The notes under the pieces: generated by a model | What the model was told of the DNA's origin: nothing | The model's input: only the letters and a program-made list of their open reading frames with translations | Database searches by the model: none | Made by a program: the position numbers and the translations under genes | IMG/VR virus record: IMGVR_UViG_2706795421_000001 | Span: 1-22,246 of that record | Length of the DNA: 22,246 nucleotides | Strand: one strand, 5' to 3' | Origin: a virus | Taxonomy: Duplodnaviria; Heunggongvirae; Uroviricota; Caudoviricetes | Shown: piece by piece, positions 1 through 22,246 of the stretch | How the letters are laid out: every line of letters starts with the position of its first letter | How positions within the stretch are numbered: position 1 is the stretch's first letter

Positions 1-46
1 AGCCATTGGTCCCTCCTCTCTGTCAAGAATTCTGTAACATTCACTA

Positions 47-720
47 GGTCACGTCGTGACCCATTGTGTAACAGTCAGCAGACTGTCATTCGGGCAGGGG
101 CATTTGCCCCCTTCCTGCCCTCCTAAACTGACTGGCTTCGTCGAAGCCTTCCCATGCCACCAGCCCGATTATGTAACAGCCTGGCCATGACCATGGCCCA
201 TTGTGTAACGGCATTGCATGCCAGGATCACCAGACAGCCTCAGCCAGGGCAATTGTGTAACCATTCCCCATCCCAGCAGCAGAATATCCCCAGCCAGGAA
301 GCCCATGACCACCCCCATTGCATCTCAGGTGATCAGCCCCTGGAATACGGCCATTGTGTAACGGAACACAGGGACACCAATGCCTACCCATGCCCTAGTA
401 GGCTTCTTCGAAGCGAGCTAATGCCGGCGTCTCTCTACCCTAACGGGAAGAGTTCCCCCTTTATTATGGCGACCGAATAGAGAATGCCCGGTTCATGCGG
501 CCTGTAGGCCATTACAATGGCCAGCCATGGGAAGGATTGCATTACACAATAGGCTTGCCCTCACCCATGAATTGACAGGCCTCTACGAGGCTAGCCAGGC
601 TCAGCTAGTGAGCTTGAGTTACACAATTCATCCTCACATATTGCCCCACTCCCCATGCCACACCCCTGACATTCAACCCCATGCCCCAGCTTCAGCAGAT
701 ACATTTGCTTCGACGAAGCC
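47..720. repeat. Non-coding repeat and palindrome array (candidate terminal repeat, packaging or origin region)
   Basis: CCATTGTGTAAC at 61-72, 198-209 and 351-362; CAATTGTGTAAC at 250-261; ATTATGTAAC at 168-177; reverse copies ATTACACAAT at 541-550 and GTTACACAAT at 618-627. Palindromes at 47-61, 134-148, 507-522 and 707-720, with a degenerate copy at 401-414. The ORFs here lack a convincing RBS. Confidence 0.85.
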
Positions 721-790
721 TGGATATTTCCAGATCATGACGGCGCCTCATGGCCACCCTAGGGTCTTGTTAAATACCCCGGCTGGCTAT

Positions 791-852
791 CTGGAATTTG
801 AAACTGGAAGTGGCCCAGTCCATACCCCCGGCGGCCTCGCTGGAATTTGAAA
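791..852 (+). repeat. 13-bp direct repeat CTGGAATTTGAAA (2 copies) upstream of the first promoter
   Basis: Exact copies at 791-803 and 840-852; related CTGAAATTTT at 951-960 and CTGAATTGAAAA at 976-987. Confidence 0.75.
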
Positions 853-990
853 ACGGATGCCCTCCCCAGTCACACCCCAGGCTAGTTTCCCCAGGATGCC
901 CCCAGATATATTCCCCAGGCTGGTGCCCAGGAAGGGTGCCCCATGCTCATCTGAAATTTTGGCGGGGGTGGGTTTCTGAATTGAAAAATG

Positions 991-1019
991 TTGACAGGCC
1001 CCTGCCGGGGCTTCACAAT
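991..1019 (+). promoter_or_regulatory. sigma70-type promoter (first early promoter)
   Basis: TTGACA (991-996), 17 nt spacer, CACAAT (1014-1019); followed by SD GAGGAGG (1041-1047) and ATG 1054. Confidence 0.8.
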
Positions 1020-1053
1020 GGCCCCACATTCGCTGCCAGAGAGGAGGCACCCC

Positions 1054-1485
1054 ATGGTTTTGTTTATGTATGATGTTGACCCCAGCTCCCTGCCTGAAGG
1101 GTGCTATGAGGCTTACCTGAAGACTCCCCACGCCATCCGTGTTGCCCTGTGTGAGCTGGCTGACTGGGCTAAAGAGGGATGTCCTCGGCACCCTGTGTTT
1201 GGAATCGGTCAACGAATCTGCCACAATGTAGGGAAATACCTTCTCACCTTGGGGGATTACACCCCTACCGCGATGGTGAACTGGAAGCTGGAATACCTAA
1301 TGTCCTGGGCTGGGTTTTCCAGAGGGCACCCCCTCCCCTTTGAGCTAGGTAATAAACGGGATGAGAAGGGAGAGTATTACGATAACCCCAACAGGTTGCG
1401 TTTCCTGGACATGGTGGTTATGATGTCCAAGATGTATTACAACGATGAGATGAAGCGTTTGGAAGGAGGGAAGAATGATGTGTGA
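1054..1485 (+). CDS. Hypothetical protein, paralog family member 1 (143 aa)
   Basis: Start moved from 988 to ATG 1054 because of the SD and the promoter position. Motifs WAKEG, RICHN, LPFE, YDNPNRLRFL. Confidence 0.88.
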   Translation: MVLFMYDVDPSSLPEGCYEAYLKTPHAIRVALCELADWAKEGCPRHPVFGIGQRICHNVGKYLLTLGDYTPTAMVNWKLEYLMSWAGFSRGHPLPFELGNKRDEKGEYYDNPNRLRFLDMVVMMSKMYYNDEMKRLEGGKNDV

Positions 1486-1816
1486 GAATGTGCGTTTTGT
1501 ACTGGCTGTGAAGCTCCTCCGTCCAAAGGTGAAGGAGGGGTTGGCCAGGATGGTCAAGTGGTACAAGGAAGGGATGCCCGATGACTTCACCTTTTCCAAG
1601 TACACCCGGCTCTGTACCAACATCCTTCTTGAGACAAGTGTTGCGCATGCCCTGGACGAAGTGTTCTGGGACTATGGCCTGTCATTCGTCCACTCGTACC
1701 CGTTCGAGGAAGGGAAGCGGACAGATGACCCGGAGGACATCTACAAGAACCCTCTACGGGTCCAATTCCTGCTGGATGTCGGTGCTGTGTTGAAGGAGGA
1801 AGGATATGACTGCTGA
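1475..1816 (+). CDS. Hypothetical protein, paralog family member 2
   Basis: SD AGGAGGG; start 1475 or 1478; overlaps the previous gene. Motifs WYKEG, RLCTN, YPFE, YKNPLRVQFL. Confidence 0.88.
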   Translation: MMCENVRFVLAVKLLRPKVKEGLARMVKWYKEGMPDDFTFSKYTRLCTNILLETSVAHALDEVFWDYGLSFVHSYPFEEGKRTDDPEDIYKNPLRVQFLLDVGAVLKEEGYDC

Positions 1817-2180
1817 GCCAACCTACGCTGAACGTGTTGCTGATTTGAAGGGGGCCTGGGACAGGACTGACAAGGCCCTCCAAGAGGTGCTTCGTGAGTT
1901 CGTAGCATGGTACAAGGACGGGTGTAGGAGTAGTGACCGTTTCACCCGTTACTGGCGTATCTGCACCAACGTGAATAACCACTGGGATAGTGGGCCCTAT
2001 GATGACTTCGAAATGGGCAACCTGTTCATCGCTGCTGGGTACCACTACGTCTGCTTCCCGTTTGAGCAAGGGGAGCGCCTGGATACCTCGGACAACATCT
2101 ACGATAACCCTCACCGCAGGGAGTTCCTGGACCTGCTCCATGAGGTGATCCAGCAGGAGGCCCAGAATGGAGCTGTCTAA
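1806..2180 (+). CDS. Hypothetical protein, paralog family member 3
   Basis: SD AAGGAGG; motifs WYKDG, RICTN, FPFE, YDNPHRREFL. Confidence 0.88.
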   Translation: MTAEPTYAERVADLKGAWDRTDKALQEVLREFVAWYKDGCRSSDRFTRYWRICTNVNNHWDSGPYDDFEMGNLFIAAGYHYVCFPFEQGERLDTSDNIYDNPHRREFLDLLHEVIQQEAQNGAV

Positions 2181-2529
2181 GCAGTTCGTTGCCACCCTGA
2201 TGGGTGTGCCCGTGCCTGTGAAAGAAGCTCTCTTCGAGCTTGGCAAGTGGAAGCAGGAGGGGTTTCCTGATGGCCATAAGGTGTTCAAGAAGACTTACCG
2301 GCTGTGCGATAACCTGGTAGGTTTCCTGGAGTATCGGTCTCTGGACCAATCCCTCCTTGCACCGTGGTGGTCCTACACGTCAGCGTTGTTCCTGGCTGCG
2401 GGGTACCCGGGAGGGTCGTATCCCTTCGAGAATGGAGAATACCTTGACTGGGCGGATGAGCTGTACGATAATCCGAAGCGTCTGAAATTCATCGACATGT
2501 GTTGGGAGGTTTTGAATGGAAATGGGTGA
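2167..2529 (+). CDS. Hypothetical protein, paralog family member 4
   Basis: SD AGGAGG; motifs WKQEG, RLCDN, YPFE, YDNPKRLKFI. Confidence 0.88.
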   Translation: MELSKQFVATLMGVPVPVKEALFELGKWKQEGFPDGHKVFKKTYRLCDNLVGFLEYRSLDQSLLAPWWSYTSALFLAAGYPGGSYPFENGEYLDWADELYDNPKRLKFIDMCWEVLNGNG

Positions 2530-2860
2530 TTATGTGTGGAAAGAGCTTGCACCAGAAGTGAAAGAGGGGCTGTTGGCCCTGGTGAAATGGAAGGATGAAG
2601 GCTTCTCCGAGCATCCTTGCTTTAGCCGAAACTCTCGTCTGTGTAGGAATTTGGCCTCTTTCTTGGAGGCTAAAGGTATGCAACGGGGAGAGGTGATGGT
2701 ACTGACAATCGAATCCATGTCAGGTTTATTCCTGGCTGAAGGTTTTAAAGGGGCGTACCCTTTCGAGAAGGACAAGAAGAAGAAAGACCTTCAGCACATG
2801 ATTTACACCAACCCCCATCGTCTCGAATTCATTGAAACTTGCAGGAGGAAACTGGCATGA
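2516..2860 (+). CDS. Hypothetical protein, paralog family member 5
   Basis: SD GGGAGGT; motifs WKDEG, RLCRN, YPFE, YTNPHRLEFI. Confidence 0.88.
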   Translation: MEMGDYVWKELAPEVKEGLLALVKWKDEGFSEHPCFSRNSRLCRNLASFLEAKGMQRGEVMVLTIESMSGLFLAEGFKGAYPFEKDKKKKDLQHMIYTNPHRLEFIETCRRKLA

Positions 2861-3759
2861 CCCTAGACCTAAATAGAGCACCTGCTTCGGCTACCCACTA
2901 CTCCGTTCGGACGGACTCTCCCTTTACAACCTTCTGGAGAAAGGAAGGTGATCTGTTTACCCGTATATGGGTAGCTGATGCAGAGGGTTTGCGTCTGCCA
3001 GAAGGGCGTACTCCCACACCTTACGAGAAAGGTGTTGCGAGTGTTTATGCCAAGCCCTTGCCATCCCCTCCTCAGGATGTAGTGGATAATCCTGTCATAG
3101 CTTCCTACCGAGAAGCGTTCAGCCCCGCCCCTCAGGTTGCGTCGGGAGAACCCCGGGCACGTGGGAAAGTGGACTACAGTAGTCTGGACAGCTACGTCTG
3201 GAGCCAGGCTCCACTTCAGGCCAACTTCTTCTCCCTGGGGTTGAACGGGGAGTTGAACTGCTGGCTGCGCGTTGAAGAAGACAAGATCGTAACGGTTTGG
3301 ACGGAGCAGGGTACGGTGTATAACTATCGATCATCCGACCGACAACCTTCGGTACCTGGTCCGAGATTCCCCCGCCCCCAGAAGAAGGAAGAGGCCTCCC
3401 CTCAAGAGTGGGACGGTGAAGGACTCCCTCCTGTCGGCTGCACCGTCCAACTGGTGGACATCTCTTCTCCTGTGAGCCCGCCTTTCGATGAGTGGTTGCT
3501 TGGGGACTACCTGGAGGTGATCGCCCACAAGGAGGTTTGTGGAACCGTTCGTCCTGTCGTGTGGAATGACAGGAAGCAGACGGGATCGTCCATCCTTCCA
3601 AGGCTGATTAGCCCTGTGTCCCAAGAGACTCTGGCTGCCGAGAAGGAACGCCAGCAAGGTATCCAGGAAATGGTCTCTTTGGTGAGCAGCATGGACCTTG
3701 CCCGTGCCCTGGAAGTGCTGTATGATGCAGGCTATCGCAAACAGGAGGCCACCAAATGA
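2857..3759 (+). CDS. Modular hypothetical phage protein (300 aa)
   Basis: Start moved to ATG 2857 (ATGA overlap, SD AGGAGGA). Two AP-x-x-A-x-[HF]-[YF]-S segments, a WDGEGLPPVG segment and a C-terminal LYDAGYRK, all recurrent in phage hypothetical proteins. Confidence 0.82.
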   Translation: MTLDLNRAPASATHYSVRTDSPFTTFWRKEGDLFTRIWVADAEGLRLPEGRTPTPYEKGVASVYAKPLPSPPQDVVDNPVIASYREAFSPAPQVASGEPRARGKVDYSSLDSYVWSQAPLQANFFSLGLNGELNCWLRVEEDKIVTVWTEQGTVYNYRSSDRQPSVPGPRFPRPQKKEEASPQEWDGEGLPPVGCTVQLVDISSPVSPPFDEWLLGDYLEVIAHKEVCGTVRPVVWNDRKQTGSSILPRLISPVSQETLAAEKERQQGIQEMVSLVSSMDLARALEVLYDAGYRKQEATK

Positions 3760-4403
3760 ACACCCATGAACGACTGCTACGTGCTGTGCAAGCTCTGCCT
3801 CGGGACCTGATCCCGTCCCTGCATGACCTGGTGGCCTGGTACCACTCAGGCTGCCCGGATGGGTCCCCGTTTAACACCTCCCGTAGGATATGCGGGAACG
3901 TATACCAACACCTCATCTGCGAAAGAGGGGTGAGTCCTGAAAGGGCCTGTGATCTGGAGGACTGCCTGTACTCTCTTTACGGGGCCTTCCTGGATGTTGA
4001 CCTCAGCGACGAGGGGTTCCCATTCGACGACGAAGCGACAATCTACAAGAACCACTACGACAACCCGCTCCGTCAGCGGTTCCTCCGACTGGCCCTGGAG
4101 AAGCTTTCAGGGCCTAAGGTGGAGGTCAGTGAGATGATGGAAGACGCGCTCACAGCCGTGGCCCGCTGGGCCATTTTGAAGGAGTCCTTCCCCTGCTTCG
4201 AACCTCGGTTCCGAATCTGCTGGAACGTGGAGAACTACCTTACCTGGTTAGGGAAGAGCGAGGCAGAGGTCGCCAAAGCTTATCAGGAGTTGTCCAAAGT
4301 CTTCGGCGTCATGTTCCCCTTCGAAAGTGAGGAAGGGTTTGACACAGAGGGAGAGATTTGGAAGAATGATCGCCGACTCTCTTTCCTGGCTCAATTTATC
4401 TGA
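3756..4403 (+). CDS. Hypothetical protein, paralog family member 6 (two tandem domains)
   Basis: ATGA overlap, SD AGGAGG. Domain a: WYHSG, RICGN, FPFD, YDNPLRQRFL. Domain b: RICWN, FPFE, WKNDRRLSFL. Confidence 0.88.
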   Translation: MNTHERLLRAVQALPRDLIPSLHDLVAWYHSGCPDGSPFNTSRRICGNVYQHLICERGVSPERACDLEDCLYSLYGAFLDVDLSDEGFPFDDEATIYKNHYDNPLRQRFLRLALEKLSGPKVEVSEMMEDALTAVARWAILKESFPCFEPRFRICWNVENYLTWLGKSEAEVAKAYQELSKVFGVMFPFESEEGFDTEGEIWKNDRRLSFLAQFI

Positions 4404-4412
4404 GGAGGTGAT

Positions 4413-4760
4413 ATGCGTGATGTGACCCGCTTTACTCAAAAGCAAGCCCACCTTTATGGTGGACGGCTGGGCATTCGAGACCTCCAATTGCACCTTCAAG
4501 GGCAGGGGATGAGCGCTGATGAGGCATTCCATAAGACTCGATTCCTCATTTCCAGCTCTGGTGTGTCCTTGCACCACTCCACGGTTCGAGACATTGCAGG
4601 TTACTGCTGGAGTGCGGGATTCACTTTCGTGGATATCCTCCCTCTTCTCCGGGCTCACGGGTTCAGCCCCGCCCAGTGTTGGGATGAATTTCTGCGGGTG
4701 TGGTGGTGGTGGGAAAACAGTTACCGCCAGGACATGGAGGGCAGTTTGAGACATGAGTGA
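4413..4760 (+). CDS. Hypothetical protein
   Basis: Strong SD GAGGAGGTG; fills the operon without a gap. Confidence 0.8.
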   Translation: MRDVTRFTQKQAHLYGGRLGIRDLQLHLQGQGMSADEAFHKTRFLISSSGVSLHHSTVRDIAGYCWSAGFTFVDILPLLRAHGFSPAQCWDEFLRVWWWWENSYRQDMEGSLRHE

Positions 4761-4977
4761 CATTTACCAAGCTCAAAAGGAATTTGCCAAAGCCTGCAAT
4801 AGCACGTCTGTGGCAGTTTGGTGCAGGTGGACCCAGGCCGGAGGACTCTGGTTTTCTGACTGCGGCATGGAATGGGGCTTCATTGAAGACGGCCCTCAAG
4901 AAAATGAAATGAACTACTGCCCTAAGTGCGGTAAGATGCTACTATCAAAAGGATGGAATGAGAATGCAGGGAATTAA
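4753..4977 (+). CDS. Small Cys-motif (putative zinc-binding) hypothetical protein
   Basis: Overlaps both neighbours; WCRW, SDCG and YCPKCGK motifs. Confidence 0.75.
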   Translation: MSDIYQAQKEFAKACNSTSVAVWCRWTQAGGLWFSDCGMEWGFIEDGPQENEMNYCPKCGKMLLSKGWNENAGN

Positions 4978-5260
4978 ACTGAGCGATGCCATAGTTCAGG
5001 GCATGGGCAAGGCGATTTCAACAGGAAAGCTCAGCACTATGTGCTACCACTTGATAGACCTATTTCCTGAGGGGCACCCTACCCTGAAGGCCTTCGAATG
5101 CTGGCTGAGCACCCATCTACGGACGGAAGACGGGGGCTTCAGTTTTGTCCGTACCATGCTTGAGGTTAACTTCGCGGAGCTTAACCCTGACATCCTCCTT
5201 ACCCGACGAGACCTTGGCCATCTGTGGTGCAACTTCTATGTGTGGCTGTCTTCGACATGA
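4958..5260 (+). CDS. Hypothetical protein
   Basis: Overlapping start (4958 or 4964); continues the operon. Confidence 0.72.
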   Translation: MRMQGIKLSDAIVQGMGKAISTGKLSTMCYHLIDLFPEGHPTLKAFECWLSTHLRTEDGGFSFVRTMLEVNFAELNPDILLTRRDLGHLWCNFYVWLSST

Positions 5261-5314
5261 AGCGAAAAGGCCTTTGACACCTTCTGTTTAAAATTACATT
5301 CCTGGGAGGAATAG

Positions 5315-5503
5315 ATGAGCGAACGACTTCGGAGACTGGAGGCTGAGTATTCACGTGTTGAACGTGAATGGGGCGGCCTGGCCAGGTATGAGCTGGAGAT
5401 GCTCAGGATACAAATCGATTCTGAAAAAAGAATCAGTGAGGGTAACTGGTATCGGTCAGTCTTTGGATGTGGGAACGCATTCCACGGGAGGAAGTACGAC
5501 TAG
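5315..5503 (+). CDS. Small hypothetical protein (62 aa)
   Basis: SD GGGAGGA just upstream; ends before the hairpin at 5524. Confidence 0.75.
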   Translation: MSERLRRLEAEYSRVEREWGGLARYELEMLRIQIDSEKRISEGNWYRSVFGCGNAFHGRKYD

Positions 5504-5523
5504 CTTACCATGCCAGACGTTCA

Positions 5524-5575
5524 AGGGTGCTGGAGGGGTTGACATCGGGTAGCCCCTCCGGTACCTTGTTTTCTT
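5524..5575 (+). terminator. Intrinsic terminator-like hairpin
   Basis: Arms 5524-5538 and 5553-5567 pair over 15 bp with three G-U pairs; followed by GTTTTCTT. Confidence 0.7.
5539..5567 (+). promoter_or_regulatory. sigma70-type promoter embedded in the hairpin
   Basis: TTGACA (5539-5544), 17 nt spacer, TACCTT (5562-5567); SD GAGGAG and ATG 5598 follow. Confidence 0.72.
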
Positions 5576-5597
5576 GACTTTAACTGAGGAGATTCCA

Positions 5598-5987
5598 ATG
5601 AAAACTTATGAAGCTTCTGTGCTGTTCGATGCCAGTCTGGCAGGCTCTTTATCTGTTGAGGCCAACAGTGTTCAAGAGGCCATCAACCTGCTAGAAAACA
5701 AGGTGGGTTACCACTCCCCAACCTTGTGCTACCAGTGTGCCGGCCACCTGGACCTTGGGGACATGACGGGTATGGTGGTATACTGCGAGGACAAAGAGGT
5801 AGCAGACACCACCTACGCCGGTGAGGTCATACGCACGCTGAACAAGAAGGTGAAAACCCTGGAAGAGGACCTCAGCAAGGCATACAAGCTGCTGAGTGAA
5901 ATCCGTCCCAGCATCCCTCAGGATGTCCTGAAGCTGTGGTGTGAAGACCGAGATACCATTCTCTCTGGCATGAGGAGTGCTGAATGA
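5598..5987 (+). CDS. Hypothetical protein (129 aa)
   Basis: Start moved to ATG 5598 (SD GAGGAG at 5586-5591); contains CYQC. Confidence 0.8.
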   Translation: MKTYEASVLFDASLAGSLSVEANSVQEAINLLENKVGYHSPTLCYQCAGHLDLGDMTGMVVYCEDKEVADTTYAGEVIRTLNKKVKTLEEDLSKAYKLLSEIRPSIPQDVLKLWCEDRDTILSGMRSAE

Positions 5988-7186
5988 TGGAAAACCGTAA
6001 TGGGGCCGCTGAAGCAGCTTGCCCGAAGTGCGGAGGCTCTGGTCACGCGGATTCTGGAGGTGTTCAATCTTGGGGTGAGCCTATCTCCATCCCCTGTGAT
6101 TGCCTAACCGAGCAGGAAGAGTTCCTGGCATGGGCCAATGAGGAATACGAGGTTGAAGAGGGCTACGAGTTGAACGAAAGCAACCCCGCCGTAATGGAAA
6201 ACAAGAAAGGCTGGATGGCCCGTGCCGCCCTGCCCAAGCGTTCTAAATTCCGCCAACACCTGGATGAGTGCGCCGACGAGGTTGATACTTGGCCCTCTTA
6301 TAAGCGTGAAGCCCTGAAGAACCCCTCCCCGAAGTGCTCGACCTGCCACGATCAAGGCGAGGTGTTCATCGGCCCCGGAAAGGTCGAATCGCACATGCTG
6401 GAAGAGCCGGAACCGATCTACGCACCGTGCCCTGACTGCGAGCAACCCTCCCCGTTGCAGTCCGAGCAGGCAGAGGCGGAGCGGCCGGAGGTAATCAGGG
6501 TTCCGTCATGTGAGAACAGTTATGGCTTCGGATATGTGGACGGAAGCTGCCATGTTGATTTGCGGAAGTACCGCAATCACCTTGAAGACATCCTTGATTC
6601 GCTCCCGAACGATGAACCACTGATGACCGTCTCCCAGCACGAGCGCATCGGCGAGGCTCTCCGGTTCGAACGCCAGCAGATGGACCGCGCTTTCACTACG
6701 TGCATCAACGAGCGCGACGCTGCCCTAACCAGGGTGGCGGAGCTGGAGGCGAAGCTGGCCGAGTTGGAGAAGCAGAAGCCACTGCTACACATCAACCCTC
6801 TTGTGGTTGACGAGTTGTTGGGACGGGCAAAGCGCTCGCCCGGTGGCCTTACTTGGTCGAAGGAACCGTGCGGGCCTTGGACGCTCCCTCTCTACACTGC
6901 GCCCGCCCAGGCTCAGCACAGCGTGCCGGATGAACTGCGCGCCATCTGCATGCTCGTTGCGGAGACCGGAATCAAGTACGGGCGAGGCCGTCACCGAGCA
7001 GTAGCGGCGGACGAGTGTCGAGCGGTTGTTAATGCTGTCCTCGACGCCGATCTCAGTGTCGGACGCGCATGCGAGTACGCCGGATGCTGCGACAAGGCGC
7101 ACCCAGGAACATCGCTCTGCATCGCACATCACTCGAAGAAGGCTCAGGAAAAGCTACTAGCCGCCGCGCCCGGCAAGGAGGGGTGA
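5984..7186 (+). CDS. Mosaic multi-module phage protein with several CxxC motifs (400 aa)
   Basis: ATGA overlap, SD AGGAG. CPKCGGSG, CSTC..CPDC and CEYAGC..CIAH motifs plus a coiled coil (VAELEAKLAELEK); resembles module-shuffled genes of temperate Pseudomonas phages. Confidence 0.8.
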   Translation: MMENRNGAAEAACPKCGGSGHADSGGVQSWGEPISIPCDCLTEQEEFLAWANEEYEVEEGYELNESNPAVMENKKGWMARAALPKRSKFRQHLDECADEVDTWPSYKREALKNPSPKCSTCHDQGEVFIGPGKVESHMLEEPEPIYAPCPDCEQPSPLQSEQAEAERPEVIRVPSCENSYGFGYVDGSCHVDLRKYRNHLEDILDSLPNDEPLMTVSQHERIGEALRFERQQMDRAFTTCINERDAALTRVAELEAKLAELEKQKPLLHINPLVVDELLGRAKRSPGGLTWSKEPCGPWTLPLYTAPAQAQHSVPDELRAICMLVAETGIKYGRGRHRAVAADECRAVVNAVLDADLSVGRACEYAGCCDKAHPGTSLCIAHHSKKAQEKLLAAAPGKEG

Positions 7187-7187
7187 G

Positions 7188-7418
7188 ATGAACGCTGTTC
7201 AGGATGCCGGTGGAACTCGAACCGGCCAGGCTGGCGAGGTCTTCAGATGCACGCACTGCCGCACAGGCTGCGACTACTGCGGCGGAACTGGATTTCGCTC
7301 AGTCTGCAACAAAACCGTTTGCCACGAATATGGCTGCTCGCATGGAACCTGTGTGGCAACGCGACAGGAGTTCGAAGCATGGGAGAGGCGTCGGCGCAAC
7401 AGCAAGGAGGGGATGTGA
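7188..7418 (+). CDS. Small Cys-rich hypothetical protein
   Basis: SD AAGGAGG; CTHC, CDYC, CNKTVCHEYGC. Confidence 0.72.
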   Translation: MNAVQDAGGTRTGQAGEVFRCTHCRTGCDYCGGTGFRSVCNKTVCHEYGCSHGTCVATRQEFEAWERRRRNSKEGM

Positions 7419-7645
7419 TGGCTTTTCTCTTCGCATCTGGCGATCCGCGCGGCGAACCGAAGCTGACGCTTGAACAAGACGAATTTGGAAAATGGGAGTG
7501 GCGTATATGGTGCCCGCTCGGTGCTCGACCTGAGCGCCAGGCGCAAGCTCATGCTTTAGCAGAAAGACTCAACAGCCCGACTGGGCGCCTCAGCAGGCCT
7601 CGTCATGAGTCTATGCCACCACGAAAGGAGGTAGGTCATGAGTGA
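7418..7645 (+). CDS. Hypothetical protein (75 aa)
   Basis: Start moved to ATG 7418 (TGATG overlap, SD AAGGAGG). Confidence 0.65.
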   Translation: MAFLFASGDPRGEPKLTLEQDEFGKWEWRIWCPLGARPERQAQAHALAERLNSPTGRLSRPRHESMPPRKEVGHE

Positions 7646-8126
7646 GGTGAAGCGGTTCGACCATGTGAACCACGCTCACATTGATGACTGTGAACATGTT
7701 GAGTCCAGCGAAGGGGCGTGGGTGACGGCCTCCGACTACGACGCCCTAGCTGCCAAGCTAACCATGGCTGAGGACGCAGCAGCAAAGGGAGATGCTGCTC
7801 GCCAGCAATGCGGCGGAATGGAGATGGAGATCGAGGAACTTCGCGCTGAACTAGCGGAACTGCGCGCAAGGGTGGCTGTTGTGCCGGATGCGAGCACGGT
7901 GTATGCGGCGCTCGATGCTCGTGAGCGGTTATTCACAAGTCCCGAGAACATTCAGGTAGCGCTGGAAGCTCAATCGCGCCTCAACGGCATGACGGTCAGC
8001 GAGGAGCTGTTGAGGCTGGCCTTGGAGTTCATTATGGCAACTAACTGCCAGGGCTCTATCCCGCTTTGGCTGATTGAAGAACTTCGCGCCCTGCTCAACC
8101 AGGACAAGGAGAACGGCAATGGCTGA
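7638..8126 (+). CDS. Temperate-phage-type hypothetical protein (MSEVKRF..DYDAL N-terminus)
   Basis: SD AAGGAGGT; central coiled coil; C-terminal VSEELLR..EELRALL module. Confidence 0.8.
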   Translation: MSEVKRFDHVNHAHIDDCEHVESSEGAWVTASDYDALAAKLTMAEDAAAKGDAARQQCGGMEMEIEELRAELAELRARVAVVPDASTVYAALDARERLFTSPENIQVALEAQSRLNGMTVSEELLRLALEFIMATNCQGSIPLWLIEELRALLNQDKENGNG

Positions 8127-8409
8127 CGCACTGAGACCGCTGGCCTGGGCAACTATCTACAGCAGCCCTGGCAAAGAAGATATCGTCGAGATCGGAGATG
8201 CAAACCCAGTGCAGGAGCGCATGGCCGATAGCTTGGGGTTGCAGCACCGGAGAGTCCAGCTTGTAGAGATCCCCGCAGGGCATGTGTTGGTAAGCGAGGG
8301 GCTGTTGCGGCGTCTTGCCAGGCCGGCAGACCGTTACGATGAGGTTTTCACTTTGGATCGACATGAGGCCGCCGAAGAACTGCGCGCCCTGCTGAGCGAG
8401 CAGGCATAG
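8119..8409 (+). CDS. Hypothetical protein (96 aa)
   Basis: Start moved to ATG 8119 (SD AAGGAG); same C-terminal VSEGLLR..EELRALL module as the previous gene. Confidence 0.75.
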   Translation: MADALRPLAWATIYSSPGKEDIVEIGDANPVQERMADSLGLQHRRVQLVEIPAGHVLVSEGLLRRLARPADRYDEVFTLDRHEAAEELRALLSEQA

Positions 8410-8426
8410 CCACCCATCGCCAACTG

Positions 8427-8455
8427 CTGTACGCATATACAGCAATTCGGATAAT
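8427..8455 (+). promoter_or_regulatory. LexA (SOS) box overlapping a putative promoter
   Basis: CTGT-ACGCATAT-ACAG at 8427-8442 (CTGT-N8-ACAG) within the palindrome TGCTGTA..TACAGCA (8425-8444), in a short intergenic gap. GATAAT at 8450-8455 is a candidate -10. Confidence 0.78.
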
Positions 8456-8480
8456 GGGCTACCCACTACCCGGATTGCAT

Positions 8481-8771
8481 ATGCGCACGAAACCCTTCCG
8501 CCCGCCTCAGCGGCATGAGATCGCCGGCCTTCGCTACTACCGCACTGCCTCGGCCTACAACTGGCTCGGGATCACGATGGCGCACCCGACCCGAGCAATC
8601 CAGTTGCTGCTCGAACAGTGCGAGCCAGACGTGCTCTTGCCGATGTTCAACATCGAGATCGACGCGATCCTGCGCCAGGCCGACGAGTACGCGAAAACCG
8701 GACAGGTGCTAGAGCGCGAGCAACTGCGCGAAATGCTCATGCACCTGATTTCCAAAGCAGCTGGCGACTGA
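8481..8771 (+). CDS. Hypothetical protein downstream of the SOS box (96 aa; alternative start 8454)
   Basis: Host-like codon style. ATG 8454 overlaps the candidate -10, so ATG 8481 is preferred; its SD is weak. Confidence 0.7.
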   Translation: MRTKPFRPPQRHEIAGLRYYRTASAYNWLGITMAHPTRAIQLLLEQCEPDVLLPMFNIEIDAILRQADEYAKTGQVLEREQLREMLMHLISKAAGD

Positions 8772-8920
8772 TACCGATGCCGGAATCCCGGCATCGCCAC
8801 CGCCACCTTCGGCCAGGCTGAGACCCGCATTCCTGCTGGGTTTCAGCACAAAAACTGGACGATTTGGGCCAGCGAGCCCGCCACCCCAAATCAACGAATC
8901 CGACCCCCGGAGGACCCACC

Positions 8921-9067
8921 GTGGACAACAGAAACGAAACCCTGGTCGCGCTACTGGTCATCGCGCTGATCGTCTTCGGCATCTTCCGGATAGTCGGGGA
9001 CTTCCAGAACCTCTACGAGCAGACAGAACAGAAAGGACAGGAGTTGAGCAGATGGAGCAAGCAGTGA
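8921..9067 (+). CDS. Small single-pass membrane protein (48 aa)
   Basis: GTG 8921 with SD GGAGGA; hydrophobic LVALLVIALIVFGIF followed by R. Confidence 0.7.
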   Translation: MDNRNETLVALLVIALIVFGIFRIVGDFQNLYEQTEQKGQELSRWSKQ

Positions 9068-9537
9068 ACAGGCGAGAGGTGACATTCCTCTCCGCAGTGG
9101 ATGCCAGCAGGATCGAGACGCCGAGTAACGTGATCAGCATCGGCAGCAAGGGCGACTGGTATGCCTTTGCCTGCGATCACAAGCGCGTTCTGCGGCTGGA
9201 ATTTGATGATGTAGACGGATACCTGGGAAGCGATGGTTTTCGGGTGTTCAGCCACATTGACGCCAAGCAGATCCACGACTTCGTGAACGAGTGTGGTGAT
9301 GAACCGATCATCGTTCACTGCCAAGCAGGCATGAGCCGATCCGCTGCGGTCGCCAAGTTCCTGGCCGACAAACGCGGCTACACGTTGAACCTGTCGAAGC
9401 CTTGCCTTGGAACCACGCAATTCTACAACCGCCACGTCTACGGAACGTTGAACCTCAACGACGCCGAAAGCATGAGCGCCTATTACGCAGAGATGGAGCT
9501 AGCCGACCGGCTGCGCGGCCATCCAAAGGAGTCCTGA
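9052..9537 (+). CDS. Protein-tyrosine or dual-specificity phosphatase-like protein (CX5R)
   Basis: IIVHCQAGMSRSAAVA matches HCxxGxxRS; an upstream acidic loop EFDDV is present. Start 9052 or GTG 9064. Confidence 0.85.
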   Translation: MEQAVNRREVTFLSAVDASRIETPSNVISIGSKGDWYAFACDHKRVLRLEFDDVDGYLGSDGFRVFSHIDAKQIHDFVNECGDEPIIVHCQAGMSRSAAVAKFLADKRGYTLNLSKPCLGTTQFYNRHVYGTLNLNDAESMSAYYAEMELADRLRGHPKES

Positions 9538-9539
9538 TC

Positions 9540-9704
9540 ATGCCTGAGCTTAGACCATGCCCCTATTGCCGAGGCTATGACCTAGAGCGTCGCTGGTGTC
9601 ACGTTTGCAATGGCAGTGGCGTCGTTGATGTCAAGGCTCAACAGCGAGAGCGCGCAGAGATTGTAAAGGCGCTGCGCGAAGCCGGAATTGAAGTGAGGGA
9701 CTGA
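9540..9704 (+). CDS. Small zinc-ribbon protein (54 aa; Lar-like N-terminus)
   Basis: Start moved to ATG 9540 (SD AAGGAG); ELRPCPYC and CHVCNGSG; ends ALREAGIEV. Confidence 0.7.
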   Translation: MPELRPCPYCRGYDLERRWCHVCNGSGVVDVKAQQRERAEIVKALREAGIEVRD

Positions 9705-9706
9705 CC

Positions 9707-10036
9707 GTGCCTGACATGAGAGAAGATTTTGAAGACCGCTTCCCGATCCCTGAAGGTATCGAGTGGCGTGACACCGATTACTTCCCGATGCAGACCGATA
9801 ACGTCCACGTATACGTGGCTCTTGCCGGAGTCGCTGCTCGCTACACGTCGATGTGGCATGCCTGGCAAGCCAGCCGAGAGGCTCTAAAGGTACAGTTGCC
9901 GGACGACGGGATAGAGGACTGCCAGCGAGACTGGCCAAACTCCTGCCGAGACAATTTCGATACCGGTTACTGCTATGCAACTGACCGGATCATTCAAGCC
10001 CTCCAGAAAGCCGGAATCGAGGTGGAACATGGCTAA
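9707..10036 (+). CDS. Temperate-phage-type hypothetical protein
   Basis: GTG start, SD GAGGGA; MREDFE..WQASR and C-terminal ALQKAGIEV modules. Confidence 0.75.
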   Translation: MPDMREDFEDRFPIPEGIEWRDTDYFPMQTDNVHVYVALAGVAARYTSMWHAWQASREALKVQLPDDGIEDCQRDWPNSCRDNFDTGYCYATDRIIQALQKAGIEVEHG

Positions 10037-10223
10037 TCAATACCTCAGACCCGAACAGATGGTAGAGCCTGGCTACTACTGGTGGTTGCCAGAATATCTG
10101 AGCACTAGCCCAGAGAAGCAAGAGAACTGGCAGATAATCTGTTGGCATCCTTTAGACACGTCCAGGGAGCGTGTCGGGGTATTCGTCGGACCTTTGACTC
10201 CACCTACGGAGACCAAGTTATGA
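10029..10223 (+). CDS. Small hypothetical protein (64 aa)
   Basis: Start moved to ATG 10029 (SD GAGGTGGA); EPGYYWW motif; ATGA overlap with the next gene. Confidence 0.68.
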   Translation: MANQYLRPEQMVEPGYYWWLPEYLSTSPEKQENWQIICWHPLDTSRERVGVFVGPLTPPTETKL

Positions 10224-10696
10224 CCGATCACGCAAAGCTGAGGAGGCTGGCTAAGGCGGCAACTCCTGGGGAGTGGCATGCCGTGTGGGAGGAAGGGGAT
10301 GACGCAGCATGGGCGAACCTCTTCCCGGTAATTTATGCAGAGGGCGGAGAGACAGTGATCGGAAACGAAGGTTTCTACTCCGACCTGGACCAGGATAAAG
10401 CTAACGCTCAATTTTGCGCAGCAGCCAACCCCAAGACCCTTCTCGCCCTCCTGGACGAGATTGGCACGCTCAGGGAGGAAGTCTTGGCCCTGCGCGAAAA
10501 GGTTGGGGTTGCGCCTACCCGTCTAACGGACGGAGACAGTATTGGCAGCATGTTGCGAGAGATAGGTTACGCCGGTGAAGTCAGTTACCATCATGCACGA
10601 GAAATTTGGAACGCCTGTATCGACGAACAGGAGCGCCTCAGCAGCCTCATGGTGAGCGAGCAAGAGGGAGGTAATGATGTCAGCAATCATCAGTGA
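10220..10696 (+). CDS. ead/Ea22-like family protein (158 aa)
   Basis: Start moved to ATG 10220. LRRLAKAATPGEW and ANAQFCAAANPKTLLALLDE are the family hallmarks. Confidence 0.75.
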   Translation: MTDHAKLRRLAKAATPGEWHAVWEEGDDAAWANLFPVIYAEGGETVIGNEGFYSDLDQDKANAQFCAAANPKTLLALLDEIGTLREEVLALREKVGVAPTRLTDGDSIGSMLREIGYAGEVSYHHAREIWNACIDEQERLSSLMVSEQEGGNDVSNHQ

Positions 10697-11177
10697 GTGC
10701 GGTAAATATCGGTACCGCCTGGATCGAGATTGTTCGCCACCCTTTGAGGGTAGCAAGGTGTACGCCTACTTCGGTGTTAACCCCAGCACGGCGGATGCCA
10801 GTACAGACGATGCTACCGTCCGAAAGTGGCGAGGCTTCACCGAGAGAAATGGAGGCCATAGGTTCATTGTGGGGAACGTCTTCTGCTATCGTGCCACCGA
10901 CGTGAAAGAGCTGCGAAAAGTGGACGACCCGTTTGGACCTGAAAGCGTGGATTACTTCCAGTCCATCCTGGCGGAAGCTGACATCCTGGTACCGTGTTGG
11001 GGTAGCCTGTCAAAGCTACCCAAGCATCTTCGTGGGTGCCCTCCTCAACTTCTTCAGTGGATGCTCCGCTCTGGTAAGCCTGTCATGTGCTTCGGGCTCA
11101 CCCGGTGTGATCAACCAAAGCACCCCCTTATGCTGGGGTACGACACTCCTTTGCAGGAGCTTGCAGGGAGCTGGTGA
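10674..11177 (+). CDS. DUF1643 family protein
   Basis: SECGKYRYRL, GVNPSTADA..DD.T, GNVFCYRATD and PKHPL motifs. Confidence 0.85.
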   Translation: MMSAIISECGKYRYRLDRDCSPPFEGSKVYAYFGVNPSTADASTDDATVRKWRGFTERNGGHRFIVGNVFCYRATDVKELRKVDDPFGPESVDYFQSILAEADILVPCWGSLSKLPKHLRGCPPQLLQWMLRSGKPVMCFGLTRCDQPKHPLMLGYDTPLQELAGSW

Positions 11178-11195
11178 CTCTTTTCACCTCGACTT

Positions 11196-11226
11196 AAACC
11201 CCGGGCCTTGACAGGTCTGGGGTTTT
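11196..11226 (+). terminator. Intrinsic terminator-like hairpin whose loop is exactly TTGACA
   Basis: AAACCCCGGGCC (11196-11207), TTGACA, GGTCTGGGGTTT (11214-11225): 12 bp with two G-U pairs, running into a T-rich tract 19 nt after the DUF1643 stop. Confidence 0.72.
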
Positions 11227-11236
11227 GTCGTATCTT
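11208..11236 (+). promoter_or_regulatory. sigma70-type promoter embedded in the hairpin
   Basis: TTGACA (11208-11213), 17 nt spacer, TATCTT (11231-11236); SD AGGAGGTG and ATG 11260 follow. Confidence 0.8.
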
Positions 11237-11259
11237 ATTTTCAACAGCCAGGAGGTGAT

Positions 11260-11517
11260 ATGAACGGTTCTAGAAAATTTCACAGCCCCGATGGTCCAGC
11301 CTTCTTCCCGGGTGAAATATGGGTAAGTTGCGAAGGGTTTGAGGTTGAGATTCTGAAGGTTGAACGGTACGGTACCGACAAGTGGGATGTTGACGTTTAC
11401 TACCTCCAGTGTCGGTGGAAAAATGCAGATGATGCCGTATTTGTGAAGGATGCTTGGAATTTCCAAGTGAGATATGAACATCACGCAGATAGGAGGGTAC
11501 ATGAAAAAATTCTCTGA
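11260..11517 (+). CDS. Hypothetical protein (85 aa)
   Basis: Strong SD; first gene after the promoter. Confidence 0.8.
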   Translation: MNGSRKFHSPDGPAFFPGEIWVSCEGFEVEILKVERYGTDKWDVDVYYLQCRWKNADDAVFVKDAWNFQVRYEHHADRRVHEKIL

Positions 11518-11650
11518 GACTTACTACTCTTGGTCGGGGGCTGCCAGCCGGGCAAAAGTTCTTACTGACCTGGGTTGGATTGTCTCTCTTCACAGGGAGA
11601 AGGTCGAAGGTTCTACCAGTCTTGTTTGGAAATTGGAGGCAACGCGATGA
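11501..11650 (+). CDS. Small hypothetical protein (49 aa), absent from the ORF track
   Basis: Translated by hand: MKKFSETYYSWSGAASRAKVLTDLGWIVSLHREKVEGSTSLVWKLEATR. SD AGGAGGG at 11491-11497; ATGA overlap with the next gene. Confidence 0.75.
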   Translation: MKKFSETYYSWSGAASRAKVLTDLGWIVSLHREKVEGSTSLVWKLEATR

Positions 11651-11856
11651 GTGAGAAAGGAATGATCCTGGCAAAGTACACTGGCCTTCTGTGTGGGGTT
11701 AAAATCCTACAGCATCAAGGAGACAAGGTTCGTGTGAAAGTGAGCGATGAAAAGCGTCCCAAATGGGTTGACCTGTCTTCTGGCTCCTACAAGCTATTCA
11801 ACAACACTGATGAAGCAATCCAATGGATCGAATCTGAAGGAGTTGACCCATGCTGA
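11647..11856 (+). CDS. Hypothetical protein (69 aa)
   Basis: Start moved to ATG 11647 (SD GGAGG, ATGA overlap). Confidence 0.78.
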   Translation: MSEKGMILAKYTGLLCGVKILQHQGDKVRVKVSDEKRPKWVDLSSGSYKLFNNTDEAIQWIESEGVDPC

Positions 11857-12149
11857 GAACCGGTGTCCAGAGGTTCTACCCTTTTATGAGTGACACTCAT
11901 GTAGCATTGTCGGTGGATGCCTGGGGAATGGTAAGGTCTTACTTTCCTAATCTTCGAAAATCCAGCCCGTTGCTGAGCAAGTTGATAGTGATTGATCACC
12001 CAGGCCTGAACCCTCAAGAAAAGATGGTACTTAATTCCCGGAGGAAAACGTACCATCACCTGGTTGCTGTGGCCAAGGAATTAAGCCATAGCGTTCACCC
12101 ATCCAAGGCAAAACGTCTCCACCGCATAGCCTCGATGCTATCGAAGTGA
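11850..12149 (+). CDS. Hypothetical protein (99 aa), last rightward gene
   Basis: SD AAGGAG; ends just before the terminator. Confidence 0.75.
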   Translation: MLRTGVQRFYPFMSDTHVALSVDAWGMVRSYFPNLRKSSPLLSKLIVIDHPGLNPQEKMVLNSRRKTYHHLVAVAKELSHSVHPSKAKRLHRIASMLSK

Positions 12150-12153
12150 CCCC

Positions 12154-12182
12154 AAAGGCAGCTATTTAGCTGCCTTTTTTAT
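12154..12182 (+). terminator. Intrinsic terminator at the strand-convergence point
   Basis: AAAGGCAGCTA-TT-TAGCTGCCTTT perfect inverted repeat (12154-12177) running into TTTTTTATT. Confidence 0.88.
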
Positions 12183-12346
12183 TGCCCTTTTTCAGCCCTG
12201 CTTTGATCCTCGTCCCACATTTCCGTACAAACTGTAGTCCCCTTCACGTCTTTTGAGAAGACTTCTTTTGATCCTGTATATACCCCCTTCCCGGCTGTGA
12301 AAGTTATTGTGTAAGCTTGGCATTTCAAACCGGCCAGGGCCTTCAT
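12179..12346 (-). CDS. Possible small hypothetical protein (55 aa)
   Basis: Fills the gap between two terminators and stops at the convergent one; the SD is poorly spaced and no promoter was seen. Confidence 0.3.
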   Translation of the reverse strand: MKALAGLKCQAYTITFTAGKGVYTGSKEVFSKDVKGTTVCTEMWDEDQSRAEKGQ

Positions 12347-12359
12347 CCTTCTTTCATGC

Positions 12360-12396
12360 AAAAGAAAACCCCGCCAACTTCCGTCAGCGGGGTTTC
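12360..12396 (-). terminator. Intrinsic terminator of the leftward operon
   Basis: Minus strand AAACCCCGC, 12-nt loop, GCGGGGTTTTCTTTT, about 20 nt past the stop at 12418. Confidence 0.8.
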
Positions 12397-12417
12397 GTTC
12401 AACCCGGGTATTCGACC

Positions 12418-12726
12418 CTAGGTGTTACTCTCATAGCCTGTGCAAAGATAGTCATCAGGCGCTGTCCAGTCGTCTTTCAACCTGGAGACTGTCAAAGGAA
12501 CGCAGCACTCTTTACGGAAGCAGGAAGTCTCACACCTGTGATGACACCTCCCTCCGTCCAGGCAGCGAGTTCCCAGAATTTCATCTTCTCCTGCCAATAT
12601 CCCACACTCAGCTTTCAAGTCGGCGGCCTTAATCCGATTAAGCTCCATTTTCACCCATCTCCTCCTCTCTTGCCTTGTCAAACCTGGAGGGAAAGATATT
12701 ACATCCTCCGCGTTTTCTTCCGTCAA
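12418..12726 (-). CDS. Hypothetical protein with Cys-rich C-terminus (102 aa)
   Basis: Start preferred at TTG 12726 (TTGA overlap, SD GGGAG); CLDGGRCHHRCETSCFRKECC. Confidence 0.72.
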   Translation of the reverse strand: MTEENAEDVISFPPGLTRQERRRWVKMELNRIKAADLKAECGILAGEDEILGTRCLDGGRCHHRCETSCFRKECCVPLTVSRLKDDWTAPDDYLCTGYESNT

Positions 12727-13001
12727 AACGGAAGCTCCCACTTGATGAGGCTTTCCAGGGCTACCTCGATATCCTTAGCCCTCAAAGGGTCTTCGTGGCC
12801 TTCAACGGGAAATGTTGCCTCAACTTTTACTGCATCAATGAGACAAGCTCCTGGAACCTTCCGTACTACTGTTGGGACCACGATGGAGACGATCTCACAC
12901 GCCGGGGCATAGCTATAGACCTCGAACTCCTCTGAAGCCCATTCATACTCATTCCCTTCGGGAGTCCACCGCTTCCATACAACGTTGACGACAATCTTCA
13001 T
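12723..13001 (-). CDS. Hypothetical protein (92 aa)
   Basis: ATGA overlap with the upstream gene. Confidence 0.75.
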   Translation of the reverse strand: MKIVVNVVWKRWTPEGNEYEWASEEFEVYSYAPACEIVSIVVPTVVRKVPGACLIDAVKVEATFPVEGHEDPLRAKDIEVALESLIKWELPF

Positions 13002-13186
13002 TCATTCCACCTCGTACCACCATGATCTTTTCTTTCCAGCATCTGCTTCTCTTGGGCTTCCTGGAACTTAGACTCATCCCAGGAAGACTTAGTGTCAACC
13101 AGGATTGACGCCAGAATACCCAGGATTGCCAGGATTGCCAGGACGATCATCGCCTCTGTCAGGGTGAACCCTTTTTCCTTTTTCAT
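12998..13186 (-). CDS. Type IV prepilin-like (class III signal peptide) mini-protein (62 aa)
   Basis: MKKEKG/FTLTEAMIVLAILAILGILASILV: basic leader, G-F cleavage site, Glu at +5 and a hydrophobic helix. SD AAGGAGG; ATGA overlaps on both sides. Confidence 0.82.
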   Translation of the reverse strand: MKKEKGFTLTEAMIVLAILAILGILASILVDTKSSWDESKFQEAQEKQMLERKDHGGTRWNE

Positions 13187-13758
13187 TCAGCCTCCTTGCC
13201 CTGGACAAGCAAGGTATTGGCTTGACGTTCCATCTCGGCGATGTGAAGGCGCTGGAAGCCGTTCTGAGTTTCCATGGGAGAGAGCAGTACCTGGTTTGCC
13301 GGGTAACCTTCCTCCGGGGTTTCTTTGGTGTCAGGCTGGGGAAGGTAGCGGCGCCGTTCCAGCTCCTCGAACAGGACAGCCATATCTTTGTCCATCTCTC
13401 GGGTACAGGTGATCACACCATTGATTTTCCAGCCTACACCGCCGCCGTGGATGGAAGTTACGCTGACAGTGAAAGGGTCATGTTTGTTGCTCATTTGGGT
13501 CTCCTGAATGTGAATGGAAAGAACGTCTTGTTGAAGAGCGTCCAGGTAGGTGCGGACCTCTTTGTTTCGGTTGGCCTGGCTGTCCAGGTGGCTCAGATGT
13601 ACATAGCTTGCAGGGCCCAGCCGTGCAGCCCTGTCCGAAACCAGGTTGAACAGCTTGAGGGTATCTCGCTTGAGATTTCCCGACAGAACTATCCAGGAAG
13701 GCTCAAACTGAGGGCCGTCTGCATGATCGGTGTACAAGTCTACGGTCAGCGTGCTCAT
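13183..13758 (-). CDS. Hypothetical protein (191 aa; possible internal start at 13494)
   Basis: SD AAGGAG; continuous ORF in the operon. Confidence 0.75.
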   Translation of the reverse strand: MSTLTVDLYTDHADGPQFEPSWIVLSGNLKRDTLKLFNLVSDRAARLGPASYVHLSHLDSQANRNKEVRTYLDALQQDVLSIHIQETQMSNKHDPFTVSVTSIHGGGVGWKINGVITCTREMDKDMAVLFEELERRRYLPQPDTKETPEEGYPANQVLLSPMETQNGFQRLHIAEMERQANTLLVQGKEAE

Positions 13759-13759
13759 G

Positions 13760-13996
13760 TCATACTCCTTTGTCTGCCATGGCTAGTACCAGTTCAGTTC
13801 GGATGTGTATGGTGCTTGGGGCTCCTTGGAGTGACCAATCATCATACTGTCCTGAATGTTCTTTCAAAAAGCTGAACAAACATTCCTCAATGTACTCCTT
13901 ATCCCCTGTGAACTCCCTCCGACAGATTACATCATATCCTTCATTTTCATTGTCGGCGTAATTCTTCAGGTTAACTGTGATCGTTTGGTTTTTCAC
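13760..13996 (-). CDS. Hypothetical protein (78 aa)
   Basis: GTG start with GTGA overlap; SD GAGGAG. Confidence 0.75.
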   Translation of the reverse strand: MKNQTITVNLKNYADNENEGYDVICRREFTGDKEYIEECLFSFLKEHSGQYDDWSLQGAPSTIHIRTELVLAMADKGV

Positions 13997-14328
13997 AGTA
14001 TCTCTCCTCTTTCACGGGCTTCAGCCTCAACCTCGTCCGTCAAGATTTTCTGGAATTCCATCGTACACTGGTAGACCATCTCATTCAAGATTCTCTTATT
14101 GAGCCTCTTGCGACGGTTCTCGTGTTCCAGCACCTGGCACGCTTTTGGACGTTTTGGAAGCTTGCCTACCAGGCAGTCGTACTGCTCCACGGTCAGCACC
14201 CTACTTACCTGGACACTTCCAAAACCGTTTCCAGGGTCAGTCATAACTTCCAAATAGGAGACGTAAGCCAGACCATGAAACGCCTCTTCCAGGCTGTTCA
14301 GCTTTAACTCAATCACGTCTAGTCCCAT
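13993..14328 (-). CDS. Hypothetical protein (111 aa)
   Basis: Overlaps both neighbours; SD GAGGT. Confidence 0.75.
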   Translation of the reverse strand: MGLDVIELKLNSLEEAFHGLAYVSYLEVMTDPGNGFGSVQVSRVLTVEQYDCLVGKLPKRPKACQVLEHENRRKRLNKRILNEMVYQCTMEFQKILTDEVEAEARERGEIL

Positions 14329-14747
14329 AGCTTATACGACCTCACTGTCCCACCTGAGTAAATATCCAGTGCCTTTGCTGCCTCAACAGCCTCCTCAGCG
14401 CTGGCCCCTGCCATCATGGCTCCCAGGGCGAACTGAGTTCCTGACCCAGCAGCCCGTGGCCTTTCAAGGTTCACCTTTTCGGAGTATATGCCGCCGTCCC
14501 AGGAGATAAAGTGCAGACCATCTCCATCAAGAACCAGACCGGAAACCTTCAGCTCCTGGTCTTCCATCCCGTCACCGCTCACATAAGCCTCAGCGAGAAC
14601 TTTCCAGTCGCATACCGCCCCTGCCAGCCAGAAAACAATGCCATCCACTTCTAGCCGTTTTTCAGCGTCCTCGTCGGTGATAACCCCTCCCTGGGTGATC
14701 CTTCCATCGGTTGCAATGATCCCATCCTTGTAAGCGATGGTGGTCAT
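14319..14747 (-). CDS. HslV/proteasome-beta-like Ntn peptidase (142 aa)
   Basis: Start moved to ATG 14747 (ATGA overlap), giving MTTIAY with an N-terminal Thr nucleophile. ATDGRIT, AGSGTQFALGAM and D-x-Y-SGG motifs. Confidence 0.82.
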   Translation of the reverse strand: MTTIAYKDGIIATDGRITQGGVITDEDAEKRLEVDGIVFWLAGAVCDWKVLAEAYVSGDGMEDQELKVSGLVLDGDGLHFISWDGGIYSEKVNLERPRAAGSGTQFALGAMMAGASAEEAVEAAKALDIYSGGTVRSYKLWD

Positions 14748-14950
14748 GCCCGTCCTACCTTCTTCAGGTACAGGCGGATCAGCGGATAGCTGATAGGGAG
14801 CAGTCCAACAAGGATGACCACCCGGGCAGTCCACCAAGCTAGAAGAACAGCAGCATCCCAAACTTCAGCGCCGAGGAATGCCAAGTCCTCACGGTTGAAG
14901 GGAGTTTGGAAATGAAGCTTCAGTTGTTCCATTTTGGACATCTTTTTCAT
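14744..14950 (-). CDS. Small membrane protein (68 aa)
   Basis: SD AGGAGG; C-terminal hydrophobic stretch. Confidence 0.75.
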   Translation of the reverse strand: MKKMSKMEQLKLHFQTPFNREDLAFLGAEVWDAAVLLAWWTARVVILVGLLPISYPLIRLYLKKVGRA

Positions 14951-14958
14951 GATTCCTC

Positions 14959-15150
14959 CTATGGGCAGCAGCGGGGAGAGCCCCCGCAGTAGAATTCACC
15001 ATCCTTGCAGTGTCCGAAGAAGTAGTTTGGATACCCTGACTTGCCGCAGTCCCCCGAACAGTCTACTTCTTCTACCATTCCGTTTTGGATTTCATTTTCC
15101 CACAACACCTCTCGGAGGTGTAAGGGAACCTTTTGCCAGTCAAACCCCAT
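14959..15150 (-). CDS. Small Cys-rich protein ending in CGGSPRCCP
   Basis: Six Cys residues; fills the operon exactly. Confidence 0.72.
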   Translation of the reverse strand: MGFDWQKVPLHLREVLWENEIQNGMVEEVDCSGDCGKSGYPNYFFGHCKDGEFYCGGSPRCCP

Positions 15151-15418
15151 TATAGCTCACCGAGTGGGCTGAGGACAGGTCCCAGACAAGGCAATCTTTC
15201 AGGACCGACCCCATCCGTTCGGAGCCCTCCAACGGAAGCAGCGCAGTCATCGCAGTACCGTCGGAGTAGGAATCTTTGACATGACCGAAACCTCCCTTGA
15301 ATAGGTATGTGCGGTAAATCAGGTCATCATCGAACCCTTCCACCCCCTTCAAGTACAGCACGACACTGATCCCTCGCTCTAGGTTCGAGATTGCCTCTTC
15401 GAAATTCACCTGCTTCAT
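15140..15418 (-). CDS. Hypothetical protein (92 aa)
   Basis: ATGA overlap; SD GGAGGA. Confidence 0.78.
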   Translation of the reverse strand: MKQVNFEEAISNLERGISVVLYLKGVEGFDDDLIYRTYLFKGGFGHVKDSYSDGTAMTALLPLEGSERMGSVLKDCLVWDLSSAHSVSYNGV

Positions 15419-16977
15419 TCTTCCTCCTTCGCTTCAAGCCACATGGCACGGGTTTCCACCATGATATTGTCCAGGGTTGTATTCCCGTATAGGTGCTTCT
15501 TGCAGCGGGTGGCAGCAACGTACAGGAGATTCTGCTCCATCTCGTTCAAACCTACCCACCGCTTCTTGTCATCATACCCACTCGGATAGTCGTCAGCCAG
15601 GACAACCACATCAAACTCCCGACCTTTGGACTTGTGTGCAGTCGTCAGTACGATGTCTGCCGAGGGATCATTCTCATGGTCACGGAGGGCCTTGAAAATC
15701 TTCCACTGGTCATCCCCTTCGATGATCCGGCACACCCTGCCCAGTTCGCCCGGGCTCTCTGCGTATTCGTCCCGGAACTCTTGCCAAGAAGTGTAGCACA
15801 GTATGTTTTCGTGCTTCACCTTCTTCTCGTCACCCTGGTACAGGGCGGTAGCACTCTCCAACAGCCGGATAAAGTCTCGGGTGTCAATCTCCAGTCGGAC
15901 ACTCTTTCCCTGGCCAATCAGGTTTACAGCATCCCACACCAAGGCAGCGTTAGTCCGATAGAGCCGGGCATGCTGCTCCGGGATTTCAGGTACCCCTTCA
16001 GCGTCACCATCTGCCAGGAAGCCGTTGCTCTCCCATACCTTCGATTCCAGCTTTTCCCACCCATGCAGGGCTTGGGCTTTGCTGTTCTGTAGGATAATGT
16101 TCGCCACTTCAGCCACCTTCTCACCGAAACGGAAGCTGGTGGTGAGCTTGCACTCTGGGGCCTTAATCTTGGCCATAGCGTTCACGCTGCCACGGAAGCT
16201 ATAAATCTGCTGCCGGGGGTCGCCGACCATGACCAGAAGGGAGTCCTGCTGACGCAGTACGATGTCCAGGACGCAATCGTTGGTATCCTGGGCCTCGTCC
16301 AGGTAGATCACCTTGTACTGGCTGAGGTCCGGCTTGGAGAGCTGGTACAGCTTCAGGTAGGTGTCATGGTTGATCAGCGTCTGCTCGTTCGGGTCAATAC
16401 GCTTCTTCCACAAGGCCTTTGCATAGCGGAGAACCAGGGCCTCATAGTAGGGAAGGTCTACACGGTCCTTCTCGGAAAGCTTTGCCAGGGGCATGTAGCT
16501 GATGTGCTTGACCTCAAGCTCGCCGTCCGCCGAATACTCGAAACGGTTTACCGTGTCGCGGATGGCCTGGCCAATACTGGAAGCCGTGACGGTGATCCCC
16601 ATGTCCGACTCCATGCTGCCGATTTTGAAGTAGCGGGCAATCTCTGCCCCGGTCCCCAGGACGTTGACGTAACCCCCTTTCGGGCGGCGAAGTTTCTCGC
16701 TGAGCTTGGCCCCGAACACCCCGTATGCCAGGCCGTGGGTGGTCTTCTTGACGACCCACTGAGGGAACTTGTTCTTGGCCTCTTCCGCCATGGACTTGTT
16801 GAATGCCAGGTACAGAGAGGTGACCTGGAGTCGTTGAGAGACCAGGCTCATGGTGGTGGTCTTCGCCGCACCGGCACCCGCATTGATTTTCAGGCGGCGA
16901 TTCGGACGTTGCTCGGCTGCCAGGTCTTCGGCAGCTTCCATGATGTCCCACTGCTCACTGGTCGGGGTGAAACTCAT
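15415..16977 (-). CDS. UvrD/Rep-like superfamily 1 helicase (520 aa)
   Basis: Start moved to ATG 16977 (SD AAGGAG). Motifs NAGAGAAKTT, LAFNK, TTHGLAY, LDEAQD, VGDPRQQIYSFRG, LTTSFRFG, YRTNA, TAHKSKGREF and LLYVAATR. Confidence 0.92.
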   Translation of the reverse strand: MSFTPTSEQWDIMEAAEDLAAEQRPNRRLKINAGAGAAKTTTMSLVSQRLQVTSLYLAFNKSMAEEAKNKFPQWVVKKTTHGLAYGVFGAKLSEKLRRPKGGYVNVLGTGAEIARYFKIGSMESDMGITVTASSIGQAIRDTVNRFEYSADGELEVKHISYMPLAKLSEKDRVDLPYYEALVLRYAKALWKKRIDPNEQTLINHDTYLKLYQLSKPDLSQYKVIYLDEAQDTNDCVLDIVLRQQDSLLVMVGDPRQQIYSFRGSVNAMAKIKAPECKLTTSFRFGEKVAEVANIILQNSKAQALHGWEKLESKVWESNGFLADGDAEGVPEIPEQHARLYRTNAALVWDAVNLIGQGKSVRLEIDTRDFIRLLESATALYQGDEKKVKHENILCYTSWQEFRDEYAESPGELGRVCRIIEGDDQWKIFKALRDHENDPSADIVLTTAHKSKGREFDVVVLADDYPSGYDDKKRWVGLNEMEQNLLYVAATRCKKHLYGNTTLDNIMVETRAMWLEAKEEE

Positions 16978-17440
16978 AAAAATTCTCCTTAAATTCACAA
17001 AGCTTGGGGTATGCCAACAAGGCCGCCTTCATGTACCGACTGGCTTGTCTGTCGTCGATGAGAAGCAGTTTACGGACTTCCTCTGTGGAAATCAAGGGGA
17101 GGAAGGTAAATATTTTACGCAGAGACGATTTCGACAGAGGCACCTGTCTGTAGTTGCCTGTCGTCCCGCTCACCCCCTCCTTACCCCCGGCGCTGGACCG
17201 GTACCAATCCAGGTTGGCAACCCCGTGGAATATGTTGTCCATCTCCAAAGGCCAGGGATCGTCCCTCTCAAATGCGATGAACGAGAACAAGGGCATCAGT
17301 TGGTTTTCCAACTGGCGCCCCTTCTTGTTCCCCCTACGTTCTTTGTCGGCCCTGAGCCGATTAGCCCGCTTAATCAGCTCATTTGCCCTGGCTTCTATTC
17401 GGGAATAGTCCCGTAGCGGTCCTCCATTCTCTTTATCCAT
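16955..17440 (-). CDS. Hypothetical protein with a possible C-terminal helix-turn-helix
   Basis: ISTEEVRKLLLIDDRQASRYM fits an HTH pattern; overlaps both neighbours. Confidence 0.7.
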   Translation of the reverse strand: MDKENGGPLRDYSRIEARANELIKRANRLRADKERRGNKKGRQLENQLMPLFSFIAFERDDPWPLEMDNIFHGVANLDWYRSSAGGKEGVSGTTGNYRQVPLSKSSLRKIFTFLPLISTEEVRKLLLIDDRQASRYMKAALLAYPKLCEFKENFYEFHPDQ

Positions 17441-17997
17441 TCTGTTGCCCGACCTCTCGATTCTTCGTTGTGAAGGTTCGTAACCCGAACGCCGTGAGCA
17501 TCAGCCAGTTTTACGGCTGTGTTTGTCCCCCCTTGTACGCTCCCATCCTTGTTCGGGATAGCAAAGCACAAGAGGAATTCACTGGGGGTCTCCAGATCAT
17601 CTCCCAACACCTGGAAGACATTCCTAGTGTGAAGCTTCTTTGCTCCGGGGCTGAGGTGGTCCCAAGCAGGGTGGAACTGCTGGGCAATCTGCTGGGCTCT
17701 TACTCCTAGATCGTAGGGGATATTGGGCAGGGAAACTACAGCACCAAAGGCATCTCCATGGTGAAGCCTGTCATAGAACCCATTCCACGGGATGTAAATT
17801 CGACCCTTAGAAGTCCCCTCTCCATTCCACATCTGATACTTCCACCAGCCTTCCTCAAAGGCCTCGTCTGCACCCGGCGCTCCCCCTGTACGGAGGCTCA
17901 CCCCAGCGGCTTCCAGGTAGTATCCCAGCTTGACCATAATGTCAAGGATATACCCAGGAGTCTCCCGTGACCCCACACCCGTGTAGAACAGGCTCAT
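17395..17997 (-). CDS. SLOG superfamily (Smf/DprA-LOG-like) nucleotide-binding protein
   Basis: YTGVGSRETP, LRTGGAPGADEAFE and GGTNTAV..A motifs. Confidence 0.78.
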   Translation of the reverse strand: MSLFYTGVGSRETPGYILDIMVKLGYYLEAAGVSLRTGGAPGADEAFEEGWWKYQMWNGEGTSKGRIYIPWNGFYDRLHHGDAFGAVVSLPNIPYDLGVRAQQIAQQFHPAWDHLSPGAKKLHTRNVFQVLGDDLETPSEFLLCFAIPNKDGSVQGGTNTAVKLADAHGVRVTNLHNEESRGRATEWIKRMEDRYGTIPE

Positions 17998-18242
17998 GAA
18001 GTCACCTCGAATCCTTTCGATTCCATGAAAGACGTGATGTCGTATATCTCCATCTCTCCCAAGATGTCTCGGGGATGGAGATTGGAGATGACGTAATCCA
18101 AGATATCATCGTCATCGAGTTGATCCAGGAGAGCATCGACCGTAGACTTCACTTCTGTGAGTTCTACAACCACTTCAGGGTCAGAATAGGGTTTGTACGC
18201 GGCTTCTACCTCAACCTTCTTAGCTTCAATTACCAGGTCCAT
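17994..18242 (-). CDS. Small highly acidic protein (82 aa)
   Basis: SD AGGAGG; by hand count 21 Asp/Glu versus 6 Lys/Arg. Confidence 0.8.
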   Translation of the reverse strand: MDLVIEAKKVEVEAAYKPYSDPEVVVELTEVKSTVDALLDQLDDDDILDYVISNLHPRDILGEMEIYDITSFMESKGFEVTS

Positions 18243-18251
18243 GTTTCCTCC

Positions 18252-18815
18252 TTATGATTTGTAGTACACGTGCCGCTCGATTCTGAGCGTCTTTTTCATG
18301 GTTTTCGTCCAGCTAGGCATGTACTTAACCTTTGCAGGGTTCAGGTAGTGATCCGCCCCTCCTGTAGGGTCTTTGGACAGCCCTTTTAAAGCCCTCCAAG
18401 CCACTACCTTGGATTGGTCCCACTGATCCTTCTCTTGGATTCCTGCCTTCCGGCTTCCATCGCAAGTGTACGAGAACTGGCAACGGAAGTACACCACTCC
18501 TGGGACTGTTGAGGGCCAGCGGTCGGGGTTGTTCATCCGGTTTAGAATGACGTGGGCAACTCCTTCTTTGCCTCTCCAGCTCTCGCCTCGGGCCTCAAAG
18601 TAGATAGCCTCTGCCAGGGTTCTGCAAGACTTCTGACGCTCGCACAACACCTTATAGGTCTCTCTTTTCTGGACTTCATCCAGAGGTTGACTGCTGAGAA
18701 CCGCTCTCTTCTCCAAGAGATGGAAGCGAGAGGTCTCAATGCCTACCATGATCTCGAACAGTAGTCCGGACGCGGCCAATAGAGTGCTCAGGCAGAGCGC
18801 TTCTAGGGTCTTCAT
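18252..18815 (-). CDS. SleB-like cell wall hydrolase (Hydrolase_2 family)
   Basis: LAEAIYFEARGE, VAHVILNR, WPSTVPGVVY, QFS and HVYY motifs; hydrophobic N-terminus. Confidence 0.9.
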   Translation of the reverse strand: MKTLEALCLSTLLAASGLLFEIMVGIETSRFHLLEKRAVLSSQPLDEVQKRETYKVLCERQKSCRTLAEAIYFEARGESWRGKEGVAHVILNRMNNPDRWPSTVPGVVYFRCQFSYTCDGSRKAGIQEKDQWDQSKVVAWRALKGLSKDPTGGADHYLNPAKVKYMPSWTKTMKKTLRIERHVYYKS

Positions 18816-18867
18816 TCGGGCTCCTTTCTGTCAGGTGGGTGGTATGCCGGCATTGCGCCGGCACGGA

Positions 18868-19368
18868 TTACAGGAACGAAGCCAGGCCGTTCCGGAACAC
18901 AGGGAAGGCGTTACTCAGGAATTCCCGGCTAAAGTTTTCTTGGCAGAACTTCACTTCATGCTTGTAGCAGAAGACGACGAAGTTTGCTCGCTTGATGTTC
19001 CGTTTCCGGGTACGAGTCAGGAATACCCGTTTGACGATCTTCGTAGCCTGGCTCAACTGGAAGCCGTAAGGGGTCAGCTCCAGGTCTTTCAGTTTGGTCT
19101 TCGCAGGGGACAAAGTGCCTCGACCAGTTTCGAGCCACAGGCTCTTCGGCTCGTTGTGAAGCTCGACTGCGGTCTGGAAAGACAGCGTTTGTAGGCCCTT
19201 GCTCTTCAGCTCGGGAATGCTCGTGTAGAAGCTGCCCGATTCTGCCAGGAAACCATAGCCCAGGCTACCCATGAAACGGATCAGGCTGTCCATTTGAAGC
19301 CAGGCAGTGTTCTTGGCGGTTGCCGAGTCGAAAGTTGTACGGTGAGTGAATCGCAATAGCATTTTCAT
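18868..19368 (-). CDS. Hypothetical protein (166 aa)
   Basis: SD AAGGAG; directly downstream of a promoter. Confidence 0.78.
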   Translation of the reverse strand: MKMLLRFTHRTTFDSATAKNTAWLQMDSLIRFMGSLGYGFLAESGSFYTSIPELKSKGLQTLSFQTAVELHNEPKSLWLETGRGTLSPAKTKLKDLELTPYGFQLSQATKIVKRVFLTRTRKRNIKRANFVVFCYKHEVKFCQENFSREFLSNAFPVFRNGLASFL

Positions 19369-19396
19369 GAGAAACTCCTTCTGTGAACTGGAGGCC

Positions 19397-19426
19397 AGTA
19401 TGCCTGGCCTCCTTGGGGGTTGTCAA
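19397..19426 (-). promoter_or_regulatory. sigma70-type promoter with the -10 inside a perfect inverted repeat
   Basis: Minus strand TTGACA (19426-19421), 18 nt spacer, CATACT (19402-19397). Inverted repeat GGAGGCCAG/CTGGCCTCC at 19390-19398 and 19404-19412. Confidence 0.65.
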
Positions 19427-19428
19427 CC

Positions 19429-20700
19429 TTAGTCTACGGGATTTCCGTTCTCGTCCATTTCACGCCAGCACAAGCCGACTGGGAACTGGGGAACCAGGGT
19501 CTTTTTGAAACGGCCTTGGTATTTCACCTTCAAATGACGACCGATGTATTTCTCGGGGTTGGCCAGTTGATCCCGGCGAGCAGCATGATCCCCGAAGGTC
19601 GTATCGAAAATTCCAGAAGCGTACTGTCCACGACCGTCTGCTTTCTCCTCCACTTTGGGACAGAAGACACGGAGAACCGCGTTACCGTCCTTCCCTTCCA
19701 CCACATCCACAACTTTGAACTCTTCGTCCAGGAATTTCTTGTACTTCTGGAGGTCGGAAGACCGCTGAGAAGCTTCGTAAAGGCCAGTCATGTTCCGAAG
19801 CATGATGCCCTCATAACCTTCCATGACAACCTTATCGTGGTACTTGTCCACATCCTCTCGGAAGAAGATTACTTCTTGATCCACAGCAAACAGTGTGGGA
19901 TTTCCCATGAGGTCTGCGCTGTAGACGATTCGACGAAGTGCGTCTAGCCGCCAAGAGAATTGAGTTTCAGCGGTTACACCCAACTCCTTGCAGTTCACTA
20001 CGTCGAAGATGTGATATTGCAGCGCCGGACGCAGAGCGGCGATGTGGATTGCCAGGTCCAAAGCGTCTTGGGCTTCCTGGCGTTCAGAGTCATCGGAAAA
20101 CTCGTCATCCGCGTACTTCATAAGCTTCTTCTCAGCTTTCTCCACCTCTTTGAGGGTATCAGTACGCTTAACTGCCGACTGGATGTCTTCCAGGGACTCC
20201 CTGTGCAGGTAAATTTCACCATCGAAGATATCACCAATCTTCATGATCTGGGCCAGTGCCTCTGCAACGTGGGGCAGGATGTACTGCTCCCCGCCCCGGC
20301 TACGAAGCTCCACACGTCCATCCTCGTGTCGGAGGGCCAGGCATCGTACACCGTCCATCTTTGGACTGTAGATGGCAGGGAAGGTGATGGACTTGGCCCG
20401 CTTCAGGTAGTCCTCGGCCAGCATCGGGAGGATCGGAACATTGTCCAGATCACTCTTATCTTCGCGGTAGCCTGCCTTGAACTGCTTCTCTACCTTAGAA
20501 GTGGCTTCCAGGTGAGCCTGCTGCTCGCCAGTGGTCTCGTTTGCACGGCCTACGTTCTTCGGCTTGGAGGTGGTCACCTTGACAGTAAGCTTGCCACCTT
20601 CTTTCCCGTGCTCCACGAATACCTTGTCACCTTCGCTCCAGCAGCTCCACTGCTTGAAGTTGCCGCCCTTGTCCTTTTGGTACATGGTCACTTTTTGCAT
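19429..20700 (-). CDS. lig: ATP-dependent DNA ligase (423 aa)
   Basis: KMDGVR (motif I), FDGEIY (III), YHIFDV (IIIa), EGIMLR (IV), LQKYK (V), C-terminal OB-like region ending FPVG; WGR-like N-terminal segment. Confidence 0.95.
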   Translation of the reverse strand: MQKVTMYQKDKGGNFKQWSCWSEGDKVFVEHGKEGGKLTVKVTTSKPKNVGRANETTGEQQAHLEATSKVEKQFKAGYREDKSDLDNVPILPMLAEDYLKRAKSITFPAIYSPKMDGVRCLALRHEDGRVELRSRGGEQYILPHVAEALAQIMKIGDIFDGEIYLHRESLEDIQSAVKRTDTLKEVEKAEKKLMKYADDEFSDDSERQEAQDALDLAIHIAALRPALQYHIFDVVNCKELGVTAETQFSWRLDALRRIVYSADLMGNPTLFAVDQEVIFFREDVDKYHDKVVMEGYEGIMLRNMTGLYEASQRSSDLQKYKKFLDEEFKVVDVVEGKDGNAVLRVFCPKVEEKADGRGQYASGIFDTTFGDHAARRDQLANPEKYIGRHLKVKYQGRFKKTLVPQFPVGLCWREMDENGNPVD

Positions 20701-20712
20701 AAACCCTCTTTA

Positions 20713-20985
20713 TTAACGGAATTGACCGTCACAGCTTTTTACCAGAATGGCAAACTCATCCACTTCACCGAGAGCCTGTACTCCAAACTGCTCTTCATAC
20801 GGGTTGCTTCCATGCTGGTCAGCAACATGCACGGTAGTCAGATACAGCTCATCCATGAAGGCTCCAAGGGGAGTTGTTGCCGCCACTGCGGACACCTTGC
20901 CTACAAGAGCTGCAAGCATCTTTGTCTCTTCGTAAGACAGCTCAAGCAACACCCGTTCGCGTTTCTTACAGTCTTGTGCGTACAT
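20713..20985 (-). CDS. Hypothetical protein (90 aa)
   Basis: SD AAGGAG. Confidence 0.78.
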   Translation of the reverse strand: MYAQDCKKRERVLLELSYEETKMLAALVGKVSAVAATTPLGAFMDELYLTTVHVADQHGSNPYEEQFGVQALGEVDEFAILVKSCDGQFR

Positions 20986-20987
20986 GT

Positions 20988-21404
20988 TTAATCTCCTTTT
21001 GGCATGTGGATGACTTCAACTCCGTTCTTCAGCAGGTAATCAATGCCTGCTGTCAGTCGGTACTGGTGGCGATAGTACACCCTCTTGATGCCTGCGTCAA
21101 CAATATCGTGAGCACAATACTCACACGGGGACATTGTGGCGAACATCCAGGCACCCTGGGCGCTCTCCTGGCTGCATGAGAGCCACAGTAGAGCGTTTTT
21201 CTCGGCGTGCCGTACCTCTGGCCTGGTAACCCCCTCTTCGTTCTCCAGAGGGCCTTCCAGGCCACTTGGAAGGCCGTTGTACCCCTGACTGATGATCTTG
21301 TTTCCCTGGACAATCACTGCACCAACCTTTGCACGAACACCCACAGAGCATTCAGCGAAGGACTCGGCGCACCGCATAAAAGCCTCTTTATGCTTCTGTT
21401 TCAC
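20988..21404 (-). CDS. dCMP deaminase (138 aa)
   Basis: Start moved to GTG 21404 (SD GAGGGGG). KVGAVIV, GYNG, HAE and PCEYC zinc and catalytic motifs. Confidence 0.92.
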   Translation of the reverse strand: MKQKHKEAFMRCAESFAECSVGVRAKVGAVIVQGNKIISQGYNGLPSGLEGPLENEEGVTRPEVRHAEKNALLWLSCSQESAQGAWMFATMSPCEYCAHDIVDAGIKRVYYRHQYRLTAGIDYLLKNGVEVIHMPKGD

Positions 21405-21840
21405 AGGGAATACCCCCTCTTTTTCTCTGGGTATTCCAACACATACCTGTTTTTTCCACCCGGCAGCCGTTGATGGCGTTATACGAGTCGATGCACATGT
21501 CCAGAACCAGCTCAGCAAATGATTTTGACAGGTCCTCTCCTGACAGGTCCTTGATATTTGGGCACCTGTCTTTCAGTTTGACAGTCCTCTCGTTAATCTC
21601 TTGTTCAGCCATGAATACCTTTTCCAGGTGTGCCTCAGGGATGTCTATGTACGGGTTTGCAGGGTCAGATACATACCTAGCAGCCCTTTTCACGGTGGTA
21701 GGCCAAACCAGGTGGCAGTCCCTCCACTTATTCGGATGCCAGGAGAATAGGCGATCCAGGAGGGGCTGATACATCTTGACCTTTGGGCGGTAAACCGTTA
21801 GACCGTTGTTCAGTTCCTCTACCACAATCATTGTCTTCAT
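21388..21840 (-). CDS. Hypothetical protein (150 aa)
   Basis: SD AGGAGGTG. Confidence 0.8.
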   Translation of the reverse strand: MKTMIVVEELNNGLTVYRPKVKMYQPLLDRLFSWHPNKWRDCHLVWPTTVKRAARYVSDPANPYIDIPEAHLEKVFMAEQEINERTVKLKDRCPNIKDLSGEDLSKSFAELVLDMCIDSYNAINGCRVEKTGMCWNTQRKRGGIPCETEA

Positions 21841-21848
21841 AGCACCTC

Positions 21849-22115
21849 CTAGGATGGCTTGCGTTGGCCTTTTCTGGTTGCTGTCCCCCGGCAGGTGAGG
21901 TCTCCTTTGGCCTGCTGCATCTTGCTGGCCTTCACCGTGTATCGACCCTTGCCGTACTCTTCGTCTACGAACGTCTGGGCCTCCATCCTGTCTCGGGTGT
22001 GTACGAATACATAATCACCCATAGCGTTCTGGATGTACCAGGTGGCTGGTGGAGCGAAGTCTAAAGCCGAGAAGTCCTGGAAGGTCACCACGGTAGTTCT
22101 TGGGGTACTGCTCAT
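21849..22115 (-). CDS. Hypothetical protein (88 aa)
   Basis: SD AAGGAG; first gene after the promoter at 22177. Confidence 0.82.
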   Translation of the reverse strand: MSSTPRTTVVTFQDFSALDFAPPATWYIQNAMGDYVFVHTRDRMEAQTFVDEEYGKGRYTVKASKMQQAKGDLTCRGTATRKGQRKPS

Positions 22116-22148
22116 GTTTACTCCTTGCGGTATTACTTTTGCAGGGGC

Positions 22149-22177
22149 ATCCTACACAGACTCTCCTGCTCTGTCAA
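22149..22177 (-). promoter_or_regulatory. sigma70-type promoter
   Basis: Minus strand TTGACA (22177-22172), 17 nt spacer, TAGGAT (22154-22149). Confidence 0.82.
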
Positions 22178-22191
22178 CTTATTTCAGGCGC

Positions 22192-22219
22192 AAAAAAGCC
22201 CGCCACACTGGGCGGGCTT
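22192..22219 (-). terminator. Intrinsic terminator
   Basis: Minus strand AAGCCCGCC, 6-nt loop, GGCGGGCTTTTTT. Confidence 0.88.
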
Positions 22220-22225
22220 AGGTTA

Positions 22226-22246
22226 TCAGCTTTCCACTGCTTCTTC
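22226..22246 (-). CDS. Probable 3-prime end of an upstream gene truncated by the window edge
   Basis: Minus-strand frame E-E-A-V-E-S followed by TGA TAA immediately before the terminator. Confidence 0.4.
   Translation of the reverse strand, partial: EEAVES

What the first reader, a model, noticed from the sequence alone, without database searches (positions are those of the whole stretch)
61..627. Mirror-symmetric iteron-like array (ATTGTGTAAC) around a central palindrome
Seen: five copies point right (61-72, 168-177, 198-209, 250-261, 351-362) and two point left (541-550, 618-627). Between them is the palindrome GGCCATT-AC-AATGGCC (507-522), whose arms are the GGCCATT flank of the repeat itself. 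Known: short repeats beside terminal repeats guide T7 packaging, and convergent iterons mark plasmid and phage origins. Inference: this is a terminase-recognition or replication-initiation site with a dedicated binding protein.
Basis: partly seen in the sequence, partly recalled or inferred. Interest (0 to 1): 0.7.

Follow-up and report, generated by a model that had tools for sequence, protein, structure and literature searches.

The report
Repeat array inside phage terminal repeat
Eight conserved copies of a 10-base word lie inside the 771-base repeat that caps both ends of a Pseudomonas phage genome; they most likely dock a protein that handles the DNA ends (cutting and packaging, or joining) and do not look like a replication origin.

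Summary
The repeats are real. ATTGTGTAAC (up to 1 mismatch) occurs 8 times in bases 29-627, against 0.75 expected in the whole window. Six copies point right and two point left. The layout is convergent, not mirror-symmetric.

The window is the left end of a Nankokuvirus (KPP10/PAK_P3-like, 86,246 bp). The whole array lies inside the 771-bp direct terminal repeat (DTR). Exact copies occur nowhere else in the genome. All eight keep their place and orientation in 13 relatives, and they vary less than the rest of the DTR (3/80 against 119/691 variable columns).

Published PAK_P3 data show no transcription start in this stretch. I found no DnaA box, IHF site or AT-rich unwinding element, and better origin candidates lie elsewhere.

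My best reading (about 0.4) is a protein-docking array at the concatemer junction used for terminase recognition and end processing. The rivals are end-joining or loop anchoring, control of the adjacent early promoter (its -10 region is a degenerate copy), recruitment of a host factor, and an origin (least likely). No binding protein was identified.

This scan has noted repeat arrays in terminal repeats of other phages, but with different words. I found no paper describing this motif.

The parts
1..771 (.). Direct terminal repeat (left copy), non-coding; identical to 85476-86246 of the genome
   Evidence: 100% identity, record classed as DTR. Essoh 2015 Table 2 gives 771 bp for Ab03/Ab04/Ab11/Ab17. 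The CHA_P1 record carries two tandem copies starting at the same base. Variable sites show no codon periodicity.
29..38 (+).
   Evidence: invariant in 14 phages.
63..72 (+). Motif copy 2, ATTGTGTAAC
   Evidence: The first base is G in three relatives.
168..177 (+). Motif copy 3, ATTATGTAAC (1 mismatch)
200..209 (+). Motif copy 4, ATTGTGTAAC; it abuts the palindrome at 183-198
252..261 (+). Motif copy 5, ATTGTGTAAC
353..362 (+). Motif copy 6, ATTGTGTAAC, with the GGCCATT flank
   Evidence: The motif survives a 14-15 bp deletion next to it in most relatives.
541..550 (-). Motif copy 7 (ATTGTGTAAT on the - strand)
   Evidence: invariant.
618..627 (-). Motif copy 8 (ATTGTGTAAC on the - strand). 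It lies 44 bp downstream of TTGACAGGCC (572-581), so it resembles a stretched copy of the promoter at 991-1019.
   Evidence: (D14).
507..522 (.). Palindrome GGCCATT-AC-AATGGCC. Its arms match those of the palindromes that overlie the -10 of two early promoters elsewhere in the genome.
   Evidence: 14/14 identical; genome 82320-82340 and 83288-83308.
183..198 (.). Palindrome GGCCAT-GACC-ATGGCC. The arms are conserved; the centre varies in sequence and length.
134..148 (.). Palindrome family GGCYTC-N3-GARGCC, copy 1
   Evidence: (D2). Only the 3-nt centre varies.
401..415 (.). Palindrome family, copy 2. The arms show a paired T-A to C-G change between phages.
578..592 (.). Palindrome family, copy 3. 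Five different centres occur in 14 phages and the arms are invariant.
706..720 (.). Palindrome family, copy 4
   Evidence: Two more copies lie at genome 85242 and 85405, just upstream of the right DTR, and none lies elsewhere in the genome.
92..119 (+). GC-rich hairpin, invariant. Transcripts entering from the upstream early operon end at about this point in PAK_P3.
   Evidence: (z -3.2 for 85-155), (most distant 3' ends at or before PAK_P3 62885, which is about window 115).
395..506 (.). Highly conserved central block between the right- and left-pointing copies. Bases 461-481 have an exact 21-nt inverted copy at genome 85151-85171.
991..1019 (+). First early sigma-70 promoter, TTGACA-N17-CACAAT, outside the DTR. 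Its -10 region (1006-1019) matches the reverse complement of motif plus flank (349-362) at 12 of 14 bases, so it is a degenerate left-pointing copy.
   Evidence: PAK_P3 P053, TSS 63712, classed sigma70. (2-mismatch hit at 1010-1019).

Best explanation
The ATTGTGTAAC copies are binding sites for a sequence-specific protein. They mark the non-coding direct terminal repeat, that is, the concatemer junction, of Nankokuvirus phages.

The most likely job is recognition and processing of genome ends during T7-type packaging. An oligomeric packaging protein (an unrecognised small terminase or an accessory factor) would dock on the dispersed, oppositely oriented sites. That would position the large terminase to cut at the two fixed DTR boundaries and allow the repeat to be duplicated.

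Shown here:
- location inside the DTR
- restriction to the DTR
- stronger conservation than the surrounding DTR
- no transcription starts in this stretch and no sign of coding

Inferred: that a protein binds the motif, which protein it is, and that the process is packaging.
For: - The array lies wholly inside the 771-bp DTR (PMC4482731). PhageTerm calls PAK_P3 termini 'DTR (T7-like)' (PMC13510664).
- In T7-type packaging the concatemer carries one repeat copy and terminase must cut at specific sites (PMC10438801).
- Both DTR boundaries are fixed in 12 phages.
- Exact motif copies occur only in the DTR.
- All 8 copies are conserved in place and orientation in 14 phages. Variable columns are 3/80 in the motifs against 119/691 elsewhere in the DTR, Fisher p = 0.001.
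- The shorter core CCATTG occurs 7 times in the first 1021 bp (0.6 expected from the window-wide rate), and one copy is at bases 3-8, at the physical left end.
- The region is non-coding. In PAK_P3 no transcription start maps between the last upstream promoter and P053, and reads entering from upstream end about 115 bases into the DTR; the Hi-C authors describe two gene- and transcript-free anchor sequences at this locus.
- A second DTR-restricted family of palindromes and a hairpin make the whole junction a dense block of cis elements.
- From my own knowledge: short repeated words in two orientations flanking a processing site are the design of lambda cosB, the P1 pac hexamers and SPP1 pacL/pacR.
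Against: - No small terminase was recognised. The terminase genes lie about 25 kb away.
- Pakpunavirus phages use the same kind of ends, but their 1153-bp DTR has no comparable array. Such an array is therefore not a general requirement in this phage group.
- The motif's link to early-promoter -10 regions points to transcription control instead.
- The Hi-C loop anchored at the termini forms at 3 min, before I would expect late packaging proteins to be made.
- There are no binding or genetic data.
Confidence: 0.4

Rival explanations
1. End-joining or architectural site. A protein carried in the virion or made very early binds the motif on both DTR copies. It pairs the two genome ends for circularisation by DTR recombination, or anchors the early chromatin-like loop, and may also shield the ends.
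For: - Hi-C on PAK_P3 shows a 14-kb loop at 3 min with one anchor at the termini. [quoted passage not shown]
- A circularisation signal rises from 3 to 10 min.
- The authors propose an encapsidated NAP-like factor and found no known NAP or Pfam DNA-binding domain (PMC13510664).
- The motif is present in equal sets at both ends.
Against: - The most likely second anchor is the gene-free gap at PAK_P3 50570-51081, which is genome 77.6-78.1 kb. It shares no motif with the DTR and has its own repeats.
- Loop borders at untranscribed DNA can arise from transcription alone.
- Homologous recombination between 771-bp repeats needs no specific sites.
Confidence: 0.2
2. Operator or decoy array tied to early transcription. 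The motif's reverse complement carries CACAAT, the -10 hexamer of the adjacent first early promoter. A regulator of early promoters, or RNA polymerase/sigma-70 itself, would bind the array and control or silence transcription across the junction.
For: - The promoter -10 region at 1006-1019 matches the reverse-complemented motif plus flank at 12 of 14 bases.
- Bases 572-627 look like the same promoter with a 44-bp spacer (D14).
- The palindrome at 507-522 has the arms of the palindromes that cover the -10 of two other early promoters.
- The DTR sits between two early operons and has no transcription start of its own.
Against: - No copy has a usable -35 (my own reading of the sequence; one search finds only one promoter-like site in 1-1300).
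- The GTAAC half of the motif is absent from the promoters.
- Other early promoters lack the motif.
- The similarity could come from local duplication rather than shared function.
Confidence: 0.12
3. Recruitment of a host DNA-binding protein to the genome ends, as this scan proposed for MetJ-box arrays in terminal repeats of coliphages.
For: - Earlier scan notes describe host-repressor box arrays in phage terminal repeats (unchecked).
- Bases 507-515 of the palindrome equal the first 9 bases of the AmrZ site of algD, GGCCATTACCAGCC (PMC3325190).
- From my own memory, the motif matches the E. coli Ter core ATGTTGTAAC at 8 of 10 bases, and opposed orientation is the layout of a fork trap.
Against: - The AmrZ ChIP consensus CARATTGCCATCA has no hit with up to 3 mismatches in the DTR, and the window total is at chance.
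- A 9-mer match is expected about 0.7 times per genome by chance.
- The phage has no Tus. To my knowledge Pseudomonas has none either.
- A 30% GC word would be rare in a 66% GC host.
Confidence: 0.08
4. Replication origin with iterons.
For: Repeated oriented short words sit in a non-coding region. Published data indicate a single theta-type start site somewhere in the PAK_P3 genome.
Against: - The core is 10 bp, not 17-22 bp.
- Spacing is 32-105 bp and irregular.
- The junction has no DnaA box and no IHF site, and its richest 30-bp window is only 67% AT.
- No initiator gene lies nearby.
[quoted passage not shown] That does not centre on the DTR (figure not seen).
- Better candidates exist: the 87% AT stretch at genome 23.2 kb between divergent promoters beside the replication genes, and the three 22-bp direct repeats at 77.6 kb.
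Confidence: 0.07
5. Evolutionary residue. The copies are decayed duplicates of promoter pieces with no present function.
For: The motif resembles promoter -10 regions. Indels and local duplications are common around the junction.
Against: The motif columns vary about five times less than the rest of the DTR. All eight copies are kept in five named species plus unclassified isolates from several countries.
Confidence: 0.08

Closest known systems
Phage T7 concatemer junction (160-bp terminal repeat with flanking short-repeat arrays SRL/SRR and the pac signals); details recalled from memory
   Same: Both have a non-permuted genome with direct terminal repeats, and arrays of short repeated words at the junction where terminase must act. 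Both have an early sigma-70 promoter about 1 kb from the left end reading inward.
   Different: As I recall, the T7 arrays are tandem heptamers outside the repeat. Here eight dispersed 10-bp copies in two orientations lie inside a 771-bp non-coding repeat. This phage is a myovirus unrelated to T7.
Terminase recognition sites built from short repeats: P1 pac (4 + 3 hexamers around the cut region), lambda cosB R-sites, SPP1 pacL/pacR (from memory)
   Same: Several copies of a short asymmetric word, in two groups of opposite sense, flank a conserved core and are bound by a small-terminase oligomer.
   Different: Those sites span 100-250 bp next to or inside the terminase genes and belong to cos or headful systems. 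Here the array spans 600 bp, lies 25 kb from the terminase genes, and no small terminase is known.
Untranscribed repeat region / injection stop signal in the left terminal repeat of phage T5 (from memory)
   Same: A non-coding, repeat- and palindrome-rich stretch inside a terminal repeat, beside the first-expressed genes.
   Different: As I recall, the T5 region carries DnaA boxes and IHF sites. None is found here. Two-step DNA transfer is not known for this genus.
Iteron-type origins (lambda ori, P1 oriR, plasmid iterons)
   Same: Repeated oriented short words in non-coding DNA.
   Different: Length, spacing, AT-rich element, DnaA boxes and a neighbouring initiator gene are all missing.
Host-repressor box arrays in phage terminal repeats noted earlier in this scan (MetJ boxes; unchecked notes)
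   Same: A repeat array inside a terminal repeat near the physical end.
   Different: Those are head-to-tail 8-bp units matching a known host operator. Here the copies are dispersed, and no host factor fits.

Membership tests
Iteron-type replication origin | Tandem repeats of about 17-22 bp at regular spacing | tested here: not met
   The conserved core is 10 bp. Start-to-start spacings are 34, 105, 32, 52 and 101 bp, and 77 bp on the other strand.
Iteron-type replication origin | Adjacent AT-rich unwinding element | tested here: not met
   The AT-richest 30-bp window in the junction is 67% AT. The genome's AT-richest site (87% over 60 bp) is at 23.2 kb.
Iteron-type replication origin | DnaA boxes and/or IHF sites | tested here: not met
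   No match in the junction to TTATCCACA (up to 1 mismatch), TTWTNCACA, or WATCAANNNNTTR (up to 1 mismatch).
Iteron-type replication origin | Replication starts there (marker frequency peak) | tested here: inconclusive
   Only the text of PMC13510664 was available. [quoted passage not shown] The figure was not seen.
Terminase recognition (pac/cos-like) site of a DTR phage | Lies at the concatemer junction / physical genome end | tested here: met
   The array is inside the 771-bp DTR.
Terminase recognition (pac/cos-like) site of a DTR phage | Conserved cis sequence restricted to that site | tested here: met
   Exact copies occur only in the DTR. Copies are conserved beyond the DTR background in 14 phages.
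Terminase recognition (pac/cos-like) site of a DTR phage | Bound by the small terminase; needed in cis for packaging | not testable with these tools
   PHROGs recognised no small terminase among the eight ORFs tested around the large terminase. EMSA and transduction assays are needed.
T7-type SRL/SRR arrays | Tandem heptamer arrays flanking, not inside, the terminal repeat (from memory) | tested here: not met
   The copies are dispersed, 10 bp long and inside the repeat.
Sigma-70 promoters | -35 and -10 hexamers at 16-18 bp spacing and a mapped transcription start | tested here: not met
   The only promoter-like site in 1-1300 is at 991-1019. In PAK_P3 there is no TSS between 61068 and 63712.
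Tus-Ter replication fork trap | Ter-like sites in two opposed groups plus a Tus protein | tested here: not met
   The opposed groups are present, and the core matches Ter at 8 of 10 bases (from memory). There is no PF05472 match in the phage genome at E up to 1, while the E. coli control is positive.
AmrZ (ribbon-helix-helix) operators of P. aeruginosa | Match to the ChIP-seq consensus CARATTGCCATCA or to GGC half-sites 5 bp apart | tested here: not met
   No hit with up to 3 mismatches in the DTR; 11 hits in the window against 11.5 expected. Only a 9-nt identity with the algD site. The half-site spacing in the palindrome is 10 bp, not 5.

The most novel reading that the evidence does not exclude
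The array is the landing pad of a still-unidentified protein, virion-borne or very early. This protein would pair the two terminal repeats, drive circularisation, and anchor the 14-kb early loop seen by Hi-C in PAK_P3. That would make it a sequence-specific 'phage chromatin' organiser with a defined DNA code, and it may also occlude the -10 of the first early promoter.
Probability: 0.17. Interest if true: 0.65.

Novelty: new variant of a known kind. Interest (0 to 1): 0.42.

Why it matters
PAK_P3, KPP10 and their relatives are model therapeutic phages of P. aeruginosa. How they recognise, join and package their ends is unknown. A 2026 Hi-C study asked which factor structures the termini region but had no DNA site to test. 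This array gives a defined 10-bp word, with six further palindromes, for pull-downs, ChIP and mutagenesis. It also helps in orienting and completing Nankokuvirus assemblies, many of which are deposited circularly permuted or lack the repeat.

Tried and rejected
- **Replication origin.** No DnaA box, IHF site or AT-rich element was found, and the published coverage skew does not centre on the termini.
- **Promoters.** Only one promoter-like site lies in 1-1300, at 991-1019. PAK_P3 has no TSS in the DTR.
- **Small genes.** Several records annotate ORFs in the DTR, but variable sites show no codon periodicity and no transcription start maps there.
- **Known RNA family.** No Rfam match at E up to 1.
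- **Tus-Ter fork trap.** No Tus in the phage.
- **AmrZ operator.** The ChIP consensus is absent from the DTR, and the 9-mer identity with the algD site is within chance.
- **Chi-like protection of ends.** Rejected by reasoning. A 30% GC 10-mer cannot be a frequent host recombination signal in a 66% GC genome.
- **N4-type hairpin promoters.** The palindromes have 6-bp stems and 3-nt loops. I rejected this because no TSS maps there and PAK_P3 is described as hijacking the host's transcription machinery.
- **Shared motif between the two presumed Hi-C anchors.** None beyond chance 9-mers.
- **Same architecture in the sister genus.** The Pakpunavirus Ab1 DTR has no such array.
- **Intermediate relatives in IMG/VR.** Contigs with about 50% TerL identity have only 119-127 bp assembly overlaps as 'DTRs' and background motif counts. 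The two-copy pattern scan of viral contigs found only KPP10 plus unrelated chance hits.
- **Epa18.** This is an incomplete Nankokuvirus record lacking the region.
- **Literature.** No paper in the library holds the motif in a phage context.
- **Helical phasing.** Copies at 63, 168, 200 and 252 are an integral number of turns apart, but 1-bp indels between them in several relatives argue against strict phasing.

Full report
**Where the window lies.** The first 1100 bases match 36 Pseudomonas phage records, all Nankokuvirus (KPP10/PAK_P3-like myoviruses), at 87-99.5% identity. The window is bases 1-22246 of an 86,246-bp virus record. Its first 771 bases recur exactly at 85476-86246. That size and repeat length equal those given for phage Ab03 by Essoh et al. 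2015, who mapped a 771-bp direct terminal repeat (DTR) from read pile-ups (PMC4482731). PhageTerm on PAK_P3 likewise reports 'DTR (T7-like)' termini at about 63 kb of its deposited, permuted sequence (PMC13510664). PAK_P3 62771 corresponds to window base 1. The CHA_P1 record carries two tandem copies that start at the same base.

**The observation.** ATTGTGTAAC with at most one mismatch occurs at 29, 63, 168, 200, 252 and 353 on the + strand and at 541 and 618 on the - strand. The window holds nine matches against 0.75 expected, and no shuffle reached nine. In the whole genome, exact copies occur only in the two DTR copies. The two one-mismatch singletons elsewhere (12306, 72207) are at chance level, with 3.1 expected. 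The palindrome at 507-522 is exact. The array is convergent but not mirror-symmetric: copy numbers are 6 and 2, and distances from the palindrome are unequal. The conserved unit is about 10 bp, with a C-rich tendency upstream and no consensus downstream.

**Conservation.** I aligned the window with 13 relatives from five named species plus unclassified isolates, from several countries. All eight copies keep their place and orientation. Only 3 of 80 motif columns vary, against 119 of 691 other DTR columns (Fisher p = 0.001). One of those three is produced by a neighbouring deletion that still regenerates the motif. One-base indels between copies occur in several phages, so exact helical phasing is not maintained.

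**Anatomy of the junction.** The DTR holds more than this array.
- A family of palindromes, GGCYTC-N3-GARGCC, occurs at 134, 401, 578 and 706. Two more copies lie at 85242 and 85405, just upstream of the right DTR, and none lies elsewhere in 86 kb.
- The arms of these palindromes are invariant while the three central bases vary freely. One copy shows a paired T-A to C-G change.
- The palindrome at 183-198 tolerates a change of centre length. That fits hairpin or cruciform formation better than a dimeric protein site.
- An invariant GC hairpin lies at 92-119.
- A 21-nt piece of the conserved central block (461-481) has an exact inverted copy at 85151-85171.
- The hexamer CCATTG, which is the 5' part of three motif copies, occurs 7 times in the first 1021 bases against 0.6 expected. 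It points right at 3, 61, 198, 315 and 351 and left at 515 and 1016. The first copy is at the physical left end.
- The + strand of bases 1-1000 has 19 runs of four or more C and only 2 runs of G (GC skew -0.18).

**Transcription and coding.** ONT-cappable-seq of PAK_P3 (bioRxiv 10.1101/2023.10.13.562163, supplement) lists no transcription start between 61068 and 63712. Reads from the upstream early operon end at or before 62885, which is about window 115, at the hairpin. The start at 63712 belongs to promoter P053, classed sigma-70. It is the window's TTGACA-N17-CACAAT at 991-1019, the only promoter-like site in 1-1300. The Hi-C authors describe two sequences at this locus as devoid of genes and transcription. 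Variable sites in the DTR show no three-base periodicity in any annotated small ORF. Rfam gives nothing. The array is therefore DNA-level, not RNA or protein.

**Origin test.** The junction has no DnaA box, no IHF site and no AT-rich stretch; its richest 30-bp window is 67% AT. The repeats are too short and too irregular for iterons. [quoted passage not shown] An origin at the DTR would not give that (I could read only the text). Two better candidates exist.
- An 87% AT stretch lies at genome 23.2 kb, between divergent promoters beside the replication genes. It corresponds to PAK_P3 ~84.3 kb, near the extremity of the PAK_P3 map.
- A 500-bp gene-free gap at 77.6-78.1 kb carries three 22-bp direct repeats.

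**Link to early promoters.** The reverse complement of the motif contains CACAAT, the -10 hexamer of P053. The 14 bases 1006-1019 match the reverse complement of 349-362 at 12 positions. Bases 572-627 repeat the TTGACAGGCC-hairpin-CACAAT layout of P053 but with a 44-bp spacer. The arms of the 507-522 palindrome equal those of the palindromes lying over the -10 of two other early promoters, at genome 82309 and 83277. Those two are apparently the '41-nt promoter repeats' of Henry et al. 2015 (PMC4309531). Either the junction was built from promoter pieces, or one factor reads both.

**Host-factor leads.** Earlier notes of this scan describe host MetJ-box arrays in terminal repeats of coliphages (unchecked), so I looked for a Pseudomonas counterpart.
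- The palindrome shares 9 bases with the AmrZ site of algD (PMC3325190). However, the AmrZ ChIP consensus (PMC3946381) has no match in the DTR, and the window total is at chance.
- From memory, the motif resembles the E. coli Ter core at 8 of 10 bases, but the phage has no Tus.

Neither lead holds.

**Beyond the genus.** The Pakpunavirus Ab1 DTR (1153 bp) contains a gene and no such array, although it has its own GATAGC-N3/4-GCTATC palindromes. IMG/VR relatives with about 50% TerL identity gave no usable termini. As far as these data show, the array is confined to this genus.

**How it most likely works.**
- Shown: a conserved, DTR-restricted, non-coding array of an asymmetric 10-bp word in two orientations with no transcription start, embedded among other junction-specific elements.
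- Inferred: a sequence-specific protein binds it.
- Packaging (about 0.4). T7-type packaging needs precise cuts at both repeat boundaries of a junction that holds a single repeat copy (PMC10438801). The boundaries are fixed across the genus. I therefore rank docking of the packaging machinery first.
- End pairing or loop anchoring early in infection (about 0.2). The Hi-C loop at 3 min supports this. The lack of a shared motif at the presumed second anchor weakens it.
- Control of early transcription (0.12).
- A host factor (0.08).
- Residue of duplications (0.08).
- An origin (0.07).

PHROGs recognised no small terminase among the ORFs tested around the large terminase, and the Hi-C authors found no Pfam DNA-binding protein apart from the polymerase. 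The binding partner is unknown.

**Novelty.** Repeat arrays at phage ends are a known kind (T7, P1, lambda, SPP1, T5). This one differs in lying inside a wholly non-coding repeat, in its dispersed convergent layout and in its kinship with promoter -10 regions. I found no paper that mentions the motif. It is a useful, testable handle on an open question raised in 2026, but not a surprise in kind.

Noticed in passing
window 134-148, 401-415, 578-592, 706-720; genome 85242-85256, 85405-85419: Six copies of the palindrome GGCYTC-N3-GARGCC occur only at the concatemer junction. Their arms are invariant, their 3-nt centres vary freely, and one copy shows a paired arm change. They look like hairpins or cruciforms.
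   Followed up: partly
window 461-481 and genome 85151-85171: An exact 21-nt inverted repeat links the conserved centre of the DTR to unique DNA 305 bp upstream of the right DTR.
   Followed up: no
window 1-1000: Strong strand asymmetry: 19 runs of four or more C against 2 runs of G on the + strand, densest at 860-945 just upstream of the first early promoter. This could be a Rho-loading (rut-like) or G-quadruplex-prone stretch.
   Followed up: no
window 777-857: A 49-bp local duplication carries CTGGAATTTGAAA. It is present in this phage and VL12, partly in PAK_P5, and absent from the other relatives.
   Followed up: partly
genome 23213-23300 (just beyond the window end): This is the AT-richest spot of the genome (87% over 60 bp). 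It is split by the hairpin GGGAGTGGGCAAGTGCCCCCTCCC, which recurs at 85336-85359. It lies between divergent promoters next to the replication genes, which makes it the best origin candidate. The gene of the small protein proposed as a NAP in PAK_P3 (gp160) starts here.
   Followed up: partly
genome about 77600-78100 (PAK_P3 50570-51081): A second gene-free gap carries three direct repeats AAGGTACYYGACAGATTTTYAC about 33 bp apart and two copies of TGTAGCACGTCA. It is probably the other Hi-C loop anchor, or an origin.
   Followed up: partly
genome 25623-26445 and 27027-28443: A 274-aa protein that matches only the ATPase part of large terminase lies upstream of the full 472-aa large terminase, with a head-fibre-like gene between them. 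No small terminase was recognised.
   Followed up: no
L009 (PAP-JP) 1501-1690: PAP-JP has a 127-bp tandem duplication that repeats the first 58 bases of the DTR and the unique DNA before it. The join is at one of the junction palindromes.
   Followed up: no
L020 (Pakpunavirus Ab1) 112-126, 287-302, 970-984: The sister genus has its own DTR palindromes, GATAGC-N3/4-GCTATC. Short hairpin-like palindromes may therefore be the feature the two genera share, rather than the 10-bp word.
   Followed up: no

Follow-up and report, generated by a model that had tools for sequence, protein, structure and literature searches.

N4 gp3, the closest described relative of the proteins analysed here, is encoded by a gene (EF056009, 1214–1528) in N4, a model phage with an easily handled host that carries this homologue in a single copy. 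The gene lies within the gp1–gp14 block, upstream of RNAP1/RNAP2 (a metagenomic N4-like contig has its copy in a comparable block), and its product shares with the proteins described below the motifs W..G, G/R-L-C-x-N, P-F-N and N-x-x-R-[IL]-x-W/F, as well as a size of about 100 aa. The literature searched reports no binding partner, phenotype or toxicity for N4 gp3 or for any other member of the family. Nankokuviruses, among them PAK_P3 and KPP10, are phage-therapy candidates against P. aeruginosa. For the Nankokuvirus vB_PaeM_PAO1_Ab03 (hereafter Ab03), a genome of 86,246 bp with a 771-bp direct terminal repeat has been reported (PMC4482731 Table 2), and Essoh et al. placed the strongest traces of horizontal exchange within the first 22 kb and described ORF fusion by some indels (PMC4482731).

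The window analysed here, 22,246 nucleotides, is the left end of the 86,246-bp Ab03 record. Starting 283 nt beyond the terminal repeat, six genes carry seven copies of one domain of about 100 aa, all within positions 1054–4403 (Table 1), and the locus is almost certainly an array of N4 gp3-like paralogues. Searched with a family profile derived largely from unrelated phages, the 86-kb genome yields precisely these seven sites (E 1e-13 to 6e-25) and no other; each of the six genes matches phrog_2176 (E 3e-38 to 3e-55) and four of them also match phrog_2510 (E 3e-10 to 3e-3). These matches are far above chance despite a pairwise identity among copies of just 23–42%. All six genes are open frames with GGAGG-type ribosome sites 7–10 nt ahead of the ATG, and successive genes among the first five overlap by 11–14 nt, so that the initial annotation was right to describe one domain in tandem copies across six genes, the first five adjacent and overlapping. 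Its count of seven is correct for Ab03 but not for close relatives, which carry eight. Aligned, the seven domains have 11 invariant columns; three of the motifs that had been listed for them, R-[IL]-C-x-N, [YFL]-P-F-[ED] and [YW]-x-N-x-x-R-x-x-F-[LI], occur in every domain, but the fourth, W-x3-G, occurs in six and is replaced by W-x5-S in the last. Six domains are acidic (pI 4.6–6.1), copy 5 being the sole basic one (pI 8.4). An unrelated gene of 300 aa, with no Pfam match and no match to the family profile, splits the array at the same place in 11/11 relatives examined. Overall, the N4 gp3-like family takes up about 4% of a Nankokuvirus genome such as that of PAK_P3 or KPP10.

Table 1 Features of the array and its surroundings in the Ab03 window
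Feature	Position	Strand	Evidence and remarks
Direct terminal repeat	1–771		100% identical copy at 85476–86246 of the 86,246-bp Ab03 record
P1, TTGACA-17-CACAAT	991–1019	+	Consensus scan; same hexamers and place in PAK_P3
Copy 1, 143 aa (PAK_P3 gp114, KPP10 ORF107)	1054–1485	+	phrog_2176 E 3e-55; profile E 2e-17; dN/dS 0.30 vs PAK_P3
Copy 2, 113 aa (PAK_P3 gp115)	1475–1816	+	phrog_2176 E 4e-38; profile E 2e-13; dN/dS 0.19
Copy 3, 124 aa (PAK_P3 gp116)	1806–2180	+	phrog_2176 E 2e-45; profile E 7e-18; dN/dS 0.19
Copy 4, 120 aa (PAK_P3 gp117)	2167–2529	+	phrog_2176 E 4e-46; 72% identity to PAK_P3 orthologue; copy modelled with AlphaFold2
P2, TTGACT-17-GATAAT, in 3′ end of copy 4, ahead of copy 5	2444–2472	+	Hexamers identical in PAK_P3
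Copy 5, 114 aa (PAK_P3 gp118)	2516–2860	+	phrog_2176 E 3e-40, phrog_2510 E 3e-10; profile E 6e-25 (best)
Unrelated 300-aa gene inside array (PAK_P3 gp119)	2857–3759	+	phrog_3483 E 4e-63
P3, weaker, TTGCCC-17-TATGAT, ahead of copy 6	3698–3726	+	Conserved in PAK_P3
Chimeric two-domain gene, 215 aa	3756–4403	+	Profile matches at 3804–4097 and 4125–4397
Deletion junction, 17 nt coding Y-D-N-P-L-R	4056–4072	+	16/17 identical between both parental sites
P4, TTGACA-17-AAGAAT with TG, in end of copy 8	4339–4367	+	Consensus scan, PAK_P3; serves unrelated gene 4413–4760

The domain is among the more widespread uncharacterised phage-only families. A profile search and structure prediction had both been proposed, and the first, with a profile of the seven domains, recovers 339 cluster representatives (clusters at 50% identity, E<=1e-3), mostly of about 100 aa and belonging to phrog_2510, phrog_2176 and phrog_6418; the family thus found includes N4 gp3 (E 4e-22 against the family profile; hhalign probability 99.25% over 101 columns). 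Its members occur in N4-like phages, Autographiviridae (T7-like), Kuravirus (phiEco32-like), Phapecoctavirus and large myoviruses, all phages of Proteobacteria, and it is present in 191 phage records, which leaves the idea of an undescribed system peculiar to Ab03 unsupported. The domain is indeed unrecognised by standard models, there being no Pfam or NCBIfam model for it: 121 family members gave scattered chance-level matches alone against Pfam (hmmscan, E<=1), the family profile found two chance-level arginine-kinase matches and nothing else among PDB sequences, and neither an enzyme family nor a known fold was found. Among the members examined, the domain is fused to itself alone and never to a known domain; Burkholderia phage BcepSaruman, one of the unrelated virulent phages in which the family has been amplified, encodes a protein with three such domains.

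Across 121 diverse sequences with a mean identity of about 21%, the conserved columns are W (119), G (110), F (113), Cys47 (120), Pro86 (121), Phe87 (119), Asn102 (117) and Arg105 (120). Every one of these family-wide positions (W, G and F, together with C-x-N, P-F and N-P-x-R) is kept in the window copies, apart from the G, which the last domain lacks. Where those copies have the Arg of R-[IL]-C, most members of the wider family have Gly. At 97–99% conservation, the Cys and the Asn and Arg of N-P-x-R go, on this alignment, beyond what a pure scaffold requires, and they could belong to a common catalytic or ligand-binding site. When orthologues of 12 genomes are compared, variable columns are enriched between the C-x-N and P-F motifs (odds ratio 1.8, p = 0.001), which bears out the picture of a conserved scaffold with a variable middle, except in copies 1 and 3, where no such enrichment is seen. 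The AlphaFold2 model of copy 4 is confident (pLDDT 91, pTM 0.86), with six helices and two long loops, on or beside which lie Cys47, Pro86, Phe87, Asn102 and Arg105. Structure prediction thus yielded a helical fold but no convincing solved counterpart: the best solved-structure matches reach a Foldseek E of 1.6 and a VIA Z of 5.1. In BFVD, by comparison of predicted structures on both sides, all matches are uncharacterised proteins of virulent phages (TM up to 0.88), and family models from Achromobacter, Delftia, Klebsiella, Rhizobium and Burkholderia phages match with probability 1.00 and TM 0.56–0.76.

PAK_P3, KPP10 and Ab06 each have eight copies, the sister-genus phage PAK_P4 has none, and Ab03 has lost copy 7 through an in-frame deletion of 386 bp. 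The last array gene had been taken as a double-domain gene; its two profile matches stand, but it is a chimera, formed when a deletion joined two ancestral genes. Its first 106 residues are those of Ab06 ORF_008 and its last 116 are identical to Ab06 ORF_009, giving the order copy 6 (residues 1–106 of ancestral ORF_008), copy 7 tail and copy 8 (ancestral ORF_009). In a blastn alignment of the window with Ab06, positions 4056–4072 match both 3990–4006 and 4376–4392, hence the 386 bp missing from Ab03, and the crossover sits in DNA of the conserved YDNPLR motif. Copy number shifts through recombination at conserved-motif DNA. The model of the chimera has a pTM of 0.52 and hence shows no confident packing between its two domains. 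Ab03 is a viable, plaque-forming isolate, and one copy is dispensable.

The array arose by tandem expansion of the N4 gp3-like domain (PHROG 2176/2510) within one lineage: an ancestral all-helical gene of about 100 aa was repeatedly duplicated in the Nankokuvirus ancestor, giving eight domains in seven genes. In the tree, the eight Nankokuvirus domains cluster (97% SH-aLRT) together with one long-branch outsider, and 36/37 related records found have kept all eight. The copies, diverged to 23–42% identity, have each since been held by purifying selection, dN/dS for copies 1–5 against PAK_P3 being 0.19–0.34, with neighbouring genes in the same range and no positive selection seen at the whole-gene level. 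Synonymous divergence across the array ranges from a dS of 0.007 to 0.68; copy 2 falls into two allele classes among relatives and copy 5 into three (64–100% identity), and the classes are independently distributed among 12 genomes. Single cassettes are thus discrete alleles shuffled among phages by recombination. Unrelated neighbouring genes are equally mosaic, so that shuffling characterises the left end as a whole and is not evidence of an arms race for the array genes.

Four putative sigma-70-like promoter sites, identified as consensus matches, accompany the array. P1 lies 35 nt ahead of the first ATG and 220 nt past the terminal repeat, in agreement with the promoter that the initial annotation placed ahead of the array near the terminus. 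The hexamers of P2 are unchanged in PAK_P3, though the surrounding coding sequence is 72% identical at the protein level, and in that phage, the source of all read counts here, reads at 3.5 min climb at P2 from 1,697 (gp117) to 22,243 (gp118; PMC4933390). The same counts, taken per bp, give increases in density of about 2.8-fold at P3 (gp119 to gp120) and about 5.6-fold at P4 (gp121 to gp122; computed from PMC4933390). The coincidence of four conserved sites with jumps in read count points towards several transcription units within the array and does not support the single operon that had been assumed. Nor is a first-expressed or earliest locus supported: the early region of PAK_P3 comprises gp74–gp112, at the opposite genome end (PMC4933390), and timing within the array is mixed. 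Log2 ratios of 13 min to 3.5 min are −1.5 for gp114, −0.7 (ns) for gp115, +0.7 (ns) for gp116, +1.4 for gp117, −1.2 for gp118, +1.7 for gp119, −0.1 (ns) for gp120 and +1.3 for gp121 (PMC4933390 S5 Table), which makes gp114 and gp118 early, gp115, gp116 and gp120 unchanged and gp117, gp119 and gp121 late-biased (PMC4933390). Reads per bp at 3.5 min amount to 5–65 in the array versus 483 for gp100 and 1,840 for gp84 (computed from PMC4933390 S5 Table), array transcripts being 7–400 times rarer than the main early ones in the PAK_P3 RNA-seq. The array is probably transcribed by host RNA polymerase from more than one sigma-70-like promoter, at a modest level and beginning early in infection. Such low, partly late-biased expression is atypical for a first-line takeover function, and genes at the physical left end are not the main early genes in PAK_P3-type phages, contrary to what had been assumed.

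We tentatively read the array products as binders or inhibitors of host or defence proteins on a shared scaffold, a reading that is the likeliest of those considered but falls somewhat short of an even chance. Each copy would be a small, mostly acidic, stand-alone binder, whose conserved helical scaffold would display the variable helix 3–helix 4 hairpin and two loops; the displayed surface may address a different host protein or allele in each copy, and the products may titrate or inhibit host factors, whether these act in defence or in housekeeping. In that case the array would be an accessory set of cassettes for host manipulation or counter-defence, any one of which a phage could do without on a permissive host. 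Features counted as binder-like are the lack of a known fold or enzyme family, the acidity of six of the seven domains, fusion to itself only, variation between C-x-N and P-F, and recurrent amplification. An extended version, in which the N4 gp3-like domain is a widespread and hitherto unrecognised counter-defence scaffold with shared Cys/Asn/Arg chemistry, specificity set by the hairpin and arrays traded by recombination, seems improbable; the shared chemistry might there, for example, capture a nucleotide-derived immune signal or covalently trap a host enzyme, and the arrays, were it true, would be multi-valent immune-evasion cassettes traded between phages. Eight old paralogues with discrete alleles, a deletion variant in Ab03 and a copy-free sister genus together make up a natural experiment, and the target of any one copy, once found, would give annotation for hundreds of phage genes.

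Three other readings are less likely. The invariant C-x-N Cys, the P-F loop and N-P-x-R might form a shared site that binds or modifies a small molecule, for instance a cofactor or an immune signal derived from a nucleotide; the proteins would then work as sponges or small enzymes instead of protein binders, the array adding dosage or ligand range. The near-invariance of these residues at such low mean identity and their position on or near the long loops of the well-predicted copy 4 favour this, and phage signal sponges are likewise small, stand-alone proteins. Yet no solved sponge or enzyme matches at the best Foldseek and VIA scores given above, P-F-[NDE] and the N-P-x-R that opens a helix may have no more than a structural role in capping and packing, and the candidate additional ligands Cys33, His36 and His112 show no co-variation (Fisher p 0.07–0.28), hence form no coherent metal site; eight copies at their level of divergence also exceed dosage needs, and we consider this reading unlikely, if slightly less so than a role in the phage's own programme. 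In the latter, the proteins might be regulators of phage transcription or replication, assembly chaperones or internal proteins of the virion, with different paralogues specialised for different phage partners. The late-biased or unchanged expression of six PAK_P3 genes, the retention of eight copies in nearly all related records and the position of the single phiEco32 copy (gp52) beside a DNA polymerase-like gene are consistent with it. Against this stand the absence of copies from the sister genus Pakpunavirus (PAK_P4), which has the same lifestyle, the viability of Ab03 without copy 7, the spread of the family over differing transcription and replication machineries (N4-like, Autographiviridae, Kuravirus, Phapecoctavirus) and the lack of a common phage partner gene in the neighbourhoods inspected, which together leave it improbable. 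Least probable of all is binding of DNA, tRNA or other RNA, with the domain serving, for instance, as a module of winged-helix-like or anticodon-binding-like type. The best structural matches, though weak, are to helical modules that bind nucleic acid: the C-terminal domains of class I LysRS and GluRS (Z 5.1 and 3.8), the N-terminal domains of MukF and JetA (Z 5.0 and 4.9) and ORC, MarR and ArsR-type winged helices (Z 3.3–4.0), but all these values are within the tool's range for unrelated helical proteins, six of seven domains are acidic and the model is without a beta wing.

Immunity proteins are small helical inhibitors, often in tandem arrays, and the copy 4 model resembles an AlphaFold DB cluster representative of 108 residues that bears the name 'Colicin D immunity protein domain-containing protein' (TM 0.63/0.71, 23% identity). 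Sequence searches and gene neighbourhood do not support a reading as colicin D immunity protein (ImmD): none of the 25 Pfam families listed for 121 members at E<=1 is a colicin-immunity family, the family profile recovers no colicin immunity chain of solved structure and none of the neighbours at 2857–5260 matches a family of toxins or nucleases. As for the fold, no ImmD chain is among the Foldseek or VIA matches listed, the AlphaFold DB entry being the one resemblance. Its name was probably assigned automatically to a bacterial member of the family. Known anti-defence structures (anti-CRISPRs, signal sponges, DNA mimics) gave nothing relevant at Foldseek E<=1 or VIA Z>5.1, an absence that does not amount to exclusion.

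As opposed to N4, phiEco32 and RSB1, each with a single copy, Nankokuviruses gather eight (seven in Ab03) into one tandem array by the terminal repeat. Their copies differ from the wider family in having Arg instead of Gly before the invariant Cys, a PHROG of their own (2176) and a two-domain gene. Amplification has recurred independently in unrelated virulent phages of the Phapecoctavirus type, phiWec188 (Escherichia) and PsgM04F (Pseudomonas), which carry 9–10 copies, partly as tandem triplets. These copies are not at a genome end but scattered among many other small genes over an internal accessory region of about 16 kb, and they lie nearer the family consensus (E down to 2e-26) than those of the Nankokuviruses.

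The gene array at the left end of Ab03 is a lineage-specific tandem expansion of an uncharacterised domain family, here called N4 gp3-like after coliphage N4 gp3. The array comprises six open frames, preceded by strong GGAGG ribosome sites, and together they carry one domain seven times; its copies are hereafter numbered 1–8 as in the ancestral eight-copy array of relatives. This count, already proposed in the initial annotation, is borne out by the alignment of the seven domains, with 11 invariant columns, by matches of every array gene to phrog_2176 (E 3e-38 to 3e-55) and by a whole-genome search in which a family profile built from mostly unrelated phage proteins matches at seven places in the array and nowhere else in Ab03. 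Identity between paralogues is low (23–42%). The motifs first described for the array are kept in 7/7 domains, except W-x3-G, which is absent from the last domain. The longest open frame of copy 1 begins at ATG 988, overlapping the −35 hexamer of a promoter-like site (window 988–1053). The start at ATG 1054 has a GGAGG ribosome site and is the annotated start in Ab06, KPP10 and PAK_P3; the annotation of one relative, RP7, has an implausible 942-nt frame at this copy.

The domain is not peculiar to Ab03. The seven-domain profile, a search suggested in the initial annotation, reaches 339 cluster representatives at a cut-off of E ≤ 1e-3, the majority ~100 aa long and some with two or three domains; they belong to phrog_2510, 2176 and 6418, all PHROGs of unknown function. 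With a typical member, tblastn finds 191 phage records, all annotated ‘hypothetical’, including phiEco32-like phages, Drulisvirus and other Autographiviridae, Phapecoctavirus, and Erwinia, Ralstonia, Burkholderia, Rhizobium and Delftia phages. The family profile also matches coliphage N4 at 1211–1519 (E 4e-22; hhalign against N4 gp3, 99.25%). Members of the family clusters inspected lie mostly on metagenomic contigs of phage size, and a single-protein search of genome contigs returned no bacterial homologue. No recurring family emerged when the window genes and 121 family members were scanned against Pfam and NCBIfam; longer members carry extensions without any Pfam domain, and a dedicated search for longer fused forms found none, which is weak evidence. 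Functional data on a family member did not turn up in the literature searched, which covered N4 gp3, PAK_P3 gp114–121, the PHROG numbers, anti-defence in Nankokuvirus and phage-wide essentiality screens.

An AlphaFold2 model of copy 4, based on the 121-sequence family alignment, is confident (pLDDT 91, pTM 0.86) and consists of six helices with two long irregular loops (residues 31–45 and 78–95). Foldseek against the PDB, a comparison also proposed at the outset, gives no solved structure at E ≤ 1. The top VIA-align match is the C-terminal domain of class I LysRS (Z 5.1), followed by MukF, JetA, Cmr5 and winged-helix proteins (Z 3.3–5.0), values that the calibration notes of the method place in the range of unrelated helical proteins. 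Nothing above that range emerged from the PDB sequence profile, Foldseek, VIA-align (wide search and second look) or ESM Atlas (shape and features), and the predicted fold may be new. The BFVD entry for the 215-aa Ab03 protein matches the model. The model also resembles one AlphaFold DB entry, annotated ‘Colicin D immunity protein domain’ (TM 0.63/0.71); a link to ImmD itself, suggested by this one label, found no support when Pfam, PDB sequences and PDB folds were searched and was set aside.

In the family alignment, where average column identity is 21%, eight positions are near-invariant: W28 (119 of 121 sequences), G32 (110), F40 (113), C47 (120), P86 (121), F87 (119), N102 (117) and R105 (120). 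The arginine of R-[IL]-C is specific to Nankokuvirus, the position being mostly glycine elsewhere in the family. Many sequences of the wider family also have Cys33, His36 or His112; because these residues do not co-vary, a zinc site formed by Cys33/His36/Cys47/His112 is unlikely and was rejected. C47, N102 and R105 may make up a pocket with a function or, alternatively, a clamp that holds the structure together.

The window is the physical left end of the Ab03 genome, because bases 1–771 of the 86,246-bp record are repeated identically and directly at 85476–86246, and the genome length and terminal-repeat figures published for Ab03 agree (Essoh et al., Table 2; PMC4482731). Over this region Ab03 shares 99.7% identity with Pseudomonas phage vB_PaeM_PAO1_Ab06 and 92–97% with KPP10, PAK_P5, CHA_P1, G1 and some 30 further Nankokuvirus records. 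All related records are ~385 bp longer than the window across it. Two Ab06 sites, 3990–4006 and 4376–4392, both align to window 4056–4072, and therefore 386 bp are missing from Ab03. The 215-aa window protein joins the first 106 residues of Ab06 ORF_008 to the last 116 of ORF_009, with the crossover inside 17 nt that agree at 16/17 positions between the parents and in each of them code for the conserved Y-D-N-P-L-R motif; the DNA of the family's own conserved motif is thus a substrate for copy-number change. The deletion removed ancestral copy 7 and restored the reading frame between two genes formerly in different frames, so the phage can grow on its isolation host without copy 7. From these alignments, the copy number of seven is a derived state in Ab03. 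A model of the two-domain protein (pTM 0.52, shallow alignment) is uninformative on domain packing.

Comparison of copy number among relatives, likewise suggested earlier, gives eight family-profile matches each in PAK_P3 and KPP10 and zero in PAK_P4, which represents the sister genus. The eight domains of Nankokuvirus cluster in a single group (97% SH-aLRT), which also takes in one long-branch sequence; this grouping and the lack of any copy in PAK_P4 place the expansion in the Nankokuvirus lineage. Independent amplification is seen in phiWec188 (9 copies) and PsgM04F (10 copies). The compared loci of PsgM04F (L009, 3001–3994) and phiWec188 (L011, 2501–3494) agree in their local gene layout, down to a tandem triplet of ~110-aa genes where the family matches; such likeness is odd given how different the recorded hosts are, PsgM04F being a Pseudomonas coronafaciens phage and phiWec188 an E. 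coli Phapecoctavirus.

Each copy is under purifying selection as judged from dN/dS against PAK_P3 (0.19–0.34, similar to neighbouring genes). Along the array dS ranges from 0.007 to 0.68, an about 100-fold spread, and copies 2, 4, 5 and 6 each fall into discrete allele classes, whose distribution over 12 genomes is independent from copy to copy. Such a pattern agrees with the published finding that horizontal exchange in these phages is concentrated in the first 22 kb (Essoh et al., PMC4482731); unrelated genes downstream of the array are equally mosaic. Between the CxN and PF motifs, variable columns are over-represented (73/204 vs 125/528; odds ratio 1.8, p = 0.001), owing to copies 2, 4 and 5 and less to copy 6, the enrichment being absent in copies 1 and 3. 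The initial annotation was thus right to describe an unrecognised domain that is present in many copies and varies in its middle part.

The view of the array as the first-expressed operon does not hold. The early region of PAK_P3 is gp74–gp112, with the genome terminus at former gp113 (Chevallereau et al., PMC4933390), and the array corresponds to gp114–gp121. Its expression in PAK_P3 is moderate, of early onset and persistent; for comparison, densities at 3.5 min are 483 reads/bp for gp100 and 1,840 for gp84. Four sigma-70-like sites in the window have identical hexamers in PAK_P3, even within divergent coding sequence: three lie within the 3′ ends of genes, where the surrounding protein sequence has diverged from PAK_P3 (72% identity for copy 4). 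Because each conserved site lies just upstream of a PAK_P3 read-density jump, the array is probably transcribed from several candidate promoters with decay between them. It does not form one operon, nor is it the locus that the phage expresses first or most strongly.

Candidate promoters, PAK_P3 counterparts and neighbouring elements of the array. log2 late/early values are from PAK_P3 S5 Table (PMC4933390); reads/bp are replicate-1 reads at 3.5 min divided by gene length.
Feature	Window	log2 late/early	Reads/bp	Remarks
Sigma-70-like site	991			Density jump at gp114
gp114		−1.5	64	
gp115		−0.7 (ns)	34	
gp116		+0.7 (ns)	9	
gp117		+1.4	5	
Sigma-70-like site	2444–2472			Density jump at gp118
gp118		−1.2	65	
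gp119, 300-aa gene	2857–3759	+1.7	5	Unrelated gene; phrog_3483, function unknown; N-terminal ~110 residues outside PHROG match
Sigma-70-like site	3698–3726			Density jump at gp120
gp120		−0.1 (ns)	15	
gp121		+1.3	7	
Sigma-70-like site	4339–4367			Density jump at gp122
74-aa protein	4753–4977			Downstream of array; C-terminal zinc-ribbon-like CxxC pair
Terminator-like hairpin	5524–5567			Strong 18-pair stem, then T-rich tail; ~1.1 kb downstream of array

In every relative examined the 300-aa gene splits the array at this position, and it is late-biased in PAK_P3. The 74-aa protein matches Pfam Zn_ribbon_3 below the curated cut-off (E 1.3e-4) and is highly variable among relatives (66–89% identity). 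The hairpin may close the left-end block of small genes.

We tentatively read the copies as putative stoichiometric protein-binding scaffolds, at somewhat less than even probability, in which the variable hairpin and loops would recognise different host proteins or alleles. Several traits are compatible with a binder: the proteins are small, stand-alone and mostly acidic, and the domain is fused to itself only; copies are absent from the sister genus, repeatedly amplified and exchanged as cassettes, and probably dispensable one by one, as seen for copy 7; and the family has so far been seen only in virulent Proteobacteria phages, whose replication and transcription machineries are very different. 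The near-invariance of Cys, Asn and Arg across the family would fit a rival reading, a putative shared ligand or catalytic site, which we consider unlikely. Of two weaker readings, a role internal to the phage is rather improbable and nucleic-acid binding highly so.

For phages of this group, Essoh et al. reported, with no detail given, that indels sometimes fuse ORFs (PMC4482731). The present analysis adds, as new results, the deletion chimera of Ab03 and its origin at the conserved motif, the comparison of copy numbers, the analysis of allele classes and selection, and the promoter and RNA-seq reading.

What the first reader, a model, noticed from the sequence alone, without database searches (positions are those of the whole stretch)
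12998..13186. Phage-encoded truncated type IV pilin mimic
Seen: MKKEKG/FTLTEAMIVLAILAILGILASILV closely parallels the P. aeruginosa PilA N-terminus (recalled as MKAQKG/FTLIELMIVVAIIGILAAIA), including G-1/F+1 and E+5. The globular head is replaced by about 30 charged residues. Known: PilD cleaves and methylates this motif for both type IV pili and T2SS pseudopilins, and pili are receptors for many Pseudomonas phages. Inference: a dominant-negative subunit or PilD decoy that jams pilus or T2SS assembly, excluding competing pilus-dependent phages or altering motility and secretion. This is unexpected in a lytic phage and a leading candidate for a novel function.
Basis: partly seen in the sequence, partly recalled or inferred. 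Interest (0 to 1): 0.85.

Follow-up and report, generated by a model that had tools for sequence, protein, structure and literature searches.

The report
Headless prepilin gene in Pseudomonas phage
A virulent Pseudomonas aeruginosa phage carries a small, conserved gene for a pilin made only of the signal peptide and helical stalk, with no head; it probably interferes with the host's type IV pili, but the gene family and this idea are already in print and the function is untested.

Summary
Window 12998-13186 (minus strand) encodes a 62-aa protein with a 6-residue basic leader ending in Gly, then Phe+1, Glu+5, a 24-residue hydrophobic helix and a 32-residue charged tail. It passes the curated cut-offs of Pfam N_methyl (35.4 vs 21.2 bits) and TIGR02532. 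AlphaFold2 gives one helix and no head.

The window is a Nankokuvirus (PAK_P3/KPP10-like). The gene is the ortholog of PAK_P3 gp139, present in all 37 Nankokuvirus records and in no other phage record. It is under purifying selection, tail included, and is transcribed in the middle/late replication operon.

The window allele differs from PAK_P3 only by one extra copy of a 9-bp repeat inside the helix. Alleles of 59, 62 and 65 aa exist.

The novelty claim is overstated:
- The PAK_P3 record already notes "pseudopilin PulG".
- One GenBank record and UniRef call it prepilin-type.
- Sztanko et al. 2026 describe truncated ~60-residue PilA-like proteins in virulent Pseudomonas phages and propose the same two hypotheses.

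New here: headless prepilins recur in unrelated viral contigs (16 of the 80 examined).

My best reading, at 0.45, is a PilD-processed poison subunit that stops type IV pilus assembly. This is inferred, not shown.

The parts
12998..13186 (-). CDS of the 62-aa headless prepilin, ortholog of PAK_P3 gp139, KPP10 ORF132 and G1 orf026 (phrog_10597)
   Evidence: ORF list. Pfam N_methyl 35.4 bits against cut-off 21.2. TIGR02532 above cut-off. phrog_10597 E 5.5e-43. Orthologs in 37 of 37 Nankokuvirus records.
13169..13186 (-). Leader peptide MKKEKG (residues 1-6). The predicted PilD cleavage site lies after Gly6.
   Evidence: Sequence. M1, K2, K5 and G6 are invariant in 9 orthologs. Cleavage itself is inferred from the motif.
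13097..13168 (-). Hydrophobic alpha1-N segment, residues 7-30, with Phe+1 (F7) and Glu+5 (E11)
   Evidence: GRAVY 2.48; best 19-residue Kyte-Doolittle window is 12-30 at 3.04. F7, T8, L9 and E11 are invariant. AF2 helix with pLDDT 92-93 here.
13120..13143 (-). 9-bp tandem repeat (CCAGGATTG on the + strand, 2.7 copies) inside the helix. The extra copy adds three residues (Leu-Ala-Ile) compared with PAK_P3.
   Evidence: TRF. Window equals PAK_P3 gp139 plus a 9-bp insertion at codon 16. 59-, 62- and 65-aa alleles exist. DNA runs X1 and X2 carry one more copy; RNA-library contigs X9 and X12 carry one fewer.
13001..13096 (-). Charged, helical tail, residues 31-62, predicted to face the periplasm. 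It takes the place of the pilin alpha1-C and head.
   Evidence: 8 D/E, 6 K/R, 1 H, GRAVY -2.06. Helix to residue 60. 21 of 32 positions are invariant across the 9 orthologs. Pairwise dN/dS of the tail is 0.13-0.41 for all but the near-identical Ab06/Ab11 pair (0.60 on 4 differences).
13191..13197 (-). Shine-Dalgarno AAGGAGG, 4 nt upstream of the ATG
   Evidence: Read from the sequence. AAGGAG is invariant in the DNA alignment of 8 phages.
13183..13758 (-). Upstream gene, the gp140 ortholog (191 aa, phrog_10851, no known family). Its TGA overlaps the prepilin ATG (ATGA).
   Evidence: Nankokuvirus-specific, 95-99.5% identical, dN/dS 0.03-0.17 in informative pairs.
12723..13001 (-). Downstream gene, the gp138 ortholog (92 aa, phrog_10165, no known family). 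Its ATG overlaps the prepilin TGA (ATGA).
   Evidence: RNA-library contigs from two studies span this gene, the prepilin gene and gp140.
12365..12396 (-). Terminator-like hairpin (14-bp stem plus T run) that ends the leftward operon, two genes downstream of the prepilin gene
   Evidence: Pattern scan. It corresponds to the RNA-Seq-annotated rho-independent terminator after gp137 in the PAK_P3 record.

Best explanation
The gene encodes a headless prepilin: a class III signal peptide plus a single long helix of about 52 residues. Proposed steps, each marked as shown or inferred. (1) It is transcribed with the replication genes from the middle of infection onward. This is shown for the PAK_P3 ortholog. 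(2) It inserts into the inner membrane with the N-terminus in and the C-terminus out, and host PilD cuts after Gly6 and methylates Phe7. This is inferred from a motif that meets every sequence requirement. (3) The 56-residue mature stalk joins the membrane pool of pilins and engages the type IVa pilus machine, and possibly the PilD-dependent type II secretion pseudopilus, through its alpha1-N. This is inferred. (4) Lacking a head, it cannot make the outer contacts between subunits, so it acts as a poison or chain-terminating subunit at low stoichiometry. Extension stops, retraction continues, and the infected cell loses its pili within minutes. This is inferred. (5) The benefit would be exclusion of pilus-dependent competitor phages. 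If pili are a Nankokuvirus receptor, as reported for LSL4, a further benefit would be less loss of progeny on infected cells and debris. This is inferred. The conserved acidic tail probably gives specificity for a periplasmic contact that is not yet identified.
For: Motif: Pfam N_methyl and TIGR02532 score above their curated cut-offs for all alleles. Gly-1, Phe+1 and Glu+5 are invariant in 9 orthologs. A buried Glu in a membrane helix is costly unless it is used. Architecture: one helix, residues 9-60, no head, no Cys. The best solved relatives by sequence are the naturally headless Geobacter PilA-N 'geopilins' (9egp_A, E 2.2e-6, aligned over residues 2-51). Real gene: strong SD and ATGA coupling; 37 of 37 Nankokuvirus records; dN/dS 0.21-0.59 overall, and 0.13-0.41 for the tail in all but one near-identical pair. 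Expression: PAK_P3 gp139 rises 12-fold (log2 3.63) between 3.5 and 13 min, with modest counts (PMC4933390 Table S5). The mean infection cycle is 18 min. RNA-library contigs from two studies cover the gene. Biological fit: LSL4 is reported to use pili as receptor and carries the early pilus inhibitor PIT4; EPa24 and EPa26 scored as pilus-dependent. Phage-encoded pilus components that exclude other phages are established for P-FimU, and the same paper proposes this mechanism for truncated PilA-like proteins of virulent Pseudomonas phages. Recurrence: of 80 IMG/VR contigs with GFTLxE proteins, 16 have a mature length of 70 residues or fewer, in genuine phage contexts.
Against: Nothing functional was tested: no processing, localisation, piliation or exclusion data exist for this family in the searched literature. 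Expression is middle/late, whereas classical superinfection-exclusion genes are early. The canonical Pro22 of major pilins is replaced by Asp. Insertions of 3 or 6 residues in the helix are tolerated in natural isolates, which argues against a strict packing register in a filament. The evidence that pili are a Nankokuvirus receptor is thin: the screen that scored EPa24 and EPa26 also scored every PAO1-lytic phage as pilus-dependent and calls itself preliminary. The tail has no detectable relative of known function.
Confidence: 0.45

Rival explanations
1. It is a periplasm-facing effector peptide unrelated to pili. The prepilin signal only inserts and anchors a 32-residue acidic helix at the outer face of the inner membrane. 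There it acts on another envelope target, for example lysis timing, a holin or antiholin-like role, cell-wall enzymes, or envelope stress sensing.
For: The tail is conserved and under purifying selection. Length changes in the helix are tolerated, as expected for a simple anchor. Expression is middle/late and the protein is small, with one membrane helix and a charged C-terminus, like many lysis-associated proteins. No holin is annotated or detected near the endolysin in this window. Truncated PilA is known to trigger AlgW/AlgU envelope signalling in P. aeruginosa (PMC3684759).
Against: An ordinary membrane anchor does not need an invariant Gly-1/Phe+1/Glu+5. The same motif is kept in at least 16 unrelated headless phage proteins. 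There is no holin, spanin or lysis PHROG or Pfam hit. The gene lies 5 kb from the endolysin, inside the replication operon. The C-terminus (…RWNE) lacks the hydrophobic or aromatic end of the FTF type that activated AlgW in that study.
Confidence: 0.2
2. It is a masking subunit rather than a poison. The stalk is incorporated into otherwise functional pili, as P-FimU is. This thins out or removes binding sites for pilus-dependent phages without stopping assembly.
For: This is one of the two options proposed by Sztanko et al. for truncated phage PilA-like proteins. The P-FimU precedent shows that phage pilins can be built into working pili. Headless pilins can form filaments, as Geobacter PilA-N does; these are the top solved-structure hits.
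Against: Modest transcript levels make substantial replacement of the very abundant PilA unlikely within a 10-minute window. A subunit without a head leaves a gap instead of presenting a new surface. The register shift of 3 or 6 residues in natural alleles fits poorly with precise packing.
Confidence: 0.12
3. It is a decoy for host proteins that read pilin N-termini. It would compete for PilD and slow maturation of pilins and pseudopilins, or it would mimic a full pilin pool to the sensor kinase PilS and shut down pilA transcription.
For: Slowed prepilin processing and PilS-mediated feedback each suffice to give phage resistance (PMC13170266). The Nankokuvirus LSL4 already targets PilS with PIT4. 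The motif is a bona fide PilD recognition sequence.
Against: Low to moderate expression is unlikely to titrate an enzyme that handles the abundant PilA. Transcriptional repression of pilA is of little use late in an 18-min lytic cycle. From my own knowledge of Kilmury and Burrows 2016, which is not held in the library, Pro22, which is absent here, matters for PilS signalling.
Confidence: 0.1
4. It is a functionless remnant: a fragment of a captured bacterial pilin gene that is merely carried along.
For: It is short and its only recognisable domain is the N-terminal motif. It evolves faster than both neighbouring genes.
Against: It is present and intact in 37 of 37 genomes. Its dN/dS is well below 1, including the tail. 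It has a strong SD and translational coupling. The tail is unrelated to any pilin alpha1-C. It is transcribed.
Confidence: 0.03

Closest known systems
Truncated PilA-like proteins (about 60 residues) of virulent Pseudomonas phages, noted by Sztanko et al., Cell Rep 2026 (PMC12952977)
   Same: About 60 residues, only the PilA-like N-terminus, encoded by non-temperate Pseudomonas phages. The hypotheses are the same: incorporation into the pilus or inhibition of its assembly. This is very probably the same family.
   Different: Identity could not be verified because their Table S3 is not held. That paper gives no experiments on the family. The window allele has an extra Leu-Ala-Ile in the helix.
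Prophage-encoded P-FimU minor pilins of F10-like P. aeruginosa phages
   Same: A phage-encoded, PilD-type pilus component used in competition between phages.
   Different: P-FimU is a full-length minor pilin with a head. It is expressed from prophages, is built into functional pili and blocks phages that bind the pilus tip. The protein here has no head, comes from a virulent phage and is expressed middle/late.
Geobacter PilA-N ('geopilin domain 1'), a naturally headless type IVa pilin
   Same: Best solved-structure match by sequence (9egp_A, E 2.2e-6, aligned over residues 2-51). The signal type is the same and the mature protein of about 60 residues is all helix.
   Different: It is bacterial. 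It works with a separately encoded PilA-C head partner and keeps Pro22. No PilA-C-like partner is evident next to the phage gene, whose neighbours have no family match. Tail identity is low.
P. aeruginosa PilA and the PilD-dependent pseudopilins (XcpT to XcpX)
   Same: Leader length and charge, Gly-1, Phe+1, Glu+5 and a hydrophobic alpha1-N. In the common 59-aa allele Gly14 is also in register.
   Different: No alpha1-C/beta-sheet head, no disulfide loop, and Asp in place of Pro22. Similarity to the PAK pilin ends at about mature residue 23. All NCBIfam full-length pilin and pseudopilin models score far below their cut-offs.
Other phage inhibitors of P. aeruginosa type IV pili (Tip, Aqs1, PfsE, PlzR, PIT4)
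   Same: The proposed outcome is the same: loss of pilus function and exclusion of pilus-dependent phages.
   Different: As far as I know, those proteins target the pilus assembly machinery or its regulators, such as PilB, PilC, PilZ and PilS; only PIT4 acting on PilS and PlzR acting on PilZ were read here. None imitates the subunit. Tip, Aqs1 and PfsE come from temperate or filamentous phages, and PIT4 is early, whereas this gene is middle/late.

Membership tests
Prepilin-type N-terminal cleavage/methylation domain (class III signal peptide; PF07963, TIGR02532) | Profile score above the curated cut-off | tested here: met
   PF07963 35.4 bits against 21.2. TIGR02532 21.4 against 16.3. The 59-, 62- and 65-aa alleles score 38.5, 35.4 and 34.8 bits.
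Prepilin-type N-terminal cleavage/methylation domain (class III signal peptide; PF07963, TIGR02532) | Short, net-basic leader ending in Gly-1, then Phe+1 and Glu+5 | tested here: met
   MKKEKG | FTLTE. G6, F7 and E11 are invariant in 9 orthologs.
Prepilin-type N-terminal cleavage/methylation domain (class III signal peptide; PF07963, TIGR02532) | About 20 hydrophobic residues directly after the cleavage site | tested here: met
   Residues 7-30, GRAVY 2.48. Helical at pLDDT above 90.
Prepilin-type N-terminal cleavage/methylation domain (class III signal peptide; PF07963, TIGR02532) | Cleavage and N-methylation by the prepilin peptidase PilD | not testable with these tools
   This needs biochemistry.
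Type IVa major pilin (PilA-type) | Globular alpha/beta head packed on alpha1-C | tested here: not met
   Only 56 mature residues, and AF2 gives a single helix. Pfam finds no pilin head domain.
Type IVa major pilin (PilA-type) | C-terminal disulfide-bonded loop | tested here: not met
   No cysteine.
Type IVa major pilin (PilA-type) | Conserved Pro22 kink in alpha1 | tested here: not met
   Asp stands at the aligned position and the protein has no Pro.
Naturally headless pilins (Geobacter PilA-N type) | Mature protein of about 60 residues consisting of alpha1 only | tested here: met
Naturally headless pilins (Geobacter PilA-N type) | Adjacent gene for a separate head-like partner (PilA-C) | tested here: inconclusive
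   The neighbouring gp140 and gp138 orthologs match no family. By eye they have no N-terminal signal. They were not folded.
Truncated phage PilA-like family of Sztanko et al. 2026 | About 60-residue PilA N-terminus encoded by virulent Pseudomonas phages | tested here: inconclusive
   The description fits, but their accession table is not held.
Phage P-FimU | Full-length FimU-like minor pilin expressed from a prophage | tested here: not met
   62 aa, no FimU model hit, in a virulent Nankokuvirus.
Holin | Match to a holin family, or a position in a lysis cassette next to the endolysin | tested here: not met
   No holin PHROG or Pfam hit. The endolysin lies at 18252-18815, about 5 kb away.

The most novel reading that the evidence does not exclude
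Headless prepilins are a widespread, repeatedly evolved phage weapon. Many unrelated virulent phages, including T4-like and jumbo phages, would carry 40-70-residue proteins that borrow the host prepilin peptidase and then act, at low stoichiometry, as chain-terminating subunits of type IV pili, competence pili or type II secretion pseudopili. The variable acidic tails would set the specificity. This would be a general subunit-mimic mode of superinfection exclusion or envelope takeover, distinct from all known inhibitors of the pilus motor or its regulators.
Probability: 0.25. Interest if true: 0.7.

Novelty: new member of a known kind. Interest (0 to 1): 0.42.

Why it matters
Type IV pili are a major phage receptor and a virulence factor of P. 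aeruginosa, and Nankokuviruses are used in phage-therapy cocktails. If the headless prepilin depiliates infected cells, it would be the first pilus inhibitor that works by imitating the subunit rather than by binding the motor or a regulator. It could also shape interference between cocktail phages that depend on pili. A 56-residue peptide that blocks pili would be of anti-virulence interest. Because similar genes recur in many unrelated phages, one clean experiment on this family would annotate a whole class of small phage ORFs.

Tried and rejected
No binding test could be run.
- Kilmury and Burrows 2016 (PilA-PilS) is not held, and Sztanko Table S3 is not held. Identity with their 'six Pseudomonas phages' family therefore stays an inference.
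- tblastn at E up to 10 against 50,697 phage records found the protein only in the 37 Nankokuvirus records. The sister genus Pakpunavirus gave no match. BLAST's low-complexity filter may hide weak matches to the hydrophobic segment.
- The exhaustive HMMER search of 1.84 billion representatives found only the protein's own cluster at E below 1e-10. The two short look-alikes, P0022 and P0030, sit on contigs of about 1 kb, which are too short to identify.
- The protein atlas gave only scores of 0.87, below the trust level, to short N_methyl clusters. It gave nothing for gp140.
- Neighbouring genes have no Pfam family and only Nankokuvirus-specific PHROGs. The operon therefore gives no functional clue.
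- Earlier notes of this scan near the locus concern other features and did not bear on this gene.
- The laid runs were contigs only. They show that RNA libraries contain the stretch and which repeat allele it is, but not level, strand or transcript ends.
- The promoter scan found no more sites than in shuffled sequence.
- I considered the holin, spanin and AlgW-activating-peptide readings and ranked them low for the reasons given under the rival explanations.
- Fold search was not run, because a single helix gives meaningless matches.
Full report
**1. The observation**

- An AAGGAGG Shine-Dalgarno sits 4 nt upstream of the start.
- The start codon overlaps the stop of the upstream gene (ATGA), and the stop overlaps the start of the downstream gene (ATGA).
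- Pfam N_methyl (PF07963) matches residues 1-26 with 35.4 bits against a gathering score of 21.2 (E 6.7e-9).
- NCBIfam TIGR02532 (IV_pilin_GFxxxE) also exceeds its cut-off, 21.4 against 16.3.
- Every full-length pilin or pseudopilin model (PpdD, GspG, GspH, ComG, PilV and others) matches only the first 25-50 residues and scores far below its cut-off.
- This is the only N_methyl match in the complete 86,246-bp phage genome.

Composition:
- The leader MKKEKG has a net charge of +2.
- Residues 7-30 are hydrophobic (GRAVY 2.48), with Glu at mature position 5.
- Residues 31-62 are strongly hydrophilic, with 8 acidic, 6 basic and 1 His residue.
- There is no Cys and no Pro.

AlphaFold2 with the family alignment gives one uninterrupted helix from residue 9 to 60 (mean pLDDT 77.8, above 90 in the hydrophobic part).

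**2. What genome and what gene**

The region is 90-95% identical at the DNA level to 37 Pseudomonas phage records, all Nankokuvirus: G1, PAK_P3, KPP10, PAK_P5, CHA_P1, PS24, LSL4, the Epa phages and the Ab phages.
- The gene is the ortholog of PAK_P3 gp139, KPP10 ORF132 and G1 orf026, and it belongs to phrog_10597.
- tblastn finds it in all 37 of those records and in no other of 50,697 phage records.
- An exhaustive HMMER search of 1.84 billion representative proteins finds only its own cluster below E 1e-10.
- It is third from the end of a long leftward operon that runs from the endolysin through DprA, a helicase and an HslV-like peptidase.
- That operon ends at a 14-bp-stem terminator at 12396-12365. 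The terminator matches the one annotated from RNA-Seq in the PAK_P3 record.
- The flanking genes, the gp140 ortholog (191 aa) and the gp138 ortholog (92 aa), have no family outside the genus.

**3. Conservation and selection**

In nine orthologs the invariant positions include M1, K2, K5, G6, F7, T8, L9 and E11, most of the hydrophobic helix, and 21 of the 32 tail positions. The tail contains the blocks SSWDE, FQEAQ and TRWNE.

| Region | Pairwise Nei-Gojobori dN/dS |
|---|---|
| Whole gene | 0.21-0.59 |
| Tail alone | 0.13-0.41 (0.60 for the near-identical Ab06/Ab11 pair, on 4 differences) |
| gp140 and gp138 orthologs | 0.03-0.17 in informative pairs |

The protein is constrained, tail included, but evolves faster than its neighbours. 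The tail is therefore a functional part and not filler. It shows no similarity to the alpha1-C of host PilA: the solved PAK pilin (1oqw_A) aligns only to residues 7-29 of the 59-aa ortholog.

**4. A length polymorphism inside the helix**

The window allele equals PAK_P3 gp139 plus one extra copy of a 9-bp unit, a tandem repeat at 13120-13143. The extra copy adds Leu-Ala-Ile.

| Allele | Where it was seen |
|---|---|
| 59 aa | On 22 contigs; the common form |
| 62 aa | This window |
| 65 aa | Two contigs, including an 83-kb phage assembly |

Laying public runs on the window confirmed the polymorphism. Two DNA runs carry one more copy than the window, and RNA-library contigs from two independent studies carry one fewer. 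All three alleles still pass the Pfam cut-off.

In the common 59-aa allele the spacing F1, E5, G14 is exactly that of canonical pilins. In the window allele the Gly moves to position 17. Tolerance of 3 or 6 extra residues suggests that no strict register is needed between the N-terminal motif and the tail. I cannot tell whether the longer alleles are fully functional.

**5. Expression**

- In PAK_P3 infection of strain PAK, gp139 is classed as late: log2 fold change +3.63 between 3.5 and 13 min, adjusted p 9e-10. Normalised counts are modest, about 700-1,900 at 13 min, and gp137, gp138 and gp140 behave alike (PMC4933390 Table S5).
- The paper states that middle transcripts concentrate on the two nucleic-acid-metabolism regions, and this gene lies in one of them. 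Onset at about 6 min is therefore likely, but this is an inference.
- The eclipse period is 12.3 min and the mean cycle is 18 min.
- RNA-library contigs of 1.4 and 2.8 kb span the gp138, gp139 and gp140 orthologs. That is compatible with co-transcription, although contigs cannot prove a single transcript.

**6. What is already known**

- GenBank PV733668 names the ortholog 'prepilin-type N-terminal cleavage protein', and UniRef names the cluster likewise.
- Sztanko et al. (Cell Rep 2026, PMC12952977) showed that prophage-encoded FimU-like minor pilins are built into the pilus and block tip-binding phages.
[quoted passage not shown] They suggest that these proteins either incorporate into the pilus or inhibit its assembly.
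- That description fits this family, but their accession table is not held.
- I found no experimental work on the protein.

**7. Link between these phages and pili**

- The Nankokuvirus LSL4 is stated to use type IV pili as receptor. It encodes an early protein, PIT4, that abolishes twitching through PilS and blocks infection by a pilus-dependent phage. The authors read this as infection exclusion (PMC10714779).
- EPa24 and EPa26 scored as needing pili plus LPS core on PAO1 mutants (PMC12838167).
- That screen was preliminary and scored every PAO1-lytic phage as pilus-dependent, so it is weak evidence.

**8. Recurrence in other phages (new here)**

- PHROGs holds other short families with the same N-terminus, phrog_13280 (67 positions) and phrog_11263 (72 positions).
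- A pattern scan of IMG/VR found 152 viral contigs that encode relatives.
- Of the 80 best, 16 encode proteins with a mature length of 70 residues or fewer. All keep Gly-1 and Glu+5, and nearly all keep Phe+1 (two have Leu). Most have polar, acidic tails. A further 18 have 71-100 residues.
- The selection of the 80 is ranked by similarity to a short query, so these fractions are not prevalence estimates.
- Their neighbours are bona fide phage genes such as a clamp loader, helicases, SbcD and a polymerase exonuclease. As in the Nankokuviruses, the gene often sits among replication genes.

**9. Mechanism**

Shown:
- A real, conserved, transcribed gene.
- A complete class III signal peptide.
- A single helix with no head.
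- A constrained tail.

Inferred from established pilin biology (Strom and Lory; Nunn and Lory; summarised in PMC13170266):
- The protein inserts into the membrane with the N-terminus in.
- PilD cleaves after Gly-1.
- PilD methylates Phe+1.
- The mature protein resides in the inner-membrane pilin pool.

I favour a poison or chain-terminating subunit (confidence 0.45) for three reasons:
- A stalk with Phe1 and Glu5 can dock like any pilin but cannot supply head-to-head contacts.
- The low expression fits a sub-stoichiometric action better than titration of PilD.
- Pilus dynamics are fast enough for depiliation in the 10 minutes or so that are available.

The rivals are an envelope effector unrelated to pili that only borrows the signal (0.20), a masking subunit (0.12), a decoy for PilD or PilS (0.10) and a remnant (0.03). 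The tolerance of length changes in the helix and the late timing are the main observations that do not sit comfortably with the favoured model.

**10. Family membership**

The protein meets every sequence-level criterion of the prepilin-type N-terminal domain family. It fails the defining features of a PilA-type pilin: no head, no disulfide loop and no Pro22. Structurally it resembles the naturally headless Geobacter PilA-N, which gives the best solved-structure hits (9egp_A, E 2.2e-6). No PilA-C-like partner is evident. It is not a P-FimU and shows no holin signature.

**11. Verdict**

- The novelty claim is overstated. This is a new allele of a gene family that is already annotated and already discussed in print, and its function is still untested.
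- Moderate interest remains because the hypothesis is cheap to test and because the class appears to recur across unrelated phages.

Noticed in passing
L017:3001-3983, L038:3001-4053, L013:210-1001: In three unrelated viral or metagenomic contigs a headless prepilin gene (48-49 mature residues) is followed directly, or after one small two-helix membrane protein, by a lipoprotein gene. In L017 and L038 this is phrog_200 'lipoprotein'. In L013 I saw a lipobox followed by a long soluble domain. This may be a recurrent two-gene envelope module.
   Followed up: partly
L046, L048, L079-L083 (match at 3001 in each): A second family of small phage prepilin-like proteins (75-88 mature residues) shares a short conserved block after the helix (…C-I-x-G-Y-K-F-V-V-G…A-R-Q…D-E-x-G). 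It looks like a minimal head rather than no head.
   Followed up: no
window 12723-13758: There is a sharp mosaic boundary around the prepilin gene. Between this window and phage G1 the upstream gp140 ortholog has dS 0.008, while the downstream gp138 ortholog has dS about 2.6. The pattern is reversed against Ab06 (0.51 and 0.12). Recombination breakpoints therefore fall at or next to the prepilin gene.
   Followed up: partly
window 12154-12177 (+) and 12365-12396 (-): Two convergent terminator-like hairpins flank a 180-bp gap that holds a 60-codon minus-strand ORF (12179-12361, phrog_19439). This marks the meeting point of the rightward and leftward transcription units.
   Followed up: no
P0013, P0018, P0020: Several database proteins carry two tandem copies of a prepilin N-terminus in one ORF. 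They are either fused or duplicated pilin genes or assembly artefacts. They explain some multi-stretch hits in the representative search.
   Followed up: no
window 18252-18815 and surroundings: The endolysin gene lies inside the replication operon, and neither flanking gene is a recognisable holin or spanin by PHROGs. The lysis partners of Nankokuviruses remain unidentified in this window.
   Followed up: partly
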